Both the position numbers and the translations under genes were made by a program. The notes under the pieces are model-generated. The model searched no databases. It saw only the letters and a program-made list of their open reading frames with translations, and had not been told where the DNA came from. DNA of 64,000 nt from Myxococcales bacterium (GTDB taxonomy: Bacteria; Myxococcota_A; Polyangia; JAAYKL01), in assembly GCA_012522445.1 (NCBI GenBank), contig JAAYKL010000053.1, positions 1,960 through 65,959 of the forward strand. The letters run 5' to 3'. Positions 1 through 64,000 of this stretch are shown here, piece by piece (within the stretch, counting starts at the first letter, position 1; each line of letters starts with the position of its first letter).

Positions 1-616
1 CGACATCGCGCCCCGACAGCCGGCCATAGGACTGGGTTTTGGCGTGATAGGTGGGCACGTCGAAATACACGTCGCCCGCGGATTCGTAGGCAAAGCCATT
101 GGCCATAATTTTTTCGATCAGAGCGATGATCTGCGGGATGTATTGAGACACCCGGGGCTCGCTCATGGGCGCCACCAAGTCGAAGGGCTGGAAGTCCTCG
201 TTGTGGAAGACATCGATGAAGTAGTCGGCCACCACCTCGGCCAGATGCCGGTCCTGCCCCGCGGCCCGCTCGCGGATGAGCGCGTCTTCGTCCAGGCGTT
301 CGCTCCACATGGCGTCGTCGTAGTTGGCGTAGGCCTCGTCTTGTCGCCACGCGCCCTCGGGCCCCGCCGAAATCTCCGCGGCCCGCGCGATGATTTTGTC
401 GTCGATGTCGGTGAAATTGCGCACGAAGCGCACGTCGTAATCGCGGTAGCGGAAGTAGCGCAAGATCGCGTCGAAGGAGAGGAAGCAGCGCAGGTGTCCG
501 ATGTGGCTGCGGCCGTAGACCGTCACACCGCAGAGATAGAAATTGACCTGCGGGGGCTGGATGGGGGCGAAGGTTTCTTTTTGCTGGGTCAGCACGTTGT
601 AAATGCGCAAGCTCAT
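1..616 (-). CDS. cysS: Cysteine--tRNA ligase, N-terminal part (gene continues beyond window start)
   Basis: Absent from the ORF track because it runs off the window. My minus-strand translation from the ATG at 614-616 gives MSLRIYNVLTQQKETFAPIQPP..FYLCGVTVYGRSHIGHLRCF..VRNFTDIDDKII. This shows the class-I HIGH motif and a CysRS-type N-terminus. Confidence 0.85.
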   Translation of the reverse strand, partial: MSLRIYNVLTQQKETFAPIQPPQVNFYLCGVTVYGRSHIGHLRCFLSFDAILRYFRYRDYDVRFVRNFTDIDDKIIARAAEISAGPEGAWRQDEAYANYDDAMWSERLDEDALIRERAAGQDRHLAEVVADYFIDVFHNEDFQPFDLVAPMSEPRVSQYIPQIIALIEKIMANGFAYESAGDVYFDVPTYHAKTQSYGRLSGRDV

Positions 617-668
617 GGCAACTCCTTTGCGGGGCGAGAGGCGCGGTGTTTCGGGCGCGTTGGCCGCA

Positions 669-1454
669 TCAAAAGGACAGCACACGTGGGCCGTCTCCCA
701 CGCGCGACGCCCGGGACATGGCGTCCCGCAGCACGCCGGCGGCTGCTTGTACCGCATCTTCAATGGACGCGCCAAGGGCAATGTGCCCCGCGCAGAGCGA
801 CGCCAGCGCGCAGCCCGTTCCGCGCACTTCGGGAACGTCGAGGCGCGACGCGGTGAAGCGGCGCACCGTGCCATCGTCGAGGGCCAGCACGTCCACCAAC
901 TGCGGGCCGTCCAGGTGACCGCCCTTGAGGAGCACCGCCCGTGGGCCATAGGCGAGCAGGGCCTGGGCCGCGCGGTGCATTTGGTCTGGGGTGCGGCAGG
1001 GGAGGCCGGTGAGCAGCTCGGCTTCGTCGAGGTTAGGGGTCACCAGGGTGGCCAGGGGAAAGAGGGTTCGCTGCAACAGCGCCACCGCCGACGCGTCGAA
1101 GAGCGCACCCGCCGTCGTGCTGCGCACCACTGGGTCTACGACCAACGCAATGTGCCGGTGTTGCCGGGCGAAACGCACCACCGCCCGCACGTTGGCGGCG
1201 CTGCCCAAGGCACCGGTCTTCAAGGCCTTCACCGCGAGGCGCTCCGCCACCATCTGCAGGGCGCCGAAGACGAGACGCGCGCTCACGGGCCGGGCGTCGA
1301 CGTAGCGGGTGCCGTCCTGCAGGGTGACCAGGGCGCACACCGGCGCCGGATGCAATCCCAAGGCGCGCACCGCTGCGCCGTCCACCGACAGCCCAGCGCC
1401 GCCCGAGGGGTCGATGCCACCCGCCAACAACACGCTGCTGCGAAGAGAAGACAA
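669..1454 (-). CDS. thiD: Hydroxymethylpyrimidine/phosphomethylpyrimidine kinase
   Basis: 261-aa ORF with GGIDPSGGAG, TPNLDEAELL and VRGTGCALAS motifs of ribokinase-fold ThiD. The start is non-ATG and uncertain. Confidence 0.85.
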   Translation of the reverse strand: MSSLRSSVLLAGGIDPSGGAGLSVDGAAVRALGLHPAPVCALVTLQDGTRYVDARPVSARLVFGALQMVAERLAVKALKTGALGSAANVRAVVRFARQHRHIALVVDPVVRSTTAGALFDASAVALLQRTLFPLATLVTPNLDEAELLTGLPCRTPDQMHRAAQALLAYGPRAVLLKGGHLDGPQLVDVLALDDGTVRRFTASRLDVPEVRGTGCALASLCAGHIALGASIEDAVQAAAGVLRDAMSRASRVGDGPRVLSF

Positions 1455-1471
1455 GGGAAGTCCCGGCCGAA

Positions 1472-2653
1472 TTAGTAGCCGCGCACCATCTCGAGGCGCT
1501 GGCCGTCCTCCATCTCGCTGATGGCGCCGGTCACGATGCAGGCCGAGGTGTGGGCGCGGGTTTCGATGACGCGCACTTCGCCGATGACCTCCCAGGGATA
1601 GGATTCGTGGGCGTCTTTTTGGCGGTTCATCTCGCGGTGCAGGTCGCGCTTGCGCGTGGCGAAAAAGCGGTTGCCCTCCAGCACGCCGTCCTCGTGGCCC
1701 TTGTCGATGAAGACCACCTGATGCTTCGAAAACATGATGCCCGGATCCAAGTGAGCGGTGATCCGCGCCTGCATCTCCTGCTGGTTGGCGCGCACCGGCA
1801 CCAGCTCAAACGTGCGCTGCACCGGCCCGACGATGGCCCCGCGCTCAATGGCCCCAATGGACTCGCCGATGGTCACACGCGCCACGCCGGTGTCCTCGTC
1901 AAAGCGCGACACGCGCACCCAGCCGATGATCTCCACGAGGAAGGCGTCTCCCTCCTCGCTCGCGCCCTTGACCTTCTTAACAATTTTGTACACGGCAAAT
2001 GAGTCGCCCGCGCGGATGTCGCGGTTCTTCTCAAACTCCACATAGGCCTCGTCGTGCTGGGCCAACAGCATGCGCTCTAGCCGCGAGCCGCTCAACACGC
2101 CGGACTTTTCCAACTCGGCGCTGTCGACGTAGGCGCGGTTGCGATGCAAGAGTCCTCCGGCCAAACTGCGGGCCGCGCTCTGGCGCACCATGGGGCTCTC
2201 TTCCGCTCCCGCAGGCGTCATCTCGGCGTCCAGATTGCCCAGCCCCGGCGGCGCGAGCTGCACTTCGTCGCCCGGATAAATCCAGTGGGGGTTGGAGATG
2301 TTGGGGTTGTACGACCACACCCGCGGCCACACATAGGGGTCGGCGTAATAGGTCTGGCAGATGTCCCACAGGGTGTCGCCGCTCTTGACGACGTGAACAT
2401 CGCGCGGGGTCGATGCGACCACGGTCTTCGACTGGGACTTGGGCTGCCCCGAGATGACCACCGCACGCCCGGAGCGCATGGCGTCGCCGAGATCGGACTG
2501 CGCTGTCGTCTCGACGCGAACGGTCACCCCCGGCTTTAAGTCGCCCTGGTACAAGGTGTCGACATCCGCGTCCTGCGCCAGGAGAACCCCGGTGCCAAGC
2601 GTGGTCGCCAATGCGGCTACCACAAAAGTGTTGCTTCGTTTTGCTGTCTTCAT
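1472..2653 (-). CDS. Secreted LysM peptidoglycan-binding protein with C-terminal beta-rich domains (architecture reminiscent of T4P secretin-associated TsaP, unverified)
   Basis: Signal peptide MKTAKRSNTFVVAALATTLGTGVLLAQ. LysM motif HVVKSGDTLWDICQTYYADPYVWPRVWSYNPNISNPHWIYPGDEV. About 250 aa of C-terminal region follow. Confidence 0.8.
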   Translation of the reverse strand: MKTAKRSNTFVVAALATTLGTGVLLAQDADVDTLYQGDLKPGVTVRVETTAQSDLGDAMRSGRAVVISGQPKSQSKTVVASTPRDVHVVKSGDTLWDICQTYYADPYVWPRVWSYNPNISNPHWIYPGDEVQLAPPGLGNLDAEMTPAGAEESPMVRQSAARSLAGGLLHRNRAYVDSAELEKSGVLSGSRLERMLLAQHDEAYVEFEKNRDIRAGDSFAVYKIVKKVKGASEEGDAFLVEIIGWVRVSRFDEDTGVARVTIGESIGAIERGAIVGPVQRTFELVPVRANQQEMQARITAHLDPGIMFSKHQVVFIDKGHEDGVLEGNRFFATRKRDLHREMNRQKDAHESYPWEVIGEVRVIETRAHTSACIVTGAISEMEDGQRLEMVRGY

Positions 2654-2658
2654 GTCGA

Positions 2659-3687
2659 CTACCTTTCCGCCGACGCGGCGATGGTGGTCGCCTGCGTGTT
2701 GTCCGATGCCAACGCCGCCATTCTGCGGCTCGCCTTACGCGCGGCCTCTGTGCCGGGATGCAACTCCACCACGGCAAAATAATACTCCCGGGCGCGCACT
2801 TGATCCTGCATCCGGTCGTAGACAAAACCCAACCGATAGAGGGCTGCCGCCGCCTGCTCCGACTTGGGGAAGCGCCGGACCAACCGCTCGAACTCGCCGA
2901 TGGCCTTGAGCATCTTGCCCTGCCCCAGGTAGCACTCGCCGAGCCAGTACATGGCGCGGTCGGCGTAATCGTGCTGCGGGTTGTGTTTCAAAAAGGTCGC
3001 GAAGCCCGCCAGGGCGGTGTCGTAGTTGCCGTTGGAATACGCCCGGTACGCCATGTTGAACTGCGCCATCTCGTCGCTGACCAAGGGCTCGGTAGCCGCG
3101 GGAGCGGGGGTGGCGGCGCTGGCGCCGGTCAAGCCCTGGGCGGTCACCACGCCCAAGTTGTCGCCACGACCGGTGGGGGGCACCGGTCCATTGACGGCGC
3201 TGGCAAAACGCGGGGCGCTGGGCGATGCGGGCGATGCGGGCGACGCGGACGATGTGGCTTCCACGCTGCCTCCCGACCAACCGCCGGCCAGGCGCAACAC
3301 CGGACGCGGACCATCATCGCTGGGTTCTGCGGGCGCTGGCTCCGCAGTGGCGCCGTGCTCGCGCAGGCTGATCTCGCGGTACTCTGCGCGCTGTGCCTCG
3401 CGCTCGCTTTGCGGGTCTCGCTCCAGGCGCACCACGTCGAGCTTGCGCGTGGCGTGGCGCTGCTGGTCATCGGACTCCGCCTTCTTTTCGTAGAGCAGCA
3501 CCTTGTCGTCGAGCTGCTGGTTGCGCGCCGACAGATGACTGTTTTCGGCTTTCACGCGCTGGATTTCCGCCGACATGGCTGCGAGCTTTTCCTCGATGCT
3601 GTCCTGGCGTGCGGCGCAGCCAAGGGACAGGGCCAAGGGCGCTACCAGCGCGGCGATGAGGGGTGTTTTTGCAATTCTTTTGTTCAT
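2659..3687 (-). CDS. CpoB/YbgF-like lipoprotein (N-terminal coiled coil, Pro/Ala linker, C-terminal TPR)
   Basis: Start set at MNKRIAKTPLIAALVAPLALSLGC (lipobox; ATG at 3685-3687) rather than ORF-track 3882. C-terminal TPR-like region: AYRAYSNGNYDTALAGFATFLKHNPQHDYADRAMYWLGECYLGQGK..ALYRLGFVY. Confidence 0.7.
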   Translation of the reverse strand: MNKRIAKTPLIAALVAPLALSLGCAARQDSIEEKLAAMSAEIQRVKAENSHLSARNQQLDDKVLLYEKKAESDDQQRHATRKLDVVRLERDPQSEREAQRAEYREISLREHGATAEPAPAEPSDDGPRPVLRLAGGWSGGSVEATSSASPASPASPSAPRFASAVNGPVPPTGRGDNLGVVTAQGLTGASAATPAPAATEPLVSDEMAQFNMAYRAYSNGNYDTALAGFATFLKHNPQHDYADRAMYWLGECYLGQGKMLKAIGEFERLVRRFPKSEQAAAALYRLGFVYDRMQDQVRAREYYFAVVELHPGTEAARKASRRMAALASDNTQATTIAASAER

Positions 3688-3800
3688 GTGGTCACCTGCA
3701 AAAGGGTCTACGAAGCCACTGTAGGCTGATGTAGTATAGAAGGTCAAAAAAACGCCTTCACTTTTTTTGCAGAACCGACAACACCGCATGGGATTCGCGA

Positions 3801-3829
3801 TTGACGCGGGTGAATAAAACGCGTCATAA
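3801..3829 (+). promoter_or_regulatory. Possible sigma-70-type promoter for typA (TTGACG-N17-TCATAA)
   Basis: TTGACG at 3801-3806 and TCATAA at 3824-3829, about 70 nt upstream of the typA ATG. The -10 match is weak. Confidence 0.25.
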
Positions 3830-3896
3830 GCGCCCGTAACCGCGCGACAGTGAAGCCCTCGCCTCAAGACGCCGCCGCACACCAGGAGCCCATTAG

Positions 3897-5726
<1,830 letters not shown>

Positions 5727-5802
5727 CCAACCTCCGAAACAAATCGGAAGGGGGTTCTTCCCGCCTCGACTTTTGCCCGCCCTGCAGGTAAGAAGCTGCC
5801 TC

Positions 5803-6831
5803 ATGTACTGGATAATTGTCATATTCTGTCTGGGCATTTTGGTGGCGCTCCACGAGCTGGGACACTACGCCATGGCCCGGGCCACCGGCATGAAGGTGCA
5901 CCGTTTTTCCGTTGGCTTCGGCCCCGCCCTCTTCTCCTTCACATCGCCCAAGACCGGCACCGTCTTTCAACTCGGCATGCTCCCCCTAGGCGGCTTCGTC
6001 CAGATCCTCGGCATGAACCCCTTCGAAGAGGACGCCTTCACCGACCCGGCCTCCTACCAGCGCAAACCGGTCTGGCAACGCGCCCTGGTCATCCTCGCTG
6101 GCCCCCTCTCCAACTACATCATCACCCTGGCCGTTATCTTCGGCCTGCTCACGCTGGCGGGCATGCCCCACGAGGTCAACGAAGCCCGCGTCGGAACCGT
6201 CACCCCCGACAGCCCCGCCGCCCAAGCCGGCCTGCGCGCCAACGACCGCATCCTCGAAATCGACGGCACCCCGCACACCACCTGGGACGCCCTGGTCACC
6301 ACCTTGCGCCAAAGCCCCGAGCGAACACTCCACCTCATGATCGAGCGCGACGGCCGCCGGTTCTTCGCCCCCATCACCCCCAAAAACGTCGACGGCATCG
6401 GCCTCATCGGCATCACCATGCCCACGACGAACGTTTCATTGCCCCCCGGAGAAGCCGCGGCCTTCGCCTGGCACAAAAGCCTCTCCCTCATTGAAAACAC
6501 CCTCTCGTCACTGGCGGCGCTCATCAGCGGCAAGGACAAAACCGTGCAAGCCGTCGGACCGCCGGGCATCGTCAAAATGGGACACCAGCAGCTCGCCACG
6601 GGCGCAGCGGCCTTTCTCAGCTATCTCGCCTACATCAGCCTGATGTTGTTCCTGTTCAACCTCTTGCCCATCCCCGCCCTAGACGGCGGCCGCACGCTCT
6701 TTTTGCTCTTCGAGCTGATCACCCGCAAACCCGTCAACCGCAAATTTGACGCGGCGCTCAACACCATCTTTTTCCTCTTGCTGATGGGCGCTGTGCTCAT
6801 CGTATCCATCCGAGAAATCTTCTTCGGTTAA
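5803..6831 (+). CDS. rseP: Site-2 (M50) zinc metalloprotease, RseP-like with single PDZ
   Basis: HELGHY zinc motif near the N-terminus, a central PDZ-like region (AAQAGLRANDRILEIDG) and NLLPIPALDGG motif. Start at MYWII (5803) preferred over 5773. Confidence 0.85.
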   Translation: MYWIIVIFCLGILVALHELGHYAMARATGMKVHRFSVGFGPALFSFTSPKTGTVFQLGMLPLGGFVQILGMNPFEEDAFTDPASYQRKPVWQRALVILAGPLSNYIITLAVIFGLLTLAGMPHEVNEARVGTVTPDSPAAQAGLRANDRILEIDGTPHTTWDALVTTLRQSPERTLHLMIERDGRRFFAPITPKNVDGIGLIGITMPTTNVSLPPGEAAAFAWHKSLSLIENTLSSLAALISGKDKTVQAVGPPGIVKMGHQQLATGAAAFLSYLAYISLMLFLFNLLPIPALDGGRTLFLLFELITRKPVNRKFDAALNTIFFLLLMGAVLIVSIREIFFG

Positions 6832-6849
6832 TGCGTTCTAGGAGGCGTC

Positions 6850-8532
<1,683 letters not shown>

Positions 8533-8538
8533 CACGCC

Positions 8539-9186
8539 ATGCCCGCCACCAACACGCCATCGCCCAGCGTCGCCGACCTGCAGGAACGCTACACCGACTT
8601 AGAGCGCCGCATCCACGCCCTGTGGCCCGCCCATTTTCGCGACGCCTGCAGCCGCTGCACCCGCATCTGCTGCCGCCCCCACATGTTCGAGGATATCCTC
8701 AGCAGCGACTGGCTCTGCGACATCGGCGAAAAAGCCTACGGCCCCTGGTGGCAAACCCGCACCCAGGCGAACACCCTCTGCCCAGCGCTGGACGAAGACG
8801 GCTGCATCCTGGCGGTCGGCAAGCATCCCTTCTGCCGCTACTTCTCTTGCGACATGCTCTTAGACGCTTCTCCCGACGGCCCCACCCTCATCGCCGACCT
8901 CTTCTTGTCGGGCATCCTCATACAAGTCTGCCGCATCAAAAAAGGCGCCTCGCTCCTGCAAATTCCCCGGCACGACTTCGCCCGCTACGCCCGCGACATC
9001 GACGCAGCGCTGACGCGCGGCGAAACCGAAATCCGTCTCTGCGAAGCGTTCTCCCGCACCGCCGACCCCAACGACCGAGAGCGCCTGGCCCTGCGCATGG
9101 TGGCCTTGCGCCCGGCGGCGATCACCCCCAGCGCAACCGCTCAGCTCGCCAAGCGGGGATTTTTCTCAGCAGAAATCAACCGGTGA
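8539..9186 (+). CDS. YkgJ/UPF0153-type cysteine-cluster (CxxCxxCC) protein
   Basis: C-S-R-C-T-R-I-C-C motif (CxxCxxxCC-like) plus further conserved Cys (CPALDEDGC, FCRYFSC). Starts 7 nt after the ettA stop. Confidence 0.55.
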   Translation: MPATNTPSPSVADLQERYTDLERRIHALWPAHFRDACSRCTRICCRPHMFEDILSSDWLCDIGEKAYGPWWQTRTQANTLCPALDEDGCILAVGKHPFCRYFSCDMLLDASPDGPTLIADLFLSGILIQVCRIKKGASLLQIPRHDFARYARDIDAALTRGETEIRLCEAFSRTADPNDRERLALRMVALRPAAITPSATAQLAKRGFFSAEINR

Positions 9187-9248
9187 AAAGAAGGAGAGAG
9201 CGAAGCGTGGCCGCGCACCATGCGATGCGCAGCCGGATGGCGTGAGGC

Positions 9249-10067
9249 TCAGCGCCCCGTACAGTGAGCGGCGCAGAAGTCGACAGCGGGGCCGTCGGGA
9301 TCGGCGGGGTTGGGGACGCGCACCGAATATCCCGACAGGTATGCGGCGCAGTTGTTGGGCGCATTGACGCCAGGGAAGCAGGACTCCGCCACCACGGTCT
9401 TGGAGCACAGCGCAAAGCAAGGGTTTTCAAAGCAGGGCGCCCAGCCGCCGACGGGACCGCAGTAGGGTTGCACGTTGAACGAGAACTTTTGCGTCTCTTG
9501 GTCGATATTGCCCTGGGTTTTGCCGAAGTAGCGCACCACGGACAAAATGCTCTCCGGGGGCGTGTTGTCCGGTGTGATCTGACTGAGCAACGCCGAATTG
9601 CCGTTGGCGATGGCGTCGGCGATCTCGGGCAGCTTGTACTCCACGCAGAAAGCATTTCGCAATGTTTCCACGACATTCGAAGACATGAGTTGCGCCATCA
9701 GCACATCCGACGATTCTGGCGGGATGTAATGATGAGAAGGAAACTCCTCCGTAGGCACCACCGCCGAATTACCGACTTGCGAGTACACCTCGTAGCGCTC
9801 GACAAAAATGCCGTTGGATTCCGCCACCAGGTTGGCGTAGTCCTCCTTGGCCATGAGCGCATTGGTCACGTAAAATACGCCGTAGACCGAGCTGGCCTGG
9901 TTGAGGTCCACGTTGTAAAAGGGCGAGACCGGGTCCCCTACGGAGTACTCGCAGTCGGGGAACTCCGGCAACACCTTGACGTGTTCGATGTAAAAGGACT
10001 CCCGGTTGTCCACGCAGGCATGGACCAAGAGCGCCAGGGACAAAACAAGGAATACGCGACTTGTCAT
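9249..10067 (-). CDS. Cys-rich lipoprotein of unknown function, immediately downstream of pilQ
   Basis: Start set at MTSRVFLVLSLALLVHAC (lipobox, ATG 10065-10067). The C-terminal third has many Cys (CGPVGGWAPCFENPCFALC..CFPGVNAPNNCAAY..FCAAHC). I recognised no family. Confidence 0.6.
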   Translation of the reverse strand: MTSRVFLVLSLALLVHACVDNRESFYIEHVKVLPEFPDCEYSVGDPVSPFYNVDLNQASSVYGVFYVTNALMAKEDYANLVAESNGIFVERYEVYSQVGNSAVVPTEEFPSHHYIPPESSDVLMAQLMSSNVVETLRNAFCVEYKLPEIADAIANGNSALLSQITPDNTPPESILSVVRYFGKTQGNIDQETQKFSFNVQPYCGPVGGWAPCFENPCFALCSKTVVAESCFPGVNAPNNCAAYLSGYSVRVPNPADPDGPAVDFCAAHCTGR

Positions 10068-10147
10068 GACACACCTCCCATCGGCGGATTTCGTGTCGTT
10101 TGGTTTGCGATTGTAGCATTTTTTCAACATGTCATCACCTTCCCCGG

Positions 10148-13100
10148 CTACTGCCCGATGCTCTCGGCGCGGTTGACAATTGTCGGCGTGATGAAGATCA
10201 ACATCTCTGTGCGCCGGTCGGAATCACTGCGCGATTTGAACAGCCATCCCAGCACCGGGATGTCGCCAAAGAAGGGGACCTTCTTGAAGCTCTGTCCGTG
10301 GTTGCGCGTAAAGATACCGCCGATCACCGCCGTGTGGCCGTCGCTGACGAGCAGCTCGGTGGATACTTCGCGTTTGAGAATCGTGGGGTCACCGCGGGCG
10401 CCCTTGTTGTTGAAGTCGGGTTCGTCGCGCGTCATGTTGATCTGCATCAGCACCGCGCCATCGGCGGTCACGTGCGGCGTTACGGTGAGGTTGAGCTTGG
10501 CTTCTTTAAACGCAGTTTGCACGCCCGATGCCGATACGCGGCTGTAGGGGATCATCGTGCCCTGCTCGATGTAGGCCTTGCGGTTGTCCAGGGTCAACAC
10601 CTTGGGCGAACTCAAGATGCGCAGCGTGCCCTCCTCTTCCATGGCCGACAGGCGCAAGCTGAGGTTGGCGTTGTTGGCGATGGAGCCCAGCGCAATGCCG
10701 AGCGCACCACCCGAGCCCGTTCCCGCCGGTGCGGGCAGGTTCACCGCGTAGTTGGGGTTGGGTTGCGCCCCGGACACCGGGCTGAGTCCCGCCGTGGGAG
10801 CCTGGTCGTCCGTGGCCCCGCCCGCTACGCCGATGGAGCTCGGAAACGCCAATCCCGTGGGGTTGCCCGTGGCCGCGCTGGCCGAGAAGTCGCCGCCCCA
10901 CTGAATGCCGATTTCACGCGCATACGAGCTCGTGGCTTCCACAATGCGGCCTTCGATGAGCACCTGCGGTGTCTGGGTGTCCAGGTTGCGAATCAGCGCT
11001 TCGATCTGATCCAGCGAGTTGGCGGTGTCGCGTGCGATAATCACGTTGGTCCGCGCGTCCACCGACAGCTTGCCGCGTTCGGTCAGCATGTCTTGGGCCC
11101 GCGGCATGAGCTCCGCCGCCGTGGCATAGGAGATGGGAATTAAGCGCGTCTCGAGGGGCTCCAGGGCGCGGCTCATGGCGATGCGCTCCATCTCGCGCTC
11201 GAACTCCTGTTCCAGAGAAGAGAGCGGCGCCACGCGGATCAGGTTGCCATCCCGCACCTTGCCGAGTCCCTTGGTGTGCAAAATCACATCCAGGGCTTGG
11301 TCCCAAGGCACATTGCGCATGCGGATGGTCACAGAGCCCTTCACGTCATCTGCCGTGATGATGTTGACCTGTCCCACATCCGACAGCAGGCGGAGGATGT
11401 TGTGAATGTCGGCATCTTTAAAGTCTAAGTCGATGCGGCGTCCCGTGTAATTGGCGCCCTTCTTGCCAAAAGTGTTCAGCTTCACGCTGTAGGCCGCGGT
11501 GCGCTCCTGGGGATACTCGTAATCCCCGGCCGCCTCGCGGTGCACCACGCGCGTCGTATTTCCCTTGGGACCGGCCTTGTCCAATCCCGGTGCGGCCGCC
11601 GGCTTGTGCAGCGCAAACGTCCACTCGATGTTGCCGTCTTTTTCGCGGACATCCGTGCGGGTCCGGCCGTTCAACGACACCTCCACGCGGACGCTGTCCT
11701 TCTGGCGAAAAGAGCTGATTTGCTCAATGGCACCGCCGAAGTCGCGCACATCCAGCGTTCGCTCCAATGCCGGGTCAAGCGCCGCCGTGGGGAATTCCAA
11801 CACCAGCACGCGGTCTTCATTGCCCGACTTGGTGTAGCGCACCGGACCATCTGTCTGAATGAGAATTTTTTGCCCCGTCGAGGAGTTGACAAAGCGAATG
11901 TCCGAAATCCGGCTGGCGGGCTTCTGCGCCGCCGCTGCCTTGGGCGTCGACTTGCCTTTGGCTGCGGCTGGCTTCGCGTCTGCGCCGCCCTTCATCTCCG
12001 CCAAGCGCTGCAAGCGAAGCTCTTCCTGAGTGGGCTTCCGGTTCGCACTCGCTGCTGGCGCGCTCGTCTCCTTCGCCTTGCCCTGCTGCTCCAGCTCGCG
12101 GATGCGCTCCTGCTGCTGGGCAATGGTGTTGTTGGCGAGGCGCAGATTCTTCTCCACTTCATCGATCCGCTGACGCGCCGCTTCTTCGGCGGACTTCGCC
12201 TGCTTCAGCCCTGCGTCGGCATTGGCAGCCGCTTTCTCTGCTGCCGCCTTCGACTGCTCAGCTTTCTGCAAGTTTTTGCGCGCCTCGGCCACGGCTTGTT
12301 CCGCTGTCTGGCGCTCTTTTTGCAGTTTCGCATCGGCATCCACACGCAGATGACTCAGCTTCCCCTCTGCCACCTTGCGCGCCGCGTCGGCCTGTTTTGC
12401 CTGGGCTTCGGCCTGCGTCACCGCCTCCCCCATCTGCGCGATCTGCTGCTGATAACGCGCCCGCTCTCGGGCCGCTTGCTTGTCGAGTTCCGCATAGCGC
12501 TTATCCGCGTTGTTCATTTTGCGTTCCGAAGCGCGCAAATCATTCAACGCCTGGGTCAATTGCCCATCCAGCGCCGTCTGCTTTTGTCGAGACGCAGCCA
12601 GCTCTTTACGCGCCGATGCCGCCTCGCGCTTACGGTGTTCCAATTCGGCACGCAGCTTCGCTTGCTCCCCCTTGCTGGCCTCTGCATATGCGCGCTGCGC
12701 TTCCCGCTGTGCTTGGTTGGCTGCTTGCGCCTTGTCCCGTGCCCGACTCGTGGCCAATGTCGCCTCGGTCATTTGGGCTTTCATATCGTCGGCGTTTTTC
12801 ACGGCCTGAGCCTGGGCCTGTTTCGCCGTCTCCGCCTCGCGTTGCGCCTTGTCCAGATCGCCTTGCAAGGCACCCAATCGCTGCTCCAATCCTTCGCGAC
12901 GCGCCCGTTCTTGCGCGGCTTCGGCGTTGGCGCGCTCGATTTGCACCGACAGCGAGCGGATCTTCTCCGCCACTTTCTTGTCGGCCTGCGACGCCCCCTT
13001 TAACAGCGCTTCGCGGCTCTGCTCTTCTTTGCGCAGCGCCTCTTTCAACGCCTGATTGGCGGCCTCTCTCTCCGCGCTCGTGCGTTGGATTTCGCTCTCC

Positions 13101-13795
13101 AACTGCGCGCTCTGCGCCTTGATCTTGTTGAGCTCCGCGCTGGCTTGTCGCCACAAGTTGCGCGCCTCTTCGGCCTCGGCTTTCACCATGGCCACTTCGC
13201 GACCCGCATCCTGTTTGGCGCGTGCAATTTCATCGCTGGCGTTTTTCTCGATCTCAGCGATGCGCGCGGCACTGGACAAGGAGATCTCCTGTTCCGAGTC
13301 CTGTTTGGCGGATGGTTTGGCGGCGCTGGGCTCACCGTTGAGCACCACCACCAAATTGTTGCCATCCACCTTCACTCGGTACGCGGCTTCGTCTTTAAAG
13401 CCGATCATCACGCGACTGACGCGCACCTTGCCCGAGGTGAACTCGGAAACAGCAACACCGTCGATAAGCGCGGTCTTGCGATCCGACACCGCCGGCACGC
13501 CGTTGATGTTGCTATTGGCCAAATCAATGACCAATCGGCGCGGAGACGCGAGCTTGAAGGCGGTGTACATCGGGCGTTCCGAACCGACGATGGTCACGAC
13601 CGTCTGGGCGCCTTTCTGACTCACCTGAATATCGCGAATCCGGTTGCTGGCCTCCGTCGGCGTCGATGCCATAACGTAGCTGGCACAGACAGCTACGCCG
13701 AGCATTGCCATCAATGCCCGTGCCCATTTGTTTGCTGTTTTCGGGGACCTCATCATTGCCCTCTCCTTGCTAACACCGCTGGTCAATGTGTTCAC
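10148..13795 (-). CDS. pilQ: Type IV pilus secretin PilQ with two AMIN-like domains separated by a very long coiled-coil insertion
   Basis: 1215 aa. AMIN-like N-terminal domain (IRDIQVSQKGAQTVVTIVGS..RRLVIDLAN). Second AMIN-like domain (ISDIRFVNSSTGQKILIQTDG..VLVLEF). N0/secretin core (VNIITADDVKGSVTIRMRNVPWDQALD..; VLIEGRIVEATSSYAREIGIQWGG; PFFGDIPVLGWLFKS). Confidence 0.9.
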   Translation of the reverse strand: MNTLTSGVSKERAMMRSPKTANKWARALMAMLGVAVCASYVMASTPTEASNRIRDIQVSQKGAQTVVTIVGSERPMYTAFKLASPRRLVIDLANSNINGVPAVSDRKTALIDGVAVSEFTSGKVRVSRVMIGFKDEAAYRVKVDGNNLVVVLNGEPSAAKPSAKQDSEQEISLSSAARIAEIEKNASDEIARAKQDAGREVAMVKAEAEEARNLWRQASAELNKIKAQSAQLESEIQRTSAEREAANQALKEALRKEEQSREALLKGASQADKKVAEKIRSLSVQIERANAEAAQERARREGLEQRLGALQGDLDKAQREAETAKQAQAQAVKNADDMKAQMTEATLATSRARDKAQAANQAQREAQRAYAEASKGEQAKLRAELEHRKREAASARKELAASRQKQTALDGQLTQALNDLRASERKMNNADKRYAELDKQAARERARYQQQIAQMGEAVTQAEAQAKQADAARKVAEGKLSHLRVDADAKLQKERQTAEQAVAEARKNLQKAEQSKAAAEKAAANADAGLKQAKSAEEAARQRIDEVEKNLRLANNTIAQQQERIRELEQQGKAKETSAPAASANRKPTQEELRLQRLAEMKGGADAKPAAAKGKSTPKAAAAQKPASRISDIRFVNSSTGQKILIQTDGPVRYTKSGNEDRVLVLEFPTAALDPALERTLDVRDFGGAIEQISSFRQKDSVRVEVSLNGRTRTDVREKDGNIEWTFALHKPAAAPGLDKAGPKGNTTRVVHREAAGDYEYPQERTAAYSVKLNTFGKKGANYTGRRIDLDFKDADIHNILRLLSDVGQVNIITADDVKGSVTIRMRNVPWDQALDVILHTKGLGKVRDGNLIRVAPLSSLEQEFEREMERIAMSRALEPLETRLIPISYATAAELMPRAQDMLTERGKLSVDARTNVIIARDTANSLDQIEALIRNLDTQTPQVLIEGRIVEATSSYAREIGIQWGGDFSASAATGNPTGLAFPSSIGVAGGATDDQAPTAGLSPVSGAQPNPNYAVNLPAPAGTGSGGALGIALGSIANNANLSLRLSAMEEEGTLRILSSPKVLTLDNRKAYIEQGTMIPYSRVSASGVQTAFKEAKLNLTVTPHVTADGAVLMQINMTRDEPDFNNKGARGDPTILKREVSTELLVSDGHTAVIGGIFTRNHGQSFKKVPFFGDIPVLGWLFKSRSDSDRRTEMLIFITPTIVNRAESIGQ

Positions 13796-13882
13796 ATGAA
13801 CACACGCATGGCTCAGTGTGCACCTTTATCCTACACAAGCGCACCTTGCGTCACAAATTTTTGGCCTACTTTTTTTGAAAAT

Positions 13883-14551
13883 TTATTTGCTGGGGTAAAG
13901 CGGGATGAAACGGGTCACATCGTTTTCGGCTGGCGTTAGGGGATCATCGCGCACCAAGTAGATGCCGCGCTCCTCTTCTTTGCCGGCGGCGGTGATGCGG
14001 TGTACCTTCCAATTCAACTGAATTTTCTCGGCGCCGCTGCCCGAATCGACAAAGTCTGCCTTGCCCACATAATCCCCACGGCGCAGCACGACACCGACAT
14101 TTCCCGGGGTGAGCACCATGGCGCGCGGATCGCCGATGTTGGTGATAATGGCCACGAGCTTCAGTTGGGAGACGTCGTATTCCTCCAACTTCACCTCGCG
14201 CTGCACGCCCTTCACTGTGTCGGCGCCACGCACCAGGACCTCGACGAACGGGCGAAAGGGATCGCGGGTGTCCAGGTTCTCGATGAAATTGGATTCTGAG
14301 ATCGGCGGTATCAACGCTTCACTGGCCAGCTTGTCGGCATCGGCCTGGGCCACCAAACCCGCCCCGCCTTTTTGCTCGATTTTTTCACGTGCTTCCGGAG
14401 AAGGTCTGCCCAAAGCGGTGCCCTTTGGCTGCCGAAAGCGGCCTTCTTTCTTTTCCTCTTCGCAGCCCATGGCCAGAAACAGAAAAACCGCAGACAGCAA
14501 CAGAACAATGATTTTTTTGATTGCGCGATGCATTGTTTCTTCTGCTTTCAT
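13883..14551 (-). CDS. pilP: Type IV pilus assembly lipoprotein PilP
   Basis: Lipobox LFLAMGC, RDPFRPF motif, C-terminal beta domain (LKLVAIITNIGDPRAMVLTPGNVGVVLRRGDYVG), and position between pilO and pilQ. Confidence 0.8.
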   Translation of the reverse strand: MKAEETMHRAIKKIIVLLLSAVFLFLAMGCEEEKKEGRFRQPKGTALGRPSPEAREKIEQKGGAGLVAQADADKLASEALIPPISESNFIENLDTRDPFRPFVEVLVRGADTVKGVQREVKLEEYDVSQLKLVAIITNIGDPRAMVLTPGNVGVVLRRGDYVGKADFVDSGSGAEKIQLNWKVHRITAAGKEEERGIYLVRDDPLTPAENDVTRFIPLYPSK

Positions 14552-14559
14552 CCTCTTGG

Positions 14560-15153
14560 TTATTTCTTCGTGCTTGTTTTCTTGGCACCGGGATCTTTGG
14601 AGAGCGCACGGAACGTCGTGGCCATAAATTTGGCCGACAGCATGGTGCCCGACTCCGAGAGCACCGGATTCTCCAAAATGATGTTCTCAACGTTGATCAC
14701 GCGGTCCAATTTACCAATCTGGTAGAAAAACTTGGCGATTTGGTGGTAGCTGCCCGACAGCTCCAGCATGACGGGGATGCGGGCGTAATAGGCCTCCGGC
14801 GATTCGGCCAGCGGCTTAACCGACTTCAATTCGATGCCCGCCAGATCTGCCACCACGTTTAAACTGTTGAGGAATGACGCCATCTCGGATTCCGAGGGCA
14901 AAATCATCCGCTGCTTCACCGACGCGATTTCCAAATCATCCCGGCGCTTGCGATCCTCGTTGTAGGTCTTCTCGCGGATTTTGACGTCTTCCAGCTTGGT
15001 CTTCAGGGTTTTGTTTTCGCGCTCCAGCTTGGCGAGTTGATCGCGCGCGGGCGAAATTTTCAGAAACCAGAACAGCGCCGCAACCACCAGGACCAACACC
15101 ACGAGGATGGCCACCTTTTTCGACACCGCCATTTTTGCAAAATTGTCCAACAT
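14560..15153 (-). CDS. pilO: Type IV pilus assembly protein PilO
   Basis: 197 aa with a single N-terminal TM, a coiled coil, then a ferredoxin-like domain (IPVMLELSGSYHQIAKFFYQIGKLDRVINVENI). Gene order supports the call. Confidence 0.85.
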   Translation of the reverse strand: MLDNFAKMAVSKKVAILVVLVLVVAALFWFLKISPARDQLAKLERENKTLKTKLEDVKIREKTYNEDRKRRDDLEIASVKQRMILPSESEMASFLNSLNVVADLAGIELKSVKPLAESPEAYYARIPVMLELSGSYHQIAKFFYQIGKLDRVINVENIILENPVLSESGTMLSAKFMATTFRALSKDPGAKKTSTKK

Positions 15154-15167
15154 ACCCGGGACTCCTG

Positions 15168-15830
15168 CTATTTGTATTTCACGCTGCCAATCAGGGAAAA
15201 AGAAACCACCTTGTCCATGTTTTTGAGCTCCAGCCCCGAGGTCTTTACCTTGGGCACCGCCAAAGACGTGGACACCAACTCACTCGACACAAAGAAGTCT
15301 GAGAGGTTCAGCCGCCGCAAAAACTCCGCGACATCTTCGTGCGAGACGCCTTGTCCGGTGATGGTCACGTTGCGATCTTTTTCGCGAAAAGTGTTGATCC
15401 AGACCCGTCGAAAATCCCAGTCCTCGTCGTATCCGCGGATGGGGTTCTCTTTAATGAGGGCTTGGTAGCGATCGTTGTGAATGGTCGGTTTTCCCGAACG
15501 CGACAAAATGCGTGAGATCTCGAGCATCACGTTGACCGGGCCAGTTCTCGCCGCAACGAGGGCGTCGATGGCCTCCTGCCGCTTTATGTATTCGTCGATT
15601 TCTTTCAGGATCTCTTTGTGCTCCGCCATGCTGCTCTCGATGCGCTTAATTTGTGCATCCAGGGAGCCGTTCTCATTTTTTTGCGCCTTAATGTCGTCGC
15701 TGATGCCCATGAACATGATGAAGAGGATGAGCACCTCCACTGCGACGACGAGAAAGCCGATGATCAGTTGGTTGCGCAGGGCTTCTTTTTTGCGCTCTTG
15801 CTTAATGGGGAGAAGGTTGATTCTGATCAT
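15168..15830 (-). CDS. pilN: Type IV pilus assembly protein PilN
   Basis: Starts MIRINLLPIKQERKKE (the INLLP motif that binds PilM), followed by a TM helix and a periplasmic domain. Confidence 0.85.
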   Translation of the reverse strand: MIRINLLPIKQERKKEALRNQLIIGFLVVAVEVLILFIMFMGISDDIKAQKNENGSLDAQIKRIESSMAEHKEILKEIDEYIKRQEAIDALVAARTGPVNVMLEISRILSRSGKPTIHNDRYQALIKENPIRGYDEDWDFRRVWINTFREKDRNVTITGQGVSHEDVAEFLRRLNLSDFFVSSELVSTSLAVPKVKTSGLELKNMDKVVSFSLIGSVKYK

Positions 15831-15831
15831 T

Positions 15832-16893
15832 TCAGATGCGCTCCTTCTGCTTTCTCAATGCCAGCCCCAGACAAACCGAGGCCTGCGGAGCTTGCCGGCG
15901 CAACACCGTCGGGCTGAATTGCTTTTCGTCGAACAAGACACGGCGAAAGGGATCGAGCATCTCCACGGGAACCCGAGAGCGCCGCTCAATAGATGCGCGC
16001 ACCTGGGGTAGATTGGAGGTTCCGCCCGTGATGAAAATTTTGGCGATTTCTCCGTAGGTGCTAGTGGCCATGTAAAAATCGAGCGAACGTTGAATTTCGC
16101 CCGCCAAGGTGTCCACCACGGACGAGATGATTTCGTCCACCTCCCGCGGCACCACTTCCTGGGAGTCCTCAAGGCCGCCCGCTTTGTAGGCTTCGGCTTC
16201 CTCGTGGCTCACCTGCAGTTGCTTTTGAATTTCCTCGGTGATCAAGGCGCCGCCATTGGAGATGTCGCGGGTAAACTGCGAGACCCCTGCGTGCACGATG
16301 TTCACCGTGGTCACTTCGGCGCCGATGTTGAGCAGCGCCAGGGTTTCGTTGGCGGCAAAGCCGTAGTTCAATTCGTACACGTTTTGCACGACGAAGGCGT
16401 CGATATCCACCACCATGGGGGAGAGCTTCGCGCCCTTCACCACCTCGACCAAATCTTGGATTTCATCTTTTTTGGCCGCCACCAACAACACGTCCATCTG
16501 TCCGGCCTCTTCGTTGGAGCCCAAGATGTTGTAGTCGATTTCCACTTCGGAGATGTCGAAGGGGATGTGCTGCTCGGCCTCCCACTGAATTTGTTCTTCC
16601 AGCTCCTCGCGCTTCATCAACGGCAAGTTCAGCTTTTTAATGATCACCGAGTTGCCCGAAATCGAGAGGGCCACTTCTTTTTGCGAAATGCGCAAGTCTT
16701 TGAACAACTTACGCAATCCATCCACCACGGCGCTGTGGTTCATAACGTGCCCATCGACAATCGACTGCGGCGGCAGGGGTTCGATACCGTATTTTTGCAA
16801 GTGGTACCCCCGCCCCGACTTCCGCAGTTGGAGCGCCTTGATTGAAGATGTTCCGATATCCACACCAATGAGTTGTTTGCCTTCGAATATCAT
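15832..16893 (-). CDS. pilM: Type IV pilus assembly ATPase-fold protein PilM
   Basis: 353 aa, actin-like fold signature LIGVDIGTSSIKALQL. Followed 1 nt later by pilN. Confidence 0.92.
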   Translation of the reverse strand: MIFEGKQLIGVDIGTSSIKALQLRKSGRGYHLQKYGIEPLPPQSIVDGHVMNHSAVVDGLRKLFKDLRISQKEVALSISGNSVIIKKLNLPLMKREELEEQIQWEAEQHIPFDISEVEIDYNILGSNEEAGQMDVLLVAAKKDEIQDLVEVVKGAKLSPMVVDIDAFVVQNVYELNYGFAANETLALLNIGAEVTTVNIVHAGVSQFTRDISNGGALITEEIQKQLQVSHEEAEAYKAGGLEDSQEVVPREVDEIISSVVDTLAGEIQRSLDFYMATSTYGEIAKIFITGGTSNLPQVRASIERRSRVPVEMLDPFRRVLFDEKQFSPTVLRRQAPQASVCLGLALRKQKERI

Positions 16894-17358
16894 TCAGTCA
16901 TCCTCAAAAACTTTACGCCGATCGGCCACTTTTAGGCCGAGGGCTTTGAGTATCTTTCGCTTGGTGTCCATGCGGCATCCAAAACCATTTTCGATGCGCG
17001 TCACTGTCAACACGGACAACCCCGCCTTTCGGGCGAGTTCCGCCTTGCTCATCATTTGTTCCAATCGAATTTCGCGCAGGCGGTTGCGAACGGGCCGTGC
17101 GGGCTTCTTCGCAGCAGCGGTGCGCTGCGGATTGGCTTGTGGTGCTACCGTCGGCGCATCCGTCTTGGCCGCGTGCGCATCGTCGAGCAGCGGTCGCGCG
17201 CTGGGTGCATCCGCAGAGGTGTGCGCAACCCCCGTCGGGCCAGCTCCCGCGTCACGCGGTGTTGCAGTCTTGTTTTCAGGCTTATCCGGCATGCCTGTCA
17301 TCTCCCAATAAATCGCTTCACTCATTTCACTGTTTTCAAATTGTATGTAATTCACCAT
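16894..17358 (-). CDS. XRE-family helix-turn-helix protein (disordered N-terminus, C-terminal HTH)
   Basis: C-terminal LREIRLEQMMSKAELARKAGLSVLTVTRIENGFGC is a Cro/C1-type HTH. Its stop codon (16894-16896) directly abuts the pilM start codon (16891-16893). Confidence 0.7.
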   Translation of the reverse strand: MVNYIQFENSEMSEAIYWEMTGMPDKPENKTATPRDAGAGPTGVAHTSADAPSARPLLDDAHAAKTDAPTVAPQANPQRTAAAKKPARPVRNRLREIRLEQMMSKAELARKAGLSVLTVTRIENGFGCRMDTKRKILKALGLKVADRRKVFEDD

Positions 17359-17457
17359 TAAGTTAGTTAAAATTTAGCCCTCATTGAGCGGTAGTTTAAC
17401 GCCATCATTCTCACTCTTGGTGAAGCATAGGTCAAATTTTTTACCCCGAATTCCGAA

Positions 17458-17483
17458 CCACCCTCCCACACCACCCTCCCACA
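17458..17483. repeat. Perfect tandem duplication of a 13-bp unit CCACCCTCCCACA
   Basis: Read directly: ccaccctcccaca (17458-17470) followed by ccaccctcccaca (17471-17483). Confidence 0.9.
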
Positions 17484-17512
17484 CCAACGTCGCTGAATCG
17501 CCTCAGGCAAAG

Positions 17513-17528
17513 GTGTCAACTTTGACAC
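17513..17528. promoter_or_regulatory. 16-bp palindrome GTGTCAACTTTGACAC (candidate operator, copy 1)
   Basis: Inverted repeat GTGTCAA/TTGACAC with a 2-nt spacer, followed by TCCAAAACTTAGCC. Lies in the AT-rich divergent intergenic region. Confidence 0.4.
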
Positions 17529-17612
17529 TGTCCAAAACTTAGCCCTCACAGCAAAATCGCATAAACATCGAATTTTTATCTGCATTTTCCACAAAGAGGC
17601 ATCGCGCCAGGC

Positions 17613-17628
17613 GTGTCAGTTTTGACAC
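17613..17628. promoter_or_regulatory. 16-bp palindrome GTGTCAGTTTTGACAC (candidate operator, copy 2)
   Basis: GTGTCA-N4-TGACAC exactly 100 bp downstream of copy 1, followed by TCCAAAACTTTAACC. Confidence 0.4.
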
Positions 17629-17723
17629 TGAACTTTTGTTTCCAAAACTTTAACCAACTGAATTTATTGATATTTTTATTTGGCCCCTAATTTGCAGCCG
17701 TGTTTCGTAACCCTTTTGCAGAA

Positions 17724-18422
17724 ATGAATTATATGAAAACCAACAACCCAATGCACCCCAGCGCCAACCGCTCTACCGCCGACCATCACAGCTTTCAGGC
17801 CGTGGTCGTCCAACACATTCCCCTGGTACAAAAAATGGCCCGCCGCGTGGCCGCAAACGCTTCGGCCCACATCGCTTACGACGATTTGTTCAGCGCCGGC
17901 ACCCTGGGGCTCATCAACTCCGTGATCCGCAATCGCGGCGGCGAACCCCGCTCTTTCATCAGCTACATCAAAATACGCGTCCTCGGCGCCATGTACGACG
18001 AGCTGCGGGCCAGCCGCTGGCGCCCCCGACAATCCCCAAACGGCAGACGCGCCGCCAACCTCTCGCATGCCAGCCAGCCCGACACCATCGTATTGCTCGA
18101 AGATCTCGGCGGCACCCCAACCTGGCAACCCCACCATCCGAACCCCACCCCCGATCCCCACGAGGTCCTGTCGCGCAAGCAAACGCGGCGCACGCTCTAC
18201 AAGGCGCTGTCCACGCTTCCCGCGCGCGATCAATTGATTTTGCAGCTACATTATTTCAAAGGGATGAAAATGCGTGAAATCGGCGGTTTTCTCGGCATCT
18301 CCGAAGGTCGCGTGTCGCAAATCCATCACCGCGCCCTGGCGCGTGTCCGCCCATACATGCAAAACACCGCGTCGCCGCCCTGCCCCCAGGCACATAGCGC
18401 CCCCACAGCCGTGTCGAATTAA
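17724..18422 (+). CDS. Sigma-70 family RNA polymerase sigma factor, FliA/WhiG (sigma-28)-like
   Basis: Region 2 (HIPLVQKMARRV..YDDLFSAGTLGLINSV..YIKIRVLGAMYDELR) and region 4 HTH (LPARDQLILQLHYFKGMKMREIGGFLGISEGRVSQIHHRAL). Start could be GTG 17700, ATG 17724 or ATG 17733. Confidence 0.85.
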   Translation: MNYMKTNNPMHPSANRSTADHHSFQAVVVQHIPLVQKMARRVAANASAHIAYDDLFSAGTLGLINSVIRNRGGEPRSFISYIKIRVLGAMYDELRASRWRPRQSPNGRRAANLSHASQPDTIVLLEDLGGTPTWQPHHPNPTPDPHEVLSRKQTRRTLYKALSTLPARDQLILQLHYFKGMKMREIGGFLGISEGRVSQIHHRALARVRPYMQNTASPPCPQAHSAPTAVSN

Positions 18423-18424
18423 GC

Positions 18425-20833
18425 TTATTGCAAATATCCCAGCTCGCGCAGTTGCTGCTTGAGGTCGTCGGGGATGTCCTCGTTTTTCGATTCGACCGCC
18501 TTGGGCTTGGCGACGATGTCGCCTGCCACCGCGTTGCTAAACCAGTTGGTTTTGTCCGGGGCGCCGATAAATTGCCCCAGGGCGATGCGCATGCCTCGCA
18601 GCGCGATGGGATACTTTTCGTCGACGTCTACTTTTTCGCCGGGATCCTGCTGCAAGTTGTGCACAAACGTGTTGACCGGGCCCTTCATCCAGAGTTTCCA
18701 GTCGCCGCGCCGCACGCTCCACTGCAAATTGCGCGAGTCCATCTCGGAGTAAAACGACGAAAACGCCGCGTCAAACGGATGGGGTGCCGCCCCGCGCGCC
18801 AAGGGCAACAGGTCTTTCCCCTCCACCTCTCGCGGCACGTCCTTGCCCACGGCTTTCAGCGTTGTGGGCAAAATGTCCACCAGTGTGGTGGGCGCCTGCA
18901 GACGCTTCCCCGCAGGCACGAGCCCCGGTGCCCGGATAATCATCGGAACGTGCAGCAATTCTTGGTAGACGGAATGCCCGTGTCCCACGGAGTTGTGCTC
19001 AAAGAACTCCTCCCCGTGGTCTGCGGTCACCACGAAGATCGTGTTGTCGTACACGCCCGCCTTTTTCAACTCCTCGATAAACTTGCCGAATTGCCGATCG
19101 TGGTACGTCACCTCGCCGTCGTAGAGGGCCTCCAGGCGCCGGCGATCGCGTTTTTCGAGCACGACTTTTTTGCGCTTGAACTGCTCGAGCAATTCGCCCG
19201 TGGAGCGCGGCCGCACCGGACCGTCGTAAGGCTGGGCATCGTAGAGTTTCAAATCCTCTTCGGGGGGATCGTAGGGCACGTGGGGATCGATGGTTTGGAT
19301 GTAGGTGAAAAAGGGTTTGTCGCCTTGGTCTTTGATAAAGTCCATCGTGGCCTTGAACACATTTACGGCGTCGGAGTTTTTGTTTTCGCGAATGAAATTG
19401 ATGTATTGGCTCCAGCCCCGCTTAAACCCAAACTCATCGGCGAGGTAACCGTTGGCGACAAAGGCCCCGGTGGCAAACCCCTGACTGCGGTAAATCTCCG
19501 AAATCAATTTGACGTTTTTGGACAACACCGACGCGTGGCCGCGCGCCTTGTGGCTATCCGGGTGCAGGCCGGTGAACACCGACGCGCACGAGGGCTTGGT
19601 CCAGTTGGAGTTGGCCTGGCAATGCTCAAACACCGCAGACTCTGAAACGAACTTTTCCATCTCCGGCGTTTTGATGCGGCGGTTGCCATAGGACGAGAGC
19701 TTGTCGGCGCGCTGCGTGTCGATGAGCAAGACGATGACGTTTTTCTTTTTTGCGTCGGTCCCTTCCAGCTTCACCGGCGTCGTGCGCAACGCGGGATCGC
19801 CCAAGGCAATGCGCGCGCCCTCTGGCCCCTTGGCGGAGACATCGATGCGGACGAGCTGCCCGGCGTAGGCCGAAATATCCGCCATCTGATCGTGCCATTT
19901 GTCGTCGTCGATTTGGTGCGACAGCACGGTCTTGGATGCCGAGCCATCCGCTGGCGTCACCTGCGCCTCCAGGGTGCACGGCACTGTCTTGCCCATCGAG
20001 GTCACCATCGACGCCGCCGAAAAGCACAAGTGCCCCGTTGCGGGGACATCCAGGTACCAGGACAGCGTCATCGGCGCCGAAACAATCAGCGAAGTGCGCT
20101 CCTTTTTGTCTGCCGTATAGCTTTGCAGCATATTTTCGGGCATCGGCGGCACGAACTCTTTGGGGGCCGGCGTGTCCTCGGGAAGAATGCGCAGATAATC
20201 GACGGCGAAGGCCGTGGGGATGCCGTTGTCAGAAGTCGAGGAGGTCGCAAACATCAGCTTTAAATAGTTTTCGCCCGCCTTGACCTGTTCGGCGGTGGCG
20301 CTGACCGCGTAATTTTCGAAGCCCGAACCCGTCATGCTCACGGCTTTTAACGGGTGGTCGTTGAGATAGACCGAAAAGCTCTTCACCCCGGCCGCTTTCA
20401 CGCGGAAGACAAACGTTAACGGCTGGACGGTGTCCGCGGTGAAGTACATGCGGATGGGAGATGTCGAGGCCCAGGTAAACGAAACGCCGTTGACCGTGGT
20501 GTCGTTGCCCCACCCCGTCATCCAATCGCCCATCGTGTACTTGAAGCGAGACGCGGTGCCGAATTTCACGAACTCGCCATAATGCGCCACATCCGCCAGG
20601 TGCAATGATTCGATGAAATCAAAGGATTTTATTTTGTCTTTCCACGGGGTCCCCTGGGCCGCCGCATCCACCACAGCCGCGCCCCCAGCACCGGACGAAG
20701 CGGCCTTGTCGCCACCGCACCCCAAGGGCAACGCCGCACCGATGGCCGCTGCGGAGCTCACCACCATAAAGTCTCTCCTCGTCCAGTTTTTGTCTTTGCG
20801 ATCTCTCATCGTCTGATTCCTCCCATGCCCCAA
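18425..20833 (-). CDS. Tat-signal lipoprotein with N-terminal beta-rich domain and C-terminal sulfatase-fold (alkaline-phosphatase superfamily) domain
   Basis: Twin-arginine motif TRRDFMVVSSAAAIGAALPLGC. Sulfatase-fold motifs VIVLLIDTQRAD, SNWTKPSCASVFTGLHPDSH and VVTADHGEEF. The formylglycine motif C/S-x-P-x-R is not present. Confidence 0.8.
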   Translation of the reverse strand: MGHGRNQTMRDRKDKNWTRRDFMVVSSAAAIGAALPLGCGGDKAASSGAGGAAVVDAAAQGTPWKDKIKSFDFIESLHLADVAHYGEFVKFGTASRFKYTMGDWMTGWGNDTTVNGVSFTWASTSPIRMYFTADTVQPLTFVFRVKAAGVKSFSVYLNDHPLKAVSMTGSGFENYAVSATAEQVKAGENYLKLMFATSSTSDNGIPTAFAVDYLRILPEDTPAPKEFVPPMPENMLQSYTADKKERTSLIVSAPMTLSWYLDVPATGHLCFSAASMVTSMGKTVPCTLEAQVTPADGSASKTVLSHQIDDDKWHDQMADISAYAGQLVRIDVSAKGPEGARIALGDPALRTTPVKLEGTDAKKKNVIVLLIDTQRADKLSSYGNRRIKTPEMEKFVSESAVFEHCQANSNWTKPSCASVFTGLHPDSHKARGHASVLSKNVKLISEIYRSQGFATGAFVANGYLADEFGFKRGWSQYINFIRENKNSDAVNVFKATMDFIKDQGDKPFFTYIQTIDPHVPYDPPEEDLKLYDAQPYDGPVRPRSTGELLEQFKRKKVVLEKRDRRRLEALYDGEVTYHDRQFGKFIEELKKAGVYDNTIFVVTADHGEEFFEHNSVGHGHSVYQELLHVPMIIRAPGLVPAGKRLQAPTTLVDILPTTLKAVGKDVPREVEGKDLLPLARGAAPHPFDAAFSSFYSEMDSRNLQWSVRRGDWKLWMKGPVNTFVHNLQQDPGEKVDVDEKYPIALRGMRIALGQFIGAPDKTNWFSNAVAGDIVAKPKAVESKNEDIPDDLKQQLRELGYLQ

Positions 20834-20966
20834 ATCATTTCGGCGGACGCCTGCGCACCCGCGAATTAACCTTTATATATACGCTGTTTTGGGCACTGCC
20901 CTTTTGCGCAGTATCCCATGTGACATACCAGAAAAAGCCCGATGTCCAAAAAAAACGCATCCTCAC

Positions 20967-22898
20967 TCAGCCGGGCGTCTCTTCGCCTTGCGGCAGCGCA
21001 TCGTTGGCTGCTGCCCTGCGGCGCGCATACACCCGCAAAATTTCCACCGCCGCCGGGGTCATCCCGGGAATGCGGCTGGCCTGCCCCAGCGTGGCGGGAG
21101 AGGCGTGTTGCAGCTTTTCTTGTAACTCTTCGCGCAAGCCGGGAATTCCGCTGTAATCCATTTGTGGGGGCAGCCACTCTTTGTCCGCGGCTTGCAAGCG
21201 CTGGGCTTGGTTTTGTTGACGCGCCAGGTATCCCGCGTACTTGATGTCGATTTCGAGGCGCCGCTGCAGCTCAGGCGACAGCGCGCCCAGCTCCGGAGCC
21301 AGCGACAACGCTTGCGCCATGGTCACCCCCTCCCGGTGCAGGTACTCGCCCAAGCGCTGGGGCTTCACCACCGCGGGTAGCCCCAAGTCGCGCAGCCGGT
21401 CATTGGTGCGCTGGGCCGGCGTTAGGGACACCGTTTGCAGCACATCGCGGGCCGCCCGCAACGCGGTGAGTCGCTCTTGCGTGGCCCGAATTTGTGCATC
21501 GCCGAGCAGACCGACGCGCATCGCCACATCGAACAACCGTTCGTCCGCGTTGTCCTCGCGCAGCAGCAGACGAAACTCCGCCCGAGACGTAAACATGCGG
21601 TAGGGCTCGTCGACGCCGCGGCCGGTCAGGTCGTCGATCATCACCCCCAAGTACGCTTGATCGCGCCCAAAGAGCATCGGCTCACCGCCGAGGACGAACA
21701 GCGCCGCGTTGGCGCCAGCGGTCAAGCCCAAGGCCGCTGCCTCCTCATAGCCCGAGGTGCCGAGAATTTGCCCGGCAAAATACAGGCCATCGAAGCCGTC
21801 CACCGTCAAGTGCGGCGTCAAGGCCTGCGGTTGCACCGCGTCGTACTCAACGGCATAGCCATAGCGCAGGATGCGCGCCCGCTCGAGACCGGGAATGGCG
21901 TGCACCATTTCCTCTTGCACGTCTTCGGGGAAGCTCGTGGAAATGCCCGCCGGATAAATCACCTTTCCGTGCTGGTCCTCGGGCTCCAAAAACACCTGGT
22001 GGCGCTCTTTCTCGGGGAAACGGGCGATTTTGGTTTCCACCGAGGGGCAATACCGCGCGCCGATCCCCGAGATGCCTCCGCCATACAGCGCCGAGCGCGT
22101 GAGATTGCGCGCGATGATTTCGTGGCTCTTCGCCGAGGTCCAGGTGAGGTGGCACGGCCGTTGGGGCAAGCTGTAGTCGCGCGTCGTGGGATCGAAGAAG
22201 GGCGGCGGCACATCGCCGTGCTGTTCTTCCAACTGCGCGTAATCGATGGAGTCCCCCGCCAAACGAGGGCAGGTCCCGGTTTTGAGACGCATCATGGGCA
22301 GGCCAATGGCGCGAATCGAATCGGCCAACGCCAGGGTGGGTGCAACCCCTTGCCGGCCTCCGGGGATCTCCGTTTGTCCGACAAAGAGCATGCCCCGCAA
22401 ATAAGTGCCTGCGGCCACCACCACCGCGCGGGCCGAAAGGGTTCCGCCGCGGGCCAGGCGCACACCGGTCACGTGACGACGCGCGCCCTGGGTTTGCCAC
22501 AGCAGCGCCTCCACGGTGTCCTCGATGACTGCGCCCCCCTCAATCGCGCGGAGGGCTTCGGCCATGCGGACAACGTAGACATGGGCATCGGTTTGCACGC
22601 GCGTGGACTGCACCGCTGGGCCTTTGCGGCGATTCAGCGTGCGAAACTGCAAACCCGACAAATCGGTCAGGCGCCCCATCAAACCGCCCAACGCGGTAAT
22701 CTCGCGCACCAGGTGGCCCTTGCCCGGTCCGCCGATGGCGGGATTGCACGGTTGAAATCCCACCGTCCGCCAGTCGGGCACCACCAGCGCAGCGCGCACC
22801 CCCAGCCGACACGCCGCCGCATAGGCCTCGCACCCAGCGTGACCGCCCCCCACGACGATGACGTCGAAATCGCGCGTCGTATCTCTTTGTTGTTTCAT
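20967..22898 (-). CDS. mnmG: tRNA uridine 5-carboxymethylaminomethyl modification enzyme MnmG (GidA)
   Basis: FDVIVVGGGHAGCEAY FAD motif and full-length MnmG-like sequence. Start set at MKQQRD (ATG 22896-22898). Confidence 0.95.
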   Translation of the reverse strand: MKQQRDTTRDFDVIVVGGGHAGCEAYAAACRLGVRAALVVPDWRTVGFQPCNPAIGGPGKGHLVREITALGGLMGRLTDLSGLQFRTLNRRKGPAVQSTRVQTDAHVYVVRMAEALRAIEGGAVIEDTVEALLWQTQGARRHVTGVRLARGGTLSARAVVVAAGTYLRGMLFVGQTEIPGGRQGVAPTLALADSIRAIGLPMMRLKTGTCPRLAGDSIDYAQLEEQHGDVPPPFFDPTTRDYSLPQRPCHLTWTSAKSHEIIARNLTRSALYGGGISGIGARYCPSVETKIARFPEKERHQVFLEPEDQHGKVIYPAGISTSFPEDVQEEMVHAIPGLERARILRYGYAVEYDAVQPQALTPHLTVDGFDGLYFAGQILGTSGYEEAAALGLTAGANAALFVLGGEPMLFGRDQAYLGVMIDDLTGRGVDEPYRMFTSRAEFRLLLREDNADERLFDVAMRVGLLGDAQIRATQERLTALRAARDVLQTVSLTPAQRTNDRLRDLGLPAVVKPQRLGEYLHREGVTMAQALSLAPELGALSPELQRRLEIDIKYAGYLARQQNQAQRLQAADKEWLPPQMDYSGIPGLREELQEKLQHASPATLGQASRIPGMTPAAVEILRVYARRRAAANDALPQGEETPG

Positions 22899-23048
22899 CG
22901 CTTCAAAACGCCTCGGCACACCGCACAACCAACCCAGATTCAGCTCGCATTACGCACAGCCACACACACTGCGCATACATACAGCATGTGTTGCTTTACA
23001 TTATCGCGAAATATAGTGTAATCATTAAAACCACGAGGGAAAAACATT

Positions 23049-24461
23049 ATGAGACGATGGAAATCAGAAGTACTAGAGCAGTTGTTGGACATCCAAGATG
23101 TGGACATGAAAATCAGGGCCATATCCCACACCATCGAACAACTCTACCACCGCTGCATGCGCGAGGATTTGCAGCTCAACAACATGAAGGCCGAGCTCGA
23201 GCAAGTCGAGGAAAACCTCAACGCCACCAAGGTGCAGCGCGAGATGTACCAGAGCACGCTCGAGGACATCCGCAACGCCATCAAGGGGCTCATGGCCAAT
23301 CGCTCGGGCATCTTCAGGCCGCGCACGCGAAGCTCCACCGAGGCGCTCAAAATTGAAGAGGACAAACTCGCCGTGCTGTTGGTGGAGACCGACAGCCAAA
23401 TTCAGCGCCTCTCCGAAGATGCGGCGGCCATCCGCGACCAAATCCAAGAGCGCTCGGCCGAGGTCGCCCTGTCCCAACAAGCACCCGAAGCCGAAATCCG
23501 CCAACGCCGCGACGAAAAGCTAAAGCTCGAAGCCGAACGCGCAAAGCGGATCCGCGGTCTCCCCGAACCCCTGCTCCGAAAATACGATCGCCTCAAGGCA
23601 TCGCGTTCGGGCATGGCCCTCACCGTGCTAAGCGATGGCATCTGCAAGGTGTGCCGCATGCAAATGCCCACCGGCGTTTACTCTCGCTTGGTGAAGGGCG
23701 AGTACATCCACGACTGTCCCGCGTGTGGCCGCATGGTGGCGCGCATTCAATTCAGCATCGACTTCAAGCAGATGGCCGAAGAGGCCAAGGCCGCCGAGGC
23801 CGCCAAAGAGGAAGAGCGCAAGAAGCAAGAAGCCGCCAAGGAGCGCCGCATCAAAGCGGCCGAACGAACCGAGCGCCTCAAAGAACAACACGAGCGAAAG
23901 CTGTTGCAAGCAGCGATGCGCGAGGCCGCACAACAACAGGAGCGCGCCAACGTCACCGCGGGTACCGCAACAAAAACGACCAAGACCGCCGCCGCCAAAG
24001 CAACGCCCGCCAAAAAGGCAACCGCCAAGGCAACGCCCGCCAAGGCCGAAGCTGCGGCAAAGACCACCGCTGCGAAAAAGGCGCCCGCTAAAAAAGCGCC
24101 CGCCAAAGCAACGCCCGCCAAAAAGGCAACCGCCAAGGCAACACCGGCCAAAAAGGCAGCCGCCAAGGCAACGCCCGTGAAAAAAACAGCCGCCAAGGCA
24201 ACGCCCGCCAAAAAGACAGCCGCCAAAAAGGCGACCCCGGTGAAAAAAGCAACGCCGGCGAAGAAAACAGCCGTCAAAAAAGCACCCGCTAAAAAGGCGC
24301 CTGCTAAAAAGGCACCTGCCAAAGCGACTCCGGTGAAAAAAGCGCCCGTCAAAAAAGCGCCCGCTAAAAAAGCACCCGCTAAAAAGGCACCTGCCAAAAA
24401 AGCACCCGCTAAAAAGGCACCTGCCAAAAAAGCACCTGCCAAGGCCCAGCGCAGCCGATAG
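23049..24461 (+). CDS. COG1579/DUF164-type coiled-coil zinc-ribbon protein fused to a Lys/Ala/Pro-rich histone-H1-like tail
   Basis: N-terminal [17 protein letters not shown].. coiled coil. Zinc ribbon CKVCRMQMP...CPACGRMV. Then about 168 aa of (A/P/T)AKKA-type repeats. Confidence 0.8.
23955..24461 (+). repeat. Coding tandem repeats ([11 protein letters not shown] units) including near-perfect 30-bp DNA repeats
   Basis: Protein tail reads ..[37 protein letters not shown]...[32 protein letters not shown]. The DNA unit aaaaaagcacccgctaaaaaggcacctgcc repeats around 24361-24440. Confidence 0.85.
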
Positions 24462-24473
24462 CGCGTCCATTGC

Positions 24474-25442
24474 ATGAGCGATACACCCAGTAGGCGCACC
24501 TTCCTCCGCAACACCCTCATCGGATGTGCCGGGGCCACGGGCCTCACCTCCGGGGCATTTTTACTGCGCGACGAGGGACGCCATGCACAACCCCGCGAGG
24601 CCACCCTCGTGCGCCAAGTGCGCGACTACACCGCACAACCCGCCCCCGCGCCGCAGCTCATCATCGCCACGGGCCCCCCCGAAGCCGCCATCCAAAAGGC
24701 CATCGACGCCCTAGGAGGCATGGCGCAATTCATCCGCCCCAACGAGCACGTCGTCATCAAGCCCAACATCGGCTGGGACCGCACCCCCCTGCAGGCGGCC
24801 AACACCAACCCCATCCTCGTCGCTGCCCTGGTGCGCCTGTGCTTCGCCGCTGGCGCCGCGCGCGTCGTGGTCACCGACAACAGTTGCAACGACCCCGCCC
24901 GCTGCTTCACGCGCTCCGGCATCTGGAAGCACGCCGAAGAGGCTGGCGCCGAAGTCATTCTCCCCGCCCCCCATCGCTTTCGCACCATCGACATCGGCGG
25001 CGCGGTGCTGGGCAAAATGCCGGTGCTCATGCCCGCCATCTCGGCGCACCGCTTCATCAACGTGCCCATCGCCAAACACCACGGCTTCTCCCACTTCACC
25101 GGCGCCATGAAAAATCTCTACGGCGTACTCGGCGGGCGCCGCAACCGACTACACCAGCGCATCGACGAATCCATCGCCGACCTCGCCGACTTCATCCGCC
25201 CCACCCTCACCGTCATGGACGCCACCCGCGTGCTCTTCCGCAACGGCCCCCAAGGTGGCGACCTCGCCGATACCCGCGCCGTAGGCCAAGTCATCGCCTC
25301 CACCGATCCCGTGGCAGTCGATGCCTACGCCTGCACCCTCGTCGATGTGCCCGCCGACAAGCTCCCCTACCTCGCCTTGGGGATGCAGCGCGGATTGGGC
25401 ACCGCCGACCTATCGAAAATCATCCAAAAAGAGGTGCGTTGA
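24474..25442 (+). CDS. Tat-signal DUF362 domain protein
   Basis: [19 protein letters not shown] twin-arginine signal. DUF362-type core ([46 protein letters not shown]). Confidence 0.8.
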
Positions 25443-25491
25443 ATTGGCCGAAACACCGCAAAAAACACTGCCGAAATGGCGCCGATGGCGC

Positions 25492-27108
25492 ATGGCCCGC
25501 CGCATCTCCCAGGGCTTGTTTCTCGCCCTGTTTCTGCTGCTGATCTTTGCCACCGCTGGCCTCACCGGTGCGGGATTCGACGCCCAAAGCGCCGCGGACA
25601 TCCCCTGGCCCGTCGAAGCCTTTCTCAACCTCGACCCCTTCATCGCGCTACTCGTCGCCCTCGCCACGGTCACCGTCCCGGCCACTTTGCTGTTCAGCCT
25701 CATCGTCCTGGTCATCGCGCTGTTCACCGGACGCTCCTTCTGCGGCTGGGTCTGCCCCATGGGCACCCTCAACCACGCCGTCTCCGAAACGGCTCCGGGG
25801 CTCTCCGCCGCCAAAAAAATAAAGGCCAACCAGCCCGCGCGCCCGCGCCACTTCAAATACTTCTTGCTCCTCTTCTCCTTGGGGGCGGCCTTCTTCGGCT
25901 CGGCCCTGGGCGGGCTCTTCGATCCCATCTCCTTGGTGACCCGCGGCGTCGCGCTCACGCTGCTGCCCATCTTTAACTTCCTCGCGTCGCTCCTCATCGA
26001 AACCACCGCTGGCACCGCCAGCCACACCGCGCAACAGCTCTCCGACAGCGCCCACGACCTCCTGTCGGGCATCGTGGTTCACGCCAACGGGCTGCTGGTC
26101 TTGGGCGGCATTTGGCTCACGCTCATCTTCGCGGCCATCCTCTTTGCCAACCGCTATGTCCCCCGGCTCTGGTGCCGCTGGATCTGCCCCTTGGGCGCCT
26201 TGCTCGGCCTGGCCGGACGCTTTGGCATCCTCGCCCTGCACAAGGACGAAAGCCGCTGCACCCAGTGCAAACGCTGCGAAAAAATATGCTCGGGAGCGGC
26301 CTCCCCCATGCCCGGAAAACCCTGGCTGCGCGCCGAATGCGACCTGTGCCTCAACTGCGTGGCGGTCTGTCCCGAAAACGCGCTGTCGTTTGGCCGGGTA
26401 CGCGACCGCGCCCATCCGCAACGAGAGGAAGCCCCGCACCCCAACCTGAAGCGCCGCCACGTGTTGACCAGCGCCGCCGCGGGAATGCTGGCCGTCCCTG
26501 CGCTGCGCTCCGGCAGCATTACATCGTCCCAGGGACGCCCCCACCCCGACTGCATCCGCCCGCCCGGCGCCATGGCCGAAAATGATTTTCTCGCCCGGTG
26601 CATTCGCTGCGGACAGTGCATGAAAATTTGCCCCACCAACGCGCTGCACCCCGCCTTCGACGAAGCCGGACTCGAAGGCCTGTGGTCGCCCGTACTCATT
26701 CCCCGTATCGGCGCCTGCGAACCCACCTGCACGCTGTGCACGCAGGTTTGTCCCACCGGGGCCATCAAACGCCTGCACGAAGACGACAAGACCGGGCAAA
26801 ACGGCAAACAAATGGTCGTCATTGGCACGGCCTTCTTCGACCAGGGGCGCTGCCTACCCTGGGCCATGGGCACGCCCTGCACGGTGTGCGAGGAGTTCTG
26901 CCCGCAATCGCCCAAGGCCATCTGGCTCGAAGAAGTCGAGCGCGTCGTCAACGGCAAAACCGTGAAGCTCAAGCTGCCCTATGTCGACCCGTCGCGCTGC
27001 AGCGGGTGCGGGGCCTGCGAAAACGCCTGCCCCGTCAACGACCGCGCCGCCATTCGCGTTAGCAGCGCTGGCGAGACGCGCAATCCCAACAATCGCTTGT
27101 TGCTGTAA
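25492..27108 (+). CDS. Membrane-bound NapH/MauN-like polyferredoxin (multiple 4Fe-4S motifs)
   Basis: TM helices carry two CxxCP motifs (FCGWVCPMG, WCRWICPLG). Ferredoxin motifs follow: CTQCKRCEKIC, CDLCLNCVAVCP, CIRCGQCMKICP, CTLCTQVCP, CTVCEEFCP, CSGCGACENACP. ATG 25492 preferred; TTG 25444 is possible. The ORF-track start 25321 overlaps the upstream gene. Confidence 0.8.
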   Translation: MARRISQGLFLALFLLLIFATAGLTGAGFDAQSAADIPWPVEAFLNLDPFIALLVALATVTVPATLLFSLIVLVIALFTGRSFCGWVCPMGTLNHAVSETAPGLSAAKKIKANQPARPRHFKYFLLLFSLGAAFFGSALGGLFDPISLVTRGVALTLLPIFNFLASLLIETTAGTASHTAQQLSDSAHDLLSGIVVHANGLLVLGGIWLTLIFAAILFANRYVPRLWCRWICPLGALLGLAGRFGILALHKDESRCTQCKRCEKICSGAASPMPGKPWLRAECDLCLNCVAVCPENALSFGRVRDRAHPQREEAPHPNLKRRHVLTSAAAGMLAVPALRSGSITSSQGRPHPDCIRPPGAMAENDFLARCIRCGQCMKICPTNALHPAFDEAGLEGLWSPVLIPRIGACEPTCTLCTQVCPTGAIKRLHEDDKTGQNGKQMVVIGTAFFDQGRCLPWAMGTPCTVCEEFCPQSPKAIWLEEVERVVNGKTVKLKLPYVDPSRCSGCGACENACPVNDRAAIRVSSAGETRNPNNRLLL

Positions 27109-27236
27109 ACAATGCGCAATGCCGTGAGGTGAACCGGCCGGTGCCAGTAGCGCGCCCGGTGGCAGGGAGAGAACCGGTGCCGGGAAGAACCGGTGGCTGA
27201 CCGTTGCAAAAGTGAAGAAGCCATGTTGGGGGGTGA

Positions 27237-27259
27237 GGCCGCGGGGTTGAACCGCGGCC
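27237..27259. terminator. GC-rich stem-loop between convergent genes (possible bidirectional terminator)
   Basis: ggccgcgg-ggttgaa-ccgcggcc: 8-bp perfect stem with a 7-nt loop. No clear U-tract. Confidence 0.35.
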
Positions 27260-27279
27260 AGGGGTGGGGGAGGGACCGG

Positions 27280-29658
27280 TTACTTGCCGTTGACGAGCAC
27301 GTAGAAGTCGCTGACCTTCAGGCCCGCACCGCCGTTCATGATTTCAAACCCCGCCTGCACGCTCTGCAGGTACATGTTGTTGGTGAGGTCGGAGGTGTTT
27401 TTCACCGCATCATTGATGAAATCTTTCAGGTCAAAATTCATGGAGTTGGTGTAAGTGGCGCGCAGATAAGAAATCACGGGCTTGCTCCCGTTGTTACCCA
27501 CAAATCGATAGAAGAGCTGTCCATTGACGGTCACCGTGCCGTGCGGACATGAGTCGACGCCCGCAGGCGCCTGATTCCTACACTCATAGCTGGGGGAAAG
27601 GGGATTGAAACCATCGCGGCGATCCAGCCAAACCATCAAGAAGACATCGGGTTCACCGGTCGTGAAATTGCTGTTGTGGGTGAAATAGACGTCGTAGGTG
27701 CTGACGAGTTTGCCCGAAGCAGACAGGGAGTTGGTGCTGAAGCCCGTGCAGAGCTCGTTGATGGCGGAGACTTGGATGGGCATCTGGCTGTTTGGCGTGC
27801 CCGTTCCGTCGCCCTGGGCCTTGCCGCGGTACACCGACGGATAGGTTTGCACACCACTGCCGCTGGCATCTTGTCTGTTCATCGTAAAGACATTGCCGCT
27901 GCCGCCGATGGTCATTTGCTGCGACCCGTCAGAGGCATTCGGACCCCAGGCATTGGTTTGGACTCGGTAGCCCGTACCGCCAATGGTGATGTCGTAGGAC
28001 TTAAATCGGTCGGTGACATTCGTATAGGTTTGGCCGGTAATCGTGCCGCCGCTCACGCCACAGGTGGTGGGGGAGCCCGTGTCCTGGCCCGAGCCAGCGT
28101 TGGTGGTGATGCCCTGCAGACAGAAATTGTAACTTTGGGCGGCTGCGGCGCCCGGCACCTGCACCATGAGCTGCGCGATGGCTTCGCCCTTGTAATAGGC
28201 ACCCTGGTTGTTCCAGCACTCGGTGTTGAAGTCGGACCATAGGATGGTCGTGTTGGTGGAACCCACCGGGGCGCACCAGCGGGTGTTGCCGTCCGCAGTT
28301 TGAATTTGTACGCGCAGTGGCGGGTTGTTGCTGCTCACCTTCACCGTGATGCCCGTAGACGTAGGCACAACGGAGTTGACCGGTGTATCGGCGCCGGCGT
28401 TTTGGTTGAGGTTGATGCCCAGCAGCGCCGAATAGTCGGTTCCCGCTGCCACGCTGCCGTTGATGCACAGATCGTCGCCAGCTTTCACAGCTTCGAAGTT
28501 GGCCGGAGTGATGGTCGTGTTGTCGCCCACACCCGCAGTCCAGGCATAGCCGTGGAATTCGCCGAACTCTACAAAGCCGCCCGCCACGACATTGAAACCC
28601 TCTACCGGGGTGGAAGGATTGCCGGTATCGACGGTGCCGGTCTCGGTGTCAACGGGGCTGCCCGTGTCAATGGTGCCCGTATCGACGGGGCCGCCGCCCT
28701 CCGGGTAAATTTCGTTTAGGCAGAAATTAAAGGAAACCTTGCTCGCCTCGTCGCCGGGGACGAGCAGCATGACCTGCGTAATGGGGGTGATGCCGTCGTA
28801 GGCCGCGCCCGTGGTTTCCCAGCACTCGGTGCGCATCTCGCTCCAGGCAACCGAGTTGGCGCCGTTGTTGATGGCGACGCAGTAGTCTTTTCCGCCCGCC
28901 GTGACTTGCAACCGAATGGTGGAACCGCCGCTGTTGGAGATGTTTACATAGATGCCCGTCTCAGCACCCGGCGTCCAGGTGAGCGTCGGCGGGTTGTCGC
29001 CTTCGGCCTGGTTGACATTTAGGCCCAAAATACCCACGGAGCTATAGCTTTGCGCCAAAGAGCCATTGACACAGAGCTTGTCCTCCAGGCCCGTTACCTG
29101 CGAAAAATCATTCGGCGTAATGGTGGCGCCTGTCACTTCGCCGCTGCTGGTCCAGGCATACCCCTTCCAGTCACCGGCGTATACATAACCACCGCGCTTC
29201 ACGTCGAACATCCCCACGCGGGGCCCCGTGTCGCCGGAATCGTTATTGTTGTTATTATTCGTATTGTTGTTGTTACCGGTGTCATTGCCGGTGTTGTTGT
29301 TATTGTTGGTAGTATTATTGCCGGTATCGTTTCCAGTGTTGTTCCCGGTATCGTTTCCCGTGTTGTCCCCGGTGTTATTCCCCGTGTTGTCTCCGGTGTT
29401 ATTCCCGGTGTTATTCCCCGTGTTGTTCCCGGTATTGTTGACAGTGTTGTTTCCGGTGTTGTCCCAGGGGCTGTCGAGATTGTTGTTGTTGTTGTTGTTG
29501 TCGTAATTTGCGTCGTTGTAATTGTTGGTGCCGTCGGTGTTGTTGCCCGGAGATAAGGGGCGAAATGACTCGTTGTCATCGACGCAGGCCACGCCGAACA
29601 GGAGGCCTAGAGCCAACAAGGAGACCTGTAAAATTTTTCCTTTTTTGGTGCGCAACAT
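27280..29658 (-). CDS. Multidomain lipoprotein: Asn-rich linker, two copies of a ~165-aa beta-rich (CBM-like) module, C-terminal glycoside hydrolase family 12 domain
   Basis: Lipobox LLFGVAC (start MLRTKKGK, ATG 29656-29658). The C-terminus aligns by eye with GH12 enzymes: YRVQTNAWG, STYDVYF, FLMVWL, FDLKDFINDAV, VQAGFEIMNGGAGLKVSDF. Confidence 0.85.
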   Translation of the reverse strand: MLRTKKGKILQVSLLALGLLFGVACVDDNESFRPLSPGNNTDGTNNYNDANYDNNNNNNNLDSPWDNTGNNTVNNTGNNTGNNTGNNTGDNTGNNTGDNTGNDTGNNTGNDTGNNTTNNNNNTGNDTGNNNNTNNNNNNDSGDTGPRVGMFDVKRGGYVYAGDWKGYAWTSSGEVTGATITPNDFSQVTGLEDKLCVNGSLAQSYSSVGILGLNVNQAEGDNPPTLTWTPGAETGIYVNISNSGGSTIRLQVTAGGKDYCVAINNGANSVAWSEMRTECWETTGAAYDGITPITQVMLLVPGDEASKVSFNFCLNEIYPEGGGPVDTGTIDTGSPVDTETGTVDTGNPSTPVEGFNVVAGGFVEFGEFHGYAWTAGVGDNTTITPANFEAVKAGDDLCINGSVAAGTDYSALLGINLNQNAGADTPVNSVVPTSTGITVKVSSNNPPLRVQIQTADGNTRWCAPVGSTNTTILWSDFNTECWNNQGAYYKGEAIAQLMVQVPGAAAAQSYNFCLQGITTNAGSGQDTGSPTTCGVSGGTITGQTYTNVTDRFKSYDITIGGTGYRVQTNAWGPNASDGSQQMTIGGSGNVFTMNRQDASGSGVQTYPSVYRGKAQGDGTGTPNSQMPIQVSAINELCTGFSTNSLSASGKLVSTYDVYFTHNSNFTTGEPDVFLMVWLDRRDGFNPLSPSYECRNQAPAGVDSCPHGTVTVNGQLFYRFVGNNGSKPVISYLRATYTNSMNFDLKDFINDAVKNTSDLTNNMYLQSVQAGFEIMNGGAGLKVSDFYVLVNGK
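29215..29560 (-). repeat. Coding low-complexity/tandem repeat region (NNTG/DNTG/NDTG tetrapeptide array, poly-Asn)
   Basis: Protein reads DNTGNNTVNNTGNNTGNNTGNNTGDNTGNNTGDNTGNDTGNNTGNDTGNNTTNNNNNTGNDTGNNNNTNNNNNND. The DNA shows reiterated ggtgttattccc / ggtgttgttccc 12-mers. Confidence 0.9.
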
Positions 29659-29893
29659 GATCGTCCTTTCTGCTGGCGTTTTATGAAACAAGACCAGCAA
29701 TATAATTTACAACCTAAATGTAATTCGCTTCATTGCTGGCGTTGTGTCCAAATCCGCTACAAGACATGTTCATTTTGCGCAGGATCACCAAAGAACATCC
29801 CTGTCCTCTTGTAACAATCAAGTCTGGCTGGAGAAGCGCCTGCACACGGCCATTTCGCAGGCAGCGGCGTGAAACGCGCGGCGGGGGTGTTAC

Positions 29894-31828
29894 CTACAAT
29901 CGGGCGTCGAGATATGCCAGCAGTTGGGCCGCGGCCTCGGCCGGGGAGGCGCCATCGGTGCGCAGCCATACGTCTGGTTTGACCGGTGCCTCGTAATCCG
30001 CGGAGACGCCCGTAAAGTTGGGGATCTCGCCCTTGTCGGCCTTCTCGTAAAGCCCCGAGGCGTCGCGTCGGCGGCACTCTTCGATTGGGCAATCGACAAA
30101 CACCTCGCAAAACGCATCCCTTGGCGCCAAGCGGCGGGCAAAGTCGCGCATCTCCTGCCTGGGCGACACCAGCGAACACACGACGACATGACCGGTGCTG
30201 GCGAGCAGACGCGCCATCTGGGCGATGCGGCGCACGTTTTCGCGGCGGTCCTTTTCGGAGAAGCCGAGATCCCCGGACAGACCGTGTCGCAGTACGTCGC
30301 CGTCCAGGTGGATCACGCGGCGCCCCGCGGCGAATAGCTGTTGCGTCACCTCTCGGGCGATGGTGGTTTTGCCCGCGCGCACCAACCCGGTGAGCCAAAC
30401 GATGTAGCCCCGGTGTCCGCTCCGCTCCTCGTAAGCCTCCTGGGAGATCGCCGAAAATTCGCGGGTGACGTTGAGCGAGTGCGCCTGGGCCATGAAGTCT
30501 TCGCGCTCAGTGCCCGTGCGCGCCGTGGCATAGCGCACCATGCCGGCGGCCACGGTGAGGTTGGTGGCCGGGTCGATTAGGATAAACCCGCCGGTCTCCC
30601 GGTTGTTTTTGTAGGGATCCAAAAAGAGCGGCATGGCGGTCTCGATGACCACGCGGCCGATTTCGTTGAGCTCCAGCGTTTGGGCCTCGCGGCGGTGCAG
30701 CGTGTTGATGTCGATGGCGTAGCGCAATTCGCGCACATAGCCCTGCACCAGGCGCGTGGTGTGCTGCACGCGATAGGGGGTCGCCGTGTCCAGCTTCTTG
30801 GTGTCGTCGAACCAGCACAGGGTCGCCTCAAATTGGTTTTCGATGCGGGGCAGGTTGTTGACGCGCACGATCATCTCGCCGCGGCTGATGTCGATTTCGT
30901 CTTCAAGCGTCAGCGTCACGGAGTCGCCAGCGCGCGCCTCGGACAGGTTGCCGTCGAAGGTGACGATGTCTTTAATGCGCGACCTCTTGCGCGAGGGCAG
31001 CGCCATGATCTCTTCGCCGCGCCGAACGCCGCCCGAGGCGATGCGCCCTGAGAAGCCGCGAAATTCGTGGTTGGGGCGCAGCACGTATTGCACGGGAAAG
31101 CGAAAGTCGATGGTGTTGTGATCGGCGGAGACCACGACGTGTTCGAGGTGATGCATCACGGTGCTGCCCGCGTACCACGGCATGTTTTGCGAGGGTGTGA
31201 CCACGTTGTCGCCCAGCAAGGCGGAGATGGGCACGAACACCACGTCGGGGATGTCGAGCTTCTTGACGAACTGCGTAAACGCTTGCGAGATCTCCTGAAA
31301 CACGGCCTCGTCGTAATTCACCAGGTCCATCTTGTTGATGCACACCAAAACATGCGGAATGCCGAGCAGCGACGCGATAAATGCGTGCCGCCGCGACTGG
31401 GTGAGCACGCCGTGCCGCGCATCGATGAGGATGATGGCGAGGTTGGCCGTGGACGCGCCGGTGATCATGTTGCGCGTGTACTGCTCGTGCCCGGGGGTGT
31501 CGGCGATGATGAACTTGCGCTTGGGCGTGGCGAAGTAGCGATAGGCCACGTCGATGGTGATGCCCTGCTCTCGCTCGGAGCGCAGCCCGTCGGTTAACAG
31601 CGCCAGGTTCACGCCCTCTTCACCGCGCAGGCGACTCGATGTCTCCAGGGCTTCCATTTGGTCTTGAAAGATGGCCTTGGAGTCGTACAGCAAGCGCCCG
31701 ATTAACGTGCTCTTGCCGTCGTCGACGCTGCCCGCCGTGGTGAAGCGCAGCAGCTCTTTGTTTAGATAGGATTCAACGCTGTAGGATTCGGCTTCTGTGT
31801 AGCTCATGTCTCTCTCGTTTCGCGCCAA
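29894..31828 (-). CDS. cysNC: Bifunctional sulfate adenylyltransferase subunit 1 / adenylylsulfate kinase (CysN-CysC fusion)
   Basis: GTPase part (TAGSVDDGKSTLIGRLL, DTPGHEQY, NKMD) and C-terminal APS kinase part (GYIVWLTGLVRAGKTTIA). 644 aa. Confidence 0.93.
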   Translation of the reverse strand: MARNERDMSYTEAESYSVESYLNKELLRFTTAGSVDDGKSTLIGRLLYDSKAIFQDQMEALETSSRLRGEEGVNLALLTDGLRSEREQGITIDVAYRYFATPKRKFIIADTPGHEQYTRNMITGASTANLAIILIDARHGVLTQSRRHAFIASLLGIPHVLVCINKMDLVNYDEAVFQEISQAFTQFVKKLDIPDVVFVPISALLGDNVVTPSQNMPWYAGSTVMHHLEHVVVSADHNTIDFRFPVQYVLRPNHEFRGFSGRIASGGVRRGEEIMALPSRKRSRIKDIVTFDGNLSEARAGDSVTLTLEDEIDISRGEMIVRVNNLPRIENQFEATLCWFDDTKKLDTATPYRVQHTTRLVQGYVRELRYAIDINTLHRREAQTLELNEIGRVVIETAMPLFLDPYKNNRETGGFILIDPATNLTVAAGMVRYATARTGTEREDFMAQAHSLNVTREFSAISQEAYEERSGHRGYIVWLTGLVRAGKTTIAREVTQQLFAAGRRVIHLDGDVLRHGLSGDLGFSEKDRRENVRRIAQMARLLASTGHVVVCSLVSPRQEMRDFARRLAPRDAFCEVFVDCPIEECRRRDASGLYEKADKGEIPNFTGVSADYEAPVKPDVWLRTDGASPAEAAAQLLAYLDARL

Positions 31829-31834
31829 AAGGAT

Positions 31835-32725
31835 TCAGAAATAGCCCACTTTTTTGCGGTCTTCCATGGCCGCCTCGGTGCGCTTGTCGTCGCCGCGCGT
31901 GCCGCGTTCAGTGGTGCGGGTGCTGGCCACCTCCAAGATGATGTCGCGGATATTGGCCGCCGGGGATTCCACCGCGCCGGTGCACGTCATGTCGCCGATG
32001 GTGCGAAAGCGAACCGTGCGCTCCTGCACCTCTTCGTGCGGGTGACGCTCCATGACATCGCTGGCGGCGTACAAAATGCCGTCGCGTTCAAAGACCGCCC
32101 GCTGGTGGCTGAAATAGAGCGCAGGCATGGGGATTTTTTCGAGTTCGATGTACTGCCACACGTCGAGCTCGGTCCAGTTGCTGATGGGGAAAACGCGGAA
32201 ATGCTCGCCCTTTTTCTTTTGGCCGTTGAACAAATTCCACAATTCGGAGCGCTGATTTTTGGGGTCCCATTGCCCAAAGGCGCTGCGGAATGAAAAGAAC
32301 CGCTCCTTGGCCCGCGCCTTCTCCTCGTCGCGGCGCGCACCGCCCAAGGCTGCATCGAATTGAAACTCCGCGATGGCGTCGAGCAGCGTGATCGTTTGCA
32401 GTCCGTTGCGGCTGGCGCCGATGCCGGTTTCGTCGACGCAGCGCCCCTTGTCGATGGACTCTTGCACCGTGCGCACGATTAAGTTGGCGCCGATCTCTTT
32501 CAGGTATTGGTCGCGATACGCGATGGTCTCCGGAAAGTTGTGTCCCGTGTCGATGTGCATGAGCGGAAAGGGGATGTTGCCCGGATAAAACGCCTTGCGC
32601 GCCAGGTGGGCCATGCAGATGGAATCCTTGCCGCCCGAAAAGAGCATCATGGGGCGCTCGGCTTGGGCAGCGGCCTCCCGGATGACAAAAATGGCCTCTG
32701 ATTCTAACTGTTTGAGATGACTCAT
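31835..32725 (-). CDS. cysD: Sulfate adenylyltransferase subunit 2
   Basis: LKQLESEAIFVIREAAAQ..MLFSGGKDS PP-loop and full-length CysD-like sequence. Lies 6 nt upstream of cysNC. Confidence 0.95.
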   Translation of the reverse strand: MSHLKQLESEAIFVIREAAAQAERPMMLFSGGKDSICMAHLARKAFYPGNIPFPLMHIDTGHNFPETIAYRDQYLKEIGANLIVRTVQESIDKGRCVDETGIGASRNGLQTITLLDAIAEFQFDAALGGARRDEEKARAKERFFSFRSAFGQWDPKNQRSELWNLFNGQKKKGEHFRVFPISNWTELDVWQYIELEKIPMPALYFSHQRAVFERDGILYAASDVMERHPHEEVQERTVRFRTIGDMTCTGAVESPAANIRDIILEVASTRTTERGTRGDDKRTEAAMEDRKKVGYF

Positions 32726-32912
32726 GGGGTTGCCTCACTTCTTTTTCCGGAGACGGTGGTGGCGCAGAACCGCAACTGAGGATTCGCAGCGCTCCGCCCC
32801 ACGTCAAACACGCAACGCGCATGTCCCATGCCGGATAACATGAACGGCTGTGCAGTACAAAATATTGGCATTGCGGCCCGGAGCGCACCCCGGCGATGTG
32901 GCGGGCGCGGGC

Positions 32913-33548
32913 TTAGTCTTTGAGCTCTTCGGAGATGTAGGAGAGGATGACGTCGTCGAGGGATTTGTCGCTCAGCATCGCATCGCCGTACTGCCCGTTT
33001 TCGTCGGGCATGTCGAAGATGGATTTGGCCCGCGTTGGGGGCGCATCGACAATGTGGTGGATGGACGATACGGCGCTGTCATCGAGAGAAGCCGGCGCCA
33101 CAGCGATGGCGGACTCTCGGGGCGATGCATCCGCGGGTGCCTCCGACGCAGACGCATCGTCATCGGTGGGCGCGGACGCTTTGGCATCTTCCGGGGCAGC
33201 GGGCGTTGTTGCGGCGTTGTCCTTGGGTGTGCGGTAAGTGCGCTCCAGGGTTTTTCCCAGCACCTTCTCAGCCACTTCATCGTGCGCACCGTCGCGCAAT
33301 TCGACGAACATGGACTTGTGCTGGTCCTTCATGAGCTGGCGGACAATGTCTTCCCAATGGGCGTCATTGAGGTGCTCTTTATAGGACGTTTTTTTAGAGG
33401 CGAGGATGGTGCCCTCGGTGAACAGATGCGTGATAATGTGGGGATGATCGCGGCCCGAATCTTCGGTTTGAATGTGAAACAAGTGTCCGCCGTGGCGCAC
33501 GTTTGTATTGTAACCCAACAGTGGTGAATTGTTCGCTCTGGTTGCCAT
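32913..33548 (-). CDS. Hypothetical protein (conserved-looking N-terminal ~100 aa, acidic disordered C-terminus)
   Basis: 211-aa ORF. N-terminus reads LLGYNTNVRHGGHLFHIQTEDSGRDHPHIITHLFTEGTILASKK. No family recognised with confidence. Confidence 0.6.
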   Translation of the reverse strand: MATRANNSPLLGYNTNVRHGGHLFHIQTEDSGRDHPHIITHLFTEGTILASKKTSYKEHLNDAHWEDIVRQLMKDQHKSMFVELRDGAHDEVAEKVLGKTLERTYRTPKDNAATTPAAPEDAKASAPTDDDASASEAPADASPRESAIAVAPASLDDSAVSSIHHIVDAPPTRAKSIFDMPDENGQYGDAMLSDKSLDDVILSYISEELKD

Positions 33549-33661
33549 GGCTTTCTTTCGCTAAAATGAATAACACATTATCAAACAGCATGACCAGACT
33601 TCTTTAAACGTGTTATTCTGTCCCGCAAAAATCGCAACGAGCCGCATTTTGTAAGGAGATT

Positions 33662-36127
33662 TTGTTGAGCGCGAACCATCACAGACCGACCATCGCACTG
33701 CTCGTCGACCGCCTCGAAGATTACTACCAAAACACAATTTTGTGGACGGTGGACGAAATCACCGCAGAACATGGCTACAATCTGTTGTGCTTCCTCGGCG
33801 GCGTCCTGGACAGCCCCGATCGATTTGCCCGCGAACGCAACGTCATCTTTGATCTCATCAACAAACAAAACGCCGATGGCGTGCTCGTCCTCTCTGGCAC
33901 CATCGGAAATGAGGTCGGCTCCGAAGTGCTCGCCGAGTTTTGCGAGCGCTACAAAGGCATTCCCATCTCCAGTATCGCCGTCGATCTCAAAGACATCCCC
34001 AGCGTCACCACCGACAACCGCACCGGCATGCGCGAAGCCGTCCGCCACCTCATCCGGGCTCACGACAGGCGGCGCATCGCCTTTATCCGCGGCCCCGCTA
34101 CCAACGATGACGCCCAAGAGCGATACGACGTTTATCTCGAAGAGCTGGCGCAACACGGCATTGCTCCCAATCCCGCCCTGGTCGCAGATGGCGAGTGGGA
34201 ACCCCAGCTTGCGCGACAAGCCGTCGACACTTTTTTGCAGCACGGCAACTTCGACGCCATCATCTCTGCCAGCGACGCCATGGCTGTGGCGGCCATCGAG
34301 CGCCTCACCGAGCTCGGGCACCGCGTGCCCCAGGATGTCGCCGTGGTCAGCTTCGACGACGACGAAGAGGCCCGCCTGTGCGTACCGCCGCTCACCACGG
34401 TGCGCCAACCCCTCACCGAGCAAGTCCGCCGCGCCACGCAACTCCTCATCGATCAAATCGAAGGCAGGCCCGTCAGCGACTGCGAAACCGTGCACACCGA
34501 GTTGGTCCTGCGCCAGTCTTGCGGTTGCCCCGACACGCAAGTCATCATCGACGACGCCCACAAAGAACACCTCATTGAAGAGTTGACGCAGGCCGAGCGC
34601 TCCCAGGCCCGACAACGCCTCCAAGCCGAGCAGTGGGCCCGCATGCTCAGCGACACCGGCGAGGCCTTGCTCACGGGGTTTGACACCGCCTCCTTGGCCC
34701 AGGCCCTGCTGCGCCAATTGCCCGGACTCTCCATCCGCAGTTGCTTCTTGTGCCTCTACGAAATCCCAGAGGCCTCACCGAAAATGCCGCCAGCGCGCGC
34801 CAAGTTGATGCTGGCCAGCCGCGACAACATCGAGCTCGAAATCCCCAACAACCAACAGTTCTTCGATGCCTGCAACCTGCTGCCCGAGGGCTTCTTTCCG
34901 GACCGGCGTTGTTCGCTAATCGTATTGCCCCTCTTCTTCGAACAACAGCAAATGGGCTACGCGATGTTCGAACCCGGCCCCAAAGTGGGCAACATCTACG
35001 AAGCGTTGCGCGACCAAATCAGTGCGGCATTGCAAGGCGCCAACCTCATTAAACGCGTCGTACAAACCGAGGAAGAACGCCGCGGCTTGGTGCAATACAT
35101 TTTGGACGTCACACCAACGATGCACCGCTTGCAGCCCTTACAAGCCACCGCCGAAAGCATTGTCGAGCAACTGCTGCACGTCCTGGTCGACCAACGAGAT
35201 GACGACCAGTACGACGCCAAGGCGGTCGATGCCTTTTTGGCGATTCACGACGATGAGACCGACCTCACCCTCGTAACGACCTGTGGGCGTTTCAAAGGCA
35301 AAGAACACCTCGACAACTCCCCAGCCGATGCGCTCTTGGCCCAACGCATCCAGCGGGTCATGCAGCACGGGCAGATCTGCGAAGAGAACCACGAAGTCAT
35401 CATCCCGTTGCGCGTCAGCGACGTGCCCCTGGGCGTCATCTATGTCTCGGGGCAGTGCGTCTCCATCTTGCAGCCCGACCTCATCACCTTGCTCACCAAC
35501 CAAGCCACGGTGGCGCTGCAAAACATCCGCCTCTACGAGATGGCCACCCTCGATCCGCTAACCGGCGTCCACGCGCGGCGTTACTTCGATCGCTGGTTGC
35601 TGCGAGAAGTGCGCGCCGCATTTCGCGCCCAATTGCCCATCTCTTTCCTGATGATGGATCTCGACAAATTCAAAGACTTCAACGACCACGGCGGGCACCT
35701 CATCGGCGATGCGGCCCTCACCACCATGGGACGTATTCTGCGCAAGGCCATCCGCACCGAAGACATCGTGGGGCGCTACGGCGGCGACGAATTTGGCATC
35801 GTATTGCCCAACACCCACGCGAACGGCGCCGAGCTCCTCGCGCAGCGCATCCAAGGCTTGCTCGAAGAAGAGCCCGGCTTTGGCCCCAACGGCGCTTTTC
35901 GCTTGCGCGCCAGCATCGGCATCGCCACCCTCGTCCCGCCCCAGATGGGCGCCGAGCAATTGCGCCGCAGCTTCGCACGCCATTACTTCGCCGCGGTGGT
36001 CAACGCGCTCATTCAGAACGCCGACGAGAAACTCTACCAATCCAAAAGAGCCGGACGCAACCGCTACACCAGCGGCGAGTCGCTGACATGGCCCCTCCCC
36101 AGCCAAACCATCGACGACGACCTCTAA
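33662..36127 (+). CDS. Diguanylate cyclase with LacI-type (PBP1) sugar-binding sensor domain and GAF domain
   Basis: N-terminal ~290 aa look like a LacI/PurR effector domain without the HTH (IALLVD.., VTTDNRTGMREAVRHLIRAHDRRRIAFIRGP, DAIISASDAMAVAAIERLTELGHRVPQDVAVVSFDD, PPLTTVRQP). The C-terminus carries the GGDEF motif RYGGDEFGI with an RxxD I-site (RTED) five residues upstream. Confidence 0.88.
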   Translation: MLSANHHRPTIALLVDRLEDYYQNTILWTVDEITAEHGYNLLCFLGGVLDSPDRFARERNVIFDLINKQNADGVLVLSGTIGNEVGSEVLAEFCERYKGIPISSIAVDLKDIPSVTTDNRTGMREAVRHLIRAHDRRRIAFIRGPATNDDAQERYDVYLEELAQHGIAPNPALVADGEWEPQLARQAVDTFLQHGNFDAIISASDAMAVAAIERLTELGHRVPQDVAVVSFDDDEEARLCVPPLTTVRQPLTEQVRRATQLLIDQIEGRPVSDCETVHTELVLRQSCGCPDTQVIIDDAHKEHLIEELTQAERSQARQRLQAEQWARMLSDTGEALLTGFDTASLAQALLRQLPGLSIRSCFLCLYEIPEASPKMPPARAKLMLASRDNIELEIPNNQQFFDACNLLPEGFFPDRRCSLIVLPLFFEQQQMGYAMFEPGPKVGNIYEALRDQISAALQGANLIKRVVQTEEERRGLVQYILDVTPTMHRLQPLQATAESIVEQLLHVLVDQRDDDQYDAKAVDAFLAIHDDETDLTLVTTCGRFKGKEHLDNSPADALLAQRIQRVMQHGQICEENHEVIIPLRVSDVPLGVIYVSGQCVSILQPDLITLLTNQATVALQNIRLYEMATLDPLTGVHARRYFDRWLLREVRAAFRAQLPISFLMMDLDKFKDFNDHGGHLIGDAALTTMGRILRKAIRTEDIVGRYGGDEFGIVLPNTHANGAELLAQRIQGLLEEEPGFGPNGAFRLRASIGIATLVPPQMGAEQLRRSFARHYFAAVVNALIQNADEKLYQSKRAGRNRYTSGESLTWPLPSQTIDDDL

Positions 36128-36322
36128 AGCCACGCCGGCGCCTCGTTCCGTCCGCCACATACATTTCTGCTCTATCTACCTGACCTTTTTGCCCAAAGGC
36201 GTTTGCAGGCTACCCAGCACCGGCTTCGCCATGCACAATGCTGTTCGGCGCAAGGCAACGCATTGCGAAAACGCAACACGCGAGCGCGACACCAACCACA
36301 AACCCGTTGCGAGGAGAAGAAC

Positions 36323-38707
36323 ATGCGATACGGATTTTTTGACGACGCAAACAGAGAGTATGTCATCGAACGCCCCGACACCCCCAGGCCCTGGAGCAAT
36401 TACATCGGCAACATCGTGTACGGCGGCATCGTCACCAACAATGCCGTGGGCTACTCTTTTTACAAATCCGCCAGCCAAGGGCGCATCACGCGGTTTCGCT
36501 TCAACACCATCAACAACAACATGACCGGCAAGTTCGTCTACTTGCACGACGCCGAAAACGGCGACTTTTGGTCCAACGCCTGGCAACCCGTCGGGCCGCC
36601 GTTAAAAGACTTCGCCTACGAGACGCGCCACGGCACCGGGTACACCGTCATCACCTCCACCTACCGCGGCATCACTTCCCAGGTGACCTACTTCGTCCCC
36701 CTCGACGCCATCTACGAAACCTGGAAGGTCGCCATCACCAACACCACCGATCGGCCGCGAAAGATCCGCGCCTTCCCCTTCATCGAGCACGGCTGCAACT
36801 GGAACGCCCTCGACGACTGGAACAACCTGCAGTACACGCAGTACATCGTTAAAGCTGAGGTCGTGGACGGCATCCTCGACATGGGCTCCAACGTCAACAT
36901 GCCGCGCGATCCCGAGCACTTCGAAAACAAAGACCAGGCCCGCCATACCTTCATGGGCATCGCCGGTGCCAAGCCCGCTGGCTTCGACTCCGATCTCGAG
37001 CGCTTCATCGGTCCCTACGGCACCTACGGCAAGCCCTCCGCCGTCGCAGCCGGCCAGTGCAGCAACTCCCTGGTGTGCGGCGACAATCCCTGCGGCGCCT
37101 TTCAAGTCGACCTCGAATTGGCCCCGGGACAGACCGCTGAGTTCGCCGTGGTGTTCGGCATCGGCGACGCGGGCACCGAGGGCCGCGCTGCGGTCTCCGC
37201 CATGGACACCCCGCAAAAAGTCGACGCGGCATTGGCGGCCGTCAAGGCGATGAACCACGCGCGCCTCGACAACCTCGCCGTGAAAACCCCAGACCCCATC
37301 TTCAACAGCATGATGAACACCTGGAGCCCCTACAACTGCATGATGACCTTCTACTGGTCGCGCACGGCCTCCATGGTCTACGCCGGAGAGCGCGACGGTC
37401 TGGGCTTTCGCGACTCCATGCAAGACATGCTCGGCGCCATGCCCCTAGACACCGACGAAGCCAAAAGCCGGCTGGAGCTCCTGCTCACGGGACAGCTCGC
37501 CAACGGCGGCGCCCTCCCGGTGGTCAAGCCCTTTGCGCACCGTCCCGGCCACGAAAAGGAGCCGCCCCACTACCGCGCCGACGACTGCTTGTGGTTCTTC
37601 AACGCCATCCCCGAGTACGTCAAAGAGTCCGGCGACATCGGCTTTTACCGCCGCGTCTTCCCCTACGCCGACAAGGGCGAGGCCACGGTATTGGGCCACC
37701 TGCGGCGCGCCATCGAATTCAACCTCGAGCGCTCGGGCGCCCACGACTTGCCCTGCGGGCTCTTTGCCGACTGGAACGACTGCCTCAGGCTCGGCGAAGA
37801 AGGCGAAAGCGCTTTCGTGGCCTTCCAACTGCGCCTGGCCCTGCGCGAATACCGCGACATCTCCGCCATGTTGGGCGAGGCCGAAGAGTCCGCCTGGGCG
37901 GCCGAGAAGCTCGCGTGGTTTGACGGGGTCCTCGAAAAGCACGTGTGGGACGGCGAGTGGTACCTGCGCGCCTATCGCTACGACGGGCTCAAGTTCGGCT
38001 CCAAAGAAAACGACGAGGGCAGCATCTTCATGAACGCCCAGGTGTGGGCGGTGTTGAGCGGTCACGCCACCGGAGCGCGGGCCACGCAGGCCATGGACGC
38101 CATGGACAAACACCTGAACACCGAGTACGGCGTCATGCTCTGCGCGCCGCCTTATGTGCACGCCGATCCCCAGGTGGCCCTGGCCGTGCTCTTCAACCCC
38201 GGCATGAAAGAAAACGCGGGCATCTTCAACCACACCCAGGGCTGGGGCGTCATGGCCCAGGCCATGCTGGGACGCGGCGACAAAGCCTGGGAATACATGC
38301 GCAATGTTCTGCCGGGCTTCTACAATGACCGCGCCGAAGTCCGCCAGGTCGAACCCTACGCCGTCTGCCAGAGCACACACGCGCGCTACAGTCCGCGCTT
38401 CGGTGCGGGTCGGCTCTCGTGGCTCTCCGGGGCCGCCACCTGGAATTACTTCGCCGCCACGCAATACATCCTCGGCGTGCGCCCCGACTACGACGGGCTG
38501 CGCATCGCGCCTTGCCTACCCGCCGACTGGCCCGAGGTTTCCGTGACGCGCACCTTCCGCGGCAAAAACTTCCGCATCACCATTGTCAACGGCCCCACCG
38601 GACACACGGTCAAAACCGTAACGATCAATGGCAAATCAGTGGACGGCAACCTCATCCCGGCGGAGATGTTCCAAGACGACAACGACGTACGGGTCGAGCT
38701 CGCCTAA
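36323..38707 (+). CDS. GH94 cellobiose (or related beta-glucan disaccharide) phosphorylase
   Basis: N-terminus MRYGFFDDANREYVIERPDTPRPWSNYIG matches the cellobiose phosphorylase N-terminus, and the ~794 aa length is typical. GAGGAG RBS lies upstream of ATG 36323. The ORF-track start 36203 is rejected. Confidence 0.88.
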   Translation: MRYGFFDDANREYVIERPDTPRPWSNYIGNIVYGGIVTNNAVGYSFYKSASQGRITRFRFNTINNNMTGKFVYLHDAENGDFWSNAWQPVGPPLKDFAYETRHGTGYTVITSTYRGITSQVTYFVPLDAIYETWKVAITNTTDRPRKIRAFPFIEHGCNWNALDDWNNLQYTQYIVKAEVVDGILDMGSNVNMPRDPEHFENKDQARHTFMGIAGAKPAGFDSDLERFIGPYGTYGKPSAVAAGQCSNSLVCGDNPCGAFQVDLELAPGQTAEFAVVFGIGDAGTEGRAAVSAMDTPQKVDAALAAVKAMNHARLDNLAVKTPDPIFNSMMNTWSPYNCMMTFYWSRTASMVYAGERDGLGFRDSMQDMLGAMPLDTDEAKSRLELLLTGQLANGGALPVVKPFAHRPGHEKEPPHYRADDCLWFFNAIPEYVKESGDIGFYRRVFPYADKGEATVLGHLRRAIEFNLERSGAHDLPCGLFADWNDCLRLGEEGESAFVAFQLRLALREYRDISAMLGEAEESAWAAEKLAWFDGVLEKHVWDGEWYLRAYRYDGLKFGSKENDEGSIFMNAQVWAVLSGHATGARATQAMDAMDKHLNTEYGVMLCAPPYVHADPQVALAVLFNPGMKENAGIFNHTQGWGVMAQAMLGRGDKAWEYMRNVLPGFYNDRAEVRQVEPYAVCQSTHARYSPRFGAGRLSWLSGAATWNYFAATQYILGVRPDYDGLRIAPCLPADWPEVSVTRTFRGKNFRITIVNGPTGHTVKTVTINGKSVDGNLIPAEMFQDDNDVRVELA

Positions 38708-38824
38708 CGCCTAGCGCGCGACACCTCTTGGGCGACCCCTGCCCTGCCAACAAAATCCCACTTTCCACCGCTGCCTCCACAGGCGTAAAATGGTCTCCTC
38801 ATCCCAACCAACAGGAGAACATTC

Positions 38825-39655
38825 ATGAATACATCAATGCGCTGGTTGCTCTGCGGTGTCTTGTTAACCCTATGGTGCGCGGCCTGTAGCAGCGACAACG
38901 ACAGCAATAACGACAGCAACAACGACAACAACGACAGCGACGTTCATCCCGGCTCCGATAACGGCGTTGATACCCACAACGGAGGCGACACCAACGCCGA
39001 TCCAGGCACAGACGCGAACAGCGACGAGGGCCATGGCAGCGACGCGAACCCCGGCACAACCGACGACACAAACACCGGCGCAGACAGCGACGCCATTATC
39101 CCCAACGAATGGGATCTCCCCATCACCGCGCCCGAGAGCAACACCGTCCACTGCGATGGCAGCGAATACTTCGGCTCTGGGCCCGAGGACTTTCCCGACG
39201 CCAATTGGCTGTGTTCGTTTTCATACGACGGCGTAAATGGTGTTGTGTTTTCCCGCAACGTCGCCACCGACTGTCTCGTCATCATGGCGCCCATGCCCAT
39301 CTACGAAAACCGCGGCACCTGGCTCGCCATCGACGGCCAAGTCACCCCGCTCGACAACGCGTCCTACGACATCGGCGGCAACCACCGCAATGACGCGCTT
39401 GCGTTTGCGTACGGCGACAAGCACTTTCGCTTCTACCACTCCTCGTTCGGATTCGGCTGGCGGGCCTGCCACCCCATGGACTGCCTCCAAGTCGAAGACG
39501 ACCAGGGCGCTCTCATCGAAGACGGCTGCACCTGTGAGCGCACCTTGCCGGTGGTCTGCGTCGAAGTCACCCCCGAAGGCACCTGGGATGCCCTCGACGA
39601 TACATTTGCCCTCTGTTTGGGTGACAGCACCTGCGGCGACATCGCGAACCCCTAA
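38825..39655 (+). CDS. Lipoprotein with Asp/Asn/Ser/Gly low-complexity linker and Cys-containing C-terminal domain, unknown function
   Basis: Lipobox LWCAAC, then SSDNDSNNDSNNDNNDSDVHPGSDNGVDTHNGGDTNADPGTDANSDEGHGSDANPGTTDDTNTGADSD, then a ~190-aa globular region. Confidence 0.65.
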   Translation: MNTSMRWLLCGVLLTLWCAACSSDNDSNNDSNNDNNDSDVHPGSDNGVDTHNGGDTNADPGTDANSDEGHGSDANPGTTDDTNTGADSDAIIPNEWDLPITAPESNTVHCDGSEYFGSGPEDFPDANWLCSFSYDGVNGVVFSRNVATDCLVIMAPMPIYENRGTWLAIDGQVTPLDNASYDIGGNHRNDALAFAYGDKHFRFYHSSFGFGWRACHPMDCLQVEDDQGALIEDGCTCERTLPVVCVEVTPEGTWDALDDTFALCLGDSTCGDIANP

Positions 39656-39720
39656 CCACAAAACACATCGCGTTCTTGTCGCTCATTGTTGCGGGTGTTA
39701 CAACGCCGGCGAGGTGACCC

Positions 39721-40593
39721 ATGAGTTCAAAAGCCCCCGATCCCAACCACAAAAACGTCCTGCCTCTGGCCGCCGCGCCCGCTGCCGACAACACAAAAAA
39801 ACAAACACCGCACCATGCGCGCATGCAGCGCATTCGGCACAAATTCCTGGTGCTCTCCGGCAAAGGCGGCGTGGGCAAGAGCACCGTCGCCGTCAACCTG
39901 GCTGCGGCACTGGCCATGAACGGCGCCCGCGTCGGCTTGCTCGACGTCGACCTGCACGGCCCCAGCGTCCCCAAACTGCTGCACCTCGAAGATGCCCGTC
40001 CCGTGGTCTCCAGCGAAGGCATGATGCCCATCGAGCGGCGCATGGGCGACGGCACCATCCTCGTGATGTCCGCGGCGTTTTTGCTCCCCAACCGCGACGC
40101 TGCGGTCATTTGGCGCGGCCCGCGCAAGTACGCCATGATCCGGCAGTTCTTAAACGACATCGCCTGGGGCGACCTGGACGCGCTGGTGGTGGACGCCCCG
40201 CCGGGCACCGGTGACGAACCCCTGGCTGTCGCCGAACTCGTCGACGCCGCCGATGGCGCGGTCATTGTCACCACGCCGCAAGATCTCGCGGTACAAGACG
40301 TCCGCCGCTGCATTCACTTTTGCCGGCAATTGCACCTGCCCATCCTGGGCATCGTCGAGAACATGAGCGGCTTCACGTGTCCGGATTGCGGCAAAGTGGT
40401 GCGCATCTTCGGTGGAGACGGCGGCCGGAAGTTGGCCGAAGAAGCGGGCGTGCCTTTCTTGGGCGAGGTGCCCATCGACCCCACAGTCGTCACCGACGGC
40501 GACCGCGGCACCCCCATCGTCGACGCCCACCCCGAGAGCCTGGCGGCCCAACATTTTGCCCGCATGGCCGCAACCCTGCTACCGCCACAATAG
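39721..40593 (+). CDS. apbC: Mrp/NBP35/ApbC-family Fe-S cluster carrier ATPase
   Basis: FLVLSGKGGVGKSTVAVNLA deviant Walker A, GDLDALVVDAPPGTGDE, and CxxC (FTCPDCG). Confidence 0.9.
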   Translation: MSSKAPDPNHKNVLPLAAAPAADNTKKQTPHHARMQRIRHKFLVLSGKGGVGKSTVAVNLAAALAMNGARVGLLDVDLHGPSVPKLLHLEDARPVVSSEGMMPIERRMGDGTILVMSAAFLLPNRDAAVIWRGPRKYAMIRQFLNDIAWGDLDALVVDAPPGTGDEPLAVAELVDAADGAVIVTTPQDLAVQDVRRCIHFCRQLHLPILGIVENMSGFTCPDCGKVVRIFGGDGGRKLAEEAGVPFLGEVPIDPTVVTDGDRGTPIVDAHPESLAAQHFARMAATLLPPQ

Positions 40594-40621
40594 CGTTAAA
40601 CGCCAAGTCACTCTGCGAACA

Positions 40622-42871
40622 TTATTTTGATGCGGTGTCGGGCAGGGGCATTTTGTCGACGTGGCCGCCGAAATAACGCACGGCCTTGACGGGTTTCATG
40701 CGCAGCGTGCGAAAGGCCTCGTAGGCGGTGCGCATGCGCGCAAAGTCATCGGGATGCGACGAGACCAGCGACTCCCCGCGCTCGTAATCATCGGTGAGCG
40801 GGTAGAGGCGGTACACCCCGGTGTCGGGTAAGTGATGCAGCTTCCAGCCGTCGTGAATGAACACACGGCGCGCCTCGCAGAGCGGTGTGGCGTTTTGCTC
40901 GACATACACCGGGCGCGTCAAAATGGGCGCCTCCGCCACCCAATCGGGCACGCGGCTGACGCTGTGGCTACCCTCGGGCACCGGCAGGCCAAAGGCGTCG
41001 AGCAGCGTGGCGAACAGATCGATTAAGCTCACGGATTCGGCGATGCGGCGCGGTGAAATGCCAGGCCCGGCAATCGCCAGGGGAACGCGGATGATCTCCT
41101 CCCACAGCTCCTTGCCGTGGGTCCAGCGCCCGTGCTCGCCAAAGGCCTCCCCGTGATCTGCGGAGACGATGTAAAGGATGCGATCGGCGTTGGGCAAGGT
41201 GGCCAGGTGTTCGAGTAGCCGGCCGATCTGCGTGTCGGTGTACAGCACCTCGTGGTCGTAGCGATCGCGGCGCGAGTTGCCGAATTTGGTCACGCCCCGG
41301 TGTTCGAGATATTCCTTATGGGGGTCCATGTAATGCGCCCACAAAAAGAAACGCCCCGACACATTTTCGGATTTCTTGAGCCACTTGATCGCCTCGCCCG
41401 AAACAAAGTGCGAATTGTACGCCGTGTCGGGACTGCTGGTGGGCCCGGTCTGGGTCGAGGGCACCAGTTGCCAGTGCTGAAACCCCTGGTGCCAACCATG
41501 GTGTGGCGAAAACAAAAAGTGCGACAAAAAGGCCGCGCAGTTCACGGTCTCGCCGCAGATGTATTCGGCGGCAAAGGTTTCGCGCCCGCTGATGCGCACC
41601 TCGTAGGCGTCGTTGCGCAACAGCTCCGAGGGATACTTGCCCGTCATCATGGAGGGGATGGCCTGCCCGGTGTAAGAGCTCAACGCATAGGCGCGCTCGT
41701 ACACAACGCCATTGGCCACCAAGGCATCGAGATTGGGCGTCAACTGTCGCTCGGTATTTCCCGCAAACCCCGGCGCGTTCCAGCGGAGGCTGTCCACCGT
41801 GATGAGCACGACGCTGAGGTCATCGGGAAAGTCGGGCCGAAACGACTCGCGCTTCACCTCCACCTCGCGCTGCTCTGTCTCGCTCTCGGCGGCCTGTTTC
41901 TGCAGCAGCGCAATGTCTAGCCCAGCGGTTAGGCAGTCGTTGGCGGGCTCAGGCGCCCCCGGATAGACATCGGGATTGGTGTCGTCGCAGTCCTTGCCGC
42001 CCAGCCACCGAGAGTGTCCATCGCCGTCCGCGTCCCCCACTTTTCGCAACACCTTGGCCATCGCGGTACCCAGATCGTCGCGGCGCTCCGCGGTGTCCAA
42101 CGCGTCGGCATCGCGGGACAAAATCGCGTGGGCCAGCGGGGGTCCCGCAGCGGCCATCCCCAAGGCGAGCAACGAGGCGCTGAGCAAGATCGGCACAGAC
42201 AAACGGCGCAATCCCAACCACGCAGCCACGGCCACGCCGCCGGCAATGGCCAGTGAAAACAGCGGCGCCAACGCCAGGCCATCCTTTCGAAATAGGCCGA
42301 TGAAGGCGTAGGGCCCCGTCGCATCGATGCCGCGAAACAGCGGCGGAAGCAGCAGCGAGAGCGCGGCCACCACAACGAACGCAAGCGCCACAACCGGGCG
42401 ATGCCCAAAGCGCAGCGCCGAAAAGCGTTCGAGTTTTTTTTCGGTTCCGTGCACGAGGCGGCGTCCGAGCAAGAGCCCAATGACGGCCAGGAAGGACAGG
42501 GACAACGAGAGGAACAGCGCCGCCAAGCCGCTGTGGTGAAAGGCGGTCATGAAGAACAGCACAATGCGGTAGATGACGGGCAACGACAAAAGGCCCAAGA
42601 CGCCGACGACAAAGATGCGGGCGCTGAGACGCGGGTGCTGGCGGTGGCGCAAGGCAGCCAAGATGTGCGCCACATCAAATGCAGCCGGGCAAAGGGCAAA
42701 GAGCGACAGGAGGCCCAAGGTCACCAGGGGGAGCAAGGGGAGCAAGAGGCCGACCTTGATGCCCAAGGCAACCGCGCGGGTGGTCTCGACCACGAACAGG
42801 GATTCCACGACGCCAGCACAGAAAAGCCCCAATGCACTGGCCACCATGGCGCTGAGAATCAGTCTGAACAT
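40622..42871 (-). CDS. Polytopic membrane protein with extracytoplasmic sulfatase-fold domain (LtaS/OpgB/EptA-like architecture)
   Basis: About 280-aa N-terminal multi-TM region. MopE-like metal-binding motif DADGDGHSRWLGGKDCDDTNPDVYPGAPE. Sulfatase-fold motifs VVLITVDSLRW, SSYTGQAIPSMMTG and IVSADHGEAFGEHG. Confidence 0.8.
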   Translation of the reverse strand: MFRLILSAMVASALGLFCAGVVESLFVVETTRAVALGIKVGLLLPLLPLVTLGLLSLFALCPAAFDVAHILAALRHRQHPRLSARIFVVGVLGLLSLPVIYRIVLFFMTAFHHSGLAALFLSLSLSFLAVIGLLLGRRLVHGTEKKLERFSALRFGHRPVVALAFVVVAALSLLLPPLFRGIDATGPYAFIGLFRKDGLALAPLFSLAIAGGVAVAAWLGLRRLSVPILLSASLLALGMAAAGPPLAHAILSRDADALDTAERRDDLGTAMAKVLRKVGDADGDGHSRWLGGKDCDDTNPDVYPGAPEPANDCLTAGLDIALLQKQAAESETEQREVEVKRESFRPDFPDDLSVVLITVDSLRWNAPGFAGNTERQLTPNLDALVANGVVYERAYALSSYTGQAIPSMMTGKYPSELLRNDAYEVRISGRETFAAEYICGETVNCAAFLSHFLFSPHHGWHQGFQHWQLVPSTQTGPTSSPDTAYNSHFVSGEAIKWLKKSENVSGRFFLWAHYMDPHKEYLEHRGVTKFGNSRRDRYDHEVLYTDTQIGRLLEHLATLPNADRILYIVSADHGEAFGEHGRWTHGKELWEEIIRVPLAIAGPGISPRRIAESVSLIDLFATLLDAFGLPVPEGSHSVSRVPDWVAEAPILTRPVYVEQNATPLCEARRVFIHDGWKLHHLPDTGVYRLYPLTDDYERGESLVSSHPDDFARMRTAYEAFRTLRMKPVKAVRYFGGHVDKMPLPDTASK

Positions 42872-43185
42872 GGGGCGCTTTTACCACACCCGGCGCAGTT
42901 GTCACCGTCCGATGCCCCGCGCGTTCAGGGCGCGTCCCAGATGCTCCCTCCTGCCCCGCTTCATCTCCCTCGTCGACGCGTTTCAAATGCGGCAGGCAGG
43001 TGATGAAGCTTTTGGGGCGAAATACGGTTAACCCACCAAGCCAATGCCCGCGAGCCGCAAAACAGAAGTGTTCATTTCGTGACCGCCTGCACAATTTCCT
43101 TGCACTGCTGCGAAAAGCGACAACAATAAATGCGTTCCATACAGCGCGTAAAATAAGCCCCCAAACGTCAAATACGGAGGATCAC

Positions 43186-43998
43186 ATGAATCGCAAAATT
43201 GTCTTTTCGCTGACCGGCGGCACCCTGCTCGTACAATTCATTATCGGGTACCTGCTGACCGTCATTACCTTTGGCATTTATCTCTCTTGGTTTTACGCCA
43301 AGCTGGCCCGCCTGTTCGCCGAACACACCTCTGTCAGCACCGACACGGGCGATATCCGCTTTCAATTCACCGGCACCGGGGGCGGCCTGTTCAAAACAGT
43401 GCTCGTCGGCACCCTGCTGAGCGGCCTCACCATGGGCATTTACATCCCCTGGTTCCTCGTAAATCTGCTCAAATACTTCACCGACAACACCGCCGCCATC
43501 GACCAACAAGGCAATTACTACAGCCTGAAATTCACCGGCACCGGCGGGGGCCTCATCGTCACCTACATCATCGGCGCACTGTTAACTGGCGTCACGCTGG
43601 GTGTCTACTTTCCGTGGTTCCTCGTCAGCATCGCCAAATTTGTCGCCAACAACACCGCCGTCATCAGCGATGGCCAGCAAGTTGGCGCGCTCACCTTCAT
43701 CGGCCTGGGCGACGAGCTGATTCTGCCCTTTGTCGTCGGCTATCTCCTCACCTTGGTCACGCTGGGCATCTACGGTTTTTGGTTCCAGGTCACGATGCTG
43801 AAGTTCATGTGCCAAAAGACCGTACTCTCGGTGAACGACAACCAGTTCGGCTTCGACTTTCAAGGCACCGGCGGCGAATACTTTGTCACCGTGCTCGTTG
43901 GCAACCTGCTGTCTAGCGTTACGCTGGGCATCTACGGCGCTTGGTTCGCCTGCAAAGTGACGCGCTTCCAAACCGAAAACATCGTCATCTACGGTTAA
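43186..43998 (+). CDS. Membrane protein built from five tandem YjgN/DUF898-type modules
   Basis: Start at MNRKIVF with a GGAGG RBS (43176-43180). Five ~54-aa repeats carry F-x-F-x-G-T-G-G and T-L-G-I-Y-x-P/A-W-F signatures, as in the E. coli YjgN N-terminus. Confidence 0.75.
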   Translation: MNRKIVFSLTGGTLLVQFIIGYLLTVITFGIYLSWFYAKLARLFAEHTSVSTDTGDIRFQFTGTGGGLFKTVLVGTLLSGLTMGIYIPWFLVNLLKYFTDNTAAIDQQGNYYSLKFTGTGGGLIVTYIIGALLTGVTLGVYFPWFLVSIAKFVANNTAVISDGQQVGALTFIGLGDELILPFVVGYLLTLVTLGIYGFWFQVTMLKFMCQKTVLSVNDNQFGFDFQGTGGEYFVTVLVGNLLSSVTLGIYGAWFACKVTRFQTENIVIYG

Positions 43999-44099
43999 AC
44001 GCGCCGCCCGCGCCCGCCCCTCACCTGTCCATCGCCCTTCATTTGGGCGACCCTGCACCCACTTGTTGACTCTCGTTATGCCGCCATTATCATGGGCAC

Positions 44100-44762
44100 A
44101 TGAAAGAATACTTGCTGGCCTTTACCGCCCTATTGTTTCTCGCGTTGCTGCTGTACCGCCTTATCCGCAGCATTTGGCTCTCGCAGCGGCTCTCCGCAGA
44201 CACCCACTCCCCTGGCTGTGCCATCCCCGGCGAGCTGCAGGCAAAAGTCGACGCCGCCACCACCCCCGCCCGCGCCCGCGAGCTGCTGCGCGAAATCGAA
44301 CGCCGCGCCAGCGGTGAACGCGCGAACAAGCGCGCCTGTTATTACGTCGCATCGGCCGAAGTAGCCCGCACGGTGCTCAAGCGCCAAAACGTCGCGGTGC
44401 ACTTTTACATTCGCGCCCTGCGCAACGACCCCGCCTGCGAGCCCGCCCTCGAACGCCTCATCACTGCGCTGCTCGCCCAAAAGAAAACGCGCTTGCTGGA
44501 GCGCCACTGCTGGTCGCTCCTGTCGCGCATGGGCCCCGAACACACGGGCGGTGCTGTCTGGATCAAGTGCTGGACCACGCTGGGCAATCTCTACGCCGCC
44601 AACCCGCGCCAACTCGAGCGCAGTGATGCCATCCGCAAAATGCTGAACTTCGCCGTCGCCGAAGACGATGACGAATTCTCAGACAACGACACCTCACGAG
44701 ACAGCGATTTGCCAGGTGCCAATTCGCCAGACGACAACCAACAACTAACGACAAACGACTAA
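44100..44762 (+). CDS. Hypothetical membrane-anchored protein (N-terminal TM, helical repeat region, acidic tail)
   Basis: 220-aa ORF. MKEYLLAFTALLFLALLLYRLI TM helix and a TPR-like helical segment (FYIRALRNDPACEPALERLITALL). Confidence 0.5.
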   Translation: MKEYLLAFTALLFLALLLYRLIRSIWLSQRLSADTHSPGCAIPGELQAKVDAATTPARARELLREIERRASGERANKRACYYVASAEVARTVLKRQNVAVHFYIRALRNDPACEPALERLITALLAQKKTRLLERHCWSLLSRMGPEHTGGAVWIKCWTTLGNLYAANPRQLERSDAIRKMLNFAVAEDDDEFSDNDTSRDSDLPGANSPDDNQQLTTND

Positions 44763-45706
44763 CGAGGTTGGGTGGCGTGGTAATACGCCGCTTCGCCCAC
44801 ATCGGAAATGCGCACGAGGCCCGCTTGTTGCAAGCGAATGAGGGCATCGGTGGCCTGCGAACGGGTGATGCGCAGCCCCTCGCAGATGTCGTTCAACGTG
44901 CAGGGACGGCGCTTCAAAACCTCGAGCACATCTTTGTCGATGTCCAAAAAGTCCTTGGCGGAGCGCCCTGCGCTGTCGGCCTGTCGCGAAACGAATGCGC
45001 CGATGGCGTGCGCCTTCTCGCCAAAGATGGCCTTCGCCCGCTCCAGCACTGTTGCGTCGCAGGGCAGAGCGCCCCGCTCGGGGATCGGCGGTCGCACCGG
45101 TGTATTGAGATCGATGCGATCCACCCGCAGCGTCTTCACGATTTCGTGCAGCGCCTGCAGTTGCGCCTCTGTGTCGTTGACGCCGGCGATGAGCATGATC
45201 TCGAGGCGCACTTCGCCGGGATGCGCGTGGGTGACGTCGCGCAAGCCCTGCACCACGTCCTCGAAGCGGATGTCTGGGTGTGGGCGATTGATGCGGGCAA
45301 AAGTTTGTGCGTCCCCCGCGTCTAAGGAGGGTGCCAAAATATCGGCCAGCATCGCGGCCTTCACCACCATCGGGTCGCGCAGCATCACGCCGTTGGTGAT
45401 CAGCAGCACCGGCGCATCGCTCACCTCTTTGAGCCGGGTGATCAGTGTTTCTAAGCCGGTGTACAGCGTCGGCTCTCCCGAACCCGCCAAGGTGATGACA
45501 TCCGGGGCCGGTCCCTCTCTCAGGGCCTCCTGAACATCTCGAATGATGTCGTCGATGGGAAAAAAACAAGACGGCGTAACAGTGGTCTCTTCCGTGGGGC
45601 CCAACTGGCAATAGATGCAATCGAGCTGACAGGTTTTGTGCGGCACAATGTCGATGCCCAGCGAAAGGCCAAAACGCCTAGACGGAATCGGTCCATAAAC
45701 TCTCAT
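44759..45706 (-). CDS. Radical SAM protein (COG0731-like) with C-terminal winged-helix-like domain
   Basis: MRVYGPIPSRRFGLSLGIDIVPHKTCQLDCIYCQ (CxxxCxxC). C-terminal LEVLKRRPCTLNDICEGLRITRSQATDALIRLQQAGLV resembles a wHTH. Confidence 0.85.
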   Translation of the reverse strand: MRVYGPIPSRRFGLSLGIDIVPHKTCQLDCIYCQLGPTEETTVTPSCFFPIDDIIRDVQEALREGPAPDVITLAGSGEPTLYTGLETLITRLKEVSDAPVLLITNGVMLRDPMVVKAAMLADILAPSLDAGDAQTFARINRPHPDIRFEDVVQGLRDVTHAHPGEVRLEIMLIAGVNDTEAQLQALHEIVKTLRVDRIDLNTPVRPPIPERGALPCDATVLERAKAIFGEKAHAIGAFVSRQADSAGRSAKDFLDIDKDVLEVLKRRPCTLNDICEGLRITRSQATDALIRLQQAGLVRISDVGEAAYYHATQPR

Positions 45707-45745
45707 CGCAAAATCCTCTGTTGTTGCGTGGTGTGGCCCAGAAAT

Positions 45746-47155
45746 TCAGGGCAGCAATTCGTGTTGTTGTATCAGGCGAAGCAACTGCAAGGCCATGTCG
45801 TGATGCGTGTGCGGTGCGGGATGCCAGTCCTCGCCAAAGGGCGGGGTTTGGGGAGGCAACACCAGCAGGTAAATGTTTTCGTCTCCCGCAACGAGGCGCT
45901 GCTGCCGGATCTCTGCCACATCGGCTTGGATGGCGGTCCAAGCGTTGAGCCCCGGTGGATAGGCGTCGGACATCATGGGCCCCACCGCCAGCACAAACGG
46001 CGTTTGGGGATAGTTTTCGCGCAGGGTGGTCAAAAACGCGGTGTACGCCTGTACGAATTCGCGGCGCAACGCCCCGAAGGTTTCGGGGGTGAGGCCCTCG
46101 GAATAGTCGTTGGTGCCCAGGTTCACGACGAGCAAATCCGGCGCGAAAGACGCGCTGTCAAAGCGCGGAGAGCTGGGTTCGTCTGGGAGTGTTCGGGCGT
46201 AAATGTTGGGGAAGGTAGCGCTGGAATCTCCGCCATAATTGCGTGCCACGCCCCGGCCGGAGTAGGCCACCGCCATGTAATCGGCATCCAGGGCCCGTGC
46301 GGTCAATGCGCCCCACGCGGCCGCGGCGTTGGAATGCAGCGTGGTGTGGTGGGCGCGGGTGGGATCGGGCACGGCGCGTTCGTTGCCATAACCGCAGGTG
46401 ATGGAATCGCCGATGAACTCCAGGCGAACAGCACGCGGAGGCACCGGTAGCAGCGCGCCATCGGCCGAGATGTGCAACCCCAAAAAATGCACCTTGCCGT
46501 AGTTTTCGATCCCGCGGTAGCTGCTCTCGTTTCGCTTGACGATTTCGAGGGTGTGCGGCCCCGCAGACAAACCGCGCGCGAGAGAATAGCGCGTTTCGCC
46601 GGGGGTGACGCGCAGCAATGTCGGCGGCGCATCGTCGATGATCACGTCGAAGTAATGACCGCTCTGGGGCCCTTCGTCGGCCGTATCAACCCGCAGGAGA
46701 ACGTCGAGAGCGGCGCCCGTGAACACCGCGCGGATCGACACCGCGGGATACGCAAACGCCGGACCGGGCTGCGCCGTACAATCGACACGTCCCCAATAGC
46801 GGATGTGGGGATGCTGTGGCGCCACTGCGCGCAAGCCGTCGGGTGCGGGTTCGCCAAAAGCGCCGTCGGTAGCCGCGCCGTCGATTGTCTCGCCGCCGCT
46901 GGCTTCGTCGGTGTCAAAACGACACACACCGCCGCTCGAGACTGCGTCGTTTGCATCGCGCAAACGAGAGGTCGGGCGCCATTGCGGCAGGGCATCGCGG
47001 GGTGACAAAGCGTCGGTCTCAGCGGCATCTCCAACGATGACCGTGCGCACCACCGCCGCTTCGGATGGCGGGCGTTGGGTGCCTTGGGGATGACAGGATG
47101 CGCACGCCAACAGCAGGAGCGCGCCGAAAAAATACACCGTTGTTTGCCAATACAT
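45746..47155 (-). CDS. Lipoprotein SGNH/GDSL esterase, carbohydrate esterase family 2-like (N-terminal beta-sandwich + SGNH domain)
   Basis: Start at MYWQTTVYFFGALLLLACASC (ATG 47153-47155). Catalytic block RLEFIGDSITCGYGNE, NLGTNDY and C-terminal GEDWHP motif. Confidence 0.8.
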   Translation of the reverse strand: MYWQTTVYFFGALLLLACASCHPQGTQRPPSEAAVVRTVIVGDAAETDALSPRDALPQWRPTSRLRDANDAVSSGGVCRFDTDEASGGETIDGAATDGAFGEPAPDGLRAVAPQHPHIRYWGRVDCTAQPGPAFAYPAVSIRAVFTGAALDVLLRVDTADEGPQSGHYFDVIIDDAPPTLLRVTPGETRYSLARGLSAGPHTLEIVKRNESSYRGIENYGKVHFLGLHISADGALLPVPPRAVRLEFIGDSITCGYGNERAVPDPTRAHHTTLHSNAAAAWGALTARALDADYMAVAYSGRGVARNYGGDSSATFPNIYARTLPDEPSSPRFDSASFAPDLLVVNLGTNDYSEGLTPETFGALRREFVQAYTAFLTTLRENYPQTPFVLAVGPMMSDAYPPGLNAWTAIQADVAEIRQQRLVAGDENIYLLVLPPQTPPFGEDWHPAPHTHHDMALQLLRLIQQHELLP

Positions 47156-47157
47156 TT

Positions 47158-47529
47158 TCAATCCAAGTAGGCCATCGTGCGGATGATGGCGCGAATGCGG
47201 TTGCGCGTTTCGGGATCGGGATCGATGAAGCGCAATCCCATGCCGGATTCGGAGGTGGCACTGCCGGGGTCGATCCAGATCACTTCGGCGGCCACACACA
47301 CCGGAACGCCGCCCGGGGAGTCAAAACGCAACTCGATGACCGTCCCCGCAGACAATGGGTTGGCGGTCACCAAGAAAATGCCCATCTCGGACAAATTGCT
47401 CGAACGGGAGAACAAGTAGGTGTCGTCGTGGGAGTAATTGACATTGAGTTGGATGGCGTGGCGAATTTCTCTACGGCGCTCCGCACCGCGCAAATCTTCT
47501 CCAAACAGCTTGGTTTTTTCTCGTGTCAT
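47158..47529 (-). CDS. PilZ domain c-di-GMP-binding protein
   Basis: RRREIR (RxxxR) and NLSEMG (D/NxSxxG) motifs at the proper spacing. 123 aa. The stop lies 2 nt before the esterase start. Confidence 0.8.
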   Translation of the reverse strand: MTREKTKLFGEDLRGAERRREIRHAIQLNVNYSHDDTYLFSRSSNLSEMGIFLVTANPLSAGTVIELRFDSPGGVPVCVAAEVIWIDPGSATSESGMGLRFIDPDPETRNRIRAIIRTMAYLD

Positions 47530-47720
47530 GTCGCTCTTTTCTGCGGATGTAGGCTCCGCGCATTGTAGCGCAGCGCTGCGGCAAAAGAAGATACTTTCTT
47601 GGGTGTTTCACTTCTCCGCGCCAAATGAACGGCTATGCTTGCTGCGGCAAACACCGCCAACACAGCGAGAAAAGCGATCCGATGCCGCGTGACCATTCTG
47701 CGCTTGCCGTCGATTTTCAT
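47526..47720 (-). CDS. Possible small single-TM protein (start at MKIDGKRR)
   Basis: Internal ATG of ORF 47526-47852. IAFLAVLAVFAAASIAV is a TM helix. The stop overlaps the PilZ start by 4 nt. No homology support. Confidence 0.25.
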   Translation of the reverse strand: MKIDGKRRMVTRHRIAFLAVLAVFAAASIAVHLARRSETPKKVSSFAAALRYNARSLHPQKRAT

Positions 47721-47857
47721 CGACAAGCCCCGGCGAATTGCATAAGAAGCCGCTTTCCGAACGGGCGCCAAACTGCGGGCGCCGCGTGAATATCCCGCAA
47801 GCCACATAACGCCAAAACGCGCTTGCACATCATAGTCAGCAAAGAAGGACACGAAAC

Positions 47858-49930
47858 ATGAGCATTAATAGAGTTAGAAACATCGGCATTGCAGCGCACA
47901 TCGACGCAGGCAAAACCACCTGCACCGAGCGCATTCTGTTTTATACAGGCACCACGCGCAAAATGGGAGAGACCCACGACGGCGCCGCCACCATGGACTT
48001 CATGAAGCAGGAACAAGAGCGCGGCATCACCATCGCCTCGGCGGCCATTTCGGCGCAGTGGAAAGACCACTCCATCAACATCATCGATACGCCGGGCCAC
48101 GTAGACTTCACCATTGAGGTCGAGCGATCCATGCGCGTCCTCGACAGCATCGTCGCGGTCTTTTGCGGCGTGGGCGGCGTCGAGGCGCAAAGCGAAACAG
48201 TCTGGGGGCAAGCCGACCGCTACAAAGTGCCGCGCTTTGCCTTCATCAACAAAATGGACCGGCAAGGCGCCGACTTCCCGGATGTCGTGCGCCAGCTCGA
48301 CGAGGTCCTCGAAGCCAACCCCGTGGCGTACCAACTGCCCATTGGCGCAGAAGAGAACCTCTCCGGCGTCATAGATCTGGTGACGATGAAGGCCATCCTC
48401 TTTCCGAATGGCAACGAGCAAATCGCCGACATCCCCGCCGACATGCTGGAGATGGCCCAGGAATACCACAACGCGCTGATCGAAAAGCTCGGTGAATTCG
48501 ACGACGAGATCGCCGAGTGCTACCTCGAGGAAAAAGAGCCGTCGATAGATGCCATCCGCCGTGCCACCCGCGACTGCGTAGTCCGCAACTTGTTGACCCC
48601 CTGCTTTTGCGGTTCGGCCTACCGCAACATCGGCGTGCAGCCCCTGCTCGACGCCATCGTGGAATACATGCCCAGCCCCCTCGACAAAGGCCCCGTGGTG
48701 GGCATCAACGAGGAGAACCCCGACAAACAGCACGTGCGCTATCCCGACAAAAACGAACCGTTTTGCGGCCTCGCGTTCAAAATCATCAACGATCCTTACG
48801 TGGGACAACAAACGTTTCTGCGCACCTACTCGGGCGTGCTCAAGGCCGGCGAACAGGTCTACAACGCCACCACCGGAAAGCGCGAACGCATCAGCCGCAT
48901 CTTGCGCATCAAGGCCAAGGACCGCATCGAGATCCCCGAAGTCGGCCCCGGCGACATCGTGGCGCTCATCGGCCTCAAGGACACCTTCACCGGACACACC
49001 CTGTGCACCCGCGAAAACCCGCTCCTGCTCGAATCGGTGGTCATCCCCGAGCCGGTCATCAGCGTCGCGGTCAACGTCGACAGCCGCAAAGAAGTCGAAA
49101 AAATGCACCAGGCCCTGCGCAAGCTCTCCCTCGAAGACCCATCGTTCACCGTGCGCACCGTCGAGCGGACCAACGAGACCATCATCGCGGGCATGGGCGA
49201 GCTGCACCTCGAAGTCATTGTCGATCGCCTGAAGACCGAATTCGGATTGCAGGCCACGGTGGGCAAGCCAACGGTCGAATACAAGGAGACCATCACGCAG
49301 GAATTTCGCCACTCCGTACGCCACGTCAAACAAACCGGCGGCAAGGGTCAATACGCGCACGTCATCATGCGCCTGGAGCCCAACCCGGGCCAAGGCTTTG
49401 AGTTTGTCAACGCCGTGGTGGGCGGCACCATCCCCGCCGAGTACATCCCGGCGTGCCGCAAGGGTGTCGAGGACATGCTCGAAACGGGCGTGCTGGCCGA
49501 CTACAATGTCGTGGACGTCAAGGTCACCCTCATCGAGGGCTCTTTCCACGCCGTGGACTCTTCGGAGATGGCCTTCCGCATCTGCTCGCGCCAGTGCTTT
49601 AAAGAGGCCTTCCTCAAGGCCCGCCCGCAGCTCCTCGAGCCCATCATGAAGGTCGACATCGCCACCCCCGACGATTACATCGGCGACCTGGTGGGCGACC
49701 TCTCCCGGCGACGCGGCAAGGTGCACAACATGCGCCGCTACCGCAAGGGATCGCAAAAGATCGAAGCCGAAGCCCCCCTCATGGAGCTGTTCGGCTACGC
49801 CACGACCGTGCGCTCCCTCTCTTCGGGGCGGGCTAGCTACTCCATGGAGATGAACGACTTCCAACCCCTGCCCGAAGCCATGATGACCGCCGTACTCGAA
49901 GAGGCGCGCAAGCGCATGGCCGAAGACTGA
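47858..49930 (+). CDS. fusA: Elongation factor G (stand-alone copy, not in an rpsL-rpsG-fusA-tuf context)
   Basis: 690 aa. [38 protein letters not shown] and full five-domain length. Confidence 0.93.
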
Positions 49931-49975
49931 GCTTCTATCTTCGATTTCGTTTGAGATGTCGCCCGGGGCTTCGGC

Positions 49976-51670
49976 TCAGTACGTGAAGCTCGACCCACCG
50001 ATGAATTCGCGCAACAGCGAGGTCTGCGGGATGTCGCCCGGCAAGATGGTGACGAACATGTTTAAAAACATGCGCAGCCGGTAGGCCTCGGCGTATGCGG
50101 GATCCGAACGCGGTACCTCCATCAGGTAGCGCTCGGCGAAGATCTTCAGCACGCAAAATTCATACAGCAACGACGTGTCAAAGATTACGTCGGCGGACTC
50201 CTGAAACGGAAAGATGTGGTTGGCTTCGCCGCGGCGCACCGAGGGCCACGAGTGAATGGTCTCGGCCGCCGAATAACCGCGGTAGTGGCGGTCGCGCACG
50301 AGGCGGCGGATGAGCCGGATGTCAGAGGTGTTGAGGCGGTTGTGCTCGTCGATGGCCAGGGGATTCATGGCGTTGATGTAGATGCGAAATTTTTCGGTGG
50401 GCGGGATGTCCGGGGTCAGCGCGTCGTTCAAACCGTGGATGCCCTCGATGATCAACACTTCGTTGGCGCCCAGCGAGATGGGAATCCACCGGTCCTTGGA
50501 CGCGCGGGTGCCGGAGGGGAAATCGTACACCGGGGTCAACACCTCCTTACCCGCCAAGATGTCGACCAGGTCGCGGTTGAGCAGCGGCAAGTCGATGGCC
50601 TCCAGGGCTTCGTAGTCCCGTTCGCCGTTTTGATCGAGCGGCGTGGCCACCCGGTTGACGTAGTAGTTGTCCAGCGAGAGCGACCGCGGGAAAATGCCGA
50701 GCACCTTGAGCTGAATGGACAGGCGCTTGGCGAAGGTGGTCTTGCCCGCCGAAGAGGGGCCGGCGATGAAGACCAGCCGACACCCGTTGCGCGCGGCAAT
50801 GCAGTCGGCAATTTGCGAGATCTTTTTTTCGTGGTGCCCCTCGGAAACCTTGATGACGTCGTGGACATCGCTGGTAACCGCCGCGGCATTGAGTTCGGAA
50901 ACGTGCGAGATGCCCAGCTTGCGGCTCCAGCCAATCGACTCTTTGTGCGTCTTGTACAAGTTGGGCTGCGCGCCGGCGTTCCACGTAACATCGGGTCCAG
51001 AGTGCTTGGGGAACTGCAGCACAAAGGCATCTTCTTCGAGGGCAAACAGGCGAAACCTCGAGAAGAACCCCGTGTGGGGCGCCACCGGGCTGGTGCACAG
51101 ATCGACGAAGTCGCCCAGCGAGACAATCGAGACATGCGAGCTCGACCAGCCGGTCAGCAGCCGACGCTTGGGGTCTTCGTCGGTGCGGGCGAAAATGCGC
51201 CGCGCCTCTTCGACGGGAATGCGCGAATACAAAAAGGGCACGCGCTGCGCCACCAACGCCTGCATGCCCTCGGAGAGCTTCGCCAAAAACGCATCGTCAA
51301 CCGCGATGCCGGACACCTTGAAAAAATATCCCTCGGAGATCGATTGGCCGATTTGAATGCGCGTACCGGGAAACAGGCGGTACAGCACTTCGTACATCAT
51401 CATGGTCACGTGACGCCGGTACAAGCGCACACCGTGGCGCGAGTCGACGTGCACCGGCACGATTTCTCCCGAGCGCACAATTTTGGCCTGCAACGAGACC
51501 ACGCGGTTGTTGACCGTGGCCGCGATGACCTGTGCGTCCTCGGAGTCGGGATAGCGCTCCATTAGCTCTTGGACGGTCATGCCGCGCTTCACGCTGAGGG
51601 TTTGGCCGCGATAGCGAATGTCTGCGGGCTCTTCGGCAATGCTGTATCTGTCAGTGGATTCGGAATTCAT
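49976..51670 (-). CDS. Uridine/nucleoside kinase-family protein with N-terminal TGS/ThrRS-like domains
   Basis: 564 aa. Central P-loop FIAGPSSAGKTTFAKRL and LSLDNYY motif of the PRK/uridine kinase family. The N-terminal ~270 aa form an extra region. Confidence 0.75.
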   Translation of the reverse strand: MNSESTDRYSIAEEPADIRYRGQTLSVKRGMTVQELMERYPDSEDAQVIAATVNNRVVSLQAKIVRSGEIVPVHVDSRHGVRLYRRHVTMMMYEVLYRLFPGTRIQIGQSISEGYFFKVSGIAVDDAFLAKLSEGMQALVAQRVPFLYSRIPVEEARRIFARTDEDPKRRLLTGWSSSHVSIVSLGDFVDLCTSPVAPHTGFFSRFRLFALEEDAFVLQFPKHSGPDVTWNAGAQPNLYKTHKESIGWSRKLGISHVSELNAAAVTSDVHDVIKVSEGHHEKKISQIADCIAARNGCRLVFIAGPSSAGKTTFAKRLSIQLKVLGIFPRSLSLDNYYVNRVATPLDQNGERDYEALEAIDLPLLNRDLVDILAGKEVLTPVYDFPSGTRASKDRWIPISLGANEVLIIEGIHGLNDALTPDIPPTEKFRIYINAMNPLAIDEHNRLNTSDIRLIRRLVRDRHYRGYSAAETIHSWPSVRRGEANHIFPFQESADVIFDTSLLYEFCVLKIFAERYLMEVPRSDPAYAEAYRLRMFLNMFVTILPGDIPQTSLLREFIGGSSFTY

Positions 51671-51789
51671 ATCGTTACGCCTTTCGCTTTGGCACCGTCG
51701 CCATAGGTTTCGTTACTCTACTTTTCTCTAAGGCTTCGGGCAAATTGTGGGGCAAGACGCGGGAAACATCCCGGGCAATGGGCGATGGG

Positions 51790-52506
51790 CTACGGTGAGG
51801 TCGGCAGCAGTCGTGTGAGCGAGAGGTGTTGCTTTGCCGCTGCGGCGAAGAGCGCGTCGGCGTCGGCGACATCGGAGATATCAACGGTGGGAAAGACGCC
51901 CAGCACCGGCACGTCACCCCAACGCGAAATGGCGTCGGCGTTGCCCAGGGGGATGTCACTCGTCCCGTTGAGCACCACCCCGGCGATGGGGATGCCGCGC
52001 TGGCGGGCCGCTTCGATGGTCAACAATGTGTCGTTGATGACGCCCAGTCGGTTGGGCGCCACGATGAGCAATTCAAAGCCCGTTTGCGCGATGAAGTCGC
52101 CGTACAGCAGCGCGTCGCTGAGGGGCACCAACAGACCGCCGGCGCCCTCGGCGAAATAGATCGCAGCGTCGTCCACCGCGTTTTGCACAAAGGCATGCAA
52201 GTGCGCCGCGTCGATGGTCTCGCCCTCCATGGCGGCGGCCAGGTGTGGCGACACCGGGGCCTCAAACGCATAACAGCACGCCTGCTGCCAGGGCTGATCG
52301 CACCGGGCAGCGCGCAACAGGGCCAGGGCATCCGAGGGACGCAACACACCGTTGATGCGCGGCACACCGCTCTCCACGGGCTTGGCCACCCCCACGGAGA
52401 AGCCCTGTAGAACCAAGGCGCGCACCAGCGCTCGCGTCACCGCGGTCTTGCCCACATCGGTGCCCGTGCCGGTCACAAAAAACCTGCGGGTCAGTTTACG
52501 AGTCAT
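51790..52506 (-). CDS. bioD: Dethiobiotin synthetase
   Basis: FFVTGTGTDVGKTAVT P-loop, ~238 aa. Overlaps the bioF stop by 4 nt. Confidence 0.85.
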   Translation of the reverse strand: MTRKLTRRFFVTGTGTDVGKTAVTRALVRALVLQGFSVGVAKPVESGVPRINGVLRPSDALALLRAARCDQPWQQACCYAFEAPVSPHLAAAMEGETIDAAHLHAFVQNAVDDAAIYFAEGAGGLLVPLSDALLYGDFIAQTGFELLIVAPNRLGVINDTLLTIEAARQRGIPIAGVVLNGTSDIPLGNADAISRWGDVPVLGVFPTVDISDVADADALFAAAAKQHLSLTRLLPTSP

Positions 52507-53726
52507 GGGGTGTCATCCTCTCGGGGTCGATTGGGGGCATCGCCCGATGGAGGCACGCATGCGGAGAGGGCGGACAAGAGGGCGTCGATGTGCGCGGTCT
52601 CGTGTGCCGCAGTGATGGTGATGCGCAGGCGAGACGTGCCCTCGGGGACCGTGGGCGGGCGCACCGCTTGCACGAAGATGCCGCGTTCCCAAAGGGCCTG
52701 GGAGACGCGCAACGCCGCCTGGGCCGATCCGATGACCAGCGGCTGAATGGGTGAGGTGGAGGGAATCAGGGGCAGCCCCAGGTTGGCGGCGCGCTCGCAA
52801 AAGACGGCGATGTTGGACTGCAGACGCTGGCGCAACGCATCGCCTTGCCGCACGATATCCCAGCCTCTCAGCAGGCCCGCACTCAAAAAAGCCGGCGCTG
52901 CGGTGGTGAACAAAAAGCTCCGCGCGCGAGAGCGAATGATCGCGACGGCCAACGAAGAGGTCGCCACCATGGCACCGCACAGCCCCCAGGCCTTGCCAAA
53001 CGTGCTCACGTGCACCGCCACGGACTTTGCGAGCGCCTCGCGATGCGCCAAGCCCCGCCCTTCCGGTCCCATGATGCCGACGCTGTGCGCCTCGTCGAGG
53101 TAGAGCTGCGCGCCGTGTTGCTCCGCCAATGCGCAGAGCGCGCCCAGGGGTGTTTCATCGCCGTCCATGCTGAACACCGCATCGGTGACGATGAGCCGGA
53201 CGCCGTCGCGCACGGTGTGGGTGGCGAGCAGCTCGGCCAGGTGCTGCAAATCATTGTGGCGAAAGATCACCACTTGCGCGCGGGACAAACGGCAGCCGTC
53301 GATGATGCTGGCGTGCACCCGCTCATCGGAGAAGATGATGTCGCCCGGCGCCGTGAGGGCCGAAATGGCGCCCACGTTGGCTTGGTAACCCGAGGGAAAC
53401 GACAGGGCGGCGGGATAGCCCATCCACTGGGCCCACGCGGCTTCGAACTGCGCATGCAGCTCGGTGTGTCCGCTGATCAAACGAGAGGCCCCGGTGCCAG
53501 CGCCGTACTGCTCCATGGCGCGACACATGGCCTCGGCGATTTGGGGGTGGTTGGCCAAGCCGAGGTAGTCGTTCGAGCAAAAGTGCAGGCGCTCCCCGTC
53601 GCGGGTCAAAAATGTTTCGGCGGTGGGCCCCAGGGAAACGCGCAGTTTGCGGTCGAGGTTTTGGGCCTCCAGCGCTTGGTATCGCCGGTCCCAAATGCCC
53701 CCCGATGGCGTGCGATCCGACGTCAA
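52503..53726 (-). CDS. bioF: 8-amino-7-oxononanoate synthase
   Basis: Alpha-oxoamine synthase family (FCSNDYLGLANHP, DEAHSVG, STFGKAWG PLP lysine). Adjacency to bioD supports BioF over other family members. Confidence 0.85.
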   Translation of the reverse strand: MTSDRTPSGGIWDRRYQALEAQNLDRKLRVSLGPTAETFLTRDGERLHFCSNDYLGLANHPQIAEAMCRAMEQYGAGTGASRLISGHTELHAQFEAAWAQWMGYPAALSFPSGYQANVGAISALTAPGDIIFSDERVHASIIDGCRLSRAQVVIFRHNDLQHLAELLATHTVRDGVRLIVTDAVFSMDGDETPLGALCALAEQHGAQLYLDEAHSVGIMGPEGRGLAHREALAKSVAVHVSTFGKAWGLCGAMVATSSLAVAIIRSRARSFLFTTAAPAFLSAGLLRGWDIVRQGDALRQRLQSNIAVFCERAANLGLPLIPSTSPIQPLVIGSAQAALRVSQALWERGIFVQAVRPPTVPEGTSRLRITITAAHETAHIDALLSALSACVPPSGDAPNRPREDDTP

Positions 53727-54850
53727 CGATTGGCCTCGTCTGAGATGCGCGCCACTTCCATCATTAAGCCCTGCATTGAGCGCTGCAGGAGATCGGTGGC
53801 GGGCACGTCTTGGGGCGAAAATTCAAATTGCCCGCGCCGCCAAGAAAAGAGCAGGCGCGCGAGCGAGAGCTGCGATGTGGCGGGCGCCATGCCGTCGACT
53901 TCAATGACCAGCGGGCGGCCGTCGCGCACAAACATGCGCCCCAACGCGTCGTCACCCAAAAAGGTGAGCACCCCGGTTTTGCGCTCGAGCTCTAAGAGCG
54001 TGAGCACCGTGGGCAGCGTTACGTGTTCCATGTCCCCGCGCAGGGCCTTGCTGTTTTTGGCCGTCTGGTGCCGCGTGCTGCGGACCAGCAAGCGCTCGAT
54101 GCGCGCGCGCAACTCCTGCGGCGCATAGGGCTTCGCGATGTAGTCGTCGACGCCGAGCTGGTAGCCCAGCAGACGATCTTTTTCGCTGTTCAGCGACGTT
54201 TGAAAGATGACCAGCGTTTGGGAGAGCGAGGAGCGGGCGCGCAGCGTGCGCAAGAAGTTCCAGCCGTCCATTTTGGGCATCTGGACATCGGTGAAGACAA
54301 TGTCGGGCGGGTGGCGCAGACAAAAGGCCAGCCCCTTCAACCCGTCTTCGGCGGTGGCGACATCGTGTCCCATCTCGCGAAAGATAGCGGCGGCGCGCTC
54401 GCGCTGCAGGGCGTCGTCATCGACCACCAGCACCTGTCGTTTTTGAAACGCCATCGGCGCCCGCTCAACGGATGCCGCCTCTTCCAATGTCAAACGAGCG
54501 ATGCACGCCTCGATGCGCTCCATTCCCGCGCGGGGCATATCGCGAAACACGACGGCCATGCCCGTGGGAATGTGCGGGGAGTCGCCTTGGTTGTGCACCC
54601 GGGCCACCTGGCCGATGCAGCTCACCTCGTCGTCCGTTCCCGGCAGCACGAGCTTCACCGCCACCATGGCGTTGAGGGGCAGCAAATGGCTCGTCTTGAT
54701 GTAAATGCCGCCCTTGGAAATGTTGTCGGTGTATGCGGTCACCAACTTGTCGAGGGTGTTGTACGTGACGCGAAACACCGCCTGCACGCGCCGGTCTTCT
54801 CGCCGGTTGGCATCACGCATCGCCGGGCCGTCTTTTGATGGTTTGTCCAT
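53723..54850 (-). CDS. PilZ - response-regulator receiver - DUF4388 three-domain protein
   Basis: PilZ motifs RREDRR and NISKGG. REC domain VLVVDDD...DIVFTDVQMPKMDGW. C-terminal LPTVLTLLELERKTGVLTF..DGRPL...LLFSWRRGQFEF matches the DUF4388 pattern. Confidence 0.8.
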   Translation of the reverse strand: MDKPSKDGPAMRDANRREDRRVQAVFRVTYNTLDKLVTAYTDNISKGGIYIKTSHLLPLNAMVAVKLVLPGTDDEVSCIGQVARVHNQGDSPHIPTGMAVVFRDMPRAGMERIEACIARLTLEEAASVERAPMAFQKRQVLVVDDDALQRERAAAIFREMGHDVATAEDGLKGLAFCLRHPPDIVFTDVQMPKMDGWNFLRTLRARSSLSQTLVIFQTSLNSEKDRLLGYQLGVDDYIAKPYAPQELRARIERLLVRSTRHQTAKNSKALRGDMEHVTLPTVLTLLELERKTGVLTFLGDDALGRMFVRDGRPLVIEVDGMAPATSQLSLARLLFSWRRGQFEFSPQDVPATDLLQRSMQGLMMEVARISDEANR

Positions 54851-54891
54851 AAATGCCGCCGTCTCTCACCGCCGCATCCACGGCGTCGCGA

Positions 54892-55704
54892 CTACATATT
54901 GTCACGAATGTAAGAAATTGCGTTGCGAAAAATGGCCAGACCGTCGCCCTCTTCGGGGCGCTCTTCGCGCGTCCAACGCGGGTGGTGGGTGCGGTGCAGG
55001 AAGCCTTCGGGGTGGGGCATCATGCCGAACAAACGGCCCGTGGCGTCGCACAGAGCCGCCATGCCCAACGCGCTGCCGTCGGGATTGTGCGGGTGCGTAT
55101 CGGCGACGTCGCCCGTGAGCGGGTGCGCGTACAGAAGGGGCGCCAGGTGCTGCTGTTGCAGTTGCGACAATACGTCTTCCGGAGCGATGAGACGCCCTGC
55201 GACGTGGCGCACGGGCAGCTCCAATTGATCGATGTCACGCGTGAAAACGCAGGGGCTCTCCGGATCGGCCTTGAGGGTCACCCAGCGGTCTTCGAAGCGC
55301 CCCGAGAGATTTGTGGCGAGCGCGACCTGTGGCGTGCCGAGCGGATCGCCCAGCGCCGGCAAGAGGCCCAGCTTCACCATGAGTTGAAAGCCGTTGCCGA
55401 TGCCGAGCATCAATCCACCGCGTGCCGCAAACGCCTGCAGTTGCTCGAAGAGCGATTGCCCGTTGACCTGCGTGTGTCGCAGCCGGATAGCCGTGGCATG
55501 CGCCGCGCCCAAATCGTCGCCGTCGAGAAAGCCGCCGGGCAGCACCAACAACTGCCCCGCATCCAGCGAGGCCTTTCCCGATGCCAAGTCCCACAAGAAG
55601 ACGGTTTGCACTTCATCGGCCCCGGCCAATTGACAGGCGTGGGCGGTTTCCATTTCACTGCTGATGCCGTTTCCGGTCAGCACAATGCAGCGAACGAGGG
55701 ACAT
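54892..55704 (-). CDS. purQ: Phosphoribosylformylglycinamidine synthase glutaminase subunit PurQ-like (nucleophile position reads Gly)
   Basis: Aligns with PurQ: PGGF..GD, LGIGNGFQLMVKLGLLP (canonical LGVCNGFQ..LGLLP), GMMPHPE. Overlaps the purL stop by 1 nt. Confidence 0.85.
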   Translation of the reverse strand: MSLVRCIVLTGNGISSEMETAHACQLAGADEVQTVFLWDLASGKASLDAGQLLVLPGGFLDGDDLGAAHATAIRLRHTQVNGQSLFEQLQAFAARGGLMLGIGNGFQLMVKLGLLPALGDPLGTPQVALATNLSGRFEDRWVTLKADPESPCVFTRDIDQLELPVRHVAGRLIAPEDVLSQLQQQHLAPLLYAHPLTGDVADTHPHNPDGSALGMAALCDATGRLFGMMPHPEGFLHRTHHPRWTREERPEEGDGLAIFRNAISYIRDNM

Positions 55705-58697
55705 CAGTTCACCTCCTGAAAGAGCAATGGCGTGCGCCAGGCGCGTTTCAATTCTGCGATGTCGGCATCGATGAGCACCTCGCCATCAAGGCCGCGCATG
55801 ACGACTTGGCGCGCTTCGGTTACCAGGCCAACGCGGGTGGCATAGGGCTTCATGAGGGTCTCGAATGCCGCGGCAGACGCCGGAGAGACCGTCACCAGCA
55901 GGCGCCCGGGGGTCTCGGCATAGAGCAGCTCTTCGCAGCAGGAGATGCCTTCGGCCGGTACATCAGCCAGGTTCACCGACAACCCCAAGTCGCCCGCAAA
56001 GGCTGTCTCGGCAACCGCCACCGCCAGCCCGCCGTCCGATAAGTCGTGGCAGGAGGCCACCAGGCGCGATTTGATGGCGCGGTGCAGCCAAACATAGGAC
56101 TCGTAAGTGCCTTCGGGATCGCGCAGGCGGGGCACCTGGCCGCCCTTCCGGCCCAGCATAGAGAAGTACTGCGTGGCCCCCATGTCGCAATGCGTCGTCC
56201 CCACGATGTACACCAAGTCGCCCGCTTGCTTGGCGTCCATCGTCACGGCAACGCGCACGTCGTCGAGTTGCCCCACCGCTGACACCAGCAGCGTGGGCGG
56301 AATGGAGATGCGGGTGTCGCCGATGGCGTAGTCGTTTTTCATGCTGTCCTTACCGGACACCAGCGGCATGCGGTAGGTGATGCAGACATCTTTGAGGGCC
56401 TTGGCCGAGCGCACGAGCTGGGCCAGTTTGTAATCGCCATCGGGGTTGGTGGGGCTCTTCACCGGATCGCACCAGCAGAAGTTGTCGAGGGCCGCCACCC
56501 GAGTGGGATCGGCGCCCACGCACACCAAGTTGCGCATGGCTTCATCCACCGCGCAGGCGGTCATGTGGTAGGTGTCGATGTCGGAGTAGGTCGGGCAGAT
56601 ACCGTGGGACACCGCCACGCCGCGCATGGAGTCGAGCAGGGGGCGCATCACGGCAGCATCGGAGGGGCCATCATCGTGAGCGCCGCAGAGCGGTTTGACC
56701 ACGGAGCCCCCCAGCACCTCGTGGTCGTATTGGCGCACCCAGTACTCTTTGGAGCAGATGTCGAGGCGGCCGAGCATGCGCAGCAGCACTTCATCGGGGG
56801 GCGCATCGGTGCGGGCGTCGACCGGGGATTCGTCGGACGGGGTCCAGTTCGCTTCCAGCTCCATTTGGGGCACGCCGTTGTGGAGAAAGTCCATATCGAA
56901 CAGCGCCACGGGGCGGCCTTCGTAATGCAGCTCTAGGTACGGTCCTTCGGTGTATTCGCCGAGATCCGTCGCCTCCACCGCCATCTCCTTGGCCAGCGAC
57001 AAAAAACGCGGCAGGTGCTCGGGGGGCACGGCAGCGGTCATGCGCTCTTGGGCCTCGGAGACAAAAATTTCCCAGGGGTGCAAGCCGGGGTACTTCAGCG
57101 GTGCCAGAGCCAAGTCGATGCACGCCCCGCCCGAGTCTTCGGCCATCTCGCCGACGGAGGAGGCCAGGCCACCCGCGCCATTATCGGTCAAGCAACTCAT
57201 GAGCCCTTCGTCGCGGGCCTTGAGCAGGAAATCGACCATGCGTTTTTGCGTAATGGGATCGCCGATTTGTACCGTCGTGGCCGGGGAGCCCTCGTGCAAT
57301 TCTTCGGAGGAAAACGTCGCCCCGTGAATCCCGTCTTTGCCGATGCGCCCTCCCACCATCAGGACGCGGTCGCCAGCGTTGGCCTTTTTTTCGTGGCCGG
57401 GTTTGTCGTTGATGACAGCGGGCATCAACCCACCGGCGCCGCAAAAGACCAAGGGCTTGCCCAAGAAGCGCTCGTCGAAGACCAGCGAGCCGTTGACGGT
57501 TGGTGCGCCGCTCTTGCCGCCGCCGTGTTCCACGCCCGCCCGCACCCCTTCCAGCACGCGCCGCGGGTGCAACAATCGCGGGGGGAGTTCTTGGTCGTAA
57601 AACGGATCGGCCAAGCAAAACACGTTGGTGTTGCAAAACAAGTGCGCGCCCTGTCCGGTCCCCAGCGCGTCTCTGTTGACACCGACCACGCCGGTCATGG
57701 CCCCGCCATACGGGTCGAGGGCCGACGGTGAGTTGTGGGTTTCGGCCTTGAACACCAGGTTCCAGTCGTCGGTAAACTTCCACACGCCCGCGTTGTCTTG
57801 AAACACCGACAAGCAGTAGTCCTCGCTGCCCAGCCGCGTGCGCACTTGGTGGGTCGTCTCTTTCACGTAGGACTTGTAAATGGAGTCGATAATCTCGGGC
57901 TCGGGCTGGTCGCTATTTTCTTTGTAAGCGATGCGGGCGTTGAAGATTTTGTGCTTGCAGTGCTCCGACCAGGTTTGCGCGAACACCTCTACCTCGACGT
58001 CGGTGGGTTGGGGCGTCAAGCCCTTGGCCGCACGTATTTCCTGCACATCGATGCGGCGATAAAATGCGCGAATGGCCTGCATCTCCGGGAGGGAGAGGGC
58101 CAGCATCATGTCCCGGCTGAGCTGGAGCAAGTCGTCGTCGGAGACCTCGAGGTCGATGGTGCGCACCTGGGGCTCAGCGTTGTCGGTCACCCGCGGCACC
58201 TCGGTGGGCAGCCCCAAGGCGGCGTCGAAGTCGGCGGCGCTGACGATGCGGTGGCGTTGGATCAAATCGTTGCACAACAGCTCGTCGGTTAGGCGGTCCA
58301 CCTGCGCGCGTTCGAGATTTGCCGCAATGAGGTATTGCCGGGCGGCGAACCAGGCGCCATCCGCGGGGAAGCGATCTCCCAGCACCAGGCGCGCGCATTC
58401 GGTGGCGGTGCGACCGGCGTTGTCGGTCACTCCGGGGCGAAATCCCACTTCTACAATCCAGTCAAAATCACTCGCAAGGGGAGCGTCTACCGACCAACGC
58501 TGCGCCACGGGATCGGCAAACTCACGGGCCAGGGCTTCCAGGTCGTCCCGGGGCAACTCCGCATCTGTGCTGTAAACATCGATGCAGCGAATTTTTTCGA
58601 TGGGGCATCCCAAGCGTTCGCGGATGTCGGACGCTACGCGTTGGCCATCTGCGTCGGTAAACTCTTGTTTTAGTTGGATTTCAATGCGGTGCGTCAT
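55704..58697 (-). CDS. purL: Phosphoribosylformylglycinamidine synthase subunit PurL with two N-terminal PurS-like modules
   Basis: 997 aa. PurL core motifs (ETHNSPSALDPYGGAMTGVVGVNRD, paired AIR-synthase-like domains). The N-terminal ~170 aa contain two PurS-like units (HRIEIQLKQEFTDADGQRV..; IVEVGFRPGVTDNAGRTA..). Confidence 0.9.
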   Translation of the reverse strand: MTHRIEIQLKQEFTDADGQRVASDIRERLGCPIEKIRCIDVYSTDAELPRDDLEALAREFADPVAQRWSVDAPLASDFDWIVEVGFRPGVTDNAGRTATECARLVLGDRFPADGAWFAARQYLIAANLERAQVDRLTDELLCNDLIQRHRIVSAADFDAALGLPTEVPRVTDNAEPQVRTIDLEVSDDDLLQLSRDMMLALSLPEMQAIRAFYRRIDVQEIRAAKGLTPQPTDVEVEVFAQTWSEHCKHKIFNARIAYKENSDQPEPEIIDSIYKSYVKETTHQVRTRLGSEDYCLSVFQDNAGVWKFTDDWNLVFKAETHNSPSALDPYGGAMTGVVGVNRDALGTGQGAHLFCNTNVFCLADPFYDQELPPRLLHPRRVLEGVRAGVEHGGGKSGAPTVNGSLVFDERFLGKPLVFCGAGGLMPAVINDKPGHEKKANAGDRVLMVGGRIGKDGIHGATFSSEELHEGSPATTVQIGDPITQKRMVDFLLKARDEGLMSCLTDNGAGGLASSVGEMAEDSGGACIDLALAPLKYPGLHPWEIFVSEAQERMTAAVPPEHLPRFLSLAKEMAVEATDLGEYTEGPYLELHYEGRPVALFDMDFLHNGVPQMELEANWTPSDESPVDARTDAPPDEVLLRMLGRLDICSKEYWVRQYDHEVLGGSVVKPLCGAHDDGPSDAAVMRPLLDSMRGVAVSHGICPTYSDIDTYHMTACAVDEAMRNLVCVGADPTRVAALDNFCWCDPVKSPTNPDGDYKLAQLVRSAKALKDVCITYRMPLVSGKDSMKNDYAIGDTRISIPPTLLVSAVGQLDDVRVAVTMDAKQAGDLVYIVGTTHCDMGATQYFSMLGRKGGQVPRLRDPEGTYESYVWLHRAIKSRLVASCHDLSDGGLAVAVAETAFAGDLGLSVNLADVPAEGISCCEELLYAETPGRLLVTVSPASAAAFETLMKPYATRVGLVTEARQVVMRGLDGEVLIDADIAELKRAWRTPLLFQEVN

Positions 58698-58750
58698 GGC
58701 ATTCTCCTACGGTAAATCACGAGGGGGCATACCATATGGCAGCCTTCTGG

Positions 58751-58770
58751 AAAAGCGCTTGCATCAAGCG
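58751..58770 (-). terminator. Possible intrinsic terminator downstream of the PC4-like gene
   Basis: Minus strand reads CGCTTG-ATG-CAAGCG followed by CTTTT. The stem is short. Confidence 0.35.
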
Positions 58771-58824
58771 GTGCAAAAAAACTGTGGTGGAAAATGTGCG
58801 GATGAAGAAATCCGCAATGGCGGG

Positions 58825-59085
58825 CTATTCTTGCGATTCCATCTCTTTTAACCCCGCTTCGAGGGCTTCGATGGCGCGCTTCAATTCGGGCATATAATCG
58901 GTCGGCAGGTACACCCCTTTTTTGGTGGGACGCCACTCGCCGCTCTGCTCGTCCATGTAGTAAATTCTGAGGTCGATATTTGTTTTGCGTTTGTACGCTT
59001 TAATGCTGGCGCGAACGATTTCGGTCGCCCCTTTTTCAAATTCCGCCACCACTTTTTCGTTATCATCGGCCATGTTGTCCTCCAA
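58825..59085 (-). CDS. PC4/YdbC-family (transcriptional coactivator p15-like) ssDNA-binding protein
   Basis: IDLRIYYMDEQSGEWRPTKKGVYLPTDYMPELKRAIEAL aligns by eye with human PC4 [35 protein letters not shown]. Start at 59085 or at MADDNEK (59073). Confidence 0.8.
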   Translation of the reverse strand: MEDNMADDNEKVVAEFEKGATEIVRASIKAYKRKTNIDLRIYYMDEQSGEWRPTKKGVYLPTDYMPELKRAIEALEAGLKEMESQE

Positions 59086-59163
59086 TGGTCGGTCGCGTCA
59101 CGACCTGGCTATCGATTCGACTTGTAGAGAATGAATCGGCGAGAATTTTAGCAATAATGAATA

Positions 59164-59200
59164 TCTAACACAATACAAATATACGATTCGTATTGTTAGA
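59164..59200 (-). other. AT-rich imperfect hairpin between recA and the PC4-like gene (terminator/attenuator or operator candidate)
   Basis: TCTAACACAATAC (59164-59176) pairs with GTATTGTTAGA (59190-59200), with a 2-nt bulge. The surrounding ~130 bp are strongly AT-rich relative to the rest of the window. Confidence 0.4.
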
Positions 59201-59214
59201 CAACCCACTCGTTG

Positions 59215-60264
59215 TTAGGCGGCCTGCTCGTCTTTTTTGTCGCCCCTCTTTTGCGGCGATCCTTTTTCAATGCTCTCGGACGCGAACAGCAATTGGCGGA
59301 TTTCGGTGGCAACCGCGGGATTGGCCTGCAAAAACTCGATGGCGTTGTCTCGCCCATTGCCCAGCCGCGTCTCGCCATAACTCAGCCAAGCGCCGGATTT
59401 GGCGAGGACCCCCGCCTCCACCCCCCAGTCGACGAGCTCGGCCTCGGGCACCACGCCGCGCCCGTAAATGATGTCGAATTCGGCGATGCGAAACGGCGGC
59501 GCCATTTTGTTTTTGATCACCCGGACCCGCGTGCGCGAACCCACGGGCTCGTCGAAATCCTTCTTTTTAATTTGGCCGATTTTTCGAATATCGATGCGCA
59601 CCGAGGCAAAGAACTTCAGGGCATTGCCGCCGGTCGTGGTCTCTGGGCTCCCAAAAGTGACGCCGATTTTTTGGCGGATTTGGTTGATAAAAATGAGCGT
59701 GGACTGCGTTTTGGAAGCCGCGCCCGTGAGCATGCGCATGGCCTGGGACATCATCCGCGCCTGCGTGCCCACATGGAAATCTCCCACTTCTCCCTCCAAC
59801 TCGGCCTTGGGCACCAGCGCCGCCACGGAGTCGATGACCACCAAATCAACGGCCTCCGACATCACCAGCGCGTGGGCGATGGCCAGGGCCTGCTCGCCGT
59901 GATCGGGTTGCGCCACCAGCAATTGGTCGACGTTGACCCCGAGCTTCTCGGCATAGGCGACGTCCAGCGCGTGCTCCGCGTCCACAAAGGCGCAGGTGCC
60001 GCCCATCTTTTGCACCTCGGCGATGGCGTGCAGCGTCAGCGTCGTCTTTCCCGATGACTCGGGGCCGTAAATTTCGATCAGACGCCCGCGGGGATAACCG
60101 CCGATGCCCAACGCGCGATCAATGGCGAGAGACCCCGAAGGAAACGACGGAATGTCCCGACCGCTGGGGCGTTCCCCCAAGCACATAACCGTGTTGCGGC
60201 CAAACTTCTTATCGATGCTCGCAATCACTCCCTGAATTTTTTTCAACGCTTCCTTGCCCGACAT
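59215..60264 (-). CDS. recA: Recombinase RecA
   Basis: Start at [22 protein letters not shown] (ATG 60262-60264). [16 protein letters not shown] Walker A and full RecA-like sequence. The ORF-track start 60342 is rejected. Confidence 0.97.
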
Positions 60265-60307
60265 ACATGCCCCTTTCTGTGGTGCGCCAGCGGCGCGTTT
60301 TGGCGAC

Positions 60308-61831
60308 CTAAAGCTGGTTGCGATCCAGCGTGCGATACCCAATGGCCTCCGCGACGTGCGCCGTGGCGACTTGTTCGCTGCCGTCGAGGTCGGCGATGGT
60401 GCGGGAGACCTTTAAAATGCGCGCATAGGCGCGTGCCGACAGCCCCAGGCGCTCAATGGCTTTTTCGAGCAGCGTGCGGGTGGTGTTGTCCAGGGCGCAA
60501 TGCTGTTGGATCAGCCGCAGGTTCATCTGCCCGTTGACGCGAATTCCCGTGCCGGAGAAGCGTTCTTTTTGCACCTCTCGCGCCGCCACCACCCGCTCCC
60601 GGATCACCTCCGACGACTCGGAGGTGCGCGAGCGCGTCAGCTCCTGCACTTTCACGGCGGGCACATCGACGTGCAGGTCGATGCGGTCCAACAAGGGCCC
60701 CGAAATGCGACCGCGGTAGCGCTCCACCTGCCCTTGCCCGCAGACACAGGCGCGCTCCGGCGACCCGTGATAACCGCAGGGACAGGGGTTCATGCTGGCC
60801 ACCAAGCTGAAATTGGCGGGAAACTCCGTTTGTCCGCTGGCGCGGGAGATGACGATGCTGCCTTCCTCTAGGGGTTCGCGGAGCACCTCAAGCACGTGTC
60901 GCTTGAACTCCGGCAGCTCGTCGAGAAACAAAATGCCGTTGTGCGCCAACGACACCTCGCCCGGACGCGGCGGGTTGGATCCCCCGACGAGGCCCGCATC
61001 CGAGACCGTGTGGTGGGGCGATCGAAATGGGCGCGCGGTGACCAGCGGGCGCGCGTGGCTGGTGAGCCCGAGCACCGAATGCGCCGCCGACACCTCGAGC
61101 ATTTCTTCGAAGGACAGGGGCGGCAAAATGGTGGACAAGCGACGCGCCAACATCGTTTTGCCGGAGCCGGGCGGCCCGATCATGATGACGTTGTGTGCAC
61201 CAGCGGCCGCGACTTCGAGGGCACGGCGCGCGTTTTCCTGTCCCTTTACCTCGTTCATGTCGATGTCGGTATTGGCGACGGTCTGGGACATCTCTGTAAC
61301 GGGGTGCGCGCACAACTGCTTCTCGCCGGTCAAGTGCAACAGGGCGTCGGAGAGCGATGACACCGGCAGCACGGAGACCTCCGCGATGACAGCGGCCTCG
61401 CCAGCGTTGTCGGACGGCAATATGAGGTGGCGGACCTTTTGTTCGCGCGCCATTAGTACATAGGGCAAGGCGCCTGGCACCGCACAGCAGCGCCCGTCGA
61501 GCCCCAGTTCCCCCACCACCATGTATTGGGCCAATCGCTGGGCGTCCACCAGCCCCACACCCGCCAACACACCGAGGGCGATGGCCAGGTCAAAGGCCGA
61601 GCCGTTTTTCTTTACGTCGGCTGGCGCCAAGTTCACCGTGACCCGGCGCGGCGGCAGATCGTAACCGCAGTTTTTTAACGCGGCGAGCACCCGCACCTTT
61701 GATTCGCAGACCGCGCCTTCGGGCAAACCCACGATGGTAAAAGCCGGCAGCCCCATGGCGAGATCGACCTCGACCTGCACGGGCATGGCGCGAACCCCTG
61801 TCAGTGCTCCACACAAAACCTTGGCGTGCAT
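60308..61831 (-). CDS. comM: ComM/YifB-family Mg-chelatase-like AAA+ ATPase
   Basis: Start at [24 protein letters not shown] (ATG 61829-61831). Lon-like N-domain, [14 protein letters not shown], and C-terminal [14 protein letters not shown] motif. Confidence 0.9.
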
Positions 61832-62108
61832 TGGCCTTACCTCCTGCAACAATGCGGCGTGCTGCCCCCCCACGCCGACCGACAGAGCAAGAGCCGTGCC
61901 ATGACCCAAAGGCCTGTAAAACAGCGGTTTTAGCGTTTGAAGAGACCGGTGAAGAGAACGGAAAAGCCCGAAAGGCCACTCCGATGGCCACCCCCATTGG
62001 CCGCTAAAAGCGTAAATTTGGCGATACGAATAAAGCCCAGCGCTCGCTTGCGCTGCCAAACCCTTTCGCATACTATCCGCCGCAATGAAAAACGGTATAT
62101 ATACATAT

Positions 62109-63551
62109 ATGGCCCGCCTTTTTCTCCCTGTGTCGCTCGCCGCGATTTTTTGCATCGCCGGGGGATGCGTCCCCGACACCGGCGGCGTCGATCCACCCAA
62201 CGATCAACTGATCTTCCCGGTGGCCCTGGCCACCACCCGCGACGCCACACACCTACTGGTGGTCAACTCCAACTACGACCTCCGCTACAACAGCGGCACC
62301 TTGCTGATGCTGTCGCTCGCCGCCCTGGACGGCGCGGGAGACACCACCGCCGACGACGAGCGCATCACCTTTGACGAGGCCTCCGGCGTCTTCACCGTTC
62401 CGGACGCGCTATCAAAGTTCTGCACCGGCGACCGGCAAACCGACGCTTGTACCCTCGACGCATCGCGCGCCGCGCTCCCCGAAGAAACCATACGTCTGGG
62501 GGCCTACGCCAGCGATCTACAGATGACCGCGGACCAGCGCTGGGCCCTCATCCCGGTGCGTGGAGATCGCGCCATCATGGTGGTGGAGGTCGACGAGCAC
62601 GGCGACGACAAGCTGTACTGCGGCGACCAAAAGTCCGCCTGTGACGCCGCCCACCGCGTGCGCAGCAACAGCCGCGTAAACCTGCCCATCGAGCCCCTCT
62701 CCGTCGCGGCGCTCGACTACCCCATCCCCGCTTCCCCCGACGCCGCTAGCGACGACCCCAAGACCATCGAAACCTTTGGCTTCGCCACCCATCTGGCGGG
62801 CGGTGAGGTCTCCCTGTTCTCCATCGCCACAACGGAACCCGGCCAAGAGCCCGTTATCAACGCCGAGCTCATCTCGGTCATCGGCGGTGTCATCGACGGC
62901 GCCAGCGGCATCGCCACCAATCCCCTCAACCGCGACATTTATGTCGTCGGGCGGCGCGACCCCAACCCCCACGTCGCCGTCCTGCGCGTCCTGGCCGACC
63001 TCTCATCGGGCGGCAGCTACCGCAACAACCCCTGGTTCTCGCAGGCCGCCACCATCCCAGTGGCCTCGCAAATCTACGGCGGCACCGAGGCGCGCTCCAT
63101 CGCGGTCTCCCCCAAGGGCGACGAAGCGTTTTTTGTAACGCACCAACCGCCTGCCCTCATCAAGGTCAACCTCGAGACCTACGAAACCATCGACATGACC
63201 ACGGTGTGCCCCCAGCCCACCCGCGTCAAAACATGGATCGACCGCGGCGCCTCCGACGACCCCGACGACGACGTCCTCTACGCCTTTGTGCTCTGCTTCC
63301 TCACGCAGCAAATGCACATCGTCCGCACCGACGTCATGATGAACACCGTGCGCCTCACTGGACAAGGGCCGCAGGACATCGCCTTCGACCCAGTGCGCAA
63401 ACTGGCCTATGTCGCCAACTTCCGCGACTCCACCATCACCCCCTACCAGGCGTATCCGCCGTTCAATCAAATTCGCATCAAGAGCGCCAAGGACCCCGAA
63501 GATGTCCGGTGGCTCCAGTTCGGCAGTTCCCAAAGCGCGAAGGAGAAATAA
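62109..63551 (+). CDS. Lipoprotein with beta-propeller (YVTN/YncE-like) repeats
   Basis: MARLFLPVSLAAIFCIAGGC lipobox. Repeated segments of type THLLVVNSN.., RDIYVVGRR.., EAFFVTHQP.., KLAYVANFRDSTITPY. Confidence 0.7.
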   Translation: MARLFLPVSLAAIFCIAGGCVPDTGGVDPPNDQLIFPVALATTRDATHLLVVNSNYDLRYNSGTLLMLSLAALDGAGDTTADDERITFDEASGVFTVPDALSKFCTGDRQTDACTLDASRAALPEETIRLGAYASDLQMTADQRWALIPVRGDRAIMVVEVDEHGDDKLYCGDQKSACDAAHRVRSNSRVNLPIEPLSVAALDYPIPASPDAASDDPKTIETFGFATHLAGGEVSLFSIATTEPGQEPVINAELISVIGGVIDGASGIATNPLNRDIYVVGRRDPNPHVAVLRVLADLSSGGSYRNNPWFSQAATIPVASQIYGGTEARSIAVSPKGDEAFFVTHQPPALIKVNLETYETIDMTTVCPQPTRVKTWIDRGASDDPDDDVLYAFVLCFLTQQMHIVRTDVMMNTVRLTGQGPQDIAFDPVRKLAYVANFRDSTITPYQAYPPFNQIRIKSAKDPEDVRWLQFGSSQSAKEK

Positions 63552-63555
63552 CGCC

Positions 63556-64000
63556 GTGCGAAGCGCAACCCCGAACATCCTCTGGTTTTGCCTCGCGGCC
63601 CTGCTGCTGTGCGCCTGCGACGACGACGTCCCCGACGCCGTCATCCCGCAATTCAACCAACCGCAGGCCGTGGCCCTGGTTTGTTTCGACGAGAAAGACG
63701 GCCCCCAACCCATTGAAAAGTGCAGCAACACGGCGCGCACCAGCGCCGAGACCTACGCCTTTGTCACCCAGACGGTGCTCGGCGAAGTGGCCGTGGTCAA
63801 CCTCAACACCTATCGCATCGTCGACAAGGAATCGCGCATTCCCTACAACAGCTTTGTGCCGGTGGGTGGCCTACCCGTCGACATCGCGGTCTCTGCCGAT
63901 GGCCGGACCGCCTACACCGTCAACGTCGAAACCCACGACATCTCCATTATCGACACCGCCGCGGCCATCGCCGAAAAAGGCCTCAACGCGGCGCGCTCGC
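63556..64000 (+). CDS. Second lipoprotein, beta-propeller-like, N-terminal part (continues beyond window end)
   Basis: Absent from the ORF track because there is no stop in the window. GTG 63556 is preceded by an AAGGAG RBS. My translation: VRSATPNILWFCLAALLLCACDDDV...GEVAVVNLNTYRIVDK..DIAVSADGRTAYTVNVETHDISIID. Confidence 0.6.
   Translation, partial: MRSATPNILWFCLAALLLCACDDDVPDAVIPQFNQPQAVALVCFDEKDGPQPIEKCSNTARTSAETYAFVTQTVLGEVAVVNLNTYRIVDKESRIPYNSFVPVGGLPVDIAVSADGRTAYTVNVETHDISIIDTAAAIAEKGLNAARS

Follow-up and report, generated by a model that had tools for sequence, protein, structure and literature searches.

The window is the whole stretch of 64,000 nucleotides that we analysed from a Myxococcales bacterium, and its positions 10148-13795 (-) encode a bona fide type IVa pilus PilQ. 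The alignment-complex genes pilM, pilN, pilO and pilP (13883..16893 (-)) are found immediately upstream in the same orientation, and pilQ is the last gene of this pilMNOPQ operon. The order pilM-pilN-pilO-pilP-pilQ is repeated at L081 and L082. The genes are as follows:

15832-16893 (-), pilM, Pfam PilM_2 at 7e-79
15168-15830 (-), pilN, Pfam PilN at 1e-9
14560-15153 (-), pilO, Pfam PilO at 2.5e-27
13883-14551 (-), pilP, PilP at 22.5 bits, slightly below the cut-off of 25.6
10148..13756 (-), pilQ, type IVa pilus secretin, 1202 aa from the most likely start, an ATG at 13756

A profile search of the PilQ protein against NCBIfam matched TIGR02515 (PilQ) at 441.6 bits (cut-off 284.35), and Pfam returned Secretin, Secretin_N, STN and, in two stretches, AMIN. 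The best Foldseek matches of the structural model were the PilQ proteins of V. cholerae (6W6M, E=9e-31) and P. aeruginosa. A preceding sequence-only reading of this DNA had described a 1215-aa PilQ, which is the product of the open reading frame (10148-13795 (-)) called by a program from a GTG at 13795. The frame stands, but the true start is most likely the ATG at 13756 (M14), which would yield 1202 aa; a ribosome-binding site (AAGGAGAG) sits 6-7 nt upstream of it, and the database twin P0001 begins at the same ATG. Residue numbers throughout refer to the 1215-aa frame, and those of the 1202-aa protein run 13 lower. The signal peptide consists of a charged n-region, then a hydrophobic core and a VMA motif, and we infer the cleavage site from the sequence. 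The regions of PilQ are:

13667..13756 (-), signal peptide MMRSPKTANKWARALMAMLGVAVCASYVMA, residues 14-43, read from the translation
13328..13648 (-), AMIN1, residues 50-156, Pfam AMIN and custom AMIN1 HMM at 7e-40
13232..13327 (-), linker from AMIN1 to the hairpin, residues 157-188, predicted disordered, pLDDT <50
12680..13231 (-), predicted hairpin arm 1, residues 189-372, 184 aa, ~27 nm, AlphaFold DSSP helix
12665..12679 (-), predicted hairpin turn ASKGE, residues 373-377, AlphaFold loop with a register break at 375
12092..12664 (-), predicted hairpin arm 2, residues 378-568, 191 aa, ~28 nm, AlphaFold DSSP helix
11912..12091 (-), linker from the hairpin to AMIN2, residues 569-628, Pro/Lys/Ala-rich, predicted disordered, pLDDT 30-41
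11603..11911 (-), AMIN2, residues 629-731, Pfam AMIN best stretch 632-713, custom HMM at 7.5e-35
11225..11440 (-), N0/STN, residues 786-857, Pfam STN at 4e-9
10964..11149 (-), Secretin_N (N3-type), residues 883-944, PF03958 at 8.6e-12
10175..10645 (-), Secretin C-domain, outer-membrane pore, residues 1051-1207, PF00263 at 3e-49

Both AMIN domains were modelled as beta-sandwiches (pLDDT 80-90 for AMIN1 and 77-88 for AMIN2), and AMIN1 shares 55-65% identity with close homologues. The STN match at 813-857 and the Secretin_N match at 883-944 were above their cut-offs, the GspD-N0 model at 790-855 scored 24.7 bits (slightly below its cut-off of 27), and Foldseek matched the Secretin C-domain to 6W6M and 6VE2. 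The linker preceding AMIN2 holds a clade-specific motif, TQEELRLQRLAE (residues 589-600, window 11996-12031), common to homologues P0002-P0012, and identity in alignment block 581-600 reaches up to 60% among close homologues.

Between AMIN1 and AMIN2, ahead of N0 and the secretin pore, lies a long insertion that the sequence-only reading had described as coiled-coil-like, and our domain searches agree with that placement. The interval given for it, 11981-13282 (-), maps exactly to residues 172-605. This interval includes the coil, although the helical part is narrower (about 189-568) with flanks that are predicted to be disordered. Its composition is A 23.3%, E 12.4%, Q 11.1%, R 9.9%, K 9.2% and L 7.6%; Ala, Glu, Gln, Arg and Lys thus dominate with a sum of 66%, for which the original wording of "almost purely" was too strong. 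Pro and Gly are indeed scarce: the interval has 13 Gly and 2 Pro, the latter at positions 580 and 588 of the terminal linker, with no Pro in the helical part.

The periodicity of this segment is that of a coiled coil. The Fourier spectrum of hydrophobic residues peaked at 3.55 residues and had a harmonic at 2.3, a signal equalled by 0 of 300 shuffles, and the mean 28-residue heptad score was 3.16 compared to 1.40 ± 0.14 in shuffles (12 SD above). The register breaks four times in 386 residues, at 254, 375, 451 and 489. AlphaFold, run as a monomer prediction from a 32-sequence alignment, assigned the coil to helix at pLDDT 80-90 rather than to disorder. Periodicity extends across the family: among 134 coil segments, the median z was 7.8, the median Fourier peak was 3.52, and 88% kept heptad phasing at z>4. 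Hence, the suggestion of a long alpha-helical coil was borne out on both counts, and the assignment of residues 189-568 to a heptad-based alpha-helical coiled coil is strongly supported.

The core of the coil is thin and Ala-rich, unlike a classic Leu zipper, and is of a kind seen in Alacoils and parts of tropomyosin. Position a holds 47% large hydrophobic residues (Leu/Ile) and 18% Ala, whereas at position d Ala makes up 53% and large hydrophobic residues 33%, such that the Alacoil trait of a small residue at every seventh position is present. Three other identities for the segment were rejected. A single alpha-helix (SAH) domain is contradicted by the clear heptad seam and by a charged fraction of 36%; i,i+4 opposite-charge pairs numbered 34 compared to 24 ± 4 in shuffles. 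A TolA identity conflicts with the cleavable signal peptide and the secretin C-terminus, and no TolA family in Pfam or NCBIfam matched PilQ at E<=0.1-1. SMC models, all sub-threshold, were the sole families to match the coil; SMC_prok_B scored 29.4 bits, where its cut-off is 567, within the coil region alone, and this similarity is compositional without homology.

The coil is probably an intramolecular antiparallel hairpin, ~27 nm long and ~2 nm thick. This reading rests on the AlphaFold topology, a conserved turn motif, co-variation of the arms, and the Leu/Ile-Ala core. AlphaFold predicted two near-equal helices, 189-372 and 378-568, around a 5-residue loop. Confidence was symmetrical about the turn, with pLDDT climbing from ~55 at the base of arm 1 to ~90 near the tip and falling from ~90 at the tip to ~57 at the base of arm 2. 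The register break at 375 independently matches the predicted turn, which is enclosed by a tip motif, AYxxAxxG/K-E/D-Q/R-xxL (residues 369-383), that recurs in close homologues. Alacoil-type antiparallel a-d' layers pair one large with one small residue, and Leu/Ile at a with Ala at d therefore suits antiparallel layers better than parallel Ala-on-Ala packing. Across the family, Gly enrichment at coil midpoints was weak, and a mirror-symmetry test of core positions in the PilQ coil found no unique centre.

Homologues vary in coil length in a manner that also points to a hairpin. The distance from AMIN1 to the turn was highly correlated with that from the turn to the TQEE motif (Pearson r=0.94, n=9 homologues), and remained so over five length classes (Pearson r 0.96), with arm pairs of 219/214, 207/234, 250/267, about 285/295, and 336/328. 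Single-hairpin arms among close relatives measure 207-336 residues, or 31-50 nm. In an alignment of 13 sequences, the coil changed length at its two ends (blocks 181-200 and 561-580) while 201-480 was gap-free, and in 12 close homologues block 181-200 had on average 47 inserted residues. The linker from AMIN1 to the hairpin is, as judged from this alignment, one of two sites of length gain or loss. Identity in the coil is low (17-40%), which leaves alignments there soft; the tip region 281-400 is its best-conserved part (0.26-0.40 compared to 0.17-0.25 elsewhere). Contact between the arms is thus supported indirectly, via the predicted topology, the register break at the turn and arm co-variation. 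The sequence-only reading had left three fates for so long a rod, namely folding back, lying along the wall or linking machines, and the evidence from AlphaFold, the turn motif and arm co-variation favours fold-back.

We considered whether neighbouring PilQ protomers could instead pair through this segment in an extended parallel coiled coil, with ~380 residues running straight for ~56 nm. AMIN1 would then be planted in the wall at a distance of tens of nm from the pore, as a guy-rope or a link between machines. Heptad periodicity alone is silent on parallel versus antiparallel pairing. Secretins assemble as 12-15-mers (6VE2 and 6VE4 are PilQ examples), which makes parallel partners available. 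AlphaFold monomer runs are also known to refold true parallel dimeric coiled coils into fold-backs, and the predicted fold-back could be such an artefact. Additionally, the putative arms were unequal by 180-310 residues in 7 of the 16 homologues with both landmark motifs. A second hairpin would explain these seven, three of which have a G/P cluster at the expected second-hairpin junction. P0017, with an 856-aa coil, was predicted by AlphaFold from its single sequence to form two successive hairpins. Relatives probably either extend both arms jointly or gain a second hairpin. A straight parallel coil is unlikely given the conserved central turn motif and register break at the same place, the co-varying arms, the joint length changes at both ends, and the symmetry of AlphaFold confidence about the turn. 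Moreover, a parallel dimer would stack the Ala at d into weak Ala-Ala layers.

To survey the insertion in an unbiased manner, we used the C-terminal 591 residues of PilQ alone as the search query. Of the 150 nearest representatives of 50%-identity clusters, 105 carried the insertion, among them Haliangiales, Kofleriaceae, Bradymonadales and many further Myxococcota. The length of the insertion formed a continuous, seven-fold spread of about 200 to 1,480 aa. AMIN1-to-AMIN2 spacing ranged from 13 to 1475 aa overall with a median of 535 aa among insertion carriers, and the window's PilQ, at 472 aa (of which 380 are coil), is of about median length. The coil had been thought unusual, an impression that fails in sequence space with at least 105 clusters carrying it. 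We found no paper describing a PilQ with such an insertion.

On the gene tree, the coil clade comprised 141 of 210 tips, coil presence and absence required 13 state changes, and Polyangiales without the coil were nested inside. The coil thus belongs to a single large clade within Myxococcota PilQ and was apparently lost in Polyangiales. PilQ of Myxococcus also lacks the insertion, and its absence from both groups means that the pilus machine works without it. Judging from these comparisons, the coil is an ancient and conserved feature that tolerates changes in length.

We reasoned about role from this length tolerance. In a hairpin the chain returns to its origin, which would hold AMIN1 and AMIN2 side by side at any rod length. 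The window's PilQ is otherwise an ordinary type IVa pilus secretin, in which a long Ala-rich coiled coil has taken the place of the linker joining the first and last of the peptidoglycan-binding AMIN domains. Rod length varies seven-fold across the family and by a factor of two between close relatives, implying that no fixed periplasmic distance is measured, and we therefore propose that the rods extend roughly within or parallel to the plane of the cell wall. With secretins assembling as above, each pilus machine would bear 12-15 rods, anchored to peptidoglycan via AMIN pairs. Such radial outriggers could widen and stiffen the footing of the machine in the wall against tilt under pilus retraction loads, and/or hold neighbouring machines at a minimum spacing, and the conserved tip motif may serve as a contact site. 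We offer the outrigger or spacer role at the peptidoglycan layer tentatively, as a best guess; the hairpin fold blended with this role is an explanation that we would put at even chances.

The same tolerance of length could mean that the coil is a tolerated appendage, inflated near-neutrally, with no specific job beyond that of a soluble linker. A hairpin leaves the AMIN1-AMIN2 distance unchanged, and on this account it could grow, shrink or vanish cheaply. The continuous spread of lengths, the repeated losses among the 13 state changes (including the whole Polyangiales clade) and the low identity inside the coil are consistent with this possibility, as is the fact that characterised machines work without a coil (PMC10653833). 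However, heptad phasing was kept in most coil segments, arms lengthened in concert, the tip and TQEE motifs were conserved, and no DNA tandem repeats pointed to recent slippage. The coil was also kept in at least 105 clusters at a median of ~535 aa, which is costly for an abundant 12-15-mer. We therefore doubt near-neutral inflation.

A further possibility is that the hairpins cross the periplasm, directed from the wall to the inner membrane. They could do so as single TolA-like struts with tips touching PilN/O/P or the membrane, or as a palisade, a 24-30-helix ring round the pilus path resembling AcrA/EmrA/HlyD-type tubes. The better conservation of the tip region and of the tip motif would be expected of a contacting tip, a 27-nm rod is on the order of the width of the periplasm, and adaptor-protein hairpins are a precedent for oligomerising antiparallel hairpins in that compartment. 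Nevertheless, a fixed gap is poorly fitted by AMIN1-AMIN2 spacings running continuously from ~200 to 1475 aa, or by arms of 31-50 nm among close relatives. The disordered linkers join the hairpin to the AMIN domains and not to the inner-membrane-facing N0 ring, and neither the TolA nor the HlyD-type families had a Pfam or NCBIfam match. A periplasm-crossing element is improbable on this evidence.

An assembly error, whether a chimera or a repeat that was collapsed or expanded, has a negligible probability as the source of the coil: the low complexity of the region was the sole ground for concern and no positive support was found, while the identical 1202-aa protein occurs on three contigs of three length classes (JGI, ENA and Logan sources), the DNA contains no tandem repeats, a single intact open reading frame keeps its frame through both AMIN domains, and more than 100 homologues share the architecture of the window's PilQ, one of them with an even longer insertion in the same operon on an 11.1-Mb contig. 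The worry that the segment was an assembly artefact, raised when it was first noticed, is refuted by the three contigs and the longer homologue.

Several known systems resemble the putative PilQ hairpin in part. SMC/MukB/Rad50 and seryl-tRNA-synthetase-type arms are intramolecular antiparallel coiled coils, and likewise form long two-helix coils that join flanking domains at the base. Unlike SMC/MukB/Rad50, the PilQ coil is periplasmic, has neither an ATPase head nor a hinge domain, and would turn within 5 residues. The alpha-hairpins of AcrA, MacA, EmrA and HlyD are periplasmic, antiparallel and variable in length, with conserved and functionally important tips. However, these are 6-13 nm long and inserted in a lipoyl domain, whereas the PilQ hairpin would be at least 27 nm and lies between AMIN domains, and no HlyD family in Pfam matched PilQ. 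The PilQ of Thermus thermophilus likewise has a periplasmic part much larger than in model species, made of stacked globular N-domain rings that line the pilus path, whereas the enlargement in the window's PilQ is a coiled coil between AMIN domains.

The PilQ proteins of Myxococcus xanthus and P. aeruginosa share with the window's PilQ the TIGR02515 family, the pilMNOPQ operon, and the order of AMIN domains, disordered linker, N0, N3 and secretin pore. AMIN domains bind peptidoglycan and direct polar incorporation (PMC10653833, PMC5285504), and in M. xanthus PilQ flexible linkers join three of them (PMC10653833). The PilQ of a Myxococcus sp. MAG (L063) has 171 aa from AMIN1 to the last AMIN, with room for a middle AMIN, and spacing in Polyangiales is 13-40 aa compared to 472 aa here.

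OmpM/SlpA proteins of Deinococcus, Thermus and Negativicutes (PMC9388160) also run from a wall-binding N-terminus through a long coiled coil to an outer-membrane beta-barrel. Their wall-binding domain is of the SLH type, their coil is a parallel trimer that fixes how far the membrane stands from the wall, and their barrel is a porin. PilQ differs in its second AMIN after the coil, its apparent fold-back and its unconserved coil length. A connector of this type was rejected for PilQ, which had no SLH match, has a secretin barrel, and has a coil predicted to fold back.

An architecture that joins an AMIN domain to a charged, TolA-like helical region had already been recorded in delta-proteobacteria by a 2008 survey (de Souza et al. 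2008, PMC2572700, architecture viii). That survey kept architecture viii apart from PilQ (item iv) and gave no structure, length range or distribution for it. The two are alike in having AMIN followed by a long, charged, helical, coiled-coil-like region in the same broad bacterial group, whereas the coil of the window has no detectable TolA match and is part of PilQ, flanked by an AMIN domain on either side.

The minus strand of the window encodes a type IVa pilus secretin, PilQ, at 10148-13795. The product matched TIGR02515 (PilQ, NCBIfam) at 441.6 bits against a cut-off of 284 (residues 785-1208), and the top structural matches of its AlphaFold model were V. cholerae PilQ (6W6M, E = 9e-31) and P. 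aeruginosa PilQ (6VE2/6VE4). Directly upstream on the same strand lie pilM, pilN, pilO and pilP. The true start is very probably ATG 13756 (Met14 of the mechanical ORF) because a ribosome-binding site, AAGGAGAG, is properly spaced upstream of it and database protein P0001, which is 100% identical, also starts from that Met; the codons after it encode a typical signal peptide. PilQ would therefore be 1202 aa long, and the residue numbers of the sequence-only reading, which follow the 1215-aa ORF as do ours, are 13 too high. The features needed here are as follows.

10148-13795, minus strand: pilQ, a single ORF of 1215 codons, called mechanically from GTG 13795
Residues 50-156 and 629-731: AMIN1 and AMIN2, bounded with custom HMMs made from the homologue alignment (Pfam also finds AMIN in two stretches)
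Residues 369-383 (12647-12691, minus strand): tip/turn motif AYAEASKGEQAKLRA, consensus AYxxAxxG/K-E/D-Q/R-xxL
Residues 589-600 (11996-12031, minus strand): TQEELRLQRLAE, the TQEE motif, a second landmark that marks the end of the coil
Residues 790-857: STN/N0 domain (Pfam)
Residues 883-944: Secretin_N domain (Pfam)
Residues 1051-1207: Secretin domain (Pfam, 3e-49)

The sequence-only reading had placed a long, coiled-coil-like insertion at 11981-13282, between two AMIN domains. These coordinates are exactly residues 172-605, the segment is exactly the AMIN1-AMIN2 linker according to the custom HMMs, and the observation as a whole was confirmed. Its description as almost purely Ala, Gln, Glu, Lys and Arg was overstated at 66%, although the enrichment is real (A 23.3, E 12.4, Q 11.1, R 9.9, K 9.2 and L 7.6%). 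The lack of Pro is also real, with two residues that both fall within the last 26; the segment holds 13 Gly. Heptad periodicity, which that reading had made its key test, was clear. For large hydrophobic residues, Fourier analysis put the peak at 3.55 residues and the expected harmonic near 2.3 (a signal that 0 of 300 shuffles reached), and the mean best 28-residue heptad score was 3.16 versus 1.40 +/- 0.14 for shuffles. Register assignment by dynamic programming required only four breaks in 386 residues, at 254, 375, 451 and 489. Position a was occupied by L (24%), A (18%), I (13%), V (5%) and Y (5%), and position d by A (53%) and L (20%), an asymmetry that comes from the sequence because the scoring handled a and d alike. 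A single-alpha-helix domain was ruled out, as only 36% of residues are charged and a hydrophobic seam is clear.

We modelled residues 45-1215 with AlphaFold2 from a 32-sequence alignment (mean pLDDT 72). Both AMIN domains and the secretin core were well folded, and the insertion formed two unbroken helices (189-372 and 378-568) separated by the loop ASKGE (373-377), in support of the earlier call of an alpha-helical coiled coil. Residues 157-188 and 569-628 were disordered. The pLDDT profile was symmetrical, with values of about 90 near the loop declining to about 55 at the end of each arm farthest from it. A rise of 0.148 nm per residue gives arms of 27-28 nm.

Because AlphaFold can give a parallel coiled coil a false fold-back, we sought independent signs of a hairpin. 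One of the four register breaks, at 375, lies at the predicted turn. In an Alacoil, antiparallel helices place a opposite d' and form uniform layers of one large and one small residue; with Leu/Ile at a and Ala at d, the layers of this coil are uniform if the helices are antiparallel and alternate between Leu-Leu and Ala-Ala if they are parallel. The tip motif is recognisable and conserved in close homologues, and residues 281-400 are the best-conserved, indel-free stretch of the coil (identity 0.26-0.40 vs 0.17-0.25 elsewhere). Pairwise BLAST and global alignments yield alternative registers within the coil, such as two overlapping HSPs to P0002, a database PilQ; hence, landmark motifs were used in place of residue-level alignment to measure the arms.

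Residue distances AMIN1-to-turn and turn-to-TQEE motif, in the window and in database PilQ proteins (P-numbers)
Window: 219 and 214
P0008: 207 and 234
P0004: 250 and 267
P0002, P0003, P0005, P0006 and P0007: 282-289 and 290-322
P0012: 336 and 328

The two distances were correlated at r = 0.94 (n = 9); with the proteins grouped into five length classes, r was 0.96 (p = 0.009). Homologues carried their extra residues at 181-200 (mean 47) and 561-580 (mean 81) in a 13-sequence alignment, with no gaps at positions 201-480. Those sites are the coil's two ends, which 380 residues of sequence separate and which a hairpin would make neighbours. For P0017, a homologue with an 856-aa coil, single-sequence AlphaFold predicted a pair of consecutive hairpins that turn at fragment residues 356-360 and 781-785, with confidence peaks around each turn.

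Other results fit a single hairpin less well. In seven homologues with both landmarks the arms were unequal by 180-310 residues. A second hairpin would explain these cases, and in three of the seven Gly/Pro clustered at the expected end of a balanced first hairpin. A mirror-symmetry test of core residues peaked near 372-377, with equal peaks at 316-323 and 434-438, and its large-against-Ala score was not significant (13% of shuffles reached the same value). Family-wide, Gly was only weakly enriched in the middle fifth of the coil, at 0.40-0.60 of its length (106 residues vs ~84 expected). On balance, we consider the insertion probably an antiparallel hairpin. The alternative of a parallel coil between subunits, with AMIN1 planted far from the pore, would accommodate the known failing of AlphaFold, and we judge it unlikely. 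The arms themselves were weakly alike (Smith-Waterman z = 3.9 vs shuffles), a likeness that common composition and heptads would explain as well as duplication would. The TQEELRLQRLAE motif, set in an otherwise disordered linker that leads from coil to AMIN2, is conserved in P0002-P0012, the close clade of the window (a block of 60% identity), and not outside that clade; it could be a docking motif.

The sequence-only reading had implied that the insertion is unusual, which did not hold: it is widespread. The full protein, used as the query in a word-indexed search, matched 34 PilQ proteins (1169-1618 aa), and each has an Ala/Glu/Gln/Lys/Arg-rich, Pro-poor block right behind AMIN1. Since such a search is biased to the coil's own words, a second one queried 1.84 billion cluster representatives with only the last 591 residues, which run from AMIN2 onwards and exclude the coil; 44,984 matched at E <= 0.001, of which 5,269 reached E <= 1e-30. 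Among the best 150 representatives, 105 contained at least 200 residues of coil-type sequence starting at about residue 130-180. Both AMIN domains were detected by AMIN HMMs in 120 representatives, and 104 of these had a spacing of at least 200 aa (median 535, maximum 1475), so that the window's 472 is ordinary for the family. Over 134 coil segments, the median heptad z-score was 7.8 (above 4 in 88%) and the median Fourier peak was 3.52 residues. Spacings of up to 1475 aa occurred among P0164 (2249 aa), P0142 (2076 aa) and P0130 (1989 aa), which may carry several hairpins in series, going by the two-hairpin model of P0017.

We placed the trait taxonomically using one genome per GTDB species and one ORF per pilQ locus. 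Two loci were set aside for unreliable ORF extraction: L055 (Nannocystaceae), with a broken ORF and a tblastn match covering 5 kb, and L068, with an implausible 2,991-aa run. The insertion was present in Haliangiales (L053, L057, L060), Kofleriaceae (L065, L066), a Bradymonadales MAG (L045) and many other Myxococcota or 'Deltaproteobacteria' MAGs (L001-L003, L034, L035, L037, L042, L043, L046, L048, L049, L052). It was absent from Sorangium, Polyangium, Byssovorax, Labilithrix and Sandaracinaceae (AMIN spacing 13-40 aa), from Myxococcus-type proteins, and from Nitrospirota and Thermodesulfobacteriota. No species representative lay near the window in the GTDB scan, and its organism thus belongs to an uncultured Myxococcota lineage. 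In a rough neighbour-joining tree of the C-terminal part of PilQ (210 tips), the coil-bearing assemblage comprised 141 tips, with Myxococcus-type sequences branching below it and a coil-less Polyangiales clade of 31 tips nested within it. The window's own clade (23 tips, all with the coil) adjoins the Polyangiales clade. Fitch parsimony on coil presence required 13 state changes. Pending a proper tree, we read this history as a single old gain followed by one large loss and several small ones. If the model is right, a large, deep Myxococcota clade that takes in Haliangiales, Kofleriaceae, Bradymonadales and many uncultured lineages would bear a rigid rod of at least 27 nm on every PilQ subunit. 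Close relatives that differ mainly by the length or absence of the rod provide a clean natural experiment.

PilQ is among the best-studied outer-membrane machines, and its AMIN domains are usually pictured as flexibly strung beads, which tether the pore to the wall and select the assembly site. In characterised PilQ, flexible linkers join the AMIN domains (PMC10653833). The insertion is real and conserved, and apparently undescribed: our full-text literature search found no paper describing a coiled coil in PilQ. The closest precedent is one line in the 2008 AMIN paper (PMC2572700), which lists, for delta-proteobacteria, an AMIN fusion with a charged helical region resembling TolA, and the supplements of a 2026 survey of myxobacterial PilY1 contained no PilQ lengths. 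Homology of the coil to a solved structure was rejected, as phmmer against the PDB gave only coiled-coil look-alikes (lamin, VP35 and MIC60, E >= 0.03). Membership in TolA or SMC families was rejected with no matches or only sub-threshold ones in Pfam and NCBIfam, where HlyD-type and SLH-connector membership was rejected as well. By analogy only, the coil resembles SMC-type intramolecular arms, whose flanking domains meet at the base, and adaptor-protein alpha-hairpins, which are periplasmic, variable in length and conserved at their tips. A third analogy is with OmpM/SlpA connectors, in which a coil occurs together with a domain that binds the wall and a barrel in the outer membrane (PMC9388160).

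In a hairpin the chain comes back to its starting point, which would keep AMIN1 and AMIN2 adjacent at any rod length, and seven-fold length variation or outright loss could therefore occur without breaking the machine. The rod would thus be an appendage rather than a spacer between the two domains. Since AMIN domains bind peptidoglycan and determine the site of PilQ incorporation (PMC10653833, PMC5285504), we tentatively favor a role in which the 12-15 rigid rods of each secretin would lie along the cell wall as outriggers. These would widen and stiffen the machine's footing against retraction load, impose a minimum distance between machines, or both. It is unlikely, in our estimate, that the 12-15 hairpins bind one another, or those of machines nearby, by way of the conserved tip and so form a higher-order scaffold in the periplasm. 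Such a scaffold might be a radial lattice, spread over the peptidoglycan, through which polar pilus machines are patterned and mechanically coupled, or a helical palisade surrounding the pilus path; if true, this would be an organization of secretin machines not seen in any characterized system. Should the rods brace, space or link machines, they would bear on how cells withstand pilus retraction forces, how polar machine arrays are patterned, and why Myxococcus and Polyangiales manage without a rod.

Near-neutral inflation of a linker is improbable, since the heptads are maintained, the arms lengthen in concert, the tip is best conserved, and more than 100 clusters retain the trait. Rather improbable too is a strut or helical palisade reaching toward the inner membrane, given that close relatives differ two-fold in length (arms of 31-50 nm), which disfavors a ruler for a fixed periplasmic gap. 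An assembly artefact can be dismissed with near certainty: TRF found no tandem repeats in the DNA at 11800-13400 (minimum score 30), the identical protein occurs on three contigs from JGI, ENA and Logan sources with differing length classes, and P0022, a more distant homologue of 1566 aa preceded by the same HTH-pilMNOP genes, has a still longer insertion on an 11.1-Mb contig. The TRF result also led us to reject a tandem-repeat origin of the coil. For annotation, the rod accounts for many Myxococcota PilQ of 1,200-2,250 aa, which are not gene-call or assembly errors.

Three further genes flank the pilMNOPQ block.

16894-17358, minus strand: Cro/C1-type HTH gene, directly upstream of pilM
9249-10130, minus strand: 293-aa ORF just downstream of pilQ, with a lipoprotein-like N-terminus (…LLVHAC)
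17700-18422, plus strand: sigma-70-family gene with regions 2 and 4, divergent from the HTH-pilMNOPQ block

At L081, the distant locus on the 11.1-Mb contig, an HTH_3/HTH_31 gene (4379-4810) holds the same position as the HTH gene of the window, suggesting that pilMNOPQ in this clade comes with a conserved regulator. The 293-aa ORF had no Pfam match, and aroK-aroB stand in its place downstream of pilQ at L081. In 2-kb bins, the pilM-pilP stretch (13883-16893) had a G+C content of about 0.53-0.54, versus 0.60-0.66 for pilQ and most of the window.
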